From assembly GCA_019313185.1 (NCBI GenBank), contig JAFDBS010000140.1, forward strand, positions 377-64,376: 64,000 nt of DNA, given 5' to 3'. Below, piece by piece: positions 1 through 64,000 of the stretch. The translations under genes and the position numbers were made by a program. Position 1 is the stretch's first letter, and every line of letters begins with the position of its first letter. The notes beneath the pieces were generated by a model. The model was not told the origin of the DNA, did not search any database, and saw only the letters and a list, made by a program, of their open reading frames with translations. Source of the stretch: Deltaproteobacteria bacterium. Lineage in GTDB: Bacteria; Desulfobacterota; Desulfuromonadia; Desulfuromonadales; BM103.

Positions 1-1
1 C

Positions 2-166
2 GACTTGAGCGCCTTGGGAGGCCTGTTTCTCGAGGCCAAGGACACACTGCTCAATGTTGGACTTCCCCAAGCGCCTTCAGGCATCGATACGACAGGTTCT
101 GGAGCGGCCAAGTCGCTGGCAAGAGGCTTGGGAATCGGCAGCCTAAAAAAAATGACCAGAAGGTGA
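2..166 (+). CDS. C-terminal fragment of an encapsulin cargo protein (5' end outside window) ending in a cargo-loading peptide
   Basis: Frame 2 is open from the window edge to TGA at 164-166. The translation ...TGSGAAKSLARGLGIGSLKKMTRR carries an LGIGSLK motif like family 1 encapsulin targeting peptides. It lies 35 nt upstream of the shell gene. Cargo type (ferritin-like, DyP, etc.) cannot be told from 54 aa. Confidence 0.6.
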   Translation, partial: DLSALGGLFLEAKDTLLNVGLPQAPSGIDTTGSGAAKSLARGLGIGSLKKMTRR

Positions 167-201
167 TTTTAAAAAACGCGATTGATACATAAGGTGAGAC
201 T

Positions 202-1020
202 ATGGATATTTTGAAAAGAGAGTTGGCTCCTATCCCCTCAGAAGCATGGGCCGAAATTGACCAGCAAGGAACGCGCACTTTGACAGCGATGCTGTCTGCA
301 CGCAAAGTCGTCGATGTCAACGGTCCTATGGGGACGGATTTTCCAGGGGTACCAGAAGGGCGTCTTGATTATCTGAAAACCCAGCCTGACAGTGGCTTGT
401 CATGCGGGATACACAAGGTGCACCATCTTGTCGAAACCCGGATCCCCTTTGAGCTGAATATTCGCGAAATGGATAACGTTGTTCGTGGTGCCAAAGACGT
501 GGACCTGGACAATTTGGAAGATGCGGCCCGAAAAATTGCCCTGTTTGAAGAGAAAGTCGTCTATCACGGGCTACAGGAGGCAAACATCAAGGGGTTGAAA
601 GTTTGTGAGGGAGATCAATGCCTGACGATAAGTTCCAACCCTGAAAAACTTCTTGAAGCGGTTGCCCAAGGGGTAACGCACTTTACCGAGCGCTCGATTG
701 AAGGCCCTTATGCATTTGTGGTCGGCCCGAGCCTTTGGAGCTGCATGTCTGCCCACGTCCAGGGCTACCCGGTTAAAATGCAAGCTGAGAACATCTTGGG
801 GGGCAACGTGGTCCTGAGCCCCTATCTCAGCGGGAAATTTTCAGGGGAGGCCTTTATCCTGTCCATGAGAGGTGGCGATTTTGAACTGATTATCGGACAA
901 GATTTGTCGGTCGGTTATGAAACTCATGATTCTCAAAATGTCAGGCTATATTTTACCGAGTCATTTACCTTTAGGATTTTGGAACCCTCTGCAGTGATCC
1001 CGTATGTTGCAGAAAAATGA
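202..1020 (+). CDS. Family 1 encapsulin shell protein (linocin M18-like, HK97 fold)
   Basis: 272 aa. MDILKRELAPIPSEAWAEID..., ...GGDFELIIGQDLSVGYE... and ...RLYFTESFTFRILEP align along the whole length with the Thermotoga maritima encapsulin as I remember it. AAGGTGAG lies upstream of the ATG. Confidence 0.93.
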   Translation: MDILKRELAPIPSEAWAEIDQQGTRTLTAMLSARKVVDVNGPMGTDFPGVPEGRLDYLKTQPDSGLSCGIHKVHHLVETRIPFELNIREMDNVVRGAKDVDLDNLEDAARKIALFEEKVVYHGLQEANIKGLKVCEGDQCLTISSNPEKLLEAVAQGVTHFTERSIEGPYAFVVGPSLWSCMSAHVQGYPVKMQAENILGGNVVLSPYLSGKFSGEAFILSMRGGDFELIIGQDLSVGYETHDSQNVRLYFTESFTFRILEPSAVIPYVAEK

Positions 1021-1058
1021 ATTAATTCAGGCGCTTAAAAGCAATATGATTCAATCGG

Positions 1059-1092
1059 GTGTCGGCCGCAAGCCGAGGAGTAAGGCCGACAC
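1059..1092 (+). terminator. Stem-loop after the encapsulin gene, possible terminator lacking a U-tract
   Basis: GTGTCGGCC (1059-1067) pairs with GGCCGACAC (1084-1092) around a 16-nt loop, 39 nt after the stop codon. No T-run follows. Confidence 0.3.
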
Positions 1093-1381
1093 CCTTGGCC
1101 TGAATGAGGCGGATTATTTCATACCCACTCGCTTTGGTCGCAATTGTGAACTTCGGCAAGGTTCTGACAAACCAGCATCGTCCCCATAACGTTTGCCCTT
1201 CACCCCAAAATCGCGCAGGAAAAGCCGTCAAAGCCGTCAAATAAATTGTGTAAAAGTTTCCCCAACCCACCAGGGCAAAGGTCTTCTGTGCCAAGAATCC
1301 CGGGCGTTCGTTGATTGTTTTTAGTTAGAATGATACTTGCCGAGTTGGGAAACAATGCTTAAATGAAAGCAGGAGCGATCT

Positions 1382-2200
1382 ATGCGTTTATTGTTGTATA
1401 ACATACGCTATGCGACCGGCCCAAAAGTTCACCACTATATGCGTCCCTCGCATAAACACCTGTCCCGAATCGCGGCATTTATCGGTCAGCTTGAGCCTGA
1501 CATTGTTGGATTGATCGAAGTCGATCAGGGTTCGTATCGCACCGGCGGCCAAAATCAGGTCGAACTTCTGGCCGCAGCGCTCGGACACTACCATTCCCAT
1601 TCGGTAAAATATGGGCTGAAGTCTTTCTGGCGGCATGTGCCGATTATCAAAATGCAGGCCAATGCATTTTTAGCGCGCGATCGAATCCGCAACGAAACTT
1701 TTCATTATTTTGACAAGGGCATGAAAAGATTGGTGATTGAATTGGAGTTGGATCATGTGGTTTTTTATTTGGTCCACTTGGCCCTCGGGGCCCGAGCGAG
1801 ACATTCTCAATTAAATGCTCTGTATAACCTGGTAAAGAACACCCAAAAACCATTTGTGGTCGCTGGGGACTTCAATACACTTTGGGGGGAACGGGAGATA
1901 GACCTGTTTTTAGCGGCGACCGGATTGCAGAACGCTAACGCCGGTTGGTTACCAACCTACCCGAGCAAAAACCCAAACCGGCATCTCGATTTTGTTCTTT
2001 ACAGTCAGGGGATCCAAGTCCGGGATTGTCAGGTCCCAAACACAACTCTCTCCGACCATCTCCCAGTGCTGGTTGACTTGGATGTCGCGGTTGACCATGA
2101 ACAACGCCATGCACCCAGGCCGCCACACTGTTCTTGTCTCAAATATTTGCGATTGGGAGACGGCATCCATCTCGACAACCGTGCCCATGCGCTGCAATAA
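1382..2200 (+). CDS. Endonuclease/exonuclease/phosphatase (EEP) family protein
   Basis: 272 aa. The N-terminal LLLYNIRY...PDIVGLIEVD, the central VVAGDFN and the C-terminal LSDHLPVLVDL are the EEP-fold catalytic motifs. AGGAGCG lies before the ATG. Confidence 0.8.
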   Translation: MRLLLYNIRYATGPKVHHYMRPSHKHLSRIAAFIGQLEPDIVGLIEVDQGSYRTGGQNQVELLAAALGHYHSHSVKYGLKSFWRHVPIIKMQANAFLARDRIRNETFHYFDKGMKRLVIELELDHVVFYLVHLALGARARHSQLNALYNLVKNTQKPFVVAGDFNTLWGEREIDLFLAATGLQNANAGWLPTYPSKNPNRHLDFVLYSQGIQVRDCQVPNTTLSDHLPVLVDLDVAVDHEQRHAPRPPHCSCLKYLRLGDGIHLDNRAHALQ

Positions 2201-2449
2201 ACTGACTGGTTATCCAAGGATTGACTGCTGACAACTTTTCTTGATGGCCTCTTGCCGGAGACCTTCATCTGAAGACGCGCTCAATTCCCAGGCTTTATTT
2301 GCGGCCTGGAGGCTTAAGACGTGCTGTTGCTGACCGGCTTTAAGTGGAGATAAAAAAATCTCAAAGCTGCAAAGGGTCCCAAGCGCAGGTTTGAATCGCG
2401 CAAATTCCGTGGCGACACACTGACTCTAGAAAAAGTTGAAAAAAACCGT

Positions 2450-4411
2450 TTAATCGGCTGCCGTGTCTGTGGTGCCCGCACTGTTGGTTGAGGCTTGCCT
2501 GTTTTTTTGTGCAGTCACTCGGCATGCTGCGTTGGGGGTCTTGAGTTGGTAGGAATCAAAAAAACTTTCGAGTTGTTTTCGGTCAAGCGTCTCATCTGTC
2601 AGCAGTTTTTTAGCGAGTGCGGAGAGGACGTCCCGGTTTTGCTTGACAATTTCCGTCGCACAATCTTGGGCGGCGAGTGCGATATTTTTGATTTCCTGGT
2701 CAATGATCCACGCGGTCCTGTCACTGAAGGTTTTTTCGGTTGCCAGGCGACGTCCGAGGAACGGATGCTCTTCACCCCGCGGATAGCTCAGCGGGCCCAG
2801 ACGCTCGCTCATCCCCCACTGGCATACCATCCTTTCGGCAAGCTCCATGACTTGTTTCAAGTCGTTTTGGGCTCCTGACGAGAACTCTTCGAAAAACTCC
2901 AACTCTGCGGCACGGCCGCCGAGCATCACGGCCATTCTGCTAAGCAGATAACTGCGCCGAAAATGGTATCGGTCGTCTTCCGGGAGTTGCTGTGTCATGC
3001 CAAGTGCTTGCCCGCGAGGGATGATGGTTATCTTGTGAACCGGGTCAGTGTTCGGCAGACAGCAGGCAACCAGGGCATGGCCGGACTCATGTATGGCTGT
3101 ACTCCATGTTTCTTCTTCAGACATCAAGAGCTTTCTCTCCATACCCATCAATTGCCGGTCTTTGGCACGTTCGAAATGAATCATCGAAACTTTTTCAGCA
3201 TCGTCGCGGGCCGCAATCAAAGCCGCTTCATTGACAATCCCCTGTAAATCGGCACCAACCATCCCTGGAGTCCCTTTGGCAATATATTCGAGATCGACAT
3301 CATCGCTTAGAGGCATCTCTTTGGTGTGAACCTCGAGAATTTTAAGCCGATCCCGCCAGTCCGGCCGTTCGATGATCACCATGCGGTCAAAACGGCCAGG
3401 TCTGAGTAATGCCGTGTCAAGGACGTCGGGTCTATTTGTGGCGGCAAGGACAATGACCTCATCATGCGGAGTAAAACCGTCCAACTCGGAAAGCAGCTGG
3501 TTAAGCGTCTGTTCTCTTTCGTCGTGCCCCCCGCCCAGTCCAGTGCCCCGGGCACGTCCGACAGCGTCGAGTTCGTCGACAAAAATTATGCTAGGCGCAT
3601 TTTTCTTTGCACCGTTAAAAAGATCCCGGACACGACTGGCTCCAACCCCGACAAACATTTCGATAAATTGCGAGGCTGAAATGCTAAAAAACGGGACGTT
3701 GGCTTCCCCAGCTACAGCACGTGCCATCAAGGTTTTGCCTGTTCCGGGTGGCCCGGCCAAGAGAACGCCTCTTGGGACTTTGCCGCCGAGGCGGGCAAAC
3801 TTTTCAGGAGATTTTAGGTACGCGATGATCTCCTGCAACTCCTGCTTGGCTTCCAGAAGTCCCGCTACATTTTCAAAGGTAATTACCGCCCCCTTATGCA
3901 TATAGAGCTGTGCGCCTGATTTGCTGAACCGGTTTAAGAAGTTGCCTCCCATTCCCCCCTGCTGTCGCATGCGGTTGATAATATACCACCAGACTCCAAT
4001 GATGATGACCCACGGCAAAAGGTTAATGACAATCGTGAGCCAAAGCGATGAACCTTCTGGAGGTTTGGCCACAAGACTGACATTTTGTTTTTCAAGGGTC
4101 GACAGGAGGTCCGGATCGTCCACAGGCGGCAAAACCGTGTGAAAACGAAGAAAGCTTCTCTCCCCTTCAAAGCCGCCAGTCACAACTTGATCGGCCGTCA
4201 AACTGATTTTTTCAATAAAATAACCGCTGAGTTCAGAGTCCTGCATCGTTACCGCGGCAACCATGCCGTTTTTTAGTTGCTGTTTGAAAAAAGAGTATGA
4301 CACCTCTGCTGACGGTTCAGGCGCCTGTGGCGAGAAAAGATAAACGTAAACAATATTGAGCCCGACCAGGAGGGCCATCAAGATAAGTACTCTTTGCCAA
4401 TGATCTTTCAT
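2450..4411 (-). CDS. ftsH: ATP-dependent zinc metalloprotease FtsH
   Basis: Walker A GPPGTGKT, the AAA second region of homology, the HESGHAL zinc site and an N-terminal TM segment. The ORF-track start at 4480 is TTG. The ATG at 4411 (MKDHWQRV...) is the more likely start. Confidence 0.95.
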
Positions 4412-4971
4412 AGGACTGTCGAGCCAGCTCTGGTGATGAAATGGGTGACAACATATGCTTAATATTTTATAGCGTAACAAAAATAACGATTTCTGCGCCG
4501 CGAATTATGAAGTTTATCGAAGTGGATAGCGCTTTTCATGGCGAATCACCATCCAGGGCCAGCCGTTAAAGAGTTCAGCGGATCACGGCGTATGTCGCTG
4601 AGCTGAATTCACTCGGATGGAGAGGGGTTAACAATACAACGGCCACACGGTTTCTTAAATCAAATAACTGAATTCAATACAGGGACTTGAAGCTGCATAT
4701 GCGTGGTTTTGCAAATTGCTCCAAATGCCAATTTTTTTGGCTAATAAGGAATGGGATCATTCTCCGGTTGAAAAGGTCGTATTGACATAGTTGTCTATTA
4801 TGGCGCTAACTTTTTCAGTTTTGACTTACAGGACTCAGCATATTCGTATAAGATGATATCTCGGTGTTTAGGTTTGATAAACATGAAATCTTTAATTGAA
4901 CTGCTATACTTGTTCACTGTAAAATTAAGCTGACAACTTATCTTTACGATCAATACCCCTTGGAGATGTCA

Positions 4972-5622
4972 ATGAAAAAACTGCTGTGTCTTTCTTTAAT
5001 TCTTCTATTCGTGGCCGCTTGCGCCCCTCCGCAGAACAAACAAGAACAGGGTACCCGGGTTGGTGTTGGTGTTGGGGCGGCCGGTGGTGCTCTACTGGGC
5101 CAGGCCATTGGCGGCAATACCAAGGCGACCTTAATTGGCGCTGCTGCGGGGGCCTTAGTGGGTGGCTTTGCCGGCAATCAAATCGGAAAATACATGGATG
5201 CCCAGGAGGCTGCTATGCGACAGGAACTCGCAGCGGTTGAAGCAGCAAACATCCAACGCAATGCTGACGTGTTGGCCGTCACCTTCAAGTCCGACTTTCT
5301 CTTTGATGTCGATTCTGCGAATCTCAAGCCCGGCGCATATGATGAAATCGGTCGAGTCAGCCGTGTCCTCAATCAATATCCGGAAACCAATATCCAGGTA
5401 GCCGGCCATACCGACAGTACCGGTTCTGAAACTTACAACCAGCAACTTTCAGAACGACGCGCTGCCAACGTTGAAAATGCATTGATTGGCCAGGGGGTTG
5501 CCCCAAACCGAATCAGTACGATTGGGTTTGGCGAGGCCGCGCCCATTGCTGACAATAATTCAGAGGCTGGGCGGCAACTGAACCGGCGGGTTGTCATTAC
5601 GATCAAACCCCAAGCATCCTAA
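4972..5622 (+). CDS. OmpA-family lipoprotein (Gly-zipper N-region plus OmpA_C peptidoglycan-binding domain)
   Basis: MKKLLCLSLILLFVAAC is a lipobox signal. It is followed by GVGVGAAGGALLGQAIGG glycine-zipper repeats and a C-terminal NIQVAGHTDSTGS...NRRV OmpA-like motif. GGAG lies 6 nt before the ATG at 4972. Confidence 0.85.
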   Translation: MKKLLCLSLILLFVAACAPPQNKQEQGTRVGVGVGAAGGALLGQAIGGNTKATLIGAAAGALVGGFAGNQIGKYMDAQEAAMRQELAAVEAANIQRNADVLAVTFKSDFLFDVDSANLKPGAYDEIGRVSRVLNQYPETNIQVAGHTDSTGSETYNQQLSERRAANVENALIGQGVAPNRISTIGFGEAAPIADNNSEAGRQLNRRVVITIKPQAS

Positions 5623-5652
5623 CCCTTCAATTCAATCCCAAAGGAGAGACCT

Positions 5653-6108
5653 ATGCACTTGCAAAAATTTTTGTTGGCTCTGATTGTGGTGGCAATTTCG
5701 ACGTCAGTGTTTGCCGATGATACAGCTGAATTGCGTAAAAAAATCATGATGGATCAAAAAAAACTGATCATCATGGACAATATGGAGTTTACAGAGGAAG
5801 AAGCACAAGCTTTCTGGCCAGTTTTTGATAAGCACCAGGAAAGTTTGTTTCAAGTCAACCAGCGTGGCGCCAAGCTAATCTTGGCTTACGCTTCGGTCTA
5901 CCAAAGTATGACTGATGAACAAGCGACACAATTGATTGATGAATATTTTGACATTCAGGACGATCGCTTGATGGTGATGAAAAAAATGATGCTTGATGTG
6001 GAAAAGGTCTTGCCGGGCAAAAAGGCCTTTCGATACATGCAGATCGAAGCAAAGCTTGCGGCAATAGGGCGCTACGAATTGGCCAAGGAAATCCCCTTGG
6101 CGCAATAG
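5653..6108 (+). CDS. Hypothetical secreted/periplasmic protein
   Basis: 151 aa. The signal peptide MHLQKFLLALIVVAISTSVFA is followed by a helical, charged body. AAGGAGAG SD. No family recognised with confidence. Confidence 0.6.
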   Translation: MHLQKFLLALIVVAISTSVFADDTAELRKKIMMDQKKLIIMDNMEFTEEEAQAFWPVFDKHQESLFQVNQRGAKLILAYASVYQSMTDEQATQLIDEYFDIQDDRLMVMKKMMLDVEKVLPGKKAFRYMQIEAKLAAIGRYELAKEIPLAQ

Positions 6109-6137
6109 GACGTCTCCTTTCATCCGAGAGATGGCAA

Positions 6138-6173
6138 GGCCAGAAGCTTGTGGCATCGCGCAAGCTTCTGGCC
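6138..6173 (+). terminator. Perfect 13-bp stem-loop downstream of 5653-6108
   Basis: GGCCAGAAGCTTG (6138-6150), a 10-nt loop, then CAAGCTTCTGGCC (6161-6173), 30 nt after the stop. No U-tract, so terminator function is inferred only. Confidence 0.35.
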
Positions 6174-6524
6174 ATCCATAACCATCTGCAACAAGTGAAA
6201 CTCCGCTTTTCAAGTCACTGAGACACAATTGTCGTCACACCTTAGCAAAAGGATGGGTACGTTAGTATCGTCCACTTCGTGTTGCTGAAAAATTCCGGAG
6301 CACCTTGCTCGCCGAGAATGCTTACCCCTGACCGCGGTTGCCAACAAAACGGTTCTTCAAGAGAGAAAACGTTTCTGCGCCAGCCATGAAAAATCACTTG
6401 GGTGTGGAGACAAAGAACTGGCCTACTGAGAAGATATAAGATTTAAAGCCAGTTGAGTGCCGGGTCGACAAGTTGACACCGGGTCAGAAAGAGTTGCCAC
6501 AACAGAAGTCAGTCGGAAAACTTT

Positions 6525-6561
6525 AAAAAAACCGCCTAGCGTTTGGCAAGGCGGTTTTTTT
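6525..6561 (-). terminator. Intrinsic terminator of the small-protein operon (bidirectional shape)
   Basis: On the minus strand ACCGCCT...AGGCGGT is followed by TTTTTTT, 22 nt after the stop of the 6583-6729 gene. A T-run is also present on the plus side. Confidence 0.6.
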
Positions 6562-6582
6562 AAACAGCATGCATTGGACAAA

Positions 6583-6729
6583 TTAATTGAAAAGTTTGGA
6601 GCCGAGATAAGCCAAGGCCGGCCATGCGATGAGTACGGCTGATACGAATGCAAACACACCTAAAACAGTCATGATGGCAACGGTGTAACTGGCTTTTGCG
6701 ACACTGATGATATTGGCGGCGGTTTTCAT
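6583..6729 (-). CDS. Small (48 aa) single-pass membrane protein, paralogue 1
   Basis: Absent from the ORF track (<60 aa). ATG at 6729, TAA at 6583-6585, SD AAAGGAGAcagacc. Translation: MKTAANIISVAKASYTVAIMTVLGVFAFVSAVLIAWPALAYLGSKLFN. Confidence 0.6.
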   Translation of the reverse strand: MKTAANIISVAKASYTVAIMTVLGVFAFVSAVLIAWPALAYLGSKLFN

Positions 6730-6780
6730 GGTCTGTCTCCTTTGTCTCGTTAGGTCATTCCGTTCAGGGCTGGTTTCAAG

Positions 6781-6927
6781 TTAGCCAAAAAGCTTGGAAG
6801 CGATATAAGCCAAGGCCGGCCACGCAATCAGGACCGCTGAAATGAATGCGAATACACCGAGCATGGCAATAACCAGAACCAGATAGCTACTTTTCACGAT
6901 GTCGACTATGCGGCTTTGAGTTTTCAT
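6781..6927 (-). CDS. Small (48 aa) single-pass membrane protein, paralogue 2
   Basis: Absent from the ORF track. ATG at 6927, TAA at 6781-6783, SD AAAGGAGGtcgcc. Translation: MKTQSRIVDIVKSSYLVLVIAMLGVFAFISAVLIAWPALAYIASKLFG. By my alignment 30 of 48 residues are identical to the neighbour. Confidence 0.6.
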   Translation of the reverse strand: MKTQSRIVDIVKSSYLVLVIAMLGVFAFISAVLIAWPALAYIASKLFG

Positions 6928-7330
6928 GGCGACCTCCTTTGGTGCGCGTTTATGAACAATTATTAATTATCTTTGATTAAATAAATACCATTAAAAATAT
7001 TTAATGTCAAGCATAAATATGAAAAAAATTTAATTTTTTATTTTTTGCGTAACATTTTGTAATCGCATTATATTTTCTAATATTAAAAAAAAATAATGCA
7101 ATAATTTGCTCTCTTTCTTATTAAAAATAAATTTCAAGTTTGAGGTTTATGATGGGATTTCAAGGGATATCGCCACGGTAAGAGGTTCTGATTCGCACAT
7201 AGAAAGGATGTCGCCAAAGTATCTTTGCCCGTCCGACGCTGCGTATTTGGCTTCTGAAAGAGTATGATGTCACTCGACGTTGCAGAAGAGGTGGAATTTA
7301 ATTGGCCACAATATCGAAGGGGCATAAATT

Positions 7331-7361
7331 TGATACAATATAACCAATTAGAATGATTGGT
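7331..7361 (+). promoter_or_regulatory. Possible extended -10 promoter plus operator palindrome upstream of the beta-oxidation operon
   Basis: TGaTACAAT at 7331-7339 is followed by ACCAAT-N7-ATTGGT (7343-7361), about 160 nt upstream of the acyl-CoA dehydrogenase start. Motif-level evidence only. Confidence 0.3.
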
Positions 7362-7516
7362 CGAGTTGGCGGAACTGGCGCAATTGAACACACCACGACG
7401 TTGCATCAATGAATCACCGTTGGAAAAACCAAAATACCACGAAAGTCGTCAATGGTAGCCAGCACCTGGTAAGGATGAATAGAGCGTTCAAACTGAACTA
7501 ACGAACGGATAACACA

Positions 7517-9370
7517 ATGGGCACTCAAAACCGCGATGAGAAAAGGGCTCTGGAGACAGCTGAAACGGCGCGTGAAACCAAATGGGAATTTCCCAGCTTT
7601 GTCAGCGAAATGTTTATGGGACGCGTCAAAACGGAACTTATTTTCCCGTTTCCTGAGCAGAATGCTGTTGACCGTCAGGCTGGGGAGGAAATCCTTGCCA
7701 AGCTTCAAACGTTCTTGCGAGACAAAGTTGATGCGGACCGGATAGACATGGAGCGGGACATTCCAAAGGAAGTTCTAGATGGTCTCAAAAAGCTCGGCCT
7801 CTTCGGGATCAAAATCCCTGCCGAATATGGCGGGCTCGGCTTTTCCCAGGTGAATTACAACCGCATTGTGCAAATGGTGGCAAGCCATTGTGCCTCAACG
7901 GCTGTTTTGCTTTCTGCTCATCAGAGCATCGGAGTCCCTCAACCGCTCAAAATGTTTGGAACAGAGGCACAAAAAAAGAAATACCTTCCCCGACTGGCCA
8001 AAGGCGAGATCAGCGCCTTTGCCTTGACCGAGCCAGATGTTGGCTCAGACCCATCAAAGATGACGACGATAGCAACTTCGGATGATGGCGGAGACACTTT
8101 TTTGATTTCGGGAAAAAAACTCTGGATCAGCAACGGACCAATGGCTGATTTGATGATCGTCATGGCCCGCACCAATTCGCCGACTGAAGATCGGCCGGAA
8201 ATCACTGCATTTATAGTTGAAGGCAACGCGGCAGGATTAACTGTCGAACATCGATGTGACTTCATGGGATTGAAGGGGATTAAGAACGGTTTGCTCAACT
8301 TCGATAAGGTCAAGGTGTCCAAGGATGACATTGTGGAAGGCATAGGTCGTGGGCTGTCATTGGCTTTGCGTACTCTGAACACCGGTCGCCTAACTCTTCC
8401 AGCAGCCTGCGGCGGAGCAATGAAACAGGTTTTGGCGATCACTCGGGAGTGGGCCAATCAGAGAGTACAGTGGGGCGCTCCGGTTGGCCAGCACGAGGCG
8501 GTTGCTTCGAAAATTGCCTCCATGGCAGCAGACCTATATGCGGTCGAGAGCCTAACTTGGTTGACCTCGGCATTGGCTGACCAGGCAAAGACTGATATCC
8601 GCCTTGAAGCGGCTATGGCCAAGCTCTACTGCAGCGAAGCTCTTTGGCGCACTGTCGATGCCGGCGTTCAAGTTCGGGGCGGCCGCGGCTACGAAACAGC
8701 CGATTCTCTGCGGGGCCGCGGGGAGATGCCGATGCCAATGGAACGATTGATGCGAGATGCGCGGATCAACATGATCATTGAAGGAACAAGTGAAATAATG
8801 CGCCTGTTTATTGCCCGGGAAGCGCTTGATCCTCATCTTAGGATTGCCGGAGCTTCGGCAACTTCAGGCAAGGTTGATTACCAGGCTGCCGCTAAATATT
8901 ACGCACGATGGTACCCGCCCCTTTGGCTCCCGGGATTCACCAACAAAGACATTCCCACTCTGGTGGCCAGGCCCCTGAAAAAACATCTCAGATACGTTCA
9001 CCGCGCTACCCGGGCATTGGCAAGGGATTTGTTTCATATGATTGTGCTTCACCAGCAAGGACTGCAAAAACGCCAAATGGTTCTCGGCCGGCTCATTGAT
9101 TGCGGAGCCGAATTGTTTGCGATGATCGCCAGCATTTCAAAAGCGTCAGCCTCGTTGGATGCCGGAGAATGGCAGGTCGCCGACCTGTTCTGCAGACAAG
9201 CAAAACGGCGGATTTGCATTTTGCGTAGATCCGTGTACTGCAATGATGACCGAAAAGCTTCGGATCTTGCTCAGCAGGCCCTTTCCGGCAAAATCGCTTG
9301 GCTTGAAAACAACATTGTCAGCACCTGGAAGACGTGGTCGCCAAATAACGAGGAAGGGGACGGGCAATGA
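7517..9370 (+). CDS. Acyl-CoA dehydrogenase (long, about 600-aa type)
   Basis: 617 aa with acyl-CoA dehydrogenase N, middle and C-terminal domain signatures (e.g. ISAFALTEPDVGSDP, GGRGYE). First gene of the fatty-acid oxidation operon. Confidence 0.9.
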   Translation: MGTQNRDEKRALETAETARETKWEFPSFVSEMFMGRVKTELIFPFPEQNAVDRQAGEEILAKLQTFLRDKVDADRIDMERDIPKEVLDGLKKLGLFGIKIPAEYGGLGFSQVNYNRIVQMVASHCASTAVLLSAHQSIGVPQPLKMFGTEAQKKKYLPRLAKGEISAFALTEPDVGSDPSKMTTIATSDDGGDTFLISGKKLWISNGPMADLMIVMARTNSPTEDRPEITAFIVEGNAAGLTVEHRCDFMGLKGIKNGLLNFDKVKVSKDDIVEGIGRGLSLALRTLNTGRLTLPAACGGAMKQVLAITREWANQRVQWGAPVGQHEAVASKIASMAADLYAVESLTWLTSALADQAKTDIRLEAAMAKLYCSEALWRTVDAGVQVRGGRGYETADSLRGRGEMPMPMERLMRDARINMIIEGTSEIMRLFIAREALDPHLRIAGASATSGKVDYQAAAKYYARWYPPLWLPGFTNKDIPTLVARPLKKHLRYVHRATRALARDLFHMIVLHQQGLQKRQMVLGRLIDCGAELFAMIASISKASASLDAGEWQVADLFCRQAKRRICILRRSVYCNDDRKASDLAQQALSGKIAWLENNIVSTWKTWSPNNEEGDGQ

Positions 9371-11754
9371 TCCTGATAAACCGCGTCGCAGTTCTTGGCG
9401 CCGGTGTGATGGGTGCGGCGATTGCTGCTCACCTCGCCAATGCAGGCTTGTCAGTCCTGCTGCTCGACCGGATACCGGACCAGCTCAATGATCTGGAACT
9501 CAAGCAGGGCTTGAACAAGGAAAGCCCGAAATTTCTGAACCGTTTGGCGAGCGAGGCGCTGCAAAACATGTTGAAGGCAAAACCAGCTCCATTTTTTGTG
9601 CCGGACCGGGCCAGGCAAATACAAGTGGGGAATTTCCGGGACGATCTGAAAACCCTGAAAGATTGTGACTGGGTCATTGAGGCCATCATTGAAGACCCGA
9701 AGATAAAGGCGACTCTTTATGCGCAAATTGTCCCCAATCTTGGCATGCGGACGATTTTATCGACCAATACCAGTGGTATCCCTGTAAACCATCTCGCAGA
9801 GCACTTGCCAGACGAGGTCCGCTCACGGTTTCTGCTGACCCATTTTTTCAATCCGCCACGCTATATGCATTTAATCGAGCTTGTGCCGTGTCGAGCCACA
9901 GACCGGACATTGCTCGCGTCCGTTGCTGAATTTCTCGAACTAAGACTCGGCAAAGGTGTGGTGCTTGGCAAAGACACTCCGAACTTTGTCGGCAACAGGA
10001 TCGGGGTGTTTGCACTGTTGAACGCAATCCACCATATGGTTGAACTTGGTATGACTGTGGAACAAGTTGACGCTGTGGCCGGAAAAGCAACGGCACGGCC
10101 CAAAACCGGGGTGTTCCGTACGGCAGACCTGGTCGGCATCGATACCCTGGTTCATGTGGCCCGGCTGTCCTGGAAAGCGTTGTCTGAGGATGAACAGCGC
10201 CAGACCTTCCAGTTGCCTGATTTTCTTGAAAACATGCTGAATTCCGGTATGCACGGCGACAAATCCGGTCACGGATTCTATCGAAAAGAAAAGACCCTGA
10301 ACGGAACAGTTCGCCAAGTCCTGGATTTTAGCAACATGTCGTACCGGACCCTGCGGCAGCCAGAGTTTCCAAGTCTGAAAAAGGCCCTCAAGTTAGATGA
10401 TCCCAAGGAGCGCTTGGCAGCAATGGTCAATGAACATGACCAGGGGGCAGAATTTGCTTGGCGGAATTTACGCGACACAATTATTTACGCGACCAACCGC
10501 ATCCCAGAAATTGCTGACGGTATTGAACAAATTGACCTGGCCATGCGCTGGGGTTTCAATTGGGAAATTGGCCCTTTCGAGATGCTTGACGTCATTGGCG
10601 TGCATGCTTTTGTTCAGCGCGCCAGAAAGGATGGAATCGAAGTGCCGAAATCCTTGGATTCCGTCGAGCGGTTCTACCGGTTTAGTAAGGGGTGTCACCA
10701 AGCGTGGGACTTAAGAACAGGAGCAGGATACCGAGATCTGAAACAGACTCGTGGTGAAGTCAAACTCACTATTTTGAAATCCTTACGGGCTCGGCTTGCG
10801 GGGAATCAGGAGGCATCGATTCATGATTTGAATGATGGGGTGCTGGGCCTGGAGTTTCACTCTAAAATGAATTCGATATCGCCGGAAACCTTGGACATGG
10901 TGATCAAGGCGGTAGAGATTGCCGAACGCCAGGGAGTTGGTCTGGTGATTGGAAACCAGGGAAAGGTTTTTTCCGCAGGCGCTAATCTTGCCGTGCTGCT
11001 TTCCGCCCTGGAAAAGCAAAGCTTTGCCGAGATAGAAAAGATAGTCACAACATTTCAAAACGCTTCCATGACATTGAAATATGCAAAAGTACCGGTTGTT
11101 GTTGCCCCCTTCAATCTCACCCTTGGCGGTGCATGCGAATTTTGCCTTCATGCTGACGCCATCGTGGCGGATGCAGAAACCTACATGGGGTTGGTCGAAG
11201 TGGGTGTCGGTATTCTTCCGGCCGGGGGTGGGTGCAAGGAAATGGCCATCCGAGCTTCTGAACTGGCTGAGCGCAACCAGTCCGATGTGACGTCGTTTTT
11301 ATACAAAGCATTGGAAAATATTGGGATGGCAAAGGTTTCGACTTCCGCAGAGGAACTCTTCGATTTCGGATACATGAGGCATGGTGACAGTATCACTATG
11401 AACACGGCCCGGCTTCTCGGGGATGCAAAAAAGCTGGTTCAGGCGCTCGCTGCAAATTACCGTCCCAAATTGCCGAACCAGACGATCAATGCCGGCGGAG
11501 AAGGGCTTGCTGCCTCAATGCGCACCCGGCTGTGGAACCTCAATCAGGGTGGATTTATTTCTGATCATGATCATCTGATAGCAAGCGCGGTTGTGAAAAT
11601 CCTCTGTGGGGGAGAGGTGCCTGAAGGCACAACTGTTGACGAGTCTTACCTGCTTGAACTGGAGAGAGAAGGGTTTCTGAGCTTGGTTGGGACGCCAAAA
11701 ACCAGGCAACGTATCGAGCATATGCTAAAGACCGGAAAGCCTTTACGCAACTGA
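9367..11754 (+). CDS. Bifunctional 3-hydroxyacyl-CoA dehydrogenase / enoyl-CoA hydratase
   Basis: 795 aa. N-terminal NAD-binding motif VAVLGAGVMGAAIA and a C-terminal crotonase-fold segment (FSAGANL...). The ATGA start overlaps the upstream stop. Confidence 0.9.
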   Translation: MILINRVAVLGAGVMGAAIAAHLANAGLSVLLLDRIPDQLNDLELKQGLNKESPKFLNRLASEALQNMLKAKPAPFFVPDRARQIQVGNFRDDLKTLKDCDWVIEAIIEDPKIKATLYAQIVPNLGMRTILSTNTSGIPVNHLAEHLPDEVRSRFLLTHFFNPPRYMHLIELVPCRATDRTLLASVAEFLELRLGKGVVLGKDTPNFVGNRIGVFALLNAIHHMVELGMTVEQVDAVAGKATARPKTGVFRTADLVGIDTLVHVARLSWKALSEDEQRQTFQLPDFLENMLNSGMHGDKSGHGFYRKEKTLNGTVRQVLDFSNMSYRTLRQPEFPSLKKALKLDDPKERLAAMVNEHDQGAEFAWRNLRDTIIYATNRIPEIADGIEQIDLAMRWGFNWEIGPFEMLDVIGVHAFVQRARKDGIEVPKSLDSVERFYRFSKGCHQAWDLRTGAGYRDLKQTRGEVKLTILKSLRARLAGNQEASIHDLNDGVLGLEFHSKMNSISPETLDMVIKAVEIAERQGVGLVIGNQGKVFSAGANLAVLLSALEKQSFAEIEKIVTTFQNASMTLKYAKVPVVVAPFNLTLGGACEFCLHADAIVADAETYMGLVEVGVGILPAGGGCKEMAIRASELAERNQSDVTSFLYKALENIGMAKVSTSAEELFDFGYMRHGDSITMNTARLLGDAKKLVQALAANYRPKLPNQTINAGGEGLAASMRTRLWNLNQGGFISDHDHLIASAVVKILCGGEVPEGTTVDESYLLELEREGFLSLVGTPKTRQRIEHMLKTGKPLRN

Positions 11755-11772
11755 TTGCCCAGGGAGATAATC

Positions 11773-12945
11773 ATGAAGCCGGTTTTTATCCTCAACGCCA
11801 AGCGAACTCCCGGAGGGAAAGCGCCTCGTGGACAATTCAGTACCGTGCGGCCAGACGAACTTGCCGCCATTGCGATCAAAGCAGTGCTTGATGGAACAGG
11901 CATAGACCCGGCGCAGATTGATGATGTCATCTTTGGCTGTGCGTTTCCGGAAGCTGAGCAGGGCATGAATATCGCGCGGGTTGCCGCGTTGCGGGCAGGG
12001 ATTCCAGTCCAAGTTCCGGCAATGACGATCAACCGGTTCTGTGCCTCTGGATTACAGGCCGTGGCAGCCGCTGCGGAGCGAATTGCTGCCGGTCTTGCCG
12101 ATTGCATTATCGCTGGAGGCACTGAATCGATGAGCTTGATTCCCATGGGCGGGCATAAGTTTAGTGCCAATCCGAATTTGGTTTCCGACTGGCCGGAATG
12201 CTATGCAGCGATGGGGATTACCGCCGAGATATTGGCGAAACGCTACGCGATCTCCCGGACTGACCAGGATCTGTTTGCCGTCGAAAGCCATCATCGGGCC
12301 AGCGAAGCGATGGCCGCCGGGCGCTTCGCCGCAGAAATTGTGCCTGTCCCGGTAAGACAGGTGTCATTTATCGACGGAGATATTTGCCGGGAATCTAGAA
12401 TTGTCGTGCAAGATGAAGGCGTGCGAGCGCAGACCTCCATCGACAATTTGACGGCGCTAAAACCTGTCTTCAAAATCGATGGCACAGTCACGGCCGGCAA
12501 CGCCTCACAAATGACTGATGGAGCTGCTGCCCTGCTGGTTGCCTCCGAGGCCTTCCTGAAGCAATGGAAATGCGATCCAGTGGCTCGCTTTGCCAGTTAC
12601 GCAGTTCGCGGCGTTGCGCCTGAAGTCATGGGAATCGGCCCAGTTGAAGCAGTGCCCGTGGCACTGCAGCGCGCAGGCCTGAAGATGCAGGATCTCGATG
12701 TAATTGAATTGAACGAGGCTTTCGCAGTTCAAGCGCTTGCGGTGATTCGAGACCTTGACTTTGATCCACTCAAGGTCAATGTCAATGGTGGAGCGATTGC
12801 TCTTGGCCACCCTCTCGGTTGCACTGGCGCCAAGCTGTCGACGACGTTATTGGCAGAGATGGGCCGCCGACGCACAAGATACGGCATGGTTACGATGTGC
12901 GTAGGCGGAGGGATGGGAGCGGCAGGCGTTTTCGAACGATTTTGA
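11773..12945 (+). CDS. Acetyl-CoA C-acyltransferase (thiolase)
   Basis: Thiolase motifs [10 protein letters not shown] (active Cys), NEAFA and [15 protein letters not shown]. The likely start is MKPVFIL at 11773, behind GGGAGA. Confidence 0.92.
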
Positions 12946-12968
12946 CGGTTTTAAAGTTGGGAGGGCAG

Positions 12969-14792
12969 ATGGCGCAAACAGTTCCACTTATGGTGTTTAG
13001 CAAAGGCGAAAGTTCGCCAACAAAGCCTGCTTTGCGGCAAAAGGTCGATGGTCGCTATCAAGACATCAGCTGGCAGGACATGATCGATAAGATCAAGAAC
13101 TTTGGCGCTGCGCTTTTGGCCCTTGGCCTGACACCCGGTGACCGGGTGGCAATTATGGCTCCAAATGGACCGAACTGGGTTGCTGCCGATCTCGGGGCGA
13201 TGGCAGCAGGCGGTGTCACAGTGCCGATTTATCAAACTGAAACAGTCGAGAATCTCGTTGAAATTCTGAAAGATTCCGGAAGTCGGTTTCTTTTTGTGCA
13301 ATCCGTTTTTTCTGACCAAGGAGTGCTCGACAGGTTGGATCAGCTGCCGGACTTGAAAACCGTTATACTGTTTTACGGCCAAGAGGACCAAAAACACTTC
13401 ATGAGCATTGATGATTTCTTGGCTTCGGCAAAAGATCGCCATGCTGAACAATTGCAACAAACCCTGTCCGCGCGTCAGGGCAGCGATATGGCGACATTGG
13501 TGTATACCTCTGGAACCACCGGGCAGCACAAGGGCGTAATCCTGACGCATGACAACATTTTGTCCAGCGTCAAAGATGCGGTTGAAGTGTTTGATATCGG
13601 CCCTGACGATGTGTGCCTCTCGTTTTTGCCCCTCTCGCACGTCTTCGAGCGTGTCGATGGTTACTATCTGATGTTGCATCAAAAGGCGATTATTGCCTAT
13701 GCAGAGAGTATCGATACGGTCCCGCTTAATCTGGCAGAGGTTAAGCCGACGGTCGTGATCAGTGTCCCCAGGCTTTATGAAAAGATGTATGAGCGGGTGC
13801 TTGAACAGGTGAATACCAGTTCTTGGCTAAAGAAGCAGATTTTTTTCGGCGCATTGGAAATCGGCCAGGCCTTTACGAGTGCAGTTATGGCCGGCCACTC
13901 ACCGAGCATTTTCTTGCGTTGTGCGGCTGCCATCGCCCGCCCCGTGGCGTTTGCCAGATTAAGACAACGTTTGGGGGGATGCCTGCGTTATTTTATTTCA
14001 GGTGGGGCACCATTGACGCGGGAGGTTGCAGAATTGTTTTTTGCCGCAGATATTCCTATCTATGAAGGCTACGGATTGACGGAAAGCACATCGGGGATAG
14101 CCGCGAACACGCCGGCCCACTTTCGTATCGGCACCGTCGGGCAGCTTTTCCCGAGCACCCGGGCTCGGATTGCCGGCGATGGAGAGATTCTTTTGAAAGG
14201 CCCGACAATGTCCACAGGCTATTGGAACCGCCCAGAGCAGACCCGCGAAACGTTTTCTGGTGGATGGTTGAAAACCGGCGATATCGGTGAAATTGATGAG
14301 GACGGTTTTTTGAAAATCACCGACCGTAAAAAAGACTTAATCATTACGGCCGGAGGTGAGAATATCGCCCCTCAAGAGCTTGAACACCGTTTTAAAGGAA
14401 ACCGCTATTTATCCAACGCGATCATTTTCGGAGATCAAAAACCGTTTTTGACCGCTTTGCTGGTTCCCAATTTCGACGCATTGGAAAAATACGCCCGCCA
14501 GCATCGCATTAATTTTCTCAATCACTGTGACTTGGTGACCCATCCGGTTGTTCTAAGTTTATACCGGCGGCACGTCGACCGGATGCAGCAGGACCTTCCA
14601 TCGTTCAATAAAGTCAAGCGCTTTACCCTGCTTTCTCGTGATTTTTCAAGCGAGCGTGGAGAGATGACGCCGACACTCAAGCTGAAGCGGAGAAATGTGG
14701 CCAGCAATTTTGAATCAGTGATTGCCAGCATGTATCGTGACCGCGATCATGGTGTTCACGATAGCGGTTTCTGCATCGTTGATGATGAATAG
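12969..14792 (+). CDS. Long-chain fatty acid-CoA ligase (AMP-dependent synthetase)
   Basis: AMP-binding motif YTSGTTGQHKGV, plus GYGLTES and ...TGDIGEIDEDGFLKITDRKKD. Start taken at ATG 12969 (MAQTVPL) behind GGGAGGG. The ORF-track start at 12819 would overlap the thiolase gene. Confidence 0.9.
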   Translation: MAQTVPLMVFSKGESSPTKPALRQKVDGRYQDISWQDMIDKIKNFGAALLALGLTPGDRVAIMAPNGPNWVAADLGAMAAGGVTVPIYQTETVENLVEILKDSGSRFLFVQSVFSDQGVLDRLDQLPDLKTVILFYGQEDQKHFMSIDDFLASAKDRHAEQLQQTLSARQGSDMATLVYTSGTTGQHKGVILTHDNILSSVKDAVEVFDIGPDDVCLSFLPLSHVFERVDGYYLMLHQKAIIAYAESIDTVPLNLAEVKPTVVISVPRLYEKMYERVLEQVNTSSWLKKQIFFGALEIGQAFTSAVMAGHSPSIFLRCAAAIARPVAFARLRQRLGGCLRYFISGGAPLTREVAELFFAADIPIYEGYGLTESTSGIAANTPAHFRIGTVGQLFPSTRARIAGDGEILLKGPTMSTGYWNRPEQTRETFSGGWLKTGDIGEIDEDGFLKITDRKKDLIITAGGENIAPQELEHRFKGNRYLSNAIIFGDQKPFLTALLVPNFDALEKYARQHRINFLNHCDLVTHPVVLSLYRRHVDRMQQDLPSFNKVKRFTLLSRDFSSERGEMTPTLKLKRRNVASNFESVIASMYRDRDHGVHDSGFCIVDDE

Positions 14793-15034
14793 TTTGCCGT
14801 CAACTTTCCGTTTGGGTTTGATCAAGGCTTTGCCACATGATTTATGATAAGTATTGCTACCCGGTTTTCTATGGACACCAGTCATGAAGCCAGACTCAAG
14901 CAAAACGACCGCTGTGTGAACGACGTTCACAAGTCAGCTCATTTCGGTTTATTTTCTGCAAAACCGATTTTTCGGCATCACTGATGCAGAAATATCAGCA
15001 ACAATTATGTTCATTATCAGGGAGTATTTAACCT

Positions 15035-15598
15035 ATGAAACGTGCTTTGATTGTCGACGATGAACCTTTGTTACGTCGTCAGGTCGCTGAGATCGTAGCG
15101 GGATACGGGTTTGATGAGATACTGGAGGCTGAAAACGGGGTTCAGGCTCTCGAAATTGCGACTCACCAGGAGGTCTTGCTTGTCGTCATGGATGTGGGCA
15201 TGCCTGTTATGGACGGGGTCACGGCTGCTGAAAAAATAGGCAAAGTTAAGCCGTTGCCGATTGTGCTTGTCACCGCGGATACCGGAGCGGAGACCATAGA
15301 ACGAGCACGGCTTGCCGGGGTAATGAATTACGTTGTTAAACCTGTACGGGCCGAACAGTTGTTTGCAGCGGTTGACCTGGCCATCCACCAGTTTGTTGAA
15401 CTGTCCACCTTGCGAGAGGAAGTCAGCAAGCTGAAAGAGACCTTGGAGACCCGCAAGGTGGTTGACCGTGCCAAAGGAGTTCTCATGAAAAAGGGAATGG
15501 ATGAGCCCGCGGCCTTTCGGCGTCTGCAGAAACTGGCAATGGACAAACGCAAGTCCTTGCGGGAAGTTGCCGAAGCCGTTCTGTTGATGGAGGATTAA
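15035..15598 (+). CDS. Response regulator with ANTAR RNA-binding output domain
   Basis: An N-terminal receiver domain (LIVDDEP...DVGMP) and a C-terminal ANTAR helix pattern (VVDRAKGVLMKK...AFRRLQKLAMDKRKSLREVAEAVL). No cognate kinase is adjacent. Confidence 0.88.
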   Translation: MKRALIVDDEPLLRRQVAEIVAGYGFDEILEAENGVQALEIATHQEVLLVVMDVGMPVMDGVTAAEKIGKVKPLPIVLVTADTGAETIERARLAGVMNYVVKPVRAEQLFAAVDLAIHQFVELSTLREEVSKLKETLETRKVVDRAKGVLMKKGMDEPAAFRRLQKLAMDKRKSLREVAEAVLLMED

Positions 15599-15861
15599 TC
15601 CGAAAGATTGGCGAGGCACATCCAATCATCCTGGTCAATCCTGTGCCTTAGCAGCAATCGTCGGGTTTCATTGATTTCGACCAGAAAAAATTCACCCTCT
15701 GGTTCACGCCACGTCTTTAAAATCTGCTGTATATGATGATGGGAATTGGCCAGCCAGACAGCCTGTGGCCGTTCCTCCCCGCGGTAGCCGTGATGGCAGG
15801 TCACTTTTACCGCATGCCAGGTTTGCGCAGTTGGATCTGTCGAAAACAACTTATGCGACAT
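15595..15861 (-). CDS. Hypothetical protein (88 aa)
   Basis: ATG at 15861 lies behind GGGGAAGGA. Translation MSHKLFSTDPT...; no family recognised. Confidence 0.4.
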   Translation of the reverse strand: MSHKLFSTDPTAQTWHAVKVTCHHGYRGEERPQAVWLANSHHHIQQILKTWREPEGEFFLVEINETRRLLLRHRIDQDDWMCLANLSD

Positions 15862-16051
15862 GAACGGGTTCCTTCCCCTCAATGCAGGATAACTGACCAC
15901 CGGTTTGGTTAACTCGCGGGTTTGTCAGGTCAAAGGCTCGGACCCAAACGCAACTGCTTTGAAACCGGATGAAATCGAATATCAAGGCGAAATGCGCAGG
16001 TCCGAAAATTCATGCTATACTTAAGCCAGTTATGCTCTAGAGGAGGTTCGC

Positions 16052-16255
16052 ATGTCAAATTCACCGAAAAATAACTCGGTTTGCCAGGACGCGGATCACC
16101 ACGATCTGCATATCTGCCAACTCTCGCGCAAAGGCTTGAGAGAAGAAATTGCCCGCCGGACAAACGCTCCAGAATTCCTTTGCCATAACTGCAATGCTTC
16201 AGCCAATCGTGAAGAAGACCTTTGTAACCCCAGCCGACTATGCAAACCTGCCTGA
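16052..16255 (+). CDS. Hypothetical small Cys/His-rich protein (67 aa)
   Basis: A strong SD (AGAGGAGGttcgc) precedes the ATG, and the protein has six Cys. The competing antisense ORF 15930-16346 lacks an SD. Confidence 0.45.
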   Translation: MSNSPKNNSVCQDADHHDLHICQLSRKGLREEIARRTNAPEFLCHNCNASANREEDLCNPSRLCKPA

Positions 16256-16522
16256 CAGAGCGACTCTGAATCGCACGATTTGTATTGAGCGGTTCTTGAA
16301 CATGCCATTCCACTTCCTGGTCTCCTGACATCTCTAAAGCCCGCATTGGTTTTGTTGAGGTTTGATTGTGTTCATTGCCGATCGAACGAGCAGTTTAGGG
16401 TCACTCTGATCACTTCACAATTCCCCTATGTGTTCGCAATTCCCTGGACGGGTTGAGGTTGAAATTTGAATAAGTTCCTATATTTTATAATAAATATGAC
16501 GGCTGTTCGCAGGAGGAAAGAC

Positions 16523-17848
16523 ATGATTGGCGAATTGACGAAGCGCGCTGGGCGTGACGAAGGTGCCGTGCGAGGTTGTTTAAATGTGTTAGAGAAAGTG
16601 TTCAGACACTCCGGCTTGTTGCCTTTTGCCGTGAGATTATGGGATGGCTCTGAATGGCGGAACGGTGAGGCAAAGCCGACTTTCACTTTGGAGTTCAAGC
16701 ACCCGGCGGCACTGCGCAAGTTGTTCTGGGGCACCAACCAAGTTTCGATGGGTGAGGCATATATTTACGATGACTTTGACATCAAAGGGGACGTTGAAGC
16801 CAGTTTCAACCTGGCTGACTTTCTGTTGAAGGGCGCTAAAATGGGTTTGAAGGAAAAGTTGCAAATTGTCCGTCAGTTGCTTCCTTTGCCCATCAGGAAT
16901 TATTCGCTGGCCAGGCAATTTTCAGCTCAACTCAAAGGGACTATTCATTCACGTCGGCGTGATGCCGCCGCGGTCCAATACCATTACAATGTCTCGAACG
17001 AGTTTTATCGCCTCTGGCTCGATCCTCAGATGGTTTATTCATGCGCATTTTTTCATGATCCTTGCGAAGAACTGGAGGTCGCACAGCAAAGAAAGCTTGA
17101 TTACATTTGCCGAAAGTTGCGACTCAAACCGGGCGAAACGTTGCTTGATATTGGCTGTGGATGGGGCGGGTTGATGCTGCATGCTGCAACCAACTACGGC
17201 GTTGAGGTGACAGGAGTGACCTTAAGTGAACCCCAGGCCGATCTTGCAAATCAGCGATTCAGAGAAGCAGGGGTCGCAGATCGTTGCCGAGCAGAGGTCA
17301 TGGATTACCGGGACGTGTGCGGCAGCGAAAGCTTTGACAAGCTGGTTAGCGTTGGGATGTTTGAGCATGTTGGCGAAGCGCAGCTGCCGGTATATTTTCA
17401 GAAGGCTTATTCGCTTTTAAAACCGGGAGGCGTTTTTCTAAACCATGGGATCACAGAGACCTGGAAGAGACACGTCAACAACGACGAATCATTTGTCGAG
17501 AAATATGTCTTTCCTGACGGCGAACTGCTGCCAATTGCAACCATACTGCAGATTGCTGCGGAAGCAGGTTTCGAAGTCCGCGATGTGGAAAGTTTGCGTG
17601 AGCATTACGCATTGACTCTAAGGCGTTGGGTAAAACGTCTGGAGCAAAATCAAGAGCAGGCAGTCCAGCTAACCTCTCCGGTGACGTACAGGATCTGGAG
17701 GATTTACATGGCTGGTTCGGCTTACGGATTTACAAATGGCACATTGAACCTGTACCAGGCACTCTTGATCAAAGCAGGACGCCGAGCCAGTGGTTTGCCG
17801 TTGACGCGTTGTGACTGGTATCGTCCTTGTCCCAGCGGCTACCATTAG
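16523..17848 (+). CDS. cfa: Cyclopropane-fatty-acyl-phospholipid synthase family SAM methyltransferase
   Basis: YSCAFF..., the SAM motif LLDIGCGWGGL and HYALTLRRW are typical of the CFA synthase/mycolic acid methyltransferase family. Start chosen at ATG 16523 behind AGGAGGA. Confidence 0.85.
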   Translation: MIGELTKRAGRDEGAVRGCLNVLEKVFRHSGLLPFAVRLWDGSEWRNGEAKPTFTLEFKHPAALRKLFWGTNQVSMGEAYIYDDFDIKGDVEASFNLADFLLKGAKMGLKEKLQIVRQLLPLPIRNYSLARQFSAQLKGTIHSRRRDAAAVQYHYNVSNEFYRLWLDPQMVYSCAFFHDPCEELEVAQQRKLDYICRKLRLKPGETLLDIGCGWGGLMLHAATNYGVEVTGVTLSEPQADLANQRFREAGVADRCRAEVMDYRDVCGSESFDKLVSVGMFEHVGEAQLPVYFQKAYSLLKPGGVFLNHGITETWKRHVNNDESFVEKYVFPDGELLPIATILQIAAEAGFEVRDVESLREHYALTLRRWVKRLEQNQEQAVQLTSPVTYRIWRIYMAGSAYGFTNGTLNLYQALLIKAGRRASGLPLTRCDWYRPCPSGYH

Positions 17849-17955
17849 CCATTGTTTTTGAGTTGGGTCGTGGCTGAGCACTCTTGGAGGTGACGAGGCC
17901 GATAGGTTGTTCATATCCCAAAAGCCTCATGACCCGCGGCAAACCTCCCCGGGGG

Positions 17956-18702
17956 TTAAGACACTAGATCGGCCATGGTGTGACTTGCATTGTCATGAAA
18001 ACAAAACGTGGCGAGGTGGTCGTAGGAGGTTGGAGTCTTGTTCAAAAAAATCAAGCTGGCCCCTGACTCATAAGCGGCAAGGGGGAACAAATTGGCCGGT
18101 TGCACCGCCAGTGACGAACCAATCATTAACATCAGGTCACAGTTTGTTGCAGCCTGCCAGGCGCGTTGCATGGCCATTTCTGGCATGTCTTGACCAAATG
18201 AGACGGTGTCCGGTTTGACTAAGCCGCCACAAATTTCACAATGCGGGTCGAGGTTCCCCCCGTCGAGCCACGTTTGAACCGTTGCAATCGGCCAGCGATT
18301 GGAGCAACTGAGACATGAGGCCGTCATGTTGGTCCCATGCAGTTCGATGACATCACGATTTCCCGCAGCTTGGTGTAGCCCATCAATATTCTGTGTGATT
18401 ACCGTGTTCAAGACACCTCGACGCTCGAGTTCTGCAAGGCCGAAATGGGCTGCATTGGGTTTTGCGCTTAACAATGCCGGAATGAGTTCGCGACGCATCT
18501 TCCAGTACGAGATACGATTGTCTCTGCTCGCAAGGAACTCCTGGTAGGTTACGATGCGGTAGCGCTCCCAGATGCCTCCTTTCGACCGAAAATCTGACAG
18601 CCCTGACTCGGTTGATATGCCAGCCCCTGAAAAAGCCACCACTTTCCGTTTTTGCCGCAATAGAGTTCTGGCTTGTTCAAGCGCGGGACGGTCGCTATTC
18701 AT
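17956..18702 (-). CDS. cobB: NAD-dependent protein deacylase, Sir2/CobB family
   Basis: GAGISTESGLSDFR, TQNIDGLH, HG, and the zinc ribbon CLSC...CEICGG. 248 aa, the classical sirtuin size. Confidence 0.9.
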   Translation of the reverse strand: MNSDRPALEQARTLLRQKRKVVAFSGAGISTESGLSDFRSKGGIWERYRIVTYQEFLASRDNRISYWKMRRELIPALLSAKPNAAHFGLAELERRGVLNTVITQNIDGLHQAAGNRDVIELHGTNMTASCLSCSNRWPIATVQTWLDGGNLDPHCEICGGLVKPDTVSFGQDMPEMAMQRAWQAATNCDLMLMIGSSLAVQPANLFPLAAYESGASLIFLNKTPTSYDHLATFCFHDNASHTMADLVS

Positions 18703-18844
18703 TGTCGTGCACTAACCAGCAAGTCGCAACAAGTTCGGGACATGGATCATAGGCTTTCAAAAACCTGGTGGCCGATAGGCCACTCATAGCAGTTCGCAGC
18801 AGGCTCCAATCCGGCATGTCTCAGCAAACAACGATGCAGAAGGT

Positions 18845-18886
18845 CAGGCAGTCAGGTTATGCCGCATGGCATAACCTGACTGCCTG
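18845..18886. repeat. Perfect 19-bp inverted repeat (42-nt hairpin)
   Basis: CAGGCAGTCAGGTTATGCC, loop GCAT, then GGCATAACCTGACTGCCTG. It lies in the intergenic space between two minus-strand genes. No U-tract on either strand. Confidence 0.9.
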
Positions 18887-18990
18887 TTGGCATCTATAAA
18901 CATTAAACTTGAACCGACAACTCCTCAGTCAGCTGCTGCTCAAGTTTATAAAGTGGATGGCAATGTTGTCATGGCGACGCAAGGAACTGG

Positions 18991-19227
18991 CTAATGCTTG
19001 CGGCGCGCTGAATCCCAGAGAGTGGGCTCTATCTCGGAACTGAAGCGGTTGACAAATTCTTGGTGCTCATCCTGGGAAAGATGAACCGTTCCAGTTATCA
19101 AGTCAATGCAACGGAGGTTTTGAGAGATCAGGATATCGTACATCCGTTGTGCATCCTCTTTGTTTCTCATGCATCGCCCAATCAGATGATTGACATGGTC
19201 TTCACCTATAATATGACGGTATCTCAT
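18991..19227 (-). CDS. Hypothetical protein (78 aa if started at MRYRH)
   Basis: The ORF is open to 19389, but only the ATG at 19227 has a well-spaced AGGAG. The local sequence is AT-richer. No family recognised. Confidence 0.35.
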   Translation of the reverse strand: MRYRHIIGEDHVNHLIGRCMRNKEDAQRMYDILISQNLRCIDLITGTVHLSQDEHQEFVNRFSSEIEPTLWDSARRKH

Positions 19228-19361
19228 AAGCATTCTCCTCATATTTTGGTGGACATAAGAGCTGCTGACCTGTTTATAGTTTAATCTCTTTCTTGACGTG
19301 TGCAACCTTCTCAGAACGCCGCCCGTGTTTAGGATGGGTTGTTCATGCAAAGGAACTGTGG

Positions 19362-19931
19362 ATGAAAAAATCGCTTCCAAGGATAGCATTCTGGCTGATA
19401 CCCGAACAAAGGTTTTATGACGAGCTCTTGGCCATTATCGTCAAATTGGCGAAACGCTTTGACGCACCGGTTTTTCAACCTCATGTCACAATTTACTGTA
19501 CCAGACGTTCTGATGACCGGGATGAACTCACGCTTTTGACCAGCCTGGCACAGTTGACTCGCCCACTAACGTTGAATGTTGAGACTGTTCAGACCGGGGA
19601 AAGCCTCAACAAAACGTTATTTTTGCAATTACAAAAAACAGCTGAGTGCAACAGCTTGTATCAGGTTTTACATGGCGCTGCATCTAGCCCGTCAGGTTAT
19701 CGCTTCGATCCACATCTCAGCTTACTTTATCAACACACGCCACGCTTCATGCGAGAGGCTTTGGTCTCTCAGCTTGGGTTTCCGTATACGGCAATCAGAT
19801 TTGACAGGCTCCAGGCTGTGGCCATCCCAGAAAACCTCAGCAGTCTGGAATCCTTTTTGGGTTGGCAAACACTGCTTTCAATTCGTCTCGCACCAAGCAA
19901 AACCGCTTGCGAAGACCCGATTTGCCGATAG
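19362..19931 (+). CDS. 2H-phosphoesterase superfamily protein (cyclic phosphodiesterase-like)
   Basis: Two H-x-T/S-x motifs at the expected spacing: PHVTIY and PHLSLLY. About 190 aa. Start at ATG 19362 (MKKSLPR). Confidence 0.6.
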
Positions 19932-19993
19932 GATTGTGTTGGTATGCTTGTGGAAACAAACGCCAACCGGAACATTTCAACAGGGGAATGAAT

Positions 19994-20509
19994 ATGGCAG
20001 CAGAAATCGAGATTGTTCAGGGCGATATAACTCAGATGACCGTTGATGCAATTGTCAATGCGGCCAATCAGGGTTTACATGGTGGAGGCGGGGTTGACGG
20101 GGCAATTCATAGGGCGGCTGGGCCAAGGCTGCTCGAAGAATGCAGGACTCTAGGCGGTTGTCCTACGGGCCAAGCAAAAATCACCAATGGTTACGAGCTC
20201 CCCGCTCACTATGTTATTCATACTGTAGGCCCTGTTTGGCACGGTGGGAATCAGGGCGAGGATGAGCTTTTGGCTAGCTGTTACCGTTGCAGTCTTCACT
20301 TGGCGGATATGCATAATCTCAAAAGCATCGCTTTCCCCTCAATCAGCACCGGTGTGTACCGATTTCCGATTGACAGGGCCTGCCGGATCGCTCTGCAAAC
20401 GACCATTGCGGCCTTGAATGATAGACATTCATTGGAAAAAGTCATGTTTGTTTGCTTTTCCGACCATGACCTGAAGGCGTACCAAGAGGCTTACAGCGAA
20501 TTGACTTAG
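19994..20509 (+). CDS. ymdB: Macro-domain protein, O-acetyl-ADP-ribose deacetylase (YmdB-like)
   Basis: [21 protein letters not shown]...[15 protein letters not shown]...FPSISTGVY aligns closely with E. coli YmdB as I remember it. Confidence 0.9.
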
Positions 20510-20774
20510 CAGAATGAAGCGAAATCTGCATTCAAGCCGGAATTCGGCCGATTGGACAATGTTTGGACATAAAGGTTGGATTTGCCACGGGGGTTATGCC
20601 CTGAACTGTTGAGCCCACCGTGAATAAAGGGGCAAGACGAAACCGGCGTTGTTTGCCAGGACTGGGTATGTGGCTGCTAAAGTGCCGCACTTGATTTGAA
20701 TGGTCTCGACCCGGTTTTAAATTTTACGGCGAGCAGGCCAGCATCAAACGTTTTTTGAAGGGAGGGCTCTTTTC

Positions 20775-21902
20775 GTGGACTGGCCCTATTACCGTACACT
20801 CTTTCCAGTCACCCAAAGGTCGGCGTTTTTCAACCATGCGGCGATTTCCGCACCATCGACCAAAGTCATTGCTGCCGTTCAAGAGCTGGTCAGCGAGCAA
20901 GCCTATTTGGGCAGCCAAGGGTACCGTTCATGGATGGACCGGGTCGAAACGGTTCGTCAACAAGTCGCGCGATTTGTCTGTGCAGCGCCAAGCGACATCG
21001 CCTTTGTAGCCAATACTTCCACTGGTTTGGGGCTTATGGCCGCTGGGTTTCACTGGACAGCCGGGGACGCCTTGCTGGTCCCGTCACCGGACTTTCCTGC
21101 CAACGTGTACCCATGGCAGAACTTATCCCAGCGTGGTGTCACGATGATAACAGTACCACGTCGCTCAGGTCGCTTGGCTGTCGAGGACTTTGCCAGACTT
21201 GTGACAGATAACGTACGCATGTTGGTTGTCAGCAGCGTTGATTTTGCAACAGGATATGCAGTTGATTTGAATGCAATAGGACGGTTTTGCCGGGAAAACA
21301 ACATCTTTTTTGGTGTTGACGCCATTCAAAGTCTCGGTGTCCGGCCCATCGATGTCGAAAAGGACCAAATCGATTTCGTGGCTGCAGGTGCCCACAAGTG
21401 GCTGCTTGGTCCAATGGGCATTGGCCTGCTCTATATTTCACCCAGGTTGCGACAACATCTGGATCTGCCACTGGTCGGATGGAAAAGTGTGGTTCATGAA
21501 GAAGATTTTCGTTTGCATTTCCAATTGCGGAAAGATGCCGCTGGGTTTGAGCCGGGCACATTGAACGTGGCCGGCATTGTTGGCTTGGGCGCGGCCATAT
21601 CGCTCTTGGAGGAGGTTGGCCTTGTGCAAATCGAGCAGCGCGTGAGCATCCTTTTGGATGAGTTGGCGGACGGTTTGGCGCAGCGGTCTCTGACTTTAAA
21701 AACGCCCTGGCCTGGCAAAGAGCGGTGTGGCATTTTGAGTTTCACAGCGGGCGATGACGTCTTCGCTCTCTCTAAACATCTGAACGAGCAAGGCGTTGTC
21801 TTGGCTCTGAGGGACGGTGGGTTCCGGCTTTCACCCCATTTCTACAATGACGCCGCCGACATCGAACGCTTCTTTTATGCGCTGGATTCGTTTTCAGGGT
21901 GA
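20775..21902 (+). CDS. Class V aminotransferase-fold PLP enzyme (cysteine desulfurase / C-S lyase-like)
   Basis: 375 aa with the PLP-lysine context AAGAHKWLLGPMGIGLLY. GTG start behind GAAGGGAGGG. Its 3' end overlaps the convergent dipeptidase gene by 28 nt. Confidence 0.85.
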   Translation: MDWPYYRTLFPVTQRSAFFNHAAISAPSTKVIAAVQELVSEQAYLGSQGYRSWMDRVETVRQQVARFVCAAPSDIAFVANTSTGLGLMAAGFHWTAGDALLVPSPDFPANVYPWQNLSQRGVTMITVPRRSGRLAVEDFARLVTDNVRMLVVSSVDFATGYAVDLNAIGRFCRENNIFFGVDAIQSLGVRPIDVEKDQIDFVAAGAHKWLLGPMGIGLLYISPRLRQHLDLPLVGWKSVVHEEDFRLHFQLRKDAAGFEPGTLNVAGIVGLGAAISLLEEVGLVQIEQRVSILLDELADGLAQRSLTLKTPWPGKERCGILSFTAGDDVFALSKHLNEQGVVLALRDGGFRLSPHFYNDAADIERFFYALDSFSG

Positions 21903-22942
21903 CCATTCAGGCCGTTTGGGAGTGCCTCAAGGTAAAATTCAAACCAATTGCCGCCAAGCAGAGCGTCAATTTCGGTTTTCGGATAACCGGCCTGAACCAT
22001 AAGCTCCACCAAGTTTTCCAGTTGGGCATGGCTTTCCAGTCCCGAGCAGTTTGTTTCATACCCGCCGAGATCGCTGCCCAGGGCAAAACCCCGGCTGCCC
22101 CACCGCTGTACAAGATAGTCGATTTGTTCGAAAACCTGCCTGCAGTCAGATTTGCCCGAGGTCGACAGCATCTCTGGCGCAAAACTTAAACCAATTACCC
22201 CGTTTCGGGATAACAATACAGAGATTTGGTCATCGCCCAGATTACGCGGTGTGTCGCAAAAATGCCTAAGCCCGGTATGCGAGCAACAAAGATGACCATG
22301 GAAAGAATCAAGCAGTTCCCAAAAACAAACTTCTGCCAAATGAGCGATATCGATAACAAAACCCCGTGTTTCGAGATTGGGTAACAGGGTCTGACAAGCC
22401 TTCGTTAAGCCTTCGGGGTTGACTGTTGTATTGCCGTCAGCGAGGCGATTTCTGCCGACGTGAGTTAAGCCGATAGTATGCACCCCCCAAACCCTGAGAA
22501 AAGAGGTGCCAATGTCCACCAACGCGTCAGCATTTTCTAAAAGAAGCATTTGACTGGTGAAACCTGGGGTGCCCCAAGCTGTTTCCAACTCCTCGCGTGT
22601 CCGAATTGTCGACAGGCTTGCAGTCAGGGCCTGCATAAGGAAAAGTTGCTCAGTCACATGTTGAACTGCCGTTGAACCATTAAATTTATCATTGCAAAAG
22701 ATTGCGCTGTTAAAAATTCTTACCTTGCCATCGCGGAGCGAAGATGGAGAGATGGGACCCCCACCTTTCTTTTCAAAAGGCAGGATGCACTGCTCTTTCA
22801 TAAGAGAATACAAAAGGTCTACGTGGCCGTCAAAACTCGACTGCCATGGGCTGACTTCATCGCTGGGCAAGCAGGTAGTCACTATGGATGCGTTCAAAAT
22901 GGTTTCGGTGGTTGCGGATGGTCCACTGGATGGTGCCCTCAT
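21875..22942 (-). CDS. Membrane-dipeptidase family (peptidase M19) protein
   Basis: M19 hallmarks FDGHVDL, VIDIAHL, CCSHTGLRHFCDTPRNLGDDQI and ALGSDLGG. ATG 22942 overlaps the methyltransferase gene by 86 nt. GTG 22882 and TTG 22870 are in-frame alternative starts. Confidence 0.8.
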   Translation of the reverse strand: MRAPSSGPSATTETILNASIVTTCLPSDEVSPWQSSFDGHVDLLYSLMKEQCILPFEKKGGGPISPSSLRDGKVRIFNSAIFCNDKFNGSTAVQHVTEQLFLMQALTASLSTIRTREELETAWGTPGFTSQMLLLENADALVDIGTSFLRVWGVHTIGLTHVGRNRLADGNTTVNPEGLTKACQTLLPNLETRGFVIDIAHLAEVCFWELLDSFHGHLCCSHTGLRHFCDTPRNLGDDQISVLLSRNGVIGLSFAPEMLSTSGKSDCRQVFEQIDYLVQRWGSRGFALGSDLGGYETNCSGLESHAQLENLVELMVQAGYPKTEIDALLGGNWFEFYLEALPNGLNGHPENESSA

Positions 22943-23780
22943 CCAAAATTTTCCAGGCAGGCAACAATTTGTTTTCCAGTAGATGTCGAACGTTTATGTG
23001 AGCATGCCCGGCAAACGAACCGCTCGGAACGCCTCCAAGCCAAGCAGTTTTGGGGGCGATTTCTGTCGACCACGACCAAGGGTCTGCCACCAACAGCTGT
23101 GCTCTGGTGTCTGATGTGACCCGGTTTAATTCGTCAAGGTGCTTGAGCGGCGCGGGAAGCTTGTCCAGCAAATTCAGAGAGCTGCTGCACTGGAAAACAG
23201 ACTTCGGGAAAGGCAAAGCCAAGGCGTCTGCCAAGACGAACTCGACCCGATTAAGAGGCCAATCATGAGGCAAGCGGACTTCCCGATGTTCGGTCAATTC
23301 GCCTTCCATGATTAAGTCGAACGACAAGCGACCTTCGCGAGTAAGAAGGCGAGCAGTTTGAATGAAGGCATGAGAGCGATCAATGCCAACAGCAAGCTCA
23401 GCGTTGCGCGCTAATTCAAACGTCAGTCTGCCGACTGCGCAACCGGTGTCCAAGGCAACCCCGGACGAGGCATTGAGCATTGATGACCAGCTGAGGTAGG
23501 CTGTATTCTGATCGGGGTCATCGAAAAGATCGGCAAAGTGACTCCAGAGATAAGCGGATACGACCGGTAGCTCTGTATATTTACCGACCAACGCCAAGTC
23601 GCTCTGTGGAAGAAGGCAGGCCATGCCATGGTCAATAGGGTAGTTTTTCCGGCAACCAGGGCAGGTTAATGTGGCCGTGTAAATATCTCCTTGGCGGGTT
23701 TCTTGGATATGTGCCGCTAGCGGGCGCTCTTCCGGTAGACAACCTGGGCAGACCACCAGATCAAGAAGTTGTCTGTGCAT
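22857..23780 (-). CDS. Class I SAM-dependent methyltransferase with N-terminal Trm112-like zinc knuckle
   Basis: The N-terminus LLDLVVCPGC...LTCPGCRKNYPI is a Trm112p-like CxxC/CxxC element. SAM motif I is VALDTGCAVGRL, followed by a post-I acidic loop (GIDRS). Confidence 0.8.
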   Translation of the reverse strand: MHRQLLDLVVCPGCLPEERPLAAHIQETRQGDIYTATLTCPGCRKNYPIDHGMACLLPQSDLALVGKYTELPVVSAYLWSHFADLFDDPDQNTAYLSWSSMLNASSGVALDTGCAVGRLTFELARNAELAVGIDRSHAFIQTARLLTREGRLSFDLIMEGELTEHREVRLPHDWPLNRVEFVLADALALPFPKSVFQCSSSLNLLDKLPAPLKHLDELNRVTSDTRAQLLVADPWSWSTEIAPKTAWLGGVPSGSFAGHAHINVRHLLENKLLPAWKILDEGTIQWTIRNHRNHFERIHSDYLLAQR

Positions 23781-23796
23781 GTGGGGCTGAAGACAA

Positions 23797-23837
23797 GCCC
23801 AAAGAAGGCATCTGCGCCACCAGATGCCCTCTTTGGC
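23797..23837 (-). promoter_or_regulatory. Strong intra-operon stem-loop between the repeat-peptide gene and the methyltransferase gene
   Basis: The minus-strand RNA GCCAAAGAGGGCAUCUG-GUGGCG-CAGAUGCCUUCUUUGGGC forms a stem of about 17 bp with one bulge and one G-U pair. It is followed by UUGUCUUC. It starts 17 nt after the peptide stop and ends 17 nt before the next ATG. Confidence 0.5.
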
Positions 23838-23853
23838 TTTTAAAGGGTGTCAG

Positions 23854-24024
23854 TCAAGCCGGGCCGTGGCAGCTCGGCGCATGGCAACTGGGCGCATGGC
23901 AACTCGGTGCATGGCAACTGGGCGCATGGCAACTCGGTGCATGACAGCTCGGTGCATGACAACTCGGTGCATGACAGCTGGCTAGACTAGAAACTTTTTT
24001 TTCAACTTTACGGGTTTTCAGCAT
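23854..24024 (-). CDS. 56-aa Cys-His pentapeptide-repeat peptide, candidate RiPP precursor
   Basis: ATG at 24024 lies 7 nt after AGGAGG, which directly follows the radical SAM stop codon. Translation: MLKTRKVEKKVSSLA SCHAP x7 SCHGPA. The longer ORF-track version (to 24078) would overlap the upstream gene. Confidence 0.7.
   Translation of the reverse strand: MLKTRKVEKKVSSLASCHAPSCHAPSCHAPSCHAPSCHAPSCHAPSCHAPSCHGPA
23860..23979 (-). repeat. Eight tandem 15-bp units encoding SCHAP/SCHGP
   Basis: Read directly: AGC/T TGT/C CAT GCA/G CCG/C repeated. Units 1-7 differ only at third codon positions. Unit 8 has CAC and GGC. Confidence 0.95.
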
Positions 24025-24037
24025 TGTACTACCTCCT

Positions 24038-26074
24038 TCATTCTGGGGTTTCGGGTTGAACCGCAGCCAAGAGTTCAAGCTGGCTTAATTCTCGTGCTGC
24101 ATCTTGGCACGTGGCCAGAAAATCGGCGTCTGACATTGTTGTTCCGTAAGTTGGCTTCAATTTAACAGCGATCTCTTTTAAGGTGATTGTCCCTGAGCAA
24201 TGCATGAGAAAGTCCCGGCCAAAAGCATTGACCTCAGTCACCTCAAGTTCTGTGTTCTGCTGACGAAATGCTAAATGGCAGGGGCTTTTCGTATAGCTCC
24301 GCACGTAGTTGCCAGCTTTCAGATCGGCAACGATAGATGGCATATCATAGTCAAACGATTCAACAATGACATTTTTGGGTCGCCGTGGCTGCCAATCATG
24401 TAAATGACACAAATCTATATTAACGGGTTTTTCGGATTTGGCAAATTCGGCAACCCCAATGGCGGCACATTCGTACAAGAGAACATTTTCCAGGTGTGAC
24501 CAATCGGTCTCATTTTGCAGACCGCAGAGTTTGGCGCGGGCGAATCCTGGAAAATGTTGAAAACACTTAGCGGCATTCATGTCAGCCATGTGCCCTGCGG
24601 TCCTATCGACCTGTCGTACGAAGCTTAGAAACAGATCGGCAGGGGATTCCATGAACGCTTTGCAAAGCAGCAAAAAGGTTTTGGGAAATAAATTTATGAT
24701 CAGGGGAAAACCATTGGCAAGGCAGGCGAGGTCAGGCAAAGGCAACGCTGGACAGGAAATGTTCCAGAAGCTGCTGAACACCTCCGGATCGCTGTCGATC
24801 ATTTGCTCGTCTTCTGGAAGTCTTGAGCCCTTGTCAAACTCCAAGCCGAGGGCAAAATACGTATCCACGTTTCGCGTAAGACTTTTAAAATATTTTGTGT
24901 GCAGGTCTGTCCCCGGCAAAACGGTCGGAAGTTGCATCAATGGATTACTGTTGCCCTGAATGCCACACGCGAGAGCGAGGAACAATGTCGCATCAACATC
25001 ATCCTTTTGCTCCTCAGGAAACCCGATCACGAAGCTGAGAGTCGGAACCAACCCAACTTCGGTTGTTTCGCGGACGCGTGAGAACAAAATCTTTTGATCG
25101 ACGCGCTTCCGGATAAAGCTCAGCGTGCGAACGGACCCTGAATCAATGCCATAACACATCGATTCGCAACCAGCTTCACGCATAAGGTCAAGAAGTTTCG
25201 CGTCGACAGTGTCGAGACGAGAAATACAGTACCAGGGAGTGGTCTGCAGGCTGGCACTGAGGACGGCTTGGCAAAAGTGCTCAACGTAGCTTCGATCCGC
25301 TGTGAATTGGTCATAGGCCAAAAGGAAGCAATCTGCGCCATGAGCCTCTCGAAGGGTCCTCATTTCTCGAATAATTCTTGATACGGAATACGTGCGTGTC
25401 CGCCGTTTCCAAAAGGCCGCCTCTGAACAGTAAATACAGTCGTGCGGACATCCGCGTCCAACCTCAAGAATGGCAATGCTCCGCGGCAGTTCGCAGGCCT
25501 GGCGATAAAAGTCGAGGGATTGGACCTTGCTGTAATCAGGCAGCGGCAAGGTGTCGAGGTTAGACAGCAGCGGGCGATCAGAGTTATTGAGGACGGCAGC
25601 GCCACGTCGCCAAGATAGCCCCGCGACTTCTTGCAAATTACCTCCCTTGTCCAGGGCTTTCACCAGTTCGGAAAATGTAACCTCTCCCTCGCCCCGTATG
25701 ACCATGTCAACTTGAGGGAACCTTTCGAGCGTTTCTTTCGCAAGAAACGAGGCGTTGTGGCCGCCCACCACAACCTTCAGTTTGGGCCGGACCTCTTTCA
25801 GGCGTTGCGCAATTTGCAGGATCGGCGGATAGGTTACGCATTGAGCGCTGAAAGCGACCAGTTGAGGCTCTGTATCCAAGATCTGCCTGGCAGAATCATG
25901 ATAAATGTCGCGGCCGAATGGCAACGCTCCGGAACGCAGGGCAAGAACCTGATCAAGAATGGTGACCGTGTGCACACAGGGTTCGAGCATCGACGCAAGG
26001 TTTATAAGCCCCAGAGGGGGCAAGTTGTACATGGACTGATGATAAAAAGGTGGAAAAACGAAAGTTATATTCAT
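24038..26074 (-). CDS. B12-binding-domain radical SAM enzyme with C-terminal PqqD-like peptide-recognition segment
   Basis: An N-terminal Rossmann region (KLKVVVGGHNASF...DMVIRGEGE), the cluster motif GCPHDCIYC (nt 25427-25450) and a C-terminal ...EVNAFGRDFLMHCSGTITLKEIAVKL...DADFLATCQDAARELSQLELL. The likely start is MNITFVFPPF at 26074. The upstream in-frame ATG at 26113 is an alternative. Confidence 0.88.
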   Translation of the reverse strand: MNITFVFPPFYHQSMYNLPPLGLINLASMLEPCVHTVTILDQVLALRSGALPFGRDIYHDSARQILDTEPQLVAFSAQCVTYPPILQIAQRLKEVRPKLKVVVGGHNASFLAKETLERFPQVDMVIRGEGEVTFSELVKALDKGGNLQEVAGLSWRRGAAVLNNSDRPLLSNLDTLPLPDYSKVQSLDFYRQACELPRSIAILEVGRGCPHDCIYCSEAAFWKRRTRTYSVSRIIREMRTLREAHGADCFLLAYDQFTADRSYVEHFCQAVLSASLQTTPWYCISRLDTVDAKLLDLMREAGCESMCYGIDSGSVRTLSFIRKRVDQKILFSRVRETTEVGLVPTLSFVIGFPEEQKDDVDATLFLALACGIQGNSNPLMQLPTVLPGTDLHTKYFKSLTRNVDTYFALGLEFDKGSRLPEDEQMIDSDPEVFSSFWNISCPALPLPDLACLANGFPLIINLFPKTFLLLCKAFMESPADLFLSFVRQVDRTAGHMADMNAAKCFQHFPGFARAKLCGLQNETDWSHLENVLLYECAAIGVAEFAKSEKPVNIDLCHLHDWQPRRPKNVIVESFDYDMPSIVADLKAGNYVRSYTKSPCHLAFRQQNTELEVTEVNAFGRDFLMHCSGTITLKEIAVKLKPTYGTTMSDADFLATCQDAARELSQLELLAAVQPETPE

Positions 26075-26344
26075 GTCGACCTGTTTGATGTTGAGCAAAC
26101 CAGGTCTAAGCATAACAAAGACTCATGCGTTCGCCAAGTGGAGAGGCCTGAACAGTCTAGATGCAATGTCGACGATCATCGAAAACGGTGGAACGCGGCA
26201 GGCAAAGCGCCGGATCAAAACTTGGAATTAAATTTGCAAAGACTAAGAAATGTTATGCCGATTGACTGTCCAGGTTTAATAGTATTGTTAAATCGCGGTT
26301 ATTAAATCGTCTTATAACTTATGACTGTTCATTAATCCTTTCAG

Positions 26345-27193
26345 GTGCAGCATATGCAATACACGGTTGGACTTTTTGCAACACGGCCGGTTGTGACGGT
26401 TGACGTTGACACGGCATTCACAGATGCCCTCAAGCTGATGAGCAAACATCGCATCAGCTGTGTGGTCGTCTTGGAGGATGGCGAGGCAATTGGCATCCTG
26501 ACTGAACGTGACATCGTCTTTGCTTCGAACTGGGTGCTAGGACAACCGAAGCTTACCGTTCGCGACGTGATGAACAAGCCTGTTCTGACAGTTCCTGAAG
26601 ATACAAGTATTCACAAGGCCTATGAAATCTTTGCCGAACACAATATTCGACATCTGATTGTTCTTGATGACAAATTGAACATGGGCGGTGTGTTCACACA
26701 AACTGATTTGGTCCGGGCGCTTCGTGGACAAATTTTCGAAGGGGTCGATGATATCTCGACTCTGATGACCAGCCAGGTATTGCATGTGCCTCCTCAAGTG
26801 TCAGCGCGTTATGCTCTTTCGCAAATGGCGCGCAGAGCAGTGAGCTGTGTGGTTGTCCATGACGGCGCACTGCCTGTCGGCGTTTTTACCGAACGAGACG
26901 TTGTTCGACTGATTGCCGAGGAGGTTGATTTGGACCAAATAACCGTTGGACAAGTGATGAGTGCGTCATTGCTAACAGCCCCATCGAAGATGGCGCCCTC
27001 TTCAGCCATCCAACTCATGCAAAAACACTCAGTCCGTCGTTTAGTTGTTGTCAATGAATGCTCCGAAATGGTTGGTATCCTGACCCAATCGGACTTGGGA
27101 CGGATCGTTGAACATTTCGTTCTGCCAACCGTTGAACAGTTTCCCCCGCAATTATCAGTCACCGGAGATGATGACCAACGAAACTGTGTCTGA
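26345..27193 (+). CDS. CBS-domain protein (two CBS pairs)
   Basis: Four repeats of the CBS pattern (e.g. ISCVVVLEDGEAIGILTERDIV and VRRLVVVNECSEMVGILTQSDL). The start may be ATG 26354. Divergent from the radical SAM operon. Confidence 0.8.
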   Translation: MQHMQYTVGLFATRPVVTVDVDTAFTDALKLMSKHRISCVVVLEDGEAIGILTERDIVFASNWVLGQPKLTVRDVMNKPVLTVPEDTSIHKAYEIFAEHNIRHLIVLDDKLNMGGVFTQTDLVRALRGQIFEGVDDISTLMTSQVLHVPPQVSARYALSQMARRAVSCVVVHDGALPVGVFTERDVVRLIAEEVDLDQITVGQVMSASLLTAPSKMAPSSAIQLMQKHSVRRLVVVNECSEMVGILTQSDLGRIVEHFVLPTVEQFPPQLSVTGDDDQRNCV

Positions 27194-27227
27194 TTGTTAG
27201 CACGTAGTTTTGCTGAGCATCTCCTGA

Positions 27228-27251
27228 CCCGCTGTCCATCGGCGGGTTTTT
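27228..27251 (+). terminator. Weak intrinsic terminator after the CBS gene
   Basis: CCCGC, a 9-nt loop, GCGGG, then TTTTT. Confidence 0.4.
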
Positions 27252-27498
27252 CATTCTGGCCTATCGAGAACTCTTTGACTGGGCAGGATTCTCCGTCGCC
27301 CCATTCGAGCAGCGCAGGCTATATGTCCAAGGGCTGATGGTGTCCTTGATCAAGGCAGTTCACTGCCAGATGCTAACCGCTCGATCTCGCTGGGTCGAGC
27401 CTGTGAAACCATTGAGAGCAGGCAAAGCAAAAAGACACCTCACAAAATAGCTCCTGAACTTTGGTCAGCGGTCGATTGTTTCTCTTCTTACAAAGCAT

Positions 27499-27528
27499 AA
27501 AAAAAGAGTCTGCCGTTTCCGCAGACTC
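27499..27528 (-). terminator. Intrinsic terminator downstream of tRNA-fMet
   Basis: The minus strand reads GAGTCTGC-GGAAACG-GCAGACTC followed by TTTTTTT. Confidence 0.6.
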
Positions 27529-27540
27529 CAATGGTAAAAT

Positions 27541-27617
<77 letters not shown>

Positions 27618-27723
27618 ACAAAGGGTTGTCACACTAGCGGAAAGCCTTGTTCTTGTCAAGGCATCTCTGGTTTCTTGCCGAATCAACCAAAATTGGAGTA
27701 TAAGGTCAGCAAGGATTTATTTT

Positions 27724-28776
27724 ATGGATATGACCATTTCTCTCGAGCAAGCGCTCACTCTCCGCAGCAAGGGAGCCCTGATGGTTGACGCTCGCAGCCC
27801 TGAGGAATATGCCGAGGCCACCATACCGGGGGCGGTCAATGTCCCAATTCTGAATAACGCCGAGCGCGCTGAGATTGGCACACTGTACAAGCGCGAAGGG
27901 AAATTAATCGCTCGCCGGCGTGGTGTGGAAATTGTTGCGCCAAAAATTCCGGTTTTGGTCGAGAGGGTTGCCGAAATGCGGGCAAGTGAAACCAGCCTTG
28001 CCGTTGTCTTCTGCTGGCGAGGCGGTTTGCGCAGCCGGGCCATGGCCCAGTTTCTAGATTTAGCTGGTATCCCGGCACGGCAGATGGCCGGTGGGCACAA
28101 GCGATTTCGCCAACATGTATTGCGTTTCTTCTCTGAAGCAGAATGGGGCCGGATGATCGTCTTGCGAGGGTTGACCGGTGTTGGCAAGACGAGAATTTTG
28201 AACAATTTGGCCGCAATAGGCCATGAGGTGATTGACCTTGAGGGGTTGGCCAGTCACCGTGGCAGTGCGTTCGGCAACCTTGACTTGCCCGCTCAGCCGA
28301 CACAAAAGATGTTCGAGGCGTTACTGTGGGACCGTCTCCAGCGCATTCCACCGACCAGTCATGTTTTGGTTGAGGGTGAAAGCCGCTGGATCGGCCGTCT
28401 GCAGCTGCCAGTCAGAGTCTACCAAGCCATGCAGCAAGAAACCTGCATTTGGTTGAATGCGTCATTAGCGACCCGGGTGAACAACCTTCTTGAAGACTAC
28501 TCGGCGCTGACTGAGGCCAAAGAGCGATTTGTCGAGCCCATTCAAGCCCTTAAGGAACGTCTCGGCGCACAGGCTGTTGAGGAGCTCCTGTCCTATCTGG
28601 ATAGGGGGGCATGGGACGACCTCGTCAGGGAACTGATGACGCGCTATTATGACCCGCTTTATCGTCATAAACAACCAAAGGAATGCATTGAAGTCAATGT
28701 CGAATCCCTTGGGGCAGGGCTGGATGCCGTGCTCGATGCCGTCACCCAAGTCCTTGCACCAGTTTCGGAACGATGA
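27724..28776 (+). CDS. selU: tRNA 2-selenouridine synthase
   Basis: A rhodanese domain with CWRGGLRS, then the P-loop LRGLTGVGKTRIL. Start at ATG 27724 (MDMTISLEQ), because the longer ORF-track version overlaps the tRNA. Confidence 0.85.
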   Translation: MDMTISLEQALTLRSKGALMVDARSPEEYAEATIPGAVNVPILNNAERAEIGTLYKREGKLIARRRGVEIVAPKIPVLVERVAEMRASETSLAVVFCWRGGLRSRAMAQFLDLAGIPARQMAGGHKRFRQHVLRFFSEAEWGRMIVLRGLTGVGKTRILNNLAAIGHEVIDLEGLASHRGSAFGNLDLPAQPTQKMFEALLWDRLQRIPPTSHVLVEGESRWIGRLQLPVRVYQAMQQETCIWLNASLATRVNNLLEDYSALTEAKERFVEPIQALKERLGAQAVEELLSYLDRGAWDDLVRELMTRYYDPLYRHKQPKECIEVNVESLGAGLDAVLDAVTQVLAPVSER

Positions 28777-28834
28777 GGCCTTTGCTCACATCAGCGTTTA
28801 CGAAGAATAATAATGAAGTTGTTTGAGGCCTGTT

Positions 28835-29029
28835 ATGAAAAAGTCGTCAGAGACCAAAGCGACAAACGCCCTCTGTTTGAAATGTTTGCGAAACTGTAAA
28901 CAGCCGGTCTGCAACCTGTTGGTCGAATGCCCTCGTTACTATCCGATGCCTTTTAAGGTCGAGCTGTATCGTTATGACCAACTGGATCTATTCGACTGTG
29001 ACGAAAAAGATAACAATCAGCCTTCCTGA
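28835..29029 (+). CDS. Hypothetical small Cys-rich protein (64 aa)
   Basis: GAGG precedes the ATG at 28835. Contains CLKCLRNCKQPVCNLLVEC. No family recognised. Confidence 0.45.
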   Translation: MKKSSETKATNALCLKCLRNCKQPVCNLLVECPRYYPMPFKVELYRYDQLDLFDCDEKDNNQPS

Positions 29030-29050
29030 TTTTTGCAGACGTGATCATGC

Positions 29051-30172
29051 TCAACTTTCTGCCGAGAGCTTTTCTAGAAAAGACGTCACTTTAGGTGTAA
29101 ACTTCTCTGGTTCGACCAAAAACGAATCATGGCCATAGTCTGACTCGATCAGGTGGTATTCCACGGGTTTGTTAAGACAACGCAAAACGTTAACAACTTC
29201 TTCTGTCTGGTAAGGCGCGTATAGCCAGTCTGAGGAGAAAGCAAACCAGATGGACGGACAGGCCAAATTATTCAGGGCGCTCTCCAAACTGTCGAAACCC
29301 CAGCTTACATCATACAGGTCGAGGGACTTCGCCAGATAAAGAAAGCTGTTGGTGTCAAAGCGCTCAACGAAGTTCCTACCGTTGTAAGTCAGGTATCGCT
29401 CAATTTCATATTGTCCAAAGAAATCGAACTGTCCGTCGCGGGCAGAAAAGCGCCGGCCAAATTTCAATTGCATAGAGGTGTCGGAGAGGAACGAAATATG
29501 ACCAACCGCCCGCGCCAAAGCCAAACCATCCGCGGGGGGGTGCTCAGGCTTGTAATTCCCTTTGCGCCACATCGGGTCATTGTAAATTGCCTGCCTCGCC
29601 AAGGCGTTCAAGGCGATCGCCATTGGCGACGGTCGGCCTGTCCCTGCGATCGGAATGATCGAACGAACATGCTCCGGATAGTGCACAGCCCATTCCAAGG
29701 CCTGCATCGCACCCATGCTCCCACCAATCACGGTCAGTAATTGTTCAATACCCAGGTGGTCAATAAGTAGTTTTTGAGCCCTGACCATGTCGCGGACCAT
29801 GAGAACAGGAAATTGCAGATGATAAGGTTTTCCGGTACGCGGGTTGATGCTTGACGGCCCGGTGGAGCCGAAACATGAACCGATAACGTTAGAGCAAATC
29901 ACAAAATACTGGTCCGTATCGAGCACTTTGCCCGGTCCAATCATGCCGTCCCACCAGCCCGGCTTGCGATCATCCGGACCATGTCGTCCTGCAGCATGAG
30001 CATCGCCAGTCCAGGCATGTGCGACCAAGACAGCATTCGATTTACTGCGGTTTAACGTCCCGTAGGTTTCGTAGGCCAAAGTCAAGGGGCCGAGAACACG
30101 GCCACTTTCCAGCTGTAGTTCAACGTCGAAATCGACGGATCTGGTCTTGACGATCCCTACACTCTCATTCAT
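29051..30172 (-). CDS. metX: Homoserine O-acetyltransferase
   Basis: An alpha/beta-hydrolase with [12 protein letters not shown] (nucleophile elbow) and the typical MetX N-terminus (...[21 protein letters not shown]). Start at ATG 30172, downstream of the riboswitch terminator. Confidence 0.9.
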
Positions 30173-30189
30173 GCAAAACCCCGTAAGGC

Positions 30190-30390
30190 AAAAAAACAGG
30201 CCCCTACCCAAGAAATCGTGAGAAGGGGCCTGAAGATACATTGACAAGATCGTACCAGCGGCTCCGTCCTCATCTCCCCTGCCGTTTGACGCAGGTCGGA
30301 TTTAGCACCTGGCACTCACCTGAAGAACCTTCAGCGAGTCGGTTGCTGTGGCTTCGCAGGGCCTGTCCCTCCACCACTCTTGATAAAGAC
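30190..30390 (-). promoter_or_regulatory. SAM-I (S-box) riboswitch with terminator, leader of metX
   Basis: The minus strand reads TTATCAAGAGTGGTGGAGGGACAGGCCCTGCGAAGCCACAGCAACC...GGTGCTAAATCCGACC...GGGGAGATGAGGACG. It is followed by CAGGCCCCT...AGGGGCCTG and T7 (30190-30232). Confidence 0.85.
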
Positions 30391-30458
30391 GCGCTATGTC
30401 TTTGTGTGCCGAACTGTACCGGAATAACAAGGTTTTGTCAAACGGAAAAGCCTCTGAC

Positions 30459-31607
30459 TCAGCCAGATAAGGCCTTGTCAAGATCCTCCCAGAGATCCTC
30501 AACATCTTCAATGCCTGCCGAAATTCTCATCAGCTTTGGGGTTATCCCCAATTCGGTTTTCACCGGTTCAGGGATGGCTGCATGCGACATTGTCCAGCAA
30601 TGCGTCAGAATCGTCTCAACACCGCCGAGGCTCGGTGCAATAATCGGTAAATTCACGTTCTTGAGCAGAGCCTGGACGTGATCCGTCTCAGAAACTTCAA
30701 ATGAAAGGACTGCCCCGGCCCCGGAGGCTTGAGCGAAGTGGCGCTCGGCTCCGGGAAAGTGATCCAGGCCCGGGTAAATGACTCGTTCAATTGCTGGATG
30801 GGAACGAAGACGCTCTGCAATGGTTCTGGCATTGGACTGGCCCGTCTCGAGCCGAAGTTTCAGGGTTTTCACCCCTCGAGAGAGGAGAAAGGAATCAAAC
30901 GGCGCTAGCACCGAGCCGTAGGCATTTTGATGACGTTTAAGGCGCTGGGCCAGGCCGTTATCATTGGTTGTGACCAGACCGGCAAGAAGGTCGCTGTGCC
31001 CACCAAGAAACTTGGTTGCACTGTGGATCACGACGTCGATGCCCAGCACAATCGGTTTCTGCAACAGCGGAGTCATGAAGGTGTTGTCTAGGAAAGAAAT
31101 CAATTTATGCTCTTTGGCCAACGCCGCTGCAGAACGGATGTCCGTAATGTTGAACAGCGGATTTGACGGGGTCTCCAAGAACAGGCCTTTTGTATCGGGC
31201 TGAATTGCCTTGTGGATCGCATCAAGATCACTGGTGTCGACAAAAGTGACTGAGATGCCCAGATCGGGCAATATCCGATTCAGGTAACGCCAGGTTCCTC
31301 CGTAGAGATCTCGCGGCGCTATCAAATGATCTCCGGCTTTGAGCAAGGAGAGGCTGCCGGCAATGGCCGCCATGCCGCTGGAGTAGGCAAATCCGCTGCA
31401 GCCAGCTTCCAGCAAGGCAATGGCTTGTTCAATCTGTGCACGGCTTGGATTGCCGCTCCGCGCATAATCATAATCGCCGGAAGTTCCACCCGGATGATGA
31501 TAAGTCGATGCCTGGTATATCGGCACAGTGGCGGCCCCAGTATAGGGGTCTCGATCTGTTCCCTGATGGACTACCAACGTTGCTGGCCGGTACAAAGTTT
31601 CTCGCAT
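30459..31607 (-). CDS. Cys/Met-metabolism PLP enzyme (cystathionine beta-lyase / gamma-synthase family)
   Basis: 382 aa with PIYQASTY, DYARSGNPSR and the conserved SATKFLGGHSD PLP-lysine motif. Start at ATG 31607 behind GGAGGG. Confidence 0.82.
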   Translation of the reverse strand: MRETLYRPATLVVHQGTDRDPYTGAATVPIYQASTYHHPGGTSGDYDYARSGNPSRAQIEQAIALLEAGCSGFAYSSGMAAIAGSLSLLKAGDHLIAPRDLYGGTWRYLNRILPDLGISVTFVDTSDLDAIHKAIQPDTKGLFLETPSNPLFNITDIRSAAALAKEHKLISFLDNTFMTPLLQKPIVLGIDVVIHSATKFLGGHSDLLAGLVTTNDNGLAQRLKRHQNAYGSVLAPFDSFLLSRGVKTLKLRLETGQSNARTIAERLRSHPAIERVIYPGLDHFPGAERHFAQASGAGAVLSFEVSETDHVQALLKNVNLPIIAPSLGGVETILTHCWTMSHAAIPEPVKTELGITPKLMRISAGIEDVEDLWEDLDKALSG

Positions 31608-31676
31608 GATCTGCCCTCCGGGCAAATAGTATCGGTTCTTATTTGGTTGAGTTCAAGTCAACAGGGGCTTGCAAGG

Positions 31677-32831
31677 TTAGCCCCTTGCAAGGGCCTGGTC
31701 GAGATCAGAAATAATGTCTTCAACGCTCTCGATCCCCACTGACAGACGCAAAAGCGATTCACAGACCCCCAGCCGTTTGCGTTGTTCGACCGGAATGTCA
31801 GCATGAGTCTGGACAGCGGGTAAAGTCATCAGACTTTCCACACCACCAAGGCTTTCGGCAAAAGAAATACGGCGAAGCTTCTGCAGAACCTGCTTAGCAT
31901 GGTCAGCATTGCCGAGTCGAAAAGAAACCATGCCGCCATGGCCATCCGACTGAGCGATGTTGCGTTGATGGCCCGGGTGGCTCGGCAAACCAGGATAGTA
32001 GACCTGTTCAACGGCGGGGTGTGCCAGGAGCCATTCTGCTACGGCTTGGGCATTGTCACAATGACGTTCCATGCGTAACCCGAGTGTTTTCAAACTGCGC
32101 ATCAGAAGCCAGCAGTCTTGAGGGGAGAGGATGGCCCCTGTTGAGTTTTGCAGGAAGTAGAGACGTTCACCCAAGTCTGAATTGCGAGCCACCAGGACGC
32201 CAGCACAGAGATCGTTGTGCCCGCCGAGATACTTGGTCGCAGAATGGATAACAACATCGGCCCCATGCTCGAGAGGCCGCTGCAAAGCCGGTGTTAAAAA
32301 GGTGTTGTCAACGCACAGCAGCAGCCCACGCTCCTGGCAAAGGCTGGCCAGGGCGGGCAAGTCGGCAATGCCGAGAAGCGGGTTGCCGGGGGTTTCTATC
32401 AACAAGGCTTTGGTGTGCGGCGTGCACGCCGCAGCAACCTTAGAGGAATCGGTGGTGTCGACATAACTGACGCTGAGCGCAAACTTTCCAAAAATCTGGT
32501 CAAGCACCCTGTACGTTCCTCCATACAGGTCCTCTGAAACCACCAAGTGATCTCCTGCGGAAAAATGGAGGAATAACGTTGTCAACGCGGCCATTCCCGA
32601 AGAGAAAGCCAGCCCGCGGCTGCCCCCTTCAAGGTCCGCCAACGCTTCTTCCAAAACCTGCCGGGTCGGATTCCCAGATCGGGTGTAATCGAAGCCGGTG
32701 CTTTCTCCGACCGCGGGATGAGCATAGGTCGAGCTCGGATAGATTGGAAAGCTGATCGCCCCGGTTGCAGCATCGCGCTTGACGCCGGCTAGGACGCTTC
32801 GAGTGTGTCTGCTAACGCCTGAAGTTGTCAT
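31677..32831 (-). CDS. Cys/Met-metabolism PLP enzyme (cystathionine gamma-synthase / O-acetylhomoserine thiolyase family)
   Basis: 384 aa with PIYPSSTY, DYTRSGNPTR and SATKYLGGHND. Start at ATG 32831 behind GGAGGC. Paralogue of the downstream gene, arranged like the Bacillus metI-metC pair. Confidence 0.82.
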   Translation of the reverse strand: MTTSGVSRHTRSVLAGVKRDAATGAISFPIYPSSTYAHPAVGESTGFDYTRSGNPTRQVLEEALADLEGGSRGLAFSSGMAALTTLFLHFSAGDHLVVSEDLYGGTYRVLDQIFGKFALSVSYVDTTDSSKVAAACTPHTKALLIETPGNPLLGIADLPALASLCQERGLLLCVDNTFLTPALQRPLEHGADVVIHSATKYLGGHNDLCAGVLVARNSDLGERLYFLQNSTGAILSPQDCWLLMRSLKTLGLRMERHCDNAQAVAEWLLAHPAVEQVYYPGLPSHPGHQRNIAQSDGHGGMVSFRLGNADHAKQVLQKLRRISFAESLGGVESLMTLPAVQTHADIPVEQRKRLGVCESLLRLSVGIESVEDIISDLDQALARG

Positions 32832-32867
32832 GTTTTGGTTGCCTCCATTCAAAGATAGTGAGGCTAT

Positions 32868-33064
32868 CAAAAAAGCCCCTTCTCGATGAGAGAAAGGGCT
32901 TGCAGACACATTGGCATGCTCTGAAGCTCCGCTCTCATCTTCCCCACGGCATCTTTGACGCGTGGGCGGGATTTAGCACCTGACATCCAAGCACGTTGCG
33001 TGCAATTTGAACCGGTTGCTGTGGCGTCTTTGGGCCCGTCCCTCAGCCACTCTTGATGAAAACG
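32868..33064 (-). promoter_or_regulatory. SAM-I (S-box) riboswitch with terminator, leader of the two-gene transsulfuration operon
   Basis: The minus strand reads TTCATCAAGAGTGGCTGAGGGACGGGCCCAAAGACGCCACAGCAACC...GGTGCTAAATCCCGCC...GGGGAAGATGAGAGCG. It is followed by an 11-bp stem (AGCCCTTTCTC/GAGAAGGGGCT) and T6. Confidence 0.85.
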
Positions 33065-33187
33065 CGGCTCACCTCTCGGGAGCCTTATGTTGACTAGATT
33101 AGTAAACAAACTTGCTGCACTTGTCAATTAAAAAACAAAACCAAGGGGAAAACTTTCGCAACAGGAAGGTGTTTCGACAACACCAGG

Positions 33188-34144
33188 CTAGTCAACAACC
33201 CCCTCAAACAAGACGCTGCTCAGGTAGCGTTCCCCGGAGTCAGGCAAGATAACGACAATCGTTTTTCCTGCAAATTCAGGCTCAGCCGCCAGGCGCGCGG
33301 CGACCGATGCAGCCGCTCCGCAGGAAATCCCGGACAGTAAACCTTCTTCGCATGCCAGACGGCGTGCGAACTGGATTGCTTCCTCGTTGCTGACCTGTTC
33401 AACCCGATCGACAAGCGATAGATCAAGTGTGTCCGGTATGAAACCCGCGCCGATGCCCTGGATTTTGTGTGGCCCAGGCTGCACTGCTTTACCTGCCAAA
33501 GTCTGGGTAATGACCGGGCTGTCGACCGGCTCAACGGCAATGGAGGTGATTTTTTTACCCATGGTTTGCTTTATGTAGCGTGATACGCCGGTGATTGTTC
33601 CCCCGGTGCCGACCCCTGATACCAAAACATCGATTCCACCGTCAGTGTCATTCCAGATTTCCGGGCCAGTTGTCGTCTCGTGAATAGCCGGGTTGGCTGG
33701 GTTTTTGAACTGATGAAGCAGGACATAGCGGTCAGGATCGGAGGCGGCAAGCTGCTCGGCTTCGCTGATCGCACCAGGCATTCCTTTGCTTCCTGGTGTC
33801 AAAACAAGGTTGGCGCCAAAAGCTTTGAGAACCTTCCGACGTTCTAAACTCATCGTCTCAGGCATGGTTAGCGTGATGGGTATCCCTCTGGCTGCGGCAA
33901 CAAAAGCGAGGGCGATACCGGTGTTGCCGCTGGTTGGCTCGATCAGTTCCTTGCCGGGGCCGAGAAGCCCTTTTTGTTCTGCGTCCCATATCATTGAAGC
34001 GCCGATACGGCACTTAACCGAATAAGCGGGATTGCGCCCCTCGATCTTGGCCAGCAAGTTGCTGCCTTGTGGACTCACCCGGTTTAGCCGTACCAAGGGT
34101 GTGCGCCCAATGGCAAGTGAATTGTCTGAAAAAATCTGACCCAT
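33188..34144 (-). CDS. cysK: Cysteine synthase A (O-acetylserine sulfhydrylase)
   Basis: [11 protein letters not shown]..., the PLP lysine in [11 protein letters not shown], and [10 protein letters not shown] and GTGGTITG loops. Start at ATG 34144 behind AGAGGAG. Confidence 0.93.
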
Positions 34145-34599
34145 CTTGAGAACTCCTCTGTCTGGCATTAAGTTGACCAGCTTGATAGTTTTTGAATTAA
34201 ACGATAACAACACAAAAAAGTCAAGTATAAATATTTAAAAAAATATATTTAACTATTAAAGTAGCGGGAATGGGTTTTGCGTACGGAAACAGGCCGAAGG
34301 GAAGGGTGTTAAGCTGAGCAAACGGTTATGGGAAAGGATGGGCTCACAAGTTTTTGCCCGAGGTGATTTCGATGGTGAAATGTGCAACAGGTTGACTCAG
34401 CGGGGCTGTTCTGGGAGCTCCTGCTATGCATATGACCTGCCGATAATGTTGTCACAACCTTTGGCCGCAACGCAGCATTTGGCCGATGTGCAGTGGGCCA
34501 GTTCGAAGTGTGACCCGTTTTCATTCCCTGGTCGTCATCGCCGTTGGTTGTCATCTGGCAAAAGCCGTCAGACAAGACTTAAAGAGCAGACCATGGCGC

Positions 34600-36744
34600 C
34601 TACCAGGTGTGGAAAAGGCGCGCCATGTAAGTCTGTACCGAACCGTCAAAATCGTTGTTTCCAAGATCATCGTAGTCGTCGAAGGTCGCTTCGATACCTG
34701 CCGACCAGTCGTCGCTGACTTGCCATGTGACCTGCCCCTGGATACCGTTCTGGCGAATGTCGACCTTGCTGATTTGGCGAAGTTGAGCTGAGGAGGCCCC
34801 GGCAGTTAAAGCGGTCAAGTCGTAGTTCGGGGGAAAACCGGTCAAAATGTCATAGGTAAGATTTGAGACAGAGAACTGGGGCGAGTACGTTGCATTGGAT
34901 CGAATGTGGTAACCCTGCACCCGGCACATGAGAGTCTCGAGAACCTGCCAGGATGCGCCTGCAGAAAGGGTTTGGACATGTTGGCGGTATTCGACGTTGC
35001 CGTCTTCAATCGTGTAAATGGGCGGTTGATTGCCAAACAACAGGTCCTGTTTGATCCGGCTACGCAGGTAGGCGTAGTTCGCATCAAGGTTTAGCCCCGG
35101 CAGCGGGTTCAACCAAAAGCCGACGCTGGCATTTTGCTGTTCCTGATCGCGGTCCAGATCAAAATAGGTCACGTTGCCACTGCCGTCAAATTGAGACCGC
35201 GAGTAGTCATTGTTCCGGCTTTTCTGCAGGTTCAGGCTGGCCGTGGTTCCCCAAAGCACCCCCGGCCGGTAGGTCGCACTCAAAAAGGCGGTGTGGCCGG
35301 TTTCCACCGACGTGTTGTAAGCGGGGTCGTCGGAATGCTGGTATTGCCACCAGGCTTTGAATTTCAAGGCGTTCTTGTCGAGATGCCTGGATGAATAGGA
35401 AAGACGGACTTTGGTAATGTTTTCCTCGTCGGGCAGCTCCCAATAGGGGTCAATCTCGACCGGGTCGACAGTCAGGCTTTCGTGAAGCGACGGCCCGTCT
35501 GTTGTGCTGCGCTGGATCTGTTCATGCTTCAGGTCGAGCTTAAGAGAGAGCTTGTGGGTGGGTCGATAAGAGATCGACGTTGCATAAAAATCGCGATCCA
35601 AATCAATGCTGTCTCGAACGGGGAACGGCTGTGAGCGTGGAAAGAGTGTACTGTATGTTTCGTCGGTATACTGCGAACCCGTTGCAGTAATGTCTCCACT
35701 GTTGCTTGTATCCAGTTCGAGCATGCGATAGCGGAAATTCCATGTCCAATGTTCTGACGGCGAATAGGTGATGTCGCTGGCCAACTTTTTGAAGTCTGTC
35801 TCGGCTCGAATCGGGGCAACATCGTTCAATGACGATTTGTTCTCCCGCTCGCCAAACGAAAAACTGGCATTTGCCACGAATCCGCCGCTCAGAGTGGTGT
35901 GGGCTTTAATCGTACTTTGGGTAAAATCCGAATCCGGGGAGTCGTCGTGCTGGTAAGCTCCTTGTTCGCGGAGCCAGTGGGCATCAAAGCTATCAATGGA
36001 AGTCGCGCTCTGATTGTCAAACGTTCGAAACACTTGTTCGAAAATCAAGTCGATGACGCCCAGATGAGCATCGACACTGGCGGTGAACTCTTCTGTCGTT
36101 AAATCGATAGAGCGGTTTCGGCTGCGCATGTGGCAGGCTGAGGCGCAATTTTCATTCACGTATCGAAGCTGTTTTTTGCCGGATTTTTCCTGGCGCCAGT
36201 ATTTCAGGTTGAGGTGGGCGGGGTAGGTCGGCAGCTTGCCACGCACGGCTGTTTCATAAAAATCCAGTCGAATTCCATAGTCAGTTCCGGGATTCGCATC
36301 CTCGTAATCGACTCTAGGATTCTCTTCTAAAAAAGCATCCGGTCGTGCCGAAGAATCGGTGTCCTGATCGTATGGTATGTGGTCAAGGTTATGAAAAAAA
36401 CGGTCGTTGCGGAGGTGGACCCTGAGTAGGGACTGAAAATTAAAATCGCCTTCTGCCGAGTAGTCTTTATCGTTGAGATAGTGTGCTTCCAGGGCAAAAT
36501 CGTTTTGCTCTGCCATGTTTTTGATATCTAGATCAAATGTTGGGCTGGCCTTGAGCGAGTCGTATTCTCTGCTGCGCGCCGGTTCGCCATGTTGGGATAT
36601 CCCTCGGTAGCCAACACCGATATCAATGTTCCCATCTATCTGCTCTCTGGGTTGGATGTGTGTCGAATCAGCGAAACAAAATGGTGCAGCAAGCATAACC
36701 AGCAAGGGCGTCATGATCATCATTTTGATGCATTGAACGTCCAT
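34600..36744 (-). CDS. Large outer-membrane beta-barrel protein, MtrB/PioB-like partner of the decaheme cytochrome
   Basis: About 714 aa. It has the signal peptide MDVQCIKMMIMTPLLVMLAAPFCFA, alternating beta-strand-like sequence rich in Y/D/N/S, and a terminal aromatic (...ARLFHTW). It lies 56 nt downstream of the decaheme gene. The family assignment rests on context plus composition. Confidence 0.65.
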   Translation of the reverse strand: MDVQCIKMMIMTPLLVMLAAPFCFADSTHIQPREQIDGNIDIGVGYRGISQHGEPARSREYDSLKASPTFDLDIKNMAEQNDFALEAHYLNDKDYSAEGDFNFQSLLRVHLRNDRFFHNLDHIPYDQDTDSSARPDAFLEENPRVDYEDANPGTDYGIRLDFYETAVRGKLPTYPAHLNLKYWRQEKSGKKQLRYVNENCASACHMRSRNRSIDLTTEEFTASVDAHLGVIDLIFEQVFRTFDNQSATSIDSFDAHWLREQGAYQHDDSPDSDFTQSTIKAHTTLSGGFVANASFSFGERENKSSLNDVAPIRAETDFKKLASDITYSPSEHWTWNFRYRMLELDTSNSGDITATGSQYTDETYSTLFPRSQPFPVRDSIDLDRDFYATSISYRPTHKLSLKLDLKHEQIQRSTTDGPSLHESLTVDPVEIDPYWELPDEENITKVRLSYSSRHLDKNALKFKAWWQYQHSDDPAYNTSVETGHTAFLSATYRPGVLWGTTASLNLQKSRNNDYSRSQFDGSGNVTYFDLDRDQEQQNASVGFWLNPLPGLNLDANYAYLRSRIKQDLLFGNQPPIYTIEDGNVEYRQHVQTLSAGASWQVLETLMCRVQGYHIRSNATYSPQFSVSNLTYDILTGFPPNYDLTALTAGASSAQLRQISKVDIRQNGIQGQVTWQVSDDWSAGIEATFDDYDDLGNNDFDGSVQTYMARLFHTW

Positions 36745-36800
36745 GGTTATCTCCTTAAAGCATCGTATGAAAAACAACATCAGTCAATGTGGTGCTAAGT

Positions 36801-37805
36801 TCAGCGGGAAATAAACGTCCCACGGCCATGGGCCGACGGAATGTCGGTTCCGTGGATAGCTGAATGGCAATCTGTGCATCGCGCATAAAAAGCCTGTTTC
36901 ATGCCAATCGAGCCGGAAACCGGGTCATCGCTGGTCAACGCCCCGCTTGGTGATAAAGTCCCATGATGGCCGGCATGGCATTGCAGGCATAAAAACGGTT
37001 GTGAAACTTGCAGCAAAGGGTCATTCGGCGAACCGTGAGGGGTGTGGCAGTTCGTACACGTTTCTGTTACGTCGGCGTGTTCGTAAACAAAAGGACCCTG
37101 ATATTCCATGTGGCAGCGTGTACAGGTGTCCTTGACCGTTAGCCCATTCAGGCTGTTCTCTTGGGTTGAGCCATGCGGGTTATGGCAATCGGAGCATATC
37201 ATTTTGTGCTCTCTTACCGGATGGTGTGAAAATTGGGCAAACTCCATTTTGACGTCTTGATGACAGGACAGGCAGAGTTCTTGCTGCTCTAGACGACTGA
37301 CTTTCTGCTCCGGTCCCTTGTGCAACTGGTGGCAGTCAAAACAGCTGACGTCGCTGGTCGCATGCGCACTGGCTGTCCAGTTGTGCAAATTAGGCGTCGA
37401 TGCTGCAGAATGGCATTTTAAACAGATCATGGACTGGGCTTGACTTGGGAACTCATCAAGAGGCAAAAGTGTTTTGAAATCGCATTTGTCGGTCTCGTGT
37501 GCGTTCTCGACCGCCTGGCTGCCCGGGCCGTGGCAAGACTCGCAATTAACCAAAGGCAAGCCTGTCTCTTCGGAGATCTGGTCGCCATGCACCGAATGTT
37601 TGAAGTCCTGGGCGATTTTGTCGTGTTTATGACATTTTTTCAGGCAGTTTTCATCGCCAATATAGTTCGCATCCAGATTTCCGACGAGCAAACGCTCGTA
37701 GTCTGCGATGGGGGCGATTGGATGTGCTGAGCGAAGGGTCGTCAGGTCGGTGCAGGCTAAAAGGGAAATCATTGCACAAAAGCACAACAAAAAAACATAT
37801 CGCAC
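36801..37805 (-). CDS. Decaheme c-type cytochrome, MtrA/DmsE-like, with lipoprotein signal
   Basis: Nine CXXCH motifs (CESCH, CLKCH, CFDCH, CLSCH, CSDCH, CTRCH, CTNCH, CLQCH, CTDCH) plus one CX3CH (CLKKCH). GTG 37805 behind AGGAGA gives MRYVFLLCFCAMISLLAC, which is a lipobox. The ORF-track ATG 37877 has no SD. Confidence 0.85.
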   Translation of the reverse strand: MRYVFLLCFCAMISLLACTDLTTLRSAHPIAPIADYERLLVGNLDANYIGDENCLKKCHKHDKIAQDFKHSVHGDQISEETGLPLVNCESCHGPGSQAVENAHETDKCDFKTLLPLDEFPSQAQSMICLKCHSAASTPNLHNWTASAHATSDVSCFDCHQLHKGPEQKVSRLEQQELCLSCHQDVKMEFAQFSHHPVREHKMICSDCHNPHGSTQENSLNGLTVKDTCTRCHMEYQGPFVYEHADVTETCTNCHTPHGSPNDPLLQVSQPFLCLQCHAGHHGTLSPSGALTSDDPVSGSIGMKQAFYARCTDCHSAIHGTDIPSAHGRGTFISR

Positions 37806-38048
37806 GATCTGGTCTCCTGATGAGCATCGGGCACGATGAAAAACCAATCCGTCTTCAGACGCTTGGTTAAATTTCATTCATTCACCGCTCAGTATGAAGA
37901 TTTTTCCAGCCGGAATCAAGCCAAACATTCAAATAAAATTGAGATTTTACAGCCGAAGGGACTAATTTTGGAGCACTCAAAAGCCTAAAAAGGGTCGAGC
38001 GCCAAACATCAACCGGTGTTAGGAATGGAGAGATCGGCAGATTTGCGT

Positions 38049-38139
38049 TATAATAGAGGTGAAGGATGTTCGGGGAACTGGACGCAGTTCCCTGCTTCGC
38101 CCTGGAAGACTTGCCCTCCTGGTCTCCAGGGTGTTTTTT
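38049..38139 (+). ncRNA. Candidate small transcript: orphan promoter-like element plus intrinsic terminator
   Basis: A perfect TATAAT (38049-38054), with TGGAGA 17 nt upstream. Two hairpins follow: GGGAACTG/CAGTTCCC at 38073-38092 and CCCTGGA/TCCAGGG at 38100-38131. They are followed by TGTTTTTT. No plus-strand gene lies upstream. Confidence 0.25.
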
Positions 38140-38148
38140 GTCAAGGAT

Positions 38149-38589
38149 TTAAGAGTCGGTGGCAGACTGGACCGGGAGCTTGGTGTTTTGGTCAGCAGCA
38201 AGACTGGCAAAATCGTATTTGTCGAGCAACTGCATGAAATCAGCGCGGATTTTTTTCCAGGCACCGTGAACCGGGCAGAAAAATTCGCGATTGCAATTGC
38301 CCTCTTTGACAAGGCATTGGTTCAGATAGACGGGGCCTTCCTGGGTTTTGATTATATCGAGCAGCGTGATGTCTGCAGGATTCTTGGCGAGGAAAAAGCC
38401 GCCACCAACACCGCGTTGTGAGCCAACGATCCCCTCTTTGATCAGGGGTTGTAAAATTTTGGTCAAAAAAGCCGGCGTAATGTCCTGAGCTTCGCAAATG
38501 TCGCGTTTGTAGACGATCTCGCCTTTCGGCTGGCGAGACATGTAAAGGATTGCTCGAATTGCATATTCCGTAGCGCGAGTAATAACCAA
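38149..38589 (-). CDS. Rrf2-family transcriptional regulator
   Basis: MVITRATEYAIRAILYM... is a winged helix of the Rrf2 type, followed by SQRGVGGGFFLAK and a C-terminal Cys cluster (C...CNREFFC). Confidence 0.9.
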   Translation of the reverse strand: MVITRATEYAIRAILYMSRQPKGEIVYKRDICEAQDITPAFLTKILQPLIKEGIVGSQRGVGGGFFLAKNPADITLLDIIKTQEGPVYLNQCLVKEGNCNREFFCPVHGAWKKIRADFMQLLDKYDFASLAADQNTKLPVQSATDS

Positions 38590-38789
38590 AACGCACCCCC
38601 TGAGCTAACTATTCTTGACAAGTTTTGTAATCAAATAGCGGATTTAAACTGTTTTGTCAATGCTTGATGCGCATGTGTGAAAATTTCGGGCGAGTCTGTA
38701 GGCTTGACACAGTTTGATTTAAGTCGGCAGAATTGTAGGGTCTGTGTACATTAATCTGTTCCACTTAGATAGAGAGGGCGGGTTCACAC

Positions 38790-39710
38790 ATGTCAGCGCC
38801 AGTGGTGGGTCGTTTTGCTCCAAGCCCGACCGGTCCGTTGCATTTTGGATCTTTGATCGCGGCTGTCGGCAGCTATTGCCTTGCTCGCAAGCACAAAGGT
38901 CTCTGGTTGTTGCGCATGGAAGACCTGGACACACCCCGTGTTGTTCCCGGTGCTGCTGACGATATCCTGCGGACTCTCGACGCTTTCGGCTTGCATTGGG
39001 ACGGCGAGATTGTTTGGCAAAGCCAGCGGATTGATGCATACCAATCGGCCCTCGAAAAACTGCAGGAAGGCGGCAGGCTTTTTGCCTGCGGCTGCTCACG
39101 CAAAGAAGTGATCGCCAGCGCTCCTCATCCGGGAGAAGAAGGTCCGGTCTATGCTGGAACATGCCGCAGAGGTCTTCGGCCTGGTCGCAAGCCACGTTCT
39201 TTACGCCTGCACGTCCCGGAAGAACGGATCTGCTTTACTGATGGTGTCTATGGGGCAGTGCAGCAAGTGCTGTCCCGGTCGGTAGGTGATTTTGTGCTGC
39301 GACGTGCTGATGGGCTCTTTGCTTATCAGCTCGCGGTGGTTGTCGATGATTCGGCCAGCGGCGTGACTCAGGTTGTCCGTGGAGCAGACCTTCTGTCATC
39401 AACTCCTCGGCAGATTTACCTCCACGCATGTTTGGGGACAGCGTCACCAACCTACTACCATTTGCCCCTGGCAGTCGATTCCCAAGGTGAGAAAATCAGC
39501 AAACGCCATGGCCCTATCTCCGTAGGGCACGAGTCCCTGGATTGTGGCCTGCTGCAGGAGGTCTTGCGCTTTCTGGGACAATCCGTGCCAAAAGAGCTCG
39601 CCTTGGCACCAGCGCGCGAGGTTTTGCGATGGGCTGAATGCTGCTTTGATCAGCAGAGAATTCCCGCTAACCTTGATGGATTGTATGTCAAAGTCGAAAA
39701 ATTTGTATAA
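38790..39710 (+). CDS. gluQ: Glutamyl-Q tRNA(Asp) synthetase
   Basis: GRFAPSPTGPLHFGSL (HIGH-type), truncated GluRS catalytic domain length (306 aa) and KISKRHG. Confidence 0.88.
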   Translation: MSAPVVGRFAPSPTGPLHFGSLIAAVGSYCLARKHKGLWLLRMEDLDTPRVVPGAADDILRTLDAFGLHWDGEIVWQSQRIDAYQSALEKLQEGGRLFACGCSRKEVIASAPHPGEEGPVYAGTCRRGLRPGRKPRSLRLHVPEERICFTDGVYGAVQQVLSRSVGDFVLRRADGLFAYQLAVVVDDSASGVTQVVRGADLLSSTPRQIYLHACLGTASPTYYHLPLAVDSQGEKISKRHGPISVGHESLDCGLLQEVLRFLGQSVPKELALAPAREVLRWAECCFDQQRIPANLDGLYVKVEKFV

Positions 39711-40053
39711 ATCTGATTGACAGCAGGACAAAAAGCCGCTACATATACAAATGTTGTGGCTCGACCTCCCTCGAACGACTCGACAAAAAATTAACTATAT
39801 ATCCCATTCATTAGAGAATCCGAACACCACATACATTTTCTGCCTATTGACAATACGAGATGCTCTGGCAAAAGGCTTATTGGGTCTGCCAGTTGTTTAA
39901 GACCTTCCTATAAACGACTCAATTCGAATAAATAGCGAGTTCTGGATTAAACGAAGATTTCTGAAAATCAAACTTTTGCATGAATTTCGGCCAAAAAAGG
40001 TGGGGGCTTTCTTTAGGCGCACTTTTTTGAAAACGTCCGTTTAAGGAGAAAGA

Positions 40054-41301
40054 ATGAATCTGAAAGAACTGAAGGAAAAAAAGATCACCGAACTCTCGGC
40101 CATTGCCAAAGATCTGGCATTGGAAGGGGCCTCGGGGATGCGCAAGCAAGACTTGATTTTTGCCATTTTAAACGCCACTTCAGCCAAAAATGGGGCCATT
40201 TTCGGCGAAGGGGTCCTCGAAATTCTCCCCGATGGGTTTGGTTTTCTGAGAGCTCCGGATGCGAACTACCTGCCCGGCCCAGATGACATTTATGTGTCGC
40301 CCTCACAGATTCGTCGTTTCAACCTCAAGACTGGTGACACGGTCTCAGGCCAAATTCGCCCCCCCAAGGAAGGAGAGCGTTATTTTGCTCTGCTCAAAGT
40401 TGCAGAAGTCAATTTTGAGGATCCGTCCGTTGCACGCGACAAGACGTTATTCGACAATTTAACTCCCCTCTATCCAGAGGACGGATTGACCCTTGAAACA
40501 ACGAGTGAAAACCTTTCGGCTCGCGTCATTGACCTGGTTGCGCCAGTTGGCAAAGGGCAGCGCGCTCTGATTGTTGCCCCGCCACGCACCGGGAAAACCA
40601 TGTTGCTGCAGAATATCGCCAACTCGATCACGGCCAACCACCCTGAAGTCTACCTCATTGTGTTGCTTATCGATGAACGCCCTGAAGAGGTCACCGATAT
40701 GCAGCGGTCGGTCGATGGCGAAGTGATCTCCTCGACCTTTGACGAACCTGCGACCCGCCACGTTCAGGTTGCCGAAATGGTTATCGAAAAGGCCAAGCGC
40801 CTGGTTGAGCACAAGCGCGATGTTGTGATCCTGCTCGACTCCATAACGCGTTTGGCACGGGCGTACAATACGGTGGTCCCACCGTCTGGGAAAATCCTCT
40901 CCGGCGGAGTGGATTCTAACGCCTTACATAAACCGAAACGGTTTTTCGGTGCCGCCCGCAATATCGAGGAGGGGGGCAGCTTGACCATCATTGCCACAGC
41001 TCTGATAGATACCGGCAGCAAAATGGACGAAGTTATCTTTGAGGAATTCAAAGGGACGGGGAATTCGGAGCTGCATCTTGACCGCAAGCTCGTTGACAAA
41101 CGGACTTTCCCGGCAATAGATATTAATAAGTCAGGAACGCGCCGTGAAGAATTGTTGATCGAACAGACAACCTTGCAGAGAATTTGGCTTTTACGCAAGG
41201 TGTTAAGCACCATGAACGTTGTCGACAGCATGGAGTTCCTGCTTGAAAAGTTGGGCGAAACCAAAACCAATGCCGAGTTCTTCGAGAGCATGAACCAATA
41301 G
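40054..41301 (+). CDS. rho: Transcription termination factor Rho
   Basis: [14 protein letters not shown]..., an RNA-binding OB domain, the Walker A motif PPRTGKT, and Q/R loops. 415 aa. Confidence 0.97.
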
Positions 41302-41413
41302 GTACGCAAAACATTTGCAATTGCTCGGCAATAGTGATAATAAGTCAAGCCTTTACAGAGCTCAGCCTAAAACCTTCTGCCTGTACGAAGCCAGGCACGA
41401 CGAGGAGATTGTG

Positions 41414-41617
41414 ATGAAAGAGGGAATTCACCCAAAATACGAGCCCGCAACAGTTAAATGCCATTGTGGCAACACCTTTGAGACCCGCTCTACCAAGCCA
41501 AAAGAAATCACCACAGAAATTTGTTCCGCCTGCCACCCGTTCTTTACAGGTAAGCAGAAGCTGATCGATACTGCTGGTCGAATAGAACGCTTTCGTAAGA
41601 AATACGAGAAACAGTAA
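41414..41617 (+). CDS. rpmE: 50S ribosomal protein L31
   Basis: [27 protein letters not shown]...[10 protein letters not shown]. Confidence 0.95.
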
Positions 41618-41627
41618 GCGATCGTCC

Positions 41628-41657
41628 GGGACGACCCGGTGGGGTCGTCCCTTTTTT
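41628..41657 (+). terminator. Intrinsic terminator after rpmE
   Basis: GGGACGACCC, loop GGTG, GGGTCGTCCC, then TTTTTT. Confidence 0.75.
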
Positions 41658-41755
41658 GCGAGCAAATCCAGTGCTTTAATTTTCCTTTGTTCCGCGTCCC
41701 TGCCGGGACAAGGTCTGTTCCCCGGATGACGTGGTGACAAGGCGGTTTCACAGCC

Positions 41756-42481
41756 ATGCGCGTCCAACTCTTGAGTTACACCCCACAGCCTGAACAAGTC
41801 GTTGCAGCTGCTGCGCGCCTTTGTTATTCAGATTCGACGATTGATCATCTGCTCGGCCAGGCTGAGGAGCAAATCGCCAAACTGCTCGCCAAAATCCTCG
41901 AATTGGGTCACTACTCTGTTCTGGAACATGCCTCATTCACTTTCGGCATCGAGGGGATCAGTCGAGCGTGCTCTCACCAGTTGGTCCGGCACCGGATTGC
42001 ATCGTTTTCCCAGCAAAGTCAGCGATACGTATCGCATGAAACGCAGTTTCATGCTGTGACCCCGCCAAGCATCGCCGCCGATCCGGTGCTGAAAGCCAAA
42101 TTTGAGGGGTTTTTGACAGAGACACACCGTGTCTACAGCGAGCTTTTAGCCGCCGGGATCCCGGCCGAAGATGCTCGATTTGTCCTGCCGAATGCCGCGG
42201 CGACCAAATTGGTGATGACCATGAATGCCCGGGAGCTTCACCATTTCTTTGCGTTGCGTTGTTGCCGGCGGGCCCAGTGGGAAATTCGGCTCATGGCCAA
42301 AGAAATGCTCCTGTTGGCGCGCAAGTCCGCTCCATTGCTGTTTAAAGATGCCGGGCCAGGCTGCTTGCGCGGCGCATGCCCTGAGGGGTCAATGACGTGT
42401 GGCAAGGCTGTGGAAGTCAGAAATGAATATCAGCACATTAACATCAGTTTGCAAAACCAAGATGAACGAAGCGATTCATGA
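41756..42481 (+). CDS. thyX: FAD-dependent thymidylate synthase
   Basis: The ThyX signature [14 protein letters not shown] is present. 241 aa. Confidence 0.92.
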
Positions 42482-43545
42482 TCAATAAACTTGAAGAAGT
42501 TGCCGATCGTTATCGGGAGATCGAAGGACTTCTGGCCGATCCAAAGGTGCTCAGCGATCAGAGCCGATACAGGACGTTATCCAAAGAACATGCTGATCTC
42601 AGCGAGTTAATGACGACCTACCAGCGTTACTGCAAGGTCAGCGCTGAACTCGCTGACAGCAAACAGCTGTTGGGGGATTCCGACTCAGATGTCAGGGAGA
42701 TGGCGCGTGCGGAGGTTGAAAGCCTCGATCAGGCGCTGCTGCAGCTGGAGGAGCAACTAAAATTGCTCATGTTGCCCAAAGATCCCAATGACGAACGGAA
42801 TATCATCCTTGAAATCCGGGCAGGCACAGGTGGCGACGAGGCAGCGCTGTTTGCTGGCGAACTGTTTCGCATGTACTGTCGGTTTTCCGAAGCCCAGGGC
42901 TGGAAAGTCGAGGTCCTCAGTTCTGCAGAGGCTGAAGTCGGCGGTTTTAAAGAGGTCGTCGCTTTGGTCACCGGCAAAGGTGCCTATTCCAAGTTCAAGT
43001 ACGAAAGCGGCACGCATCGTGTTCAGCGCGTTCCCGAGACTGAGGCCCAGGGCCGGATTCACACCTCGGCGTGCACTGTGGCGGTTTTACCTGAAGCCGA
43101 AGACGTTGAAGTTGAGATTGACCCATCCGACCTGCGGATTGATCTTTATCGGGCCTCGGGTGCCGGCGGCCAGCATGTGAACAAGACCGAATCAGCCGTT
43201 CGCATTACACATATCCCAACGGGCGTTGTGGTCTCCTGCCAGGATGAGAAGTCCCAACACAAAAACAAGGCCAAGGCCATGAAGGTTTTGCAGTCTCGCC
43301 TGCTTGACACCATGCAGGCCGAACAACAGGCCAAAATGGCCGCTGACCGGAAAAGTCAGGTTGGCAGCGGTGACCGCTCTGAACGGATTCGCACCTACAA
43401 CTTTCCCCAGGGCCGCTGCACAGATCATCGAATCGGCCTGACACTGTACAAGCTTGAAGCGATCATGGAGGGGGACTTGATCGAAATCATTGACGCTCTG
43501 ACCACGCACTACCAAGCAGAACTGATGGCCGGCCAGGAGTCCTGA
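42478..43545 (+). CDS. prfA: Peptide chain release factor 1
   Basis: An RF1-type PET tripeptide (RVPETE; canonical RF1 motif is PxT) and [19 protein letters not shown] (GGQ). Confidence 0.97.
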
Positions 43546-43547
43546 GA

Positions 43548-44396
43548 TTGGCAAGTCGCTGGACGGTTCTCAACATTCTGAAAAAAACCGCAGATTATTT
43601 TGGTGACCGGGAGATCCTGTCACCACGGCTTGACGCAGAATTGTTGTTGGCCGATACGCTGGGCCTCGACCGGGTCGGGCTTTACGTCAATTTCGACAGA
43701 CCCCTGAATGCCGAAGAGTTGGACCACTTTCGCGAGCGAGTTCGTCGCCGTGCGCACCACGAGCCAGTGCAATATATCCTCGGCAGGACAGAGTTTTGGT
43801 CACTCGACTTGACCGTCAACGAATCTGTCCTCATACCACGTGCGGATACCGAGGTTTTGGTAGAGGAAGTGCTGGCAGTGGCTGATGGCCGTCAAAGAAT
43901 ATTGGATGTTGGCACCGGGAGCTGAGCGGTGGCGATTGCCTTGGCTTCGGAACGGCCCGATTTCGAACTGTCGGCGATTGACCTGTGCCCTGAGGCTTTG
44001 CTGGTCGCCAAAAACAATGCAGAAGCCCATCAGCTCGGCGAGCGCATCGAATTCCAATGTGCCGACTTGGCAGACCTGCCACCGGGTCCGTTTGACCTGG
44101 TGGTCAGCAATCCGCCTTATATCACCAGCGACGAATGGGCGGGGCTGATGCCCGAGGTGCGTGATTATGAGCCGAGACTGGCACTTGACGGTGGCGAAGA
44201 CGGGCTGACCGCTTACCGAAAACTGACCCGCCAGGTCGACCGAATCATGGCTCCTGGGGGCTGGCTTTTGGTTGAAGTGGGTGTCAATCAGGCCGAACCG
44301 GTTGCCGCACTGTTTGCCGCGGCCGGGTTGACAGAAATTCATACGCGCTGCGATTATGCCGGCCTCCCTCGTGTTGTCAGGGGGCGCAAAGTGTAA
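43548..44396 (+). pseudogene. prmC: Release-factor glutamine methyltransferase PrmC/HemK interrupted by one in-frame TGA
   Basis: A single reading frame gives ...RILDVGTGS*AVAIALAS...VSNPPYI.... The TGA at 43923-43925 replaces the last Gly of the SAM motif GTGSG. Both halves are otherwise intact. Confidence 0.85.
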
Positions 44397-44402
44397 TAGA
44401 TT

Positions 44403-45656
44403 ATGGACAAACTGATTATTCATGGCGGACGGCCGCTAAATGGGGAGGTGCAAGTCAGTGGCGCGAAAAATGCGGCCTTGCCGCTGATGTTTGCCACGCT
44501 TTTGGCCAGAGGTTGCCACAAGTTGACGAATCTGCCCCGGTTAAGGGATATTCGGACTGCAGAAAAGCTCCTGGTTGAACTTGGCGCCGGGAGCGAAACG
44601 GTTCCGGGTGGCCTGCATATTCATACGAACGGGTTGGCACATTATGAAGCCCCATACGAATTGGTCCGCACGATGCGTGCGTCGGTGCTCGTCCTTGGGC
44701 CCTTGCTGGCCCGGCACGGCCGAGCACGGGTCAGTTTGCCCGGTGGCTGCGCAATCGGGGCGCGGCCAATTAACCTCCACCTGAAAGGCTTGGAGGCCAT
44801 GGGCGCGCAGATCACTCTCGACCATGGCTATGTCGAAGCCCGGGCCCAGCGGCTGAAAGGGGCACGCATCTACTTTGATTTGCCAACCGTCGGCGGGACT
44901 GAAAATCTGATGATGGCGGCCACATTGGCCAAAGGAACAACCGTTATCGAAAACGCAGCGCGGGAGCCAGAGATACTTGACCTGGCTCAGGCCTTGTGCA
45001 GTATGGGAGCACGGATCGAGGGTGCAGGGACCGATACGGTGGTCATTGAAGGGGTTGACGAGCTGCAGCCAATGAATTATCGGGTCATGGCCGATCGGAT
45101 TGAGGCCGGCACCTATCTGATCGGAGGGGCTTTGACTCATGGCCGCGTGCATGTTCTCGGCGCCCGCCCAGAACATCTCGAAGCTTTGCTCAGCAAACTC
45201 GAAGAAGCCGGAGCCAGGATCGACGTCGACAGCGAAGGGATAATTATCGAAGCTGTCGATGAGATTCGCGCAGTTAATATCCGCACCCAGCCGCACCCGG
45301 GGTTTCCGACCGACATGCAGGCGCAGTTCATGGCAATGATGAGTTGTGCTAACGGGACCAGCGTGATCAGTGAGACGGTGTTCGAAAACCGGTTTATGCA
45401 TGTCTGTGAGTTGCAGCGCATGGGTGCAGACATTTCGATTGACGGCCATACAGCGACGGTCAAAGGAGTCAGAAGACTTTTTGGCGCTCCGGTAATGGCC
45501 ACCGATTTACGGGCCAGTGCTTGTTTGGTCCTGGCCGGGTTGGCCGCAGACAACACCACCGAGCTTTCAAGGATTTATCATCTTGATCGTGGATATGAAA
45601 ACCTGGAAAAAAAGTTTCGTAGCCTCGGGGCCGATATCGAACGGGTTCCCGAATAA
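44403..45656 (+). CDS. murA: UDP-N-acetylglucosamine 1-carboxyvinyltransferase
   Basis: [27 protein letters not shown]... with full-length MurA similarity. 417 aa. Confidence 0.97.
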
Positions 45657-45742
45657 ATTGAACGGGGATGCCTTATGGCCGTTGGCCACAGGGTAGCAAA
45701 ATCGTTTATCATGGAGACAGTTGATAGCAACCGGGTCGCCTT

Positions 45743-46405
45743 ATGAGTGATTATCTTACCTTTGCTCTGCCCAAAGGGCGGATCATGCAGGATTCCATGG
45801 AGTTGTTCGCCAAGGTCGGTGTGACCTGCCCCGAGATGGATAACCCGGGACGTAAGCTGGTTTTCGAAAACGCAAGAGACAAACTTCGATTCATGGCCGT
45901 TCGCGCGCAAGACGTGCCCACTTATGTCGAATATGGTTGTGCTGACCTCGGCGTGGTTGGGAAGGACACACTCTTGGAGCAGGGGCGGGACCTTTACGAA
46001 CCTCTCGATCTAAAATTTGGCTACTGCCGCATGGTTGTCGCCGAACCGAAGGCGCTGAGTCAAGACGATGATCCTGCAGGCTGGTCGAATATTCGCGTGG
46101 CCAGCAAATACCCAAACATCACCGAACGTTACTTTGCTGCCAAAGGCGTCCAGGTCGAGGTCATCAAATTGTACGGTTCGATCGAGCTCGCCCCTCTCGT
46201 CGGACTGTCCGAGCGAATTGTTGACCTGGTCTCAACCGGCGGGACACTGCGTGAAAACGGTTTGGTTGAAGTCGAGACCATTGTTGAGGTGACCAGCCGT
46301 CTGATTGTCAACCGCGCCAGTTTGAAAACAAAACACCGGAGAATTACCAAATTGATCGGCGATTTGGAACGCGAGGTTGAAGAGGCCCCGCGAATTTCCG
46401 GTTAG
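45743..46405 (+). CDS. hisG: ATP phosphoribosyltransferase, short form
   Basis: LTFALPKGRI..., DLVSTGGTLRENGL. 220 aa, the short HisG type. Confidence 0.93.
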   Translation: MSDYLTFALPKGRIMQDSMELFAKVGVTCPEMDNPGRKLVFENARDKLRFMAVRAQDVPTYVEYGCADLGVVGKDTLLEQGRDLYEPLDLKFGYCRMVVAEPKALSQDDDPAGWSNIRVASKYPNITERYFAAKGVQVEVIKLYGSIELAPLVGLSERIVDLVSTGGTLRENGLVEVETIVEVTSRLIVNRASLKTKHRRITKLIGDLEREVEEAPRISG

Positions 46406-46421
46406 TTTTGAAGGAGTCCGC

Positions 46422-47720
46422 ATGATTCGCTTTCTAAGGTTTTCCGATACCGATTTCGCCACGCGTTTTGCAGAGATCACAAATCGAGCCGAAGCCGTCC
46501 CCGCGGAAGTTGAGGAGACGGTGCGCAGAATCCTCGACGATGTGCGCGAGCGGGGCGACGCCGCCCTTTGCGCTTACACGGAGCAATATGACCGCTTGAA
46601 AATCACCCCAGCGACAATGGAAGTCACCCAGGCTGAGGTAGACCGTGCCATGGCTCAAGTCACCCCGAAGGTTCTGGATGCGCTCCATCTTGCCGCGGAA
46701 CGGATAACCGGGTTTCACCGAAAACAAAAAGAGACGACATGGTTATCAAATGACGAACCGGACGTTCAGCTCGGTCAGATGGTCCGTCCCCTCGACCGGG
46801 TGGGTATTTACGTTCCGGGCGGCAAGGCGTCCTATCCGTCATCAGTATTGATGAATGCGGTCCCCGCTAAAGTTGCTGGTGTTGAGGAATTGATCATGGT
46901 TGTCCCCATGCCGGCCGGCGAAGTCAACATTCATGTGTTGGCCGCAGCGAAAATTGCCGGAGTCGATCGAATTTTCAAAGTCGGTGGTGCTCAGGCGGTT
47001 GCGGCTCTCGCCTATGGCACCGAGTCGGTTCCAAAGGTTGACAAGATCACCGGGCCGGGCAATATTTACGTCGCGACGGCGAAACGCCTGGTTTTTGGTT
47101 TGGTCGATATCGACATGATCGCGGGGCCCAGTGAAATCCTGATTATCAACGACGGCACGGGAGATCCCGACCACATTGCCGCCGATCTGCTCTCTCAGGC
47201 CGAGCACGATGAACTTGCCTCTTCAGTTCTCATTACCACCGATGAATCATTCGGGCGGCAAGTTCAGCAAGCCGTTGAAAGACAGCTGTCGAACCTCTCG
47301 AGAGCCTCTATTGCTCGAGCGTCGATCGATCGGTTCGGGGCGATTGTGTTGGCCCCCAGCCTTGGAGAGGCCGCTGAGTTCAGCAATCGCATTGCCCCTG
47401 AGCATCTTGAATTGGCCGTCGATAGGCCGTTAGAACTGCTGCCGAAAATTCGCCACGCAGGTGCCGTTTTTCTTGGCCATCATACCCCAGAAGCTGCAGG
47501 GGACTATCTGGCCGGCCCAAACCACACCCTTCCAACCGGCGGAACCGCGCGATTTTTCTCGCCGCTTGGCACCCACGATTTCGTCAAAAAATCGAGTCTG
47601 GTTTCATTTACGGCCGACGGATTAAAGCGTTTGGGTGATGCGATTATCTGTATCGCAGAACTCGAGGGGCTCGAAGCCCATGCTCAATCAGTCAAGTTAA
47701 GGTTAGACAGGTCCTCATAA
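46422..47720 (+). CDS. hisD: Histidinol dehydrogenase
   Basis: AGPSEILII...DLLSQAEHD plus C-terminal His ligands. Start at ATG 46422 behind GAAGGAG. Confidence 0.95.
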   Translation: MIRFLRFSDTDFATRFAEITNRAEAVPAEVEETVRRILDDVRERGDAALCAYTEQYDRLKITPATMEVTQAEVDRAMAQVTPKVLDALHLAAERITGFHRKQKETTWLSNDEPDVQLGQMVRPLDRVGIYVPGGKASYPSSVLMNAVPAKVAGVEELIMVVPMPAGEVNIHVLAAAKIAGVDRIFKVGGAQAVAALAYGTESVPKVDKITGPGNIYVATAKRLVFGLVDIDMIAGPSEILIINDGTGDPDHIAADLLSQAEHDELASSVLITTDESFGRQVQQAVERQLSNLSRASIARASIDRFGAIVLAPSLGEAAEFSNRIAPEHLELAVDRPLELLPKIRHAGAVFLGHHTPEAAGDYLAGPNHTLPTGGTARFFSPLGTHDFVKKSSLVSFTADGLKRLGDAIICIAELEGLEAHAQSVKLRLDRSS

Positions 47721-47794
47721 GATGAATCCACTGTCCCGTCAACCGGGGATTTTTAGAATTCGGTCGCGGAAAGTTTTCCTCCGGGGAGGTTGTG

Positions 47795-48385
47795 ATGGCA
47801 CGTAACGCGTCAATCGACAGAACCACGAAAGAGACGGCAATCAAGTTGATTCTCGAGATAGACGGCCGAGGTCAGCACAGCATCGAAACCGGTGTGCCGT
47901 TTTTTGACCATATGTTGACCCAGATCGCCCGTCACGGTTTTTTTGACCTCTCGATTGACGCCAAAGGCGATCTGGAGGTGGATGCCCACCACACGGTTTA
48001 AGATGTCGGCATCTGCCTTGGCGAGGCATTCAAGCAAGCTCTGGGCAGCAAAGAGGGCGTTCGTCGATACGGCCGGGGGACCATGCCAATGCACGAAGCC
48101 TTGGCGGCCGTGGCGCTTGATTTGTCCGGCCGACCGTTCCTGGTCTACAACGTTGTGCTGCCCAAAGCGCAGTTGGGTAATTTTGAACTGGAACTCATCG
48201 AAGAGTTTTTCACTGCGTTTTGCAACCATTCCGGGACCAATCTTCATGTCAATGTGGCCTACGGAGACAACCTCCATCATATTGCTGAAGCGATCTTCAA
48301 GGCCTTCGCTCGAGCGCTGGATGAAGCCACCCAGCTTGAGCCACGTGTCGAAGGCGTCCTCTCCTCAAAAGGGACCCTGGAGTAA
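47795..48385 (+). pseudogene. hisB: Imidazoleglycerol-phosphate dehydratase interrupted by one in-frame TAA
   Basis: The same frame reads ...[26 protein letters not shown]...[17 protein letters not shown]. The TAA at 47999-48001 sits where the conserved Glu of HHxxED is expected. Confidence 0.85.
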
Positions 48386-48394
48386 GATGCATCA

Positions 48395-49018
48395 ATGATT
48401 ACGATTATTGATTATGAAATGGGCAACCTCCGCAGCGTGGCGAAAGCGTTTGAAACCCTGGGTTTCGATGTGTGTGTCAGCAATGATCCAATCGCTGTGG
48501 CGACGTCCGATAAGGTGGTATTGCCCGGCGTTGGAGCGTTTCGTGACTGTATCCATAATCTTCGCGCAGGAGGGTTTGTAGAGCCGATTCTAAAACATGT
48601 GGCTGCCGGCAAGCCGCTTCTCGGAATTTGTGTCGGCATGCAAATGATGTTTGATGAGAGCGAGGAGTTCGGGGTTCATCAAGGGTTGGGTCTGATTCCG
48701 GGCCGTGTCAAGCGCTTCCCAGCCGGGATGGTCGAAGGCGGTGAACGCTTAAAGGTTCCGCATATGGGATGGAACAGTATTCAGATCGTCCGTCCGGCCC
48801 CGATATTTAATGACGTTGCAGACCAGAGCTTTGTGTATTTTGTGCATTCGTACTATTGTGCCGCTGACCAGGCTGAACATGTCGCGGCACTGTGCCGCTA
48901 CGGCGATATAACGTTCAGTGCCGCCATCTGGCGCGACAACCTGATGGCAACCCAGTTTCACCCGGAGAAAAGCCAGTCGGTCGGCTTGGCAGTGTTTAGA
49001 AATTTTGCAGCATTGTAA
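48395..49018 (+). CDS. hisH: Imidazole glycerol phosphate synthase, glutaminase subunit
   Basis: IDYEMGNLRSV..., the catalytic GICVGMQ, and HSY. Confidence 0.95.
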   Translation: MITIIDYEMGNLRSVAKAFETLGFDVCVSNDPIAVATSDKVVLPGVGAFRDCIHNLRAGGFVEPILKHVAAGKPLLGICVGMQMMFDESEEFGVHQGLGLIPGRVKRFPAGMVEGGERLKVPHMGWNSIQIVRPAPIFNDVADQSFVYFVHSYYCAADQAEHVAALCRYGDITFSAAIWRDNLMATQFHPEKSQSVGLAVFRNFAAL

Positions 49019-49139
49019 GTGCGCCGCCCATGGGGTCTCGGCGATGGCCATGACCACACCATTGACGGCTTCGAATATCAAGTCGAAAAACATCAGTCCA
49101 CCGTCCTGAACAGACGCCGGACTGCAATGGAAGGGTTCC

Positions 49140-49868
49140 ATGATTGTTATTCCAGCAATTGATTTGAAAGATGGAAAATGTGTTCGGCTCGAACAAGGGC
49201 TGATGGAAAGAGATACGGTGTATTCAGACGACCCTGCCGCCATGGCGCTTCACTGGCAAAGCGAGGGTGGAGAGTTGTTGCACCTGGTCGACCTCGATGG
49301 TGCCTTTGCCGGGAAACCGAAGAATCAAGACGCGATCAAGGCGATTGTCGACACAATCAGCATCCCCCTGGAGTTAGGTGGAGGAATCCGCGACTTGCAA
49401 ACAATCGAAGCCTATCTTGACCTCGGTGTCGGCCGGGTTATCCTCGGGACGGTTGCCAAAGAACAGCCTTCGCTGGTCGCCGAGGCCTGCCGTGCTTTTC
49501 CGGGGCGGATCGTTGTCGGCATTGACGCCAAAGAGGGTCTGGTTGCGGTGCGCGGCTGGGCCGAAGTGACCGAGAAAAAAGCGGCGGAATTGGCCCAGGA
49601 GATGGAGGCCTTTGGCGTTGCGGCGATCATTTACACTGACATCGCCCGTGACGGCATGATGCAAGGGCCCAATCTCGAGGCCACAAAGGCATTGGCCGAA
49701 GCAATCTCGATCCCGGTCATCGCCTCAGGCGGGGTGTCTCGCCTTGAGGATATTCACAACTTACTGGCGATCGAATCTTCCGGAATTGAAGGCGTGATTA
49801 CCGGTAAGGCGATTTATTCAGGAGCATTGAACCTGCGTGAGGCCATTGCGCTGACCAAAAACGGTTAA
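49140..49868 (+). CDS. hisA: ProFAR isomerase
   Basis: [17 protein letters not shown]... and the C-terminal GVITGKAIY. Confidence 0.95.
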
Positions 49869-49952
49869 GCGCTGTTTGCGCAAGGCCCGCATGACCGCAT
49901 TTAGAGTCTGATGGCCGTTGCTGGGCGTTAGCGCCCCGACCGATTAAAAATT

Positions 49953-50720
49953 ATGCTGACCAAACGAATTATCCCTTGTCTTGATGTGAAAGATGGCCGC
50001 GTTGTCAAAGGCGTTCAGTTTGTCGAGTTGCGCGATGCCGGCGACCCGGTTGAGGCGGCTGAAGCTTATGACGCTCAGGGCGCAGACGAACTCACCTTCC
50101 TCGACATTACCGCCTCGAGTGACAAGCGCAACATTATTTTAGACGTGGTTGCCCGGACTGCCGAACGGGTTTTCATGCCACTCACTGTCGGTGGTGGCGT
50201 CCGCGAGATTGCGGACATACGCAATCTGCTAAATGCCGGCGCCGACAAGGTGTCGATCAATACCGCCGCGGTACATCGACCGCAGTTCGTGCGGGAAGCC
50301 GCCGAGCGTTTTGGTTCTCAGTGTATCGTGGTTGCCATCGATGCCCGGCGCGTGCCCGGTTCAAATCCCCAGGCATGGGAAGTGTTTACCCACGGTGGGC
50401 GGACGCCCACAGGGATTGATGCTCTTGAATGGGCCAAGCGGATGGTTGAGTACGGTGCCGGAGAAATTCTGCTGACCTCTATGGATTGTGATGGGACCAA
50501 GGATGGCTATGACATTGCGCTGACCCGCGCTGTCAGTGACCTTGTCGAGGTGCCGGTGATTGCATCGGGAGGGGTTGGCAACCTGGAACACATCCGCGAA
50601 GGCCTGGTCGAGGGGGGGGCCAGCGCAGCTCTTGCCGCCAGCATTTTTCATTTCCGGGAATTCACAATCGGTGAGTGTAAAGAGTATCTTCACAGACATG
50701 GCGTGGCAGTCAGGCGCTGA
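49953..50720 (+). CDS. hisF: Imidazole glycerol phosphate synthase, cyclase subunit
   Basis: [17 protein letters not shown]..., [12 protein letters not shown], and SGGVG. Confidence 0.96.
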
Positions 50721-50782
50721 CCGATCTTGGCTTAATCGAATGCCTAATTGACCTTCAACCGAAGGCACGGGACAACCAAGCG

Positions 50783-51118
50783 ATGATGAGCAGACAAGAA
50801 ATAATGGCAGACCTTTACCGCCTCATTCAGGAGCGGAAAACACATTCTTCAGACGAGTCTTACGTTGCATCGCTCTATGCAAAAGGCTTAGACAAAGTGC
50901 TCAGCAAGATTGGTGAAGAAGCCACAGAGCTCGCCCTTGCCGGCAAGGGGGGGGAGACGGACCAGGTCGTGTATGAAATGGCCGACCTCTGGTTCCATTG
51001 TCTTGTTTTGCTCGGTTTTTACAACCTCGAGCCGGAACGTGTGTTCTTGGAGCTCGAACGCCGCTTGGGAACGTCGGGATTGAAAGAAAAGGCGGAACGC
51101 GGCGAGAAACACCGATAA
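50783..51118 (+). CDS. hisE: Phosphoribosyl-ATP pyrophosphatase (stand-alone HisE)
   Basis: LYRLIQERK...[24 protein letters not shown]...[13 protein letters not shown]. No HisI domain is attached. Confidence 0.85.
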
Positions 51119-51138
51119 ACGGAGGAGCGGAGACACAG

Positions 51139-51582
51139 ATGACAATCGAAAACCGACTCAACGAAGCCATGAAGACGGCCATGAAAGCACAGGACAGCTT
51201 GCGCCTCAATACCATCCGGATGGCCCGGACAGCGATCAAAAATGCTGCGATAGAGGCTCGGCAGGACCTTGATGATGCTGCCGTCATCAAGGTCCTCTCG
51301 ACTCTGGTCAAGCAGCGCCGTGAAGCGGCCGATGCGTATCGACAGGCCCGACCGGAGCTGGCCGAGAAAGAGGAACGGGAACTGGAAGTGTTGCAGGAAT
51401 TTCTTCCAGCCCAGCTGAGCGTGTCAGAATTGATCGAAATGATCGATGCTGCGATCGAAGAGGTCGGCGCCACATCGATGCGTGACATGGGGTCCGTCAT
51501 GCAAACGCTGACACCCAAAACAACGGGTCGCGCTGACGGTAAACAGGTCAGCGCTCTGGTCCGTCAGAAGCTGGGAGGCTGA
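51139..51582 (+). CDS. GatB/YqeY-domain protein
   Basis: LNEAMKTAMKAQD...LRLNTIRMARTAIKN...KQRREAADAY is typical of the YqeY family. Start at ATG 51139. Confidence 0.85.
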   Translation: MTIENRLNEAMKTAMKAQDSLRLNTIRMARTAIKNAAIEARQDLDDAAVIKVLSTLVKQRREAADAYRQARPELAEKEERELEVLQEFLPAQLSVSELIEMIDAAIEEVGATSMRDMGSVMQTLTPKTTGRADGKQVSALVRQKLGG

Positions 51583-51600
51583 GCTGAGCCAAAACTTCTC

Positions 51601-52083
51601 ATGAACGGGTTCGATATTGCCATTCTTGCTGTTCTTGCCGGGTTTCTGGTCAAAGGACTATTGCGTGGCCTGCTCAAGGAGGTTTGTTCCCTGGCAGGTT
51701 TTTTTGTCGGGGCCTATTTAGCTTTTCGCTATTATGGACCTCTTGCCGAGGTGTTGCTCGATCATGTCGAGGTTCCTGTGCAGGTGGCGGTTGGGATCAG
51801 CTTCACAGCACTGTTTTTGGCGACTATGTTTCTCTTCCTCTCGCTGGGGTTTTTGGCTTCAAAGTTTGTCAAACTTCTTTTTCTCGGCGTGTTCAACCGT
51901 ATTTTAGGCGGTGCTTTTGGCGTGGTCCAAGGTGTGCTTCTGTTAGCAATGGTCTTATTTGCCCTCTCGTTCCAGACCCTGCCTTGGGGGTTGGACCCCG
52001 CATTCAGGACAGCGCAGTTGGCGCCGCCTTTTGTCGAATTAGGCAAGGCGGCCCTGGAAGCCAGTCGTAGAGTGATGCAATGA
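51601..52083 (+). CDS. cvpA: CvpA-family membrane protein
   Basis: Four hydrophobic segments and the N-terminus MNGFDIAILAVLAGFLVKGLLRG, typical of colicin V production protein homologues. Confidence 0.75.
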   Translation: MNGFDIAILAVLAGFLVKGLLRGLLKEVCSLAGFFVGAYLAFRYYGPLAEVLLDHVEVPVQVAVGISFTALFLATMFLFLSLGFLASKFVKLLFLGVFNRILGGAFGVVQGVLLLAMVLFALSFQTLPWGLDPAFRTAQLAPPFVELGKAALEASRRVMQ

Positions 52084-54485
52084 TGGGTCATCTGTCACAG
52101 TATACCGAGGCCTCTCCCGCAGATAGTCTGGTCCAACTGGAGTTCGACAAAATCATTGCGTTCCTTGCAGGGTTCACGCAGACGGCATACGGTTATGAAA
52201 AAGCGACCCTCCTTCGGCCGCTAACCGATCTCAGTACCATCGAATCCGCTTTGCAAGAAGCCGGTGAAGCGCAGCGACTGATTGAGGACTCTGGGCCAAT
52301 GCCGGTCGGTTCCGGCAAAGACCTGCGGGGCACTTTGCAGCGCCTGAAAACTGAAGGCATGCGCCTTGACACCGAAGACCTGCGAGACGTTCAGGCGGCC
52401 GTGGAAGCCGCCATGGCCTGCAGGCGTCGGATCGCCGACTGTCATGACAGCCCGTTATTGTCCGCCCATGCCAGGGCACTGGCCCTGTTGCCGGATTTGG
52501 GCACTGCAATCCGTCGAAGCATTGGTCCCGGGGGTGAAATTCTCGACACAGCGTCGCCAGCACTTGCCGAGCTGCGCCAAAAACTGAAGCAGGAACGGGT
52601 GCGTACCAAGCGACAGCTGGAATCAATGCTCTCTGACGAATCCCTTCAAGGAGTTTTCCAGGACACTCTAATTACCGAACGCAACGGCCGTTATGTATTA
52701 CCCGTCCGGACAGATCATAGCGGACGCCTCAAAGGTTTTGTTCATGATGTGTCGGCCACTGGTCAGACCCTGTTTATGGAACCGTCTGCAGCATTGGATG
52801 GGAACAATCGGATCCAGCGTCTTCTGCGCGATGTGCAACATGAAGAGAACCGGGTTCTGGAGAACTTGAGCCAATCTGTTCGGCAAGTGCGCTCAGACCT
52901 CTTGGCCAACCAGGAAATTCTGGCCCACCTTGATCTGCGGCAAGCCATTGCCCGCATGGCTGCGGCCCTTGATGCTGTGGTGCCAGAGCTGGCCAAGCAG
53001 CCAATGCTGTCAATCAAAGCGGCGCGCCATCCATTGTTGGCGTTGACGAAATCACGACACCAAGACCCGGATCAGAAGACGGCTGAGATCATCCCGGTTG
53101 ACCTTCGGCTCGATCACGACCAATCCGTGCTGATCGTCAGTGGCCCCAACACCGGAGGCAAGACCGTTTCCCTGAAAACAGCGGCCCTGTTAGTTCTGAT
53201 GGCGAGGGCTGGGTTGCCCATTCCGTGCGCTCAAGGCAGTCAGCTTTTCCCGTTCGCTCCAGTGCTTGCTGACATCGGCGACGAACAGAGCATCGAGCAG
53301 AGCCTGTCAACGTTTTCCGGTCACTTGACGCGTCTGAAGCGGATACTGACTGTCGCTGGTCGAAACACTTTGGTCGTACTCGATGAATTGGGCACCGGGA
53401 CAGACCCTGTTGAGGGGGCCGCCTTGGCATTGGCCACGCTTGACCAGTTGCGCCAAGCCGGCTCACGAGTCCTGGCGACGACACATCTTCATGTGATCAA
53501 AGGCTATGCTCAACTCGAGGAAGGGGTCGTCAATGCAGCGGTTGAGTTTGATGAAGACACCTTGCTGCCGACTTACCGTTTGCATTATGGCATTCCCGGC
53601 GCAAGTCAGGCTTTTACGATTGCAGAGCGACTCGGCTTGCCAGCCGGATTGCTTGACAAAGCTGAGGAATATCTGGGTCATGGCGAACGTGAAGGCATGG
53701 CCATCATCGAACGCCTGCAAGCGCTGCGAATCGCTCTGGAGCAAGAGCTGAATACGGCAGACCTGCTGCGCCAAGAAGCCGAGGAAGAGCTTTCCCAGCA
53801 ACAAAAGCTCAAGCGGGAAATTGAGGGCCGGCGGCAGGCAATCCTGGATGAAACCCGGCAAGAGGGCAGCCGGTTGCTTGCTCAAGCGGAAGCCCAATTG
53901 CGCGAGCTCTTCCAAAAAGCCAAACCGGACCGTGCCAAGGCGAAAGACCGCGCGGAAATGACCCGATCGATTCGGAGCATCCGGCAACGCTTGCCGGCGG
54001 CAAAGCCCCAGGGCCCGGAGACTGTGCCAAGCAATGTGGCGGTTGGCGAGATCCTTTTCGTGCCCTCTCTCGGCGTGGACGTCGAAGTGCTGCGCGTTGT
54101 CGGCCAAGAGGCCGAGTTGAATCTTGGCGGCAAGCGGTTACGGCAGAAGCTTGACAGCTTGCGGCAATACCAGCCTCGAAGGCACGTCAAGCCTGTCCAA
54201 ACGCAGCCGCGAATCAGGGACCAGGTTCCCCGCCAGCCCTTTCGACCGAGGCTGGTCATCGTCGGCAAGCGTGCAGACGAAGCCCAGAACCTGATCGATC
54301 GGTTTTTGGATGAAGCGCAACTGCATAATGCCCGACGCATTGAAATCGTGCATGGCGCAGGCCAAGGAATTTTGCGGCGAATGGTGCGCGAGTTGTTGGC
54401 CGAGCGGCCTGATGTCCTCGGTTTTCAAGCTGCGGACATGGCTGAGGGGGGCGAAAATATCACCGTGGTGGACCTGCAGAACTGA
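52080..54485 (+). CDS. mutS2: Endonuclease MutS2
   Basis: The MutS ATPase motifs SGPNTGGKT and DELGTGTDP, and a C-terminal Smr domain (IVHGAGQGILRR). Confidence 0.93.
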   Translation: MMGHLSQYTEASPADSLVQLEFDKIIAFLAGFTQTAYGYEKATLLRPLTDLSTIESALQEAGEAQRLIEDSGPMPVGSGKDLRGTLQRLKTEGMRLDTEDLRDVQAAVEAAMACRRRIADCHDSPLLSAHARALALLPDLGTAIRRSIGPGGEILDTASPALAELRQKLKQERVRTKRQLESMLSDESLQGVFQDTLITERNGRYVLPVRTDHSGRLKGFVHDVSATGQTLFMEPSAALDGNNRIQRLLRDVQHEENRVLENLSQSVRQVRSDLLANQEILAHLDLRQAIARMAAALDAVVPELAKQPMLSIKAARHPLLALTKSRHQDPDQKTAEIIPVDLRLDHDQSVLIVSGPNTGGKTVSLKTAALLVLMARAGLPIPCAQGSQLFPFAPVLADIGDEQSIEQSLSTFSGHLTRLKRILTVAGRNTLVVLDELGTGTDPVEGAALALATLDQLRQAGSRVLATTHLHVIKGYAQLEEGVVNAAVEFDEDTLLPTYRLHYGIPGASQAFTIAERLGLPAGLLDKAEEYLGHGEREGMAIIERLQALRIALEQELNTADLLRQEAEEELSQQQKLKREIEGRRQAILDETRQEGSRLLAQAEAQLRELFQKAKPDRAKAKDRAEMTRSIRSIRQRLPAAKPQGPETVPSNVAVGEILFVPSLGVDVEVLRVVGQEAELNLGGKRLRQKLDSLRQYQPRRHVKPVQTQPRIRDQVPRQPFRPRLVIVGKRADEAQNLIDRFLDEAQLHNARRIEIVHGAGQGILRRMVRELLAERPDVLGFQAADMAEGGENITVVDLQN

Positions 54486-56275
54486 TGGGACGAATACCGG
54501 ACGATAAGATTCAAGAGGTCAGGGACCGCACCGATATTGTCGAGGTGGTCTCCGGTTACCTGCCGCTCAAACGGTCAGGCGCCAATCACCTCGGCCTTTG
54601 TCCGTTTCACCAAGAGAAAACGCCCTCCTTCAACGTCAATGCCGCACGGCAAATTTTTCATTGTTTTGGCTGTGGTGTGGGGGGCAATGTTTTCACGTTT
54701 CTGATGCGCATGGACGGCATTTCTTTCCCGGATGCAGTCAAACGTTTGGCAGAGAAGGCCGGGGTGGAGGTTGTCGAAGACGCTTCCAGCCCTGAGGATT
54801 TGAAACGTCGTGCCCTTCGCGAGCAACTGTTTCAGATCAATCATGCCGCCTGTGATTTTTACCACCACATCTTAATGAATGGAACGGAAGGGAGTCCAGG
54901 GCGACGCTACCTGAGGCGCAGAGGTTATGCGGGACAGACCGTGCAAGCTTTTCAGGTCGGGTTCGCACCGGAAGAGTGGGAACGGCTGGCCAGGCATTTA
55001 GACAGCCAGGGGTTTCAGAGTGAGGCGGTTCTGCAAACAGGGCTCTGCCGCCATGGCAAACAGGGACGAGGTCATTACGATCTGTTTCGTAACCGACTCC
55101 TGTTTCCGATACACGACGCACAAGGGCGTTGTATCGCATTTGGTGGCCGGGTGCTGGATGATAGCTTGCCCAAATACATCAATTCCCCCGAGTCGCCGAT
55201 CTATCACAAAAGCGAAACCCTTTACGGCCTTTACCAGGCGAAGGATGCGATGCGCCAACTGGGCCAGGTGTTCGTCGTTGAGGGTTATTTCGATGTGCTG
55301 GCCCTGAATCGGGCTGGTTTCGCAAACAGTGTGGCCACCTGCGGAACAGCCCTGACCAACGATCATGCCCGGTTGCTGAAGCGATTCGCAGACAAGGTTT
55401 CGCTTGTTTTCGATGAGGATGATGCTGGTCAAAAAGCGACTTACCGTGCCATGGATGCTCTTTTGCCCGCAGGTCTGTCCGTAGAGGTTGTTCGCCTGCC
55501 GGCCGGAGCTGACCCCGATGCCCTGCTCCAACGTCAAGAGGAGGCAACGCTGCAAGACTGTCTCGATAACGCACGACCTGTTCTGGAAGTTTTCATGGAA
55601 GAACAGTTGGAAGCTTTTGGGCCCACTGTCGAAGGGCGGGTCAAGGCGGCCGACGAGGTCTTATCCCGATTGCGGAAGCTACCGAATGAGCTTGAACGAA
55701 GTCTCTATGTGAAAACTCTGGCTGAACGGACGGGTTTGGATGAAGCCCTGCTGCTGGACAAGACTTCCGGCCGGAGCCGTCCCGTCAATGTCCGCCCTTC
55801 AGGTTTGCGTCCCGGTCACTCTGACGTGCCACCTTCTCGTCAGCGCACAGCGGTTGAAAGGGCCCAAACATTTTTGCTGGGCATGATGCTGCAGGAGCCA
55901 ACTGTTCGACAGATCGTTCGCGACGAGGGTCTGGAAAAGGCCTTTCCCGGCCGTTTCCACGCTGAAGTTGCTGAGCAGATTCTGTCGTCCGAACACGCAG
56001 ACGGGTCACTTCCTGATGACCTTGTCTCCCCCGCTTTGAGCGAGAACGCTCAAGCCCTTTTGGCGCGCTTGATGCTCGATCAGACGATCAGCTGGGCAGA
56101 AAATCAGGAACAGCTTATCAAGGACTGCTTGCAAACGATTCGCGACGAAGAGTTGCGCCGACGCTATCGGGATTTGCCAGACCTGATCCGTGCCGCAGAA
56201 GAGGATTCTGATTGGGTCACCCATGCCGCCTTGTTGAGGGAATACCAGGGTATAAAAAAAGGGTTTGAAAGATAG
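54485..56275 (+). CDS. dnaG: DNA primase
   Basis: The zinc ribbon CPFHQEKTPSFNV...FHCFGCG and a TOPRIM (VVEGYFD) segment. Confidence 0.95.
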   Translation: MGRIPDDKIQEVRDRTDIVEVVSGYLPLKRSGANHLGLCPFHQEKTPSFNVNAARQIFHCFGCGVGGNVFTFLMRMDGISFPDAVKRLAEKAGVEVVEDASSPEDLKRRALREQLFQINHAACDFYHHILMNGTEGSPGRRYLRRRGYAGQTVQAFQVGFAPEEWERLARHLDSQGFQSEAVLQTGLCRHGKQGRGHYDLFRNRLLFPIHDAQGRCIAFGGRVLDDSLPKYINSPESPIYHKSETLYGLYQAKDAMRQLGQVFVVEGYFDVLALNRAGFANSVATCGTALTNDHARLLKRFADKVSLVFDEDDAGQKATYRAMDALLPAGLSVEVVRLPAGADPDALLQRQEEATLQDCLDNARPVLEVFMEEQLEAFGPTVEGRVKAADEVLSRLRKLPNELERSLYVKTLAERTGLDEALLLDKTSGRSRPVNVRPSGLRPGHSDVPPSRQRTAVERAQTFLLGMMLQEPTVRQIVRDEGLEKAFPGRFHAEVAEQILSSEHADGSLPDDLVSPALSENAQALLARLMLDQTISWAENQEQLIKDCLQTIRDEELRRRYRDLPDLIRAAEEDSDWVTHAALLREYQGIKKGFER

Positions 56276-56354
56276 ACATTTAAGACTATAATATTCAGAT
56301 TGTCCGGAATATGCCCACAAGGCATTCGGTCAAGTTCGTATTCGAGGAGCACCA

Positions 56355-58109
56355 ATGTCCAAAAAGACCAGTATAGAAGAAGTGCAGCAACTGATTGACC
56401 TTGGCAAAGAGAAGGGTTATTTGACCTATGATGATGTCAACGATGTGTTGCCATCCGGCATGGTTTCTTCCGAGCAGCTCGATGATGTCATGAGCATGTT
56501 TGGCGAGATGGATATCGAAGTTGTCGATTCCGACCAAAATGTTGGCTCAATCAAAGGCAAAGATACCGTGCAAGGCAGTGATGACGACAGTGAGGATGAG
56601 CCCGAGTTTGATACCGATGTGATGGGCCGGACCAGCGATCCGGTTCGGATGTATTTGCGGGAAATGGGACAAGTCTCTTTGCTGACCCGAGAAGGCGAAG
56701 TCGAGATTGCCAAGCGAATCGAGGAAGGCGAAGCTCTGGTCGCCCGTGTAATTGTCAAAACCCCAATCGCATTCAAGGAAGTCGTCACGCTCGGCGAGCG
56801 GCTGCTCAAGGGCCAGATCAGTGTGGCCGAAATTACCAAGGATTACGACGAAGAGGAAGGGGCGGAGGCGGAAGAGCGCCATCGTGAACGTATAATCGGG
56901 CTGATTGGGCAGATTCAGGAGCGCTATGACCGGTTTATGGCCTTGCGGGAAGAGGTGAACGGTCTGAGCAAGGCGAAACGTAAGCCTCTTGACAAACAAA
57001 TTGCGTCGCTCAACACCGAGATCGGCGAACTGATGAGTCAGGTCAGGCTCAAAGATTTTCAAATCGCCAAAATTCTAGATCGGCTCAAAGAACTTGCCGA
57101 GCAAGTCAAAAAGGCCAAAGCCGAGGTTGCCGCCTGCGAGGCGCTTGTCGGACGCCCTTACCCGGAAATCAGCAAACAATTGCGCAAGTTGCGCAAGAGC
57201 GAGGACGAAGCCCGTAAAATATCCGAAGAACTCAACTGTCCGATGGACACGCTGTTGGTCGTTGAAAAACGGCTGAAAGGCACCGAGCGAAAATTCGTCA
57301 AAGTCGAGGAAGAATCAGGGTTTGCCCCTGAAGAACTTCTTGAGTCACTCAAGGAAGTCAACAAGGGGGAATGGAAAGCAAAACAAGCCAAAACGGAATT
57401 GGTTGAGGCCAACTTGCGGTTGGTGGTGTCCATCGCCAAAAAATACACGAATCGCGGCCTGCAATTTCTTGATTTGATTCAAGAAGGCAACATCGGGCTC
57501 ATGAAGGCGGTCGACAAGTTTGAATATCAGCGCGGTTATAAGTTCTCGACTTATGCGACGTGGTGGATTCGGCAGGCGATCACCCGGGCGATTGCAGACC
57601 AAGCACGCACCATCCGGATTCCGGTCCATATGATCGAAACCATCAACAAGCTGATTCGCACCAGCCGGCAGCTGGTGCAGGAAATCGGCCGCGAACCGGT
57701 TCCGGAGGAAATCGCCGAACGCATGGAACTGCCCCTGGAGAAGGTGCGCCGTGTTTTAAAAATCGCCAAAGAGCCGATAAGCCTGGAAACACCAATTGGT
57801 GAAGAGGAAGATTCCTCCCTGGGTGATTTTATCGAAGATAAAGGTGTCGTGTCACCTCTCGAAGCGGTGATCAAAGGCAACCTTACTGACCAGACCTCTC
57901 GCGTTCTTTCAACCTTGACGCCGAGAGAAGAGAAAGTCTTGCGCATGCGGTTTGGGATCGGCGAGAAATCTGACCACACCTTAGAAGAGGTCGGCCAGGA
58001 TTTTGCCGTAACGCGCGAGCGCATCCGTCAAATTGAGGCCAAAGCGCTCCGCAAATTGCGGCATCCGAGCCGGGCAAAACGACTCAAGAGCTTTATTGAA
58101 ACAACTTAG
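56355..58109 (+). CDS. rpoD: RNA polymerase sigma factor RpoD
   Basis: Region 1.1, an acidic stretch, region 2.4 [29 protein letters not shown], and region 4.2 [30 protein letters not shown]. Confidence 0.97.
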
Positions 58110-58173
58110 GTGGCTCTGGAAAGTGATTGACAGAAAAGAGTACAGACCATACACTTCGTTTTCGAGTTTTTCA

Positions 58174-58249
58174 GGGCCCATAGCTCAGCTGGCAGAGCCA
58201 CCGGCTCATAACCGGTCGGTCCCAGGTTCGAATCCTGGTGGGCCCACCA
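58174..58249 (+). tRNA. tRNA with CAU anticodon, probably tRNA-Ile2 (lysidine) rather than elongator Met
   Basis: GGGCCCATAGCTCAGCTGGCAGAGCCACCGGCTCATAACCGGTCGGTCCCAGGTTCGAATCCTGGTGGGCCCACCA. C4-G69 and C5-G68 in the acceptor stem resemble E. coli tRNA-Ile2. Identity beyond the anticodon is inferred. Confidence 0.93.
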
Positions 58250-58301
58250 CTGCCCTGCTCTCCATGGGGACGTGGGCAGACTCGCTAAATACGTAAACAC
58301 C

Positions 58302-58336
58302 GAGTGCAACCTTACATAGCGTTGCACTCTTTTTTT
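58302..58336 (+). terminator. Intrinsic terminator after the tRNA
   Basis: GAGTGCAAC, a 10-nt loop, GTTGCACTC, then TTTTTTT. Confidence 0.75.
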
Positions 58337-58346
58337 CGCCTAGTCG

Positions 58347-59471
58347 ATGGCAAATCAAGTACACCGCATACAGGATCTGATCGGATTGATCCACGCTCTT
58401 TACCCTCCAATGTTGGCCGAGGAGTGGGACAACGTCGGGTTGCAGGTTGGTGATCCCAAAGCTAGACTGGACAAGGTCCTGATCGCTTTGGACCCTACCC
58501 TGGGGGCGGTTCATGCGGCGGCTGAGCTTGGTGCGCAGGCGTTGCTGACCCATCATCCCCTGCTGTTCAAGCCGCTCACAAGGCTGTCGCGCGAAGACAC
58601 GGTTGGAGACATTGTCTGGACAGCCGTCGAGAAAAATATCGCGATCATCAGCGCCCACACCAATCTCGATTCGGCTGCTGACGGCCTGAATGCCTGGCTC
58701 GCCGACACGCTCGGCATCTTGGACAGCCAACCACTGCAACCGGCTAAAGGGGACTATCTGAAACTGGTTGTCTATGTTCCGTTCGGGCATGAAGCCGCCG
58801 TGTCTGAAGCCCTGTTTTCTGGCGGTGCGGGTCACATCGGAGCTTATGACCACTGTTCGTTTCGCACGGCAGGCACTGGAACGTTTCGGCCGGGTGAGGG
58901 GACAAGTCCATTTAGCGGCGAGATCGGCCGGACCGAACAGGCCGACGAGTATCGCCTCGAGACAATCGTGCCCAGAGCCAGACTGTCGCAAGTCCTGGAC
59001 AAATTGATTCGGGCGCACCCTTACGAGGAAATCGCCTATGACGTGTTCCCGCTGCTGAACCAGGCTCCGAAAGCCGGGCTTGGGCGCATTGGCCGTCTGC
59101 AATCACCGACGTCGATGGACGCATTTGTCGATTTGGTCAAAGACGCCCTTTGTTGCAACCATCTGCGGGTGAGCGGGCATGAAAAGCAAACCATCCGCAA
59201 AGTGGCCGTCTGTGGCGGGAGCGGCGCTGCCTTGGCCGCGGTTGCCAAATTCCGCGGGGCCGATATATTGGTGACCGGTGATGTCAAATATCACGATGCC
59301 CGGAATGCAGAAGATCTGGGCATCGGCTTGATCGATGCTGGACACTTTGCCACCGAAAGACTGATGACGACTTGCATACGCGAATCGTTGACCGACGCCA
59401 GCCGCCAACGCGGCTGGGATATTGACTATCATCAGTATCTCCGAGAGGTTGACCCTTTTCGGATATATTAA
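58347..59471 (+). CDS. Nif3-like dinuclear metal centre protein (YbgI/GTP cyclohydrolase 1 type 2 family)
   Basis: ...EEWDNVGLQVGD...ALLTHHPLLFKP... with an inserted PII-like domain and the C-terminal GDVKYHD...IDAGHFATE. Confidence 0.9.
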   Translation: MANQVHRIQDLIGLIHALYPPMLAEEWDNVGLQVGDPKARLDKVLIALDPTLGAVHAAAELGAQALLTHHPLLFKPLTRLSREDTVGDIVWTAVEKNIAIISAHTNLDSAADGLNAWLADTLGILDSQPLQPAKGDYLKLVVYVPFGHEAAVSEALFSGGAGHIGAYDHCSFRTAGTGTFRPGEGTSPFSGEIGRTEQADEYRLETIVPRARLSQVLDKLIRAHPYEEIAYDVFPLLNQAPKAGLGRIGRLQSPTSMDAFVDLVKDALCCNHLRVSGHEKQTIRKVAVCGGSGAALAAVAKFRGADILVTGDVKYHDARNAEDLGIGLIDAGHFATERLMTTCIRESLTDASRQRGWDIDYHQYLREVDPFRIY

Positions 59472-59524
59472 CTTCATCATGTCAGAAACATGCTTCTGAC
59501 AGACAAAAACAAGGGAGAAAAATC

Positions 59525-60235
59525 GTGCCGGAAAAGTTACAGTTGCTGAGAGATTTACAGGACATCGATTTGAAAAAACTGGAGGTTGATCAGCAACGGC
59601 AGAAGGGCCAGAACGAAAAAGAGACCCTTCACAGTGAGGTCGCTCGCCTGCAGGACATGGTTGACAGCCTGGCCAACGACATCAGTGCTCTCGAGGCGGA
59701 GAAGAAGGAACTGAAAATGGCTTTTAGCCAGGAGCAACAGAACATTGAACGCTCGGAAAGCCGTTTGCCGCAAATCAAGACACAAAAGGAATATGTCGCA
59801 GTCCTCAAAGAAATTGATACGGCCAAGAAGTTATCCAAGGAACTGGACACCCAGATCTCTGCGAAGGATGAAGCCCTGGCCGGATTGAACAATGACAAAG
59901 CGGAAAAAGACGCTGAACTCGAGGACTTGTCCAGTCAGGCCAAAGCCCGTTGTGCCGAAATTGATGAGCGGTTGGCCGTTTTCGAGGCCCAGCTTGCCGA
60001 GATGAAGAGTCAGCGCGAGACGCTCCTGAAAGAGTTGCCAACCAGCCTTCGGAAACGTTATGATTTATTGCTGTCGCGACGAGGCGGGTTGGCTGTGGTC
60101 GAAGCGCGAAGCGGAGCGTGCCTGGGATGCAACATGCACCTGCCGCCACAGCTTTTCAATAGTTTGCTGGTGGCGGAGGATATCCAAGCGTGTCCCCACT
60201 GCAGCCGCCTCCTTTTTGTCGACGACAAGGCCTAG
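59525..60235 (+). CDS. Coiled-coil protein with C-terminal C4 zinc ribbon (COG1579-type)
   Basis: A long heptad-like region is followed by CLGCNMHLPPQ...CPHCSRLLF. It occupies the usual position downstream of the Nif3-like gene. Confidence 0.8.
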   Translation: MPEKLQLLRDLQDIDLKKLEVDQQRQKGQNEKETLHSEVARLQDMVDSLANDISALEAEKKELKMAFSQEQQNIERSESRLPQIKTQKEYVAVLKEIDTAKKLSKELDTQISAKDEALAGLNNDKAEKDAELEDLSSQAKARCAEIDERLAVFEAQLAEMKSQRETLLKELPTSLRKRYDLLLSRRGGLAVVEARSGACLGCNMHLPPQLFNSLLVAEDIQACPHCSRLLFVDDKA

Positions 60236-60252
60236 CCGATTTCTCAATCCGT

Positions 60253-60643
60253 GGTCGGAGACAACCAGGCGATCGCCGGCTTGTCAACAGGACAAGCGGG
60301 AGGAAAGTCCGGGCTCCGCAGGGCAGGATGGTCCTTAACAAGGACCGGGGGCGACCCCAGGGACAGTGCCACAGAGAGCAGACCGCCTTGAAGTGCCCAG
60401 GCATTTCGAGGTAAGGGTGAAAGGGTGAGGTAAGAGCTCACCAGTGCCGGTGGTGACATCGGCAGCTTGGTAAACCCCATCCGGAGCAAGACCGAATAGA
60501 GGAGTGTTTGAGAGCGGCCCGCTCGAGACTCCTGGGTCAGGTCGCTTGAGGCTGACGGCAACGTCGGTCCTAGAGGAATGATCGCCGCCCCGTCAGGGCA
60601 ACCAAAGCGGGGAACAGAACCCGGCTTACGGCTCTCTCCGGCC
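60253..60643 (+). ncRNA. rnpB: RNase P RNA, bacterial type A
   Basis: GGGAGGAAAGTCCGGGCTCC (P4 5' strand), ...GGTAAGGGTGAAAGGGTG..., ...ACAGAACCCGGCTTA. P1 pairs GGTCGGAGA (60253-60261) with TCTCCGGCC (60635-60643). The ends are approximate. Confidence 0.9.
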
Positions 60644-60652
60644 ACACTTGTT

Positions 60653-60695
60653 GCGGCACCTTGGCTTTTCTGTCCAGGTGCCGCTTACTTTTTTT
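60653..60695 (+). terminator. Intrinsic terminator after rnpB
   Basis: GCGGCACCTTGG...CCAGGTGCCGC (one bulge) followed by TTACTTTTTTT. Confidence 0.65.
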
Positions 60696-60709
60696 GAAAG
60701 ACAAAGACG

Positions 60710-61273
60710 ATGACTATGCCACCAGGCAATTGGCAGACATTTTTGGAACACGTGCGAACCGAGTTCGACCGGTTGCCAGTGATCGAACAACGCTGGCTGG
60801 AAGACCGTGTGCAAAAGATCGCCAGGTTTCAGGTCGCCATCGATCAATTGTTTCAGGCCGTTCAAGGCGGTAAAATTTGTAAAGTGTGTGGTGGCGCCTG
60901 TTGCGATTCCGGCCGTCACCATCTGTCGCTCGCCAACCTCCTCGGCCTGTTGTTTGCCAACGCCTCACCGCCCACTCCCGACTTTTCCCGCGGGTGTCCA
61001 TTTGTCGGCGACGATGGCTGTCTGCTTGCGATACCGCACAGACCGTACAATTGCATAACGTTTTTTTGCGATTCGCTCGACAATCGCATGACCGCTGAGC
61101 AACGGACTCTGCTCGCCAATCACGACCGGGCCTTGCGGGCTGAATACACGGCTATCGCCCAGCGCTATGAAGCCGCCGGCCTGGGCCGGTTGTGGCTGAC
61201 TCTCAACCGGTTGGGCTGGCGATCAATTTTCCGCCGAAGGCCTGATCACGTGGTAGACTTTAAAAACCATTGA
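60710..61273 (+). CDS. Cysteine-cluster protein, YkgJ/UPF0153-like
   Basis: CKVCGGACC...CPFVGDDGC...YNCITFFC resembles the CxxCxxCC zinc/iron-chelating family. The assignment is tentative. Confidence 0.55.
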   Translation: MTMPPGNWQTFLEHVRTEFDRLPVIEQRWLEDRVQKIARFQVAIDQLFQAVQGGKICKVCGGACCDSGRHHLSLANLLGLLFANASPPTPDFSRGCPFVGDDGCLLAIPHRPYNCITFFCDSLDNRMTAEQRTLLANHDRALRAEYTAIAQRYEAAGLGRLWLTLNRLGWRSIFRRRPDHVVDFKNH

Positions 61274-61318
61274 ACGCACTGGTAAGACATTTGTCACAGC
61301 AACAAGGATTGATTACCC

Positions 61319-62347
61319 ATGAAAATCAGTTTCAAACGCACCAATGGTCATCTTGACGAGCTCATCGATGAAATTTTGCAAGTCGCTGATGTCAACCATC
61401 CAGAAATTATCCGTGAGATGGTGATCAGTGCCTTGAAAACAGGCCAGGAAAATGATTATTTGGCCGACCTCAAAATGCTGCGCGCCACTATGAAGGAGAT
61501 GCGCTACACCAGCAAGCTGTTCTCTTCCTACCGGGACCGGAAGAAAGTCACCATTTTCGGCTCAGCCCGGACGACTGAGCAGGAGGAAAGTTATCAAAAA
61601 TGTGTGACCTTCTCGCGTCAACTGGTTCGGCTCGGCTACATGGTGATTACCGGCGGTGGCCCGGGGATCATGCAGGCTGGCAACGAAGGTGCCGGCCCTG
61701 AAAATTCGTTTGCTGTGAACATTCGCCTGCCGTTCGAACAAGAGACCAATCCGGTGATGGAGAACAGCACCAATACCATTACCTACAAGTATTTCTTCAA
61801 CCGTAAGGTGGCCTTTCTCAAAGAGGCGGACGCGGTTGCGCTGTTTCCGGGCGGGTTTGGGACTCTCGACGAGGCGCTGGAAACCTTGACGTTAATTCAG
61901 ACCGGAAAGAATCCGCCTATCCCTCTGGTCCTGATTGATGATGATGACGGCAGTTACTGGGAGCCGTGGTTTGCCTTCATCAAAAATGTGCTGCTCAAAA
62001 GAGGGCTGATCTCCGGAGAGGATTTCAGTTTGTTCACGATCACCCGCGACCCCTTTGAGGCCGCCCAGGTCATCAACGATTTTTATCGTGTCTACCACTC
62101 AAGCCGTTGGATAGGCCCGACTTTCGTTGTTCGCCTGAACAAGCCTCTCGTTCAGAGCCAAATTGATATCCTTGAGCAAGAATTCAGCGAAATTATCGAG
62201 CCGGGCACTCACTTAACCATGACATCGGCGCTTCCTGAAGAGCAAGATCAACCTGACCTGCTTGACCTGCCACGCCTGACGCTGCGGTTTAACCGCCGTA
62301 ATTACGGGTTGCTCAAAGCCTTTCTGCGTCGACTGAACGCTTTCTAG
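61319..62347 (+). CDS. LOG-family (TIGR00730-type) nucleotide 5'-monophosphate nucleosidase-like protein
   Basis: TIFGSAR..., GGGPGIMQAGNEGA and PGGFGTLDEALE motifs, with an extra C-terminal domain. Confidence 0.8.
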   Translation: MKISFKRTNGHLDELIDEILQVADVNHPEIIREMVISALKTGQENDYLADLKMLRATMKEMRYTSKLFSSYRDRKKVTIFGSARTTEQEESYQKCVTFSRQLVRLGYMVITGGGPGIMQAGNEGAGPENSFAVNIRLPFEQETNPVMENSTNTITYKYFFNRKVAFLKEADAVALFPGGFGTLDEALETLTLIQTGKNPPIPLVLIDDDDGSYWEPWFAFIKNVLLKRGLISGEDFSLFTITRDPFEAAQVINDFYRVYHSSRWIGPTFVVRLNKPLVQSQIDILEQEFSEIIEPGTHLTMTSALPEEQDQPDLLDLPRLTLRFNRRNYGLLKAFLRRLNAF

Positions 62348-62514
62348 GACTTGCACGCTGACGCTGTTGACGACCCGGCGCACTCAGTTCATGAACGAGA
62401 GGCCCCCGGCGGGGCCCCCATTGCAAGGGCGTGGCGGTGTTGTGTCCTGAGCGATATCTGTTAATCTCAATAGAACCAAGTCCCTGAAAACTCAGATTGA
62501 AAAGGAGGAAACGG

Positions 62515-63486
62515 ATGAAAAGGTTTGGTATCTTGAGCTTGGCGATTGTTTTGCTTTGCGGCTTGTGTCTCTCACAAGGGTTTGCAGCGCGTTATGTAAC
62601 AATCGGCACAGGTGGCGTTACCGGAGTGTATTATCCAACCGGCGGTGCGATCGCCAAAATGGTTAACAAAAAACGTAAAGAATACGACCTGAGGGCGACG
62701 GTCGAATCAACCGGCGGTTCCGTATTCAACGTGAATGCCATCATGAGTGGCGATCTTGAGTTCGGCATTGTGCAATCGGATCGACAATTCCAGGCTTATC
62801 ACGGCAAGGCCGACTGGGACGGCAAGCCACAGCTGAAGTTGCGCTCCGTGTTCTCCATTCACCCGGAATCCGTGACGATCGTCGCGGGTGCAGATACCAC
62901 GATCAAGATGGCTCGCGACCTCAAAGGGCAAAAGGTGAATATCGGCAACCCGGGCTCAGGCCAACGGGGCAACGCCATGGACCTGTTTGCCGCACTTGGC
63001 TATGACCATGAAAAGGATATGCAGGCAGAAGGGCTAAAAGCAGCCGAATCAGCCGGTTTATTGCAAGACGGGCGAATCGACGCCTTCTTCTATACCGTTG
63101 GGCATCCGAACGGTTCCGTCAAAGAAGCCGTTGCCGGGGCGAGAACAGTCCGCTTTGTTGAGGTTGACCAGCCAGTGATCGGAAAACTGATCAAAAAATT
63201 TCCTTATTACGCCCCTGCTTTCATACCCGTCGCCATGTATCCCGGGGCGGAGAACACTGCTGACGTTCAGACTTTCGGCGTCAAAGCCACTCTGTGTACC
63301 TCCGCCGATGTCCCCGACGACATTGTTTACGCAGTCACCAAGGAAGTTTTTGAAAATTTTGAAGAGTTTAAGGGGTTGCACCCGGCTTACGAGGTGCTGA
63401 CCAAAGACAGCATGCTGCAAGGTCTCAGTGCGCCGCTTCATCCTGGCGCAGTCAAGTACTTTGAAGAAGTCGGGTTGATGAAATAG
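62515..63486 (+). CDS. TAXI-family TRAP transporter solute-binding protein
   Basis: A signal peptide is followed by YVTIGTGGVTGVYYPTGGAI..., the hallmark of the TAXI receptor family. ATG 62515 lies behind AAAGGAGGA. Confidence 0.88.
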   Translation: MKRFGILSLAIVLLCGLCLSQGFAARYVTIGTGGVTGVYYPTGGAIAKMVNKKRKEYDLRATVESTGGSVFNVNAIMSGDLEFGIVQSDRQFQAYHGKADWDGKPQLKLRSVFSIHPESVTIVAGADTTIKMARDLKGQKVNIGNPGSGQRGNAMDLFAALGYDHEKDMQAEGLKAAESAGLLQDGRIDAFFYTVGHPNGSVKEAVAGARTVRFVEVDQPVIGKLIKKFPYYAPAFIPVAMYPGAENTADVQTFGVKATLCTSADVPDDIVYAVTKEVFENFEEFKGLHPAYEVLTKDSMLQGLSAPLHPGAVKYFEEVGLMK

Positions 63487-63546
63487 CCGGCTGGCTCTCT
63501 GTATCGACGGGGACAGATGCCGATACACACCGGTCCGGCTTGTTAA

Positions 63547-64000
63547 ATGAAACCCATGACTGAGCATCAGCAGAAGAAACCCAGCGACACGGATGAGCGT
63601 GTTGGCATAAAAACTGCCGAGCGTTTGCGGGAAGAAGAAGAGCTCGGGCTTCGTCGCGCAGCAGGCTGGTCAAGGCACATTGTGCCTTGCGTCGCCTTGT
63701 GTTGGTCGCTCTTTCAGCTCTCGATTGCCAGCTGGCTGACAATCGATTCCACGTATACCCGGGCTGTGCATTTAGCGTTCGCGTTTGTCATCGTGTTTCT
63801 TTCTTACCCGTCGTTTCGTCATCATGTGCGCATCCCTGGGTTGCGCTGGTTGAGCGCGACACATCGCATTCCGTGGCAAGATGTCGCGATTGCCCTGGTG
63901 GCCACTCTCGCAGCGCTCTATATCGTGATCGATTATGAAGGCCTGGCCTCCCGGGTTGGGCGCAGTCTCCCGCGGGATCTTCTGTTTGGCTTGATGCTTG
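63547..64000 (+). CDS. TRAP transporter fused permease, N-terminal part (continues past window end)
   Basis: Not in the ORF track because no stop is reached. The frame is open from ATG 63547/63556 to the window edge. ...CWSLFQLSIASWLTIDSTYTRAVHLAFAFVIVFLSYP matches the conserved N-terminus of TAXI-associated permeases. Confidence 0.8.
   Translation, partial: MKPMTEHQQKKPSDTDERVGIKTAERLREEEELGLRRAAGWSRHIVPCVALCWSLFQLSIASWLTIDSTYTRAVHLAFAFVIVFLSYPSFRHHVRIPGLRWLSATHRIPWQDVAIALVATLAALYIVIDYEGLASRVGRSLPRDLLFGLML

What the first reader, a model, noticed from the sequence alone, without database searches (positions are those of the whole stretch)
24041..24290. C-terminal 80 or so residues of the radical SAM enzyme look like a fused PqqD-type RiPP recognition element
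The tail ...TELEVTEVNAFGRDFLMHCSGTITLKEIAVKLKPTYGTTMSDADFLATCQDAARELSQLELLAA follows the PqqD/RRE pattern as I know it: LNxxaxxIwxxcDGxxTvxEIaxxLxxxY, then a variable stretch, then vxxFlxxLxxxGLl. A fused RRE would explain how a 15-aa leader is recognised. It is the strongest single argument that the adjacent peptide is the substrate.
Basis: inference. Interest (0 to 1): 0.6.

Follow-up and report, generated by a model that had tools for sequence, protein, structure and literature searches.

The report
Peptide-recognition domain fused to radical SAM enzyme

Summary
The quoted tail is the C-terminus of the 691-aa B12-binding radical SAM ORF (24038-26113, minus strand).

1. It is not a scoring member of Pfam PqqD. 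PF05402 gives no hit even at E<=10, and TIGR03859 scores 12 bits against a cut-off of 46. Homology appears only with profiles. A 67-sequence family alignment against 20 true PqqD domains gives hhalign probability 96.1%, E 3e-9, over residues 612-687. Reversed and shuffled controls give <=1%.

2. The domain is about 180 aa (residues 512-691), not 80. AlphaFold2 with the 67-sequence alignment gives pLDDT 89. The model has a helical part followed by strand-helix-strand-strand-three helices. The best Foldseek hits are NGO1945 (3DEE) and TglI (8HI7), which are partner proteins of MNIO enzymes. Next come PqqD, lasso-peptide B1 proteins bound to leader peptides, TruD and ThcOx.

About 75 relatives exist, nearly all labelled as delta-proteobacterial MAGs. 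In 59 of 67 full-length loci a peptide starting ML[KQE][IV][KR]x[VI]EKK follows the enzyme directly. This holds whether the core is (xCHAP)n or a single TGA(Sec)-HAP unit.

Leader binding is inferred, not shown. The closest characterised enzyme, ApyD, is already described as an RRE-containing B12-rSAM. Other notes of this scan, on this same window, already cover the operon and its thiohistidine hypothesis.

The parts
24038..26113 (-). B12-binding radical SAM enzyme, 691-aa ORF. The probable true start is M14, ATG at 26074.
   Evidence: Searches give the ORF and translation. Pfam finds B12-binding at residues 29-151 (E 1.4e-17) and Radical_SAM at 217-379 (E 4.3e-16). The best NCBIfam hit is ApyD, 276 bits over residues 18-451, below its 750-bit cut-off. 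The homologues P0004, P0005 and P0006 start at the position of M14.
24041..24580 (-). Whole C-terminal recognition module, residues 512-691: a helical subdomain plus an RRE fold, resembling an MNIO partner protein.
   Evidence: AlphaFold2 with the 67-sequence alignment A5 gives pLDDT 89.2 and pTM 0.82. Foldseek finds 3DEE NGO1945 (E 8e-4, 173 aligned columns) and TglHI chain 8hi7_A/8hci_A (TMq 0.60-0.65). A profile of the C-terminal half finds free-standing HvfC/ApyI-like proteins at E 1e-6 to 6e-4 in 1.84 billion proteins. The module occurs once in the genome.
24395..24574 (-). Helical subdomain, residues 514-573, holding the invariant Tyr-Glu (Y547-E548).
   Evidence: The model has helices H3-21, H30-44 and H57-62. 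E37 is invariant and Y36 >=90% conserved in A5. This part aligns with the helical (DUF2063-like) part of NGO1945 and TglI.
24080..24370 (-). RRE fold proper, residues 582-678: strand 582-589, helix 591-599, strands 609-619 and 622-628, helices 630-637, 645-656 and 662-678.
   Evidence: Secondary structure is. Foldseek hits to RREs are PqqD 5sxy (prob 1.00), TbiB1 with leader 5v1u/5v1v, lasso B1 with leader 6jx3_B (rmsd 2.6), TruD 4bs9, ThcOx 5lq4 and PqqD 3g2b.
24050..24280 (-). Segment with significant profile homology to PqqD, residues 612-688.
   Evidence: hhalign of A5 against A6 gives probability 96.1%, E 3.1e-9 and 72 columns, query 101-176 against PqqD 24-95 of 99. Controls give <=1%. 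With the A4 profile the top two PDB sequence hits are PqqD 3g2b and 5sxy, at non-significant E 0.12 and 0.72.
23854..24024 (-). Presumed substrate: a 56-aa peptide MLKTRKVEKKVSSLAS + (CHAPS)x7 + CHGPA. The leader is residues 1-16 (23977-24024).
   Evidence: Translation is. Homologous peptides lie directly downstream of the enzyme in 59 of 67 full-length loci, with the leader consensus M-L-[KQE]-[IV]-[KR]-x-[VI]-E-K-K.
22857..23780 (-). Context: a Trm112-like zinc ribbon fused to a class I SAM methyltransferase.
   Evidence: Pfam finds Methyltransf_11/25/31 and Trm112p. The best NCBIfam hit is the OvoA C-terminal 4-mercaptohistidine N1-methyltransferase, TIGR04345, E 3.6e-29, 102 bits, below its 170-bit cut-off. 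A homologue is present in 27 of 66 related loci.
21875..22942 (-). Context: M19-family dipeptidase.
   Evidence: Pfam Peptidase_M19, E 3.4e-49. A homologue is present in 43 of 66 related loci.

Best explanation
Residues about 512-691 of the B12-binding radical SAM enzyme form a fused peptide-recognition module. A short helical subdomain is followed by a RiPP recognition element (RRE). The RRE is a three-stranded sheet plus three helices, with one extra helix inserted after the first strand. It is a distant homologue of PqqD. Its nearest relatives are the partner proteins of MNIO enzymes (NGO1945, TglI, HvfC, ApyI).

Inferred mechanism: the basic, conserved N-terminal leader of the downstream peptide (MLKTRKVEKK...) adds as an extra strand against the exposed edge strand (ELEVTEVN, residues 622-628) and packs on the last helix, as in leader-bound lasso B1 and other RRE structures. 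This tethers the peptide so that its eight Cys-His-Ala-Pro units can be fed one after another into the radical SAM/cobalamin active site.

Shown here: sequence homology, predicted fold, fusion architecture, and co-conservation with a leader-bearing peptide. Inferred: that the leader binds, how it binds, and what chemistry the enzyme performs.
For: 1. hhalign of the 67-sequence family alignment against 20 bona fide PqqD domains gives probability 96.1%, E 3.1e-9, over residues 612-687. Reversed and shuffled controls give <=1%.
2. The AlphaFold2 model of residues 512-691 has pLDDT 89.2 and pTM 0.82.
3. Foldseek against the PDB is dominated by RiPP recognition proteins: NGO1945 3DEE, TglI 8HI7/8HCI, PqqD 5SXY/3G2B, TbiB1 with leader 5V1U/5V1V, lasso B1 with leader 6JX3, TruD and ThcOx. 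NGO1945 and TglI are described as DUF2063+RRE partner proteins in PMC12452194.
4. A profile of the C-terminal half finds free-standing 260-305-aa proteins at E 1e-6 to 6e-4 in a library of 1.84 billion. These score as HvfC/ApyI 'RiPP maturation proteins' and carry weak PqqD and NGO1945_C hits at the aligned end.
5. The closest characterised enzyme by NCBIfam is ApyD, which its authors call an RRE-containing B12-rSAM (bioRxiv 10.1101/2023.10.30.564719).
6. In 59 of 67 full-length family loci a peptide with the same 10-residue N-terminus lies directly downstream, across two different core types.
7. The RRE part is acidic, mean net charge -5.4 and -3 in the window. The first 12 leader residues are basic, mean +2.1 and +4 in the window.
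Against: There is no direct HMM membership: PF05402 gives no hit at E<=10, TIGR03859 12 bits against 46 and ApyI 18 bits against 200. PDB sequence-profile hits to PqqD are not significant on their own (E 0.12-0.72).

The fold has an inserted helix between strands 1 and 2, so it is not a textbook RRE.

For DUF2063-type RREs, a 2025 survey could not define a leader recognition motif (PMC12710340). Binding by this RRE type is therefore less well established than for PqqD or lasso RREs.

No complex model and no binding data were obtainable here. Foldseek also lists non-RiPP winged helices (the Rickettsia PKMT C-terminal domain, Rv2067c). Part of the leader conservation is built into my search pattern, which required [VI]E. 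The pattern-free search that only required three or more CH pairs found the same leader in the roughly 40 Cys-repeat loci it listed.
Confidence: 0.75

Rival explanations
1. The module has the RRE fold but serves mainly as a structural or docking element. For example, it could replace the enzyme-partner interface that TglI or MbnC make with their MNIO, or mediate dimerisation. Substrate recognition would then rest on the repeated core, not the leader.
For: The best structural matches are MNIO partner proteins, which also form obligate heterodimers with their enzymes. DUF2063-type RREs lack a defined recognition motif in the survey PMC12710340. The core motif [C/U]-H-x-P is itself highly conserved.
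Against: The first 10 leader residues are conserved across both core types, Cys repeats and single Sec. That is hard to explain without a reader for them. The edge strand and the following 'N-F-G-D-L' segment are among the most conserved positions.
Confidence: 0.13
2. The tail is a generic winged-helix domain that binds nucleic acid or has a regulatory role, unrelated to the peptide.
For: NGO1945 was originally annotated as a putative transcription regulator (title of PDB entry 3DEE). Pfam names DUF2063 a 'putative DNA-binding domain'.
Against: The module is net acidic (mean -5.4), which is unfavourable for DNA binding. It is fused to a peptide-modifying type of enzyme and always sits next to a leader-bearing peptide. 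NGO1945 has since been reinterpreted as an MNIO partner (PMC12452194).
Confidence: 0.03
3. The resemblance to PqqD is a chance match of a common helix-rich pattern, and the tail is just the ordinary C-terminal domain of B12-dependent radical SAM enzymes.
For: There is no Pfam or PDB sequence hit of significance with single sequences or shallow profiles.
Against: hhalign gives E 3e-9 with clean controls. The confident model hits many independent RRE structures. Free-standing homologues are RiPP partner proteins.
Confidence: 0.02

Closest known systems
ApyD, the B12-dependent radical SAM Tyr C-beta-methyltransferase of aminopyruvatide biosynthesis (NCBIfam NF050148)
   Same: It is the best-scoring named family for the catalytic part: 276 bits over residues 18-451. 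It has the same architecture, B12-binding + radical SAM + C-terminal extension. The authors describe it as an RRE-containing B12-rSAM that acts on a ribosomal peptide. More distant B12-rSAMs that share the C-terminal module also score best to ApyD, at 228-360 bits.
   Different: The score is far below the 750-bit equivalog cut-off. The C-terminal 240 residues do not align to the ApyD model. The substrate is different: a Cys-His repeat peptide rather than a C-terminal GYLYD. The operon has no MNIO, no P450 and no ApyI, and no MNIO gene was found in the 86%-complete genome.
MNIO partner proteins: NGO1945 (PDB 3DEE), TglI (8HI7), HvfC (NF050145), ApyI (NF050149)
   Same: These are the best structural matches over about 173 of 180 residues, TM 0.52-0.65. 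Free-standing HvfC/ApyI-like proteins are found by sequence profile. They share the two-part build of a helical domain plus an RRE.
   Different: Here the module is fused to a radical SAM enzyme instead of being a separate partner of an MNIO. HMM scores are far below cut-offs: ApyI 18 bits against 200, and HvfC was not listed for the tail. The N-terminal part of DUF2063 proteins is missing, since homology starts near position 85-110 of those proteins.
PqqD (PF05402 / TIGR03859), the founding RRE
   Same: Profile-profile homology over 72 columns with the hallmark Asn and Gly aligned. The strand-strand-three-helix core is the same. PqqD structures 5SXY and 3G2B are among the Foldseek hits. PqqD likewise presents a peptide to a radical SAM enzyme (PqqE); this last point is from established knowledge.
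   Different: It does not reach the family thresholds. A helix is inserted between strand 1 and strand 2. It is fused to the C-terminus of a B12-type enzyme, not free-standing or N-terminal as in SPASM-type RiPP enzymes.
Lasso-peptide B1 proteins (TbiB1 5V1U/5V1V, TfuB1 6JX3)
   Same: The RRE fold matches, TMt 0.71-0.77 and rmsd 2.6 A for 6JX3_B. These structures show the leader bound as an extra strand, which is the binding mode inferred here.
   Different: They are free-standing 85-aa proteins. Foldseek sequence identity is 10-15%, and the leader motifs are unrelated.
CefA, the 'Cys-every-fifth' RiPP precursor (NF038108); relevant to the peptide only
   Same: The window peptide gives a weak hit, E 0.0024 and 17.7 bits, because Cys recurs every fifth residue.
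   Different: The score is below the 30-bit cut-off. The similarity is limited to repeat spacing, and the leader and the enzyme set were not compared.

Membership tests
PqqD (Pfam PF05402 / NCBIfam TIGR03859) | Family HMM score at or above the curated cut-off (23.4 bits / 46 bits) | tested here: not met
   PF05402 gives no hit at E<=10 for the full protein, the last 120 aa or the last 83 aa. TIGR03859 gives 11.8-12.8 bits, E 0.08-0.17. A six-frame scan of the genome does not ring at the tail.
PqqD (Pfam PF05402 / NCBIfam TIGR03859) | Homology detectable at profile-profile level, with the LN...DG...I motif in register | tested here: met
   hhalign gives 96.1%, E 3.1e-9, 72 columns. Controls give <=1%.
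RiPP recognition element (structural class) | Three-stranded antiparallel sheet followed by three helices (winged helix-turn-helix) | tested here: met
   In the AlphaFold2 model (pLDDT 89.2) the strands are 582-589, 609-619 and 622-628, and the helices 630-637, 645-656 and 662-678. One extra helix (591-599) follows strand 1. Foldseek hits many RRE structures.
RiPP recognition element (structural class) | Encoded in or next to a peptide-modifying enzyme, beside a precursor peptide with a conserved leader | tested here: met
   The module is fused to the B12-rSAM. A peptide with a conserved N-terminus lies directly downstream in 59 of 67 loci.
RiPP recognition element (structural class) | Binds the leader (or follower) peptide, usually as a fourth strand | not testable with these tools
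   No multimer prediction or binding assay was available. Only charge complementarity supports it: module -5.4 mean, leader +2.1 mean.
MNIO partner protein (HvfC NF050145 / ApyI NF050149 / DUF2063 PF09836 + NGO1945_C PF22106) | Family HMM above cut-off | tested here: not met
   ApyI gives 18 bits against a 200-bit cut-off. HvfC, PF09836 and PF22106 do not hit the window protein.
MNIO partner protein (HvfC NF050145 / ApyI NF050149 / DUF2063 PF09836 + NGO1945_C PF22106) | Fold similarity to NGO1945 / TglI over both subdomains | tested here: met
   3DEE: E 8.2e-4, TM 0.56/0.52, 173 columns. 8hi7_A/8hci_A: TMq 0.60-0.65.
MNIO partner protein (HvfC NF050145 / ApyI NF050149 / DUF2063 PF09836 + NGO1945_C PF22106) | Works with an adjacent MNIO (PF05114) enzyme | tested here: not met
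   No PF05114 match was found in the window's genome at E<=0.01; the genome is 86% complete. The operon holds the rSAM, the peptide, a methyltransferase and an M19 dipeptidase only.
ApyD (NF050148) | Equivalog score >=750 bits over the full 645-position model | tested here: not met
   276 bits, and only model positions 9-431 align.
ApyD (NF050148) | B12-binding + radical SAM + C-terminal RRE architecture acting on a ribosomal peptide | tested here: met
   Domains are, the RRE, and the adjacent peptide. Activity on the peptide was not tested.

The most novel reading that the evidence does not exclude
The fused recognition module tethers the leader so that the B12-radical SAM enzyme can work along every [Cys or Sec]-His-x-Pro unit and join the sulfur or selenium to the neighbouring imidazole. 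The M19 dipeptidase then frees the units, and the OvoA-like methyltransferase N-methylates them. This would be a ribosomal, oxygen-independent route to ovothiol- or ovoselenol-type thio/selenohistidines in anaerobes. Other notes of this scan proposed the idea. Here it gains three independent observations: the methyltransferase's best family hit is the OvoA 4-mercaptohistidine N1-methyltransferase domain; 20 of the 59 peptides (20 loci) have an in-frame TGA exactly where Cys stands; and one conserved leader is shared by both core types.
Probability: 0.3. Interest if true: 0.9.

Novelty: new member of a known kind. Interest (0 to 1): 0.45.

Why it matters
The result turns a motif resemblance into a tested annotation. 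The enzyme carries its own peptide-docking module, which marks the operon as a true peptide-modifying (RiPP-type) system and marks the neighbouring repeat peptide as the likely substrate.

It also shows that the module type known from MNIO partner proteins is used, fused, by a clade of B12-radical SAM enzymes in genomes without an MNIO. No current family HMM detects it, so RRE-based genome mining would probably miss the roughly 75 related loci found in the genome collection.

Practically, it gives domain boundaries (512-691, with the RRE core at 582-678) and a defined leader (residues 1-16, core motif MLxVKxVEKK). These can be used for binding assays, leader-in-trans experiments and reconstitution of the unknown chemistry.

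Tried and rejected
- Direct Pfam and NCBIfam scans of the tail gave only sub-threshold hints.
- A PDB sequence search with a 3-sequence profile found nothing relevant. With 39- and 67-sequence profiles PqqD entries rose to the top, but at non-significant E-values.
- The word-indexed homologue search found only 3 full-length relatives and a few fragments. A third search with a broad alignment returned nothing new.
- Full-length AlphaFold2 with 3 sequences was too poor to use (pLDDT 51.6). I therefore re-folded the C-terminal 180 aa with 67 sequences.
- A phmmer search of a free-standing partner-like protein (P0101) against the PDB, meant to confirm which TglHI chain is TglI, found nothing. The chain identity rests on PMC12452194.
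- A literature search for the repeat string gave only noise.
- I considered and rejected a SPASM/twitch auxiliary-cluster domain: there is no Cys-rich motif and no Pfam hit in residues 380-691.
- I considered leader-RRE covariation but did not run it, because the two leader types coincide with two clades and the signal would be confounded by descent.
- Enzyme-plus-leader complex prediction was not possible.
Full report
**What is there.** The minus-strand ORF 24038..26113 encodes 691 aa. Pfam finds only a B12-binding domain (29-151) and a Radical_SAM domain (217-379). The homologues P0004, P0005 and P0006 start at the position of M14, so the true start is probably the ATG at 26074. Seven bases after the stop-overlapping AGGAGG, the ATG at 24024 opens a 56-aa peptide: MLKTRKVEKKVSSLAS, then seven CHAPS units, then CHGPA. 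Next come a Trm112-fused SAM methyltransferase (22857-23780) and an M19 dipeptidase (21875-22942).

**Direct tests of the PqqD claim fail.** PF05402 gives no hit at E<=10 to the whole protein, the last 120 aa or the last 83 aa. NCBIfam gives only sub-threshold hints for the tail. These are ApyI, a 'RiPP maturation protein' (18 bits, E 1.3e-3, model positions 156-258 of 260), and PqqD TIGR03859 (12 bits, E about 0.1). A six-frame PF05402 scan of the window's genome finds a true PqqD domain on another contig but nothing here. A 3-sequence profile against PDB sequences finds nothing relevant.

**Building a family.** The word-indexed protein search found only three full-length relatives. A full HMMER scan of 1.84 billion representatives, using a profile of the C-terminal half (residues 435-691), found 101 proteins. 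A degenerate-pattern scan of species-representative genomes returned about 75 loci with 45-63% identity across residues 14 to about 685. Nearly all carry delta-proteobacterial labels (Desulfuromonadales, Desulfobacterales, Syntrophobacteraceae, Desulfovibrionaceae); two are labelled only Pseudomonadota. From 66 intact loci plus the window I built a 67-sequence alignment of the last 180 residues (A5).

**Homology.** I collected 20 bona fide PqqD domains, all above the Pfam cut-off, from 81 genomes of the same phylum. hhalign of A5 against this set gives probability 96.1%, E 3.1e-9 and score 56.2 over 72 columns. This pairs residues 612-687 with PqqD positions 24-95 of 99. The near-invariant Asn (N629) and Gly (G641) fall on the Asn of 'LN' and the Gly of 'DG' in PqqD. 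One reversed and ten column-shuffled PqqD alignments score 8-16, with probability <=1%. With deeper profiles the two PqqD structures rise to the top of the PDB sequence search, but at E 0.12-0.72, which is not significant alone.

Independently, the representative search found free-standing 260-305-aa proteins at E 1e-6 to 6e-4 that match residues about 520-683. These score as HvfC or ApyI family RiPP maturation proteins. They carry weak DUF2063, NGO1945_C and PqqD hits in the expected places. The tail therefore belongs to the branch of RREs found in partner proteins of MNIO enzymes, and the homologous region is about 170-180 aa, not 80.

**Fold.** Full-length AlphaFold2 with three sequences was poor (pLDDT 51.6). 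Residues 512-691 with alignment A5 gave pLDDT 89.2 and pTM 0.82. In protein numbering the model has:
- helices 514-532, 541-555 and 568-573;
- strand 582-589 and helix 591-599;
- strands 609-619 and 622-628;
- helices 630-637, 645-656 and 662-678.

Foldseek against the PDB ranks NGO1945 (3DEE; E 8e-4, TM 0.56/0.52, 173 columns) first and TglHI chain A (8HI7/8HCI; TMq 0.60-0.65) next. Then come PqqD (5SXY), TbiB1 bound to its leader (5V1U/5V1V), lasso B1 with leader (6JX3_B, rmsd 2.6 A), TruD, ThcOx and PqqD 3G2B. PMC12452194 describes NGO1945 and TglI as DUF2063 + RRE partner proteins of MNIOs. Non-RiPP winged helices (Rickettsia PKMT, Rv2067c) also appear, but with low target coverage. Strand 1 and the helical subdomain lie upstream of it.

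**Context that bears on function.** In 59 of 67 full-length loci, a peptide beginning M-L-[KQE]-[IV]-[KR]-x-[VI]-E-K-K lies directly after the enzyme gene. Two more (L026, L056) have variants that my pattern missed but an earlier pattern-free search found. Two loci end at the contig edge. My pattern required [VI]E, so the invariance of E8 is partly by construction. The pattern-free search that only required three or more CH pairs showed the same leader in the roughly 40 Cys-repeat loci it listed.

The core is either 5-12 copies of x-C-H-[AGS]-P (39 peptides) or carries an in-frame TGA directly before HAP or HGP (20 peptides, mainly Syntrophobacteraceae). In 18 of these the TGA unit is the only unit; two also carry one or two Cys units. 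In all 20 the true stop is TAA or TAG. The same leader on two different cores argues that something reads it, and the fused RRE is the obvious reader. The RRE part is acidic (mean net charge -5.4) and the first 12 leader residues are basic (mean +2.1, window +4). The most conserved positions include the edge strand and what follows it: L623, V625, E627, V/I628, N629, F631, G632, D634 and L636.

The genome has no detectable MNIO gene at 86% completeness and only this one copy of the module. The module therefore works with the radical SAM enzyme, not with an MNIO.

**Relation to known enzymes.** The catalytic part scores best to ApyD, at 276 bits against a 750-bit cut-off. ApyD is the B12-rSAM that beta-methylates Tyr in aminopyruvatide biosynthesis, and its authors call it RRE-containing. 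More distant B12-rSAMs that share the C-terminal module also score best to ApyD, at 228-360 bits, all below cut-off. An RRE fused to a B12-rSAM is thus a known arrangement. This is an uncharacterised subfamily of it, with a different substrate and operon.

**What the enzyme does chemically is not settled here.** The methyltransferase's best NCBIfam hit is the OvoA C-terminal 4-mercaptohistidine N1-methyltransferase domain (E 3.6e-29, 102 bits, below the 170-bit cut-off). The M19 dipeptidase accompanies the enzyme in 43 of 66 loci, the methyltransferase in 27 and a class V PLP enzyme in 12. Together with the Cys/Sec-His core, this fits the thiohistidine idea already noted by other readers of this window. 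I rate it about 0.3 and treat it as the novel case, not as part of the verdict on the RRE. C-methylation, the commonest B12-rSAM reaction, remains equally possible.

**Verdict.** It needs correction on family (MNIO-partner type, not a scoring PqqD member) and on extent (about 180 aa). Leader binding is a well-founded inference, not a result. Interest is moderate: this is a solid, useful annotation with a published precedent, and it sits inside an operon whose chemistry may be far more interesting.

Noticed in passing
L040, L041, L044, L048, L050-L053, L057-L063, L065, L067, L069, L080, L083 (peptide genes just downstream of the rSAM gene): Twenty related loci have an in-frame TGA exactly where Cys stands in the C-H-A-P motif (for example MLQVKEIEKKILVTAVNEASTTYVVPT-TGA-HAPTESPVRR), and the ORF then ends in TAA or TAG. 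This suggests selenocysteine-containing precursors. I did not look for a SECIS element.
   Followed up: partly
window 22857-23780 (-): The operon's methyltransferase scores best to TIGR04345, the OvoA C-terminal 4-mercaptohistidine N1-methyltransferase domain (E 3.6e-29, 102 bits, below the 170-bit cut-off), across nearly the whole model.
   Followed up: partly
window 23854-24024 (-): The repeat peptide gives a weak sub-threshold hit to NCBIfam NF038108, the 'Cys-every-fifth RiPP peptide CefA' (17.7 bits against a 30-bit cut-off). This probably reflects repeat spacing only.
   Followed up: no
window 24107-24109 and 24197-24199 (-), residues C669 and C639: Two cysteines inside the RRE are conserved in 91% and 81% of 67 family members. 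They sit in the 'LCDG' turn and in the last helix. Their role is unknown; it could be structural, metal-binding or redox.
   Followed up: no
window 26074-26113 (-): The longest ORF starts 13 codons upstream of where the homologues P0004, P0005 and P0006 start. The ATG at 26074 (M14) is the likely real start.
   Followed up: partly
G000 contig C174:14640-14816 (+) = L003: The same genome has a bona fide PqqD-domain ORF (PF05402, 68 bits, in a 121-aa open frame) on another contig. This may mark a separate RiPP-type locus.
   Followed up: no
L002:2874-3908 (+): One homologue (51% identity, Logan SRR24270822) has no recognisable peptide gene after the enzyme. It is followed instead by a 344-aa protein with no Pfam hit. 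L010, L016 and L046 also lack the peptide directly downstream.
   Followed up: no
L006, L007, L009, L012 and others, 3' end of the rSAM gene: In several relatives the enzyme ORF runs on into ...EEGR* because it overlaps the GGAGG ribosome-binding site of the peptide gene, indicating tight translational coupling of enzyme and peptide.
   Followed up: no
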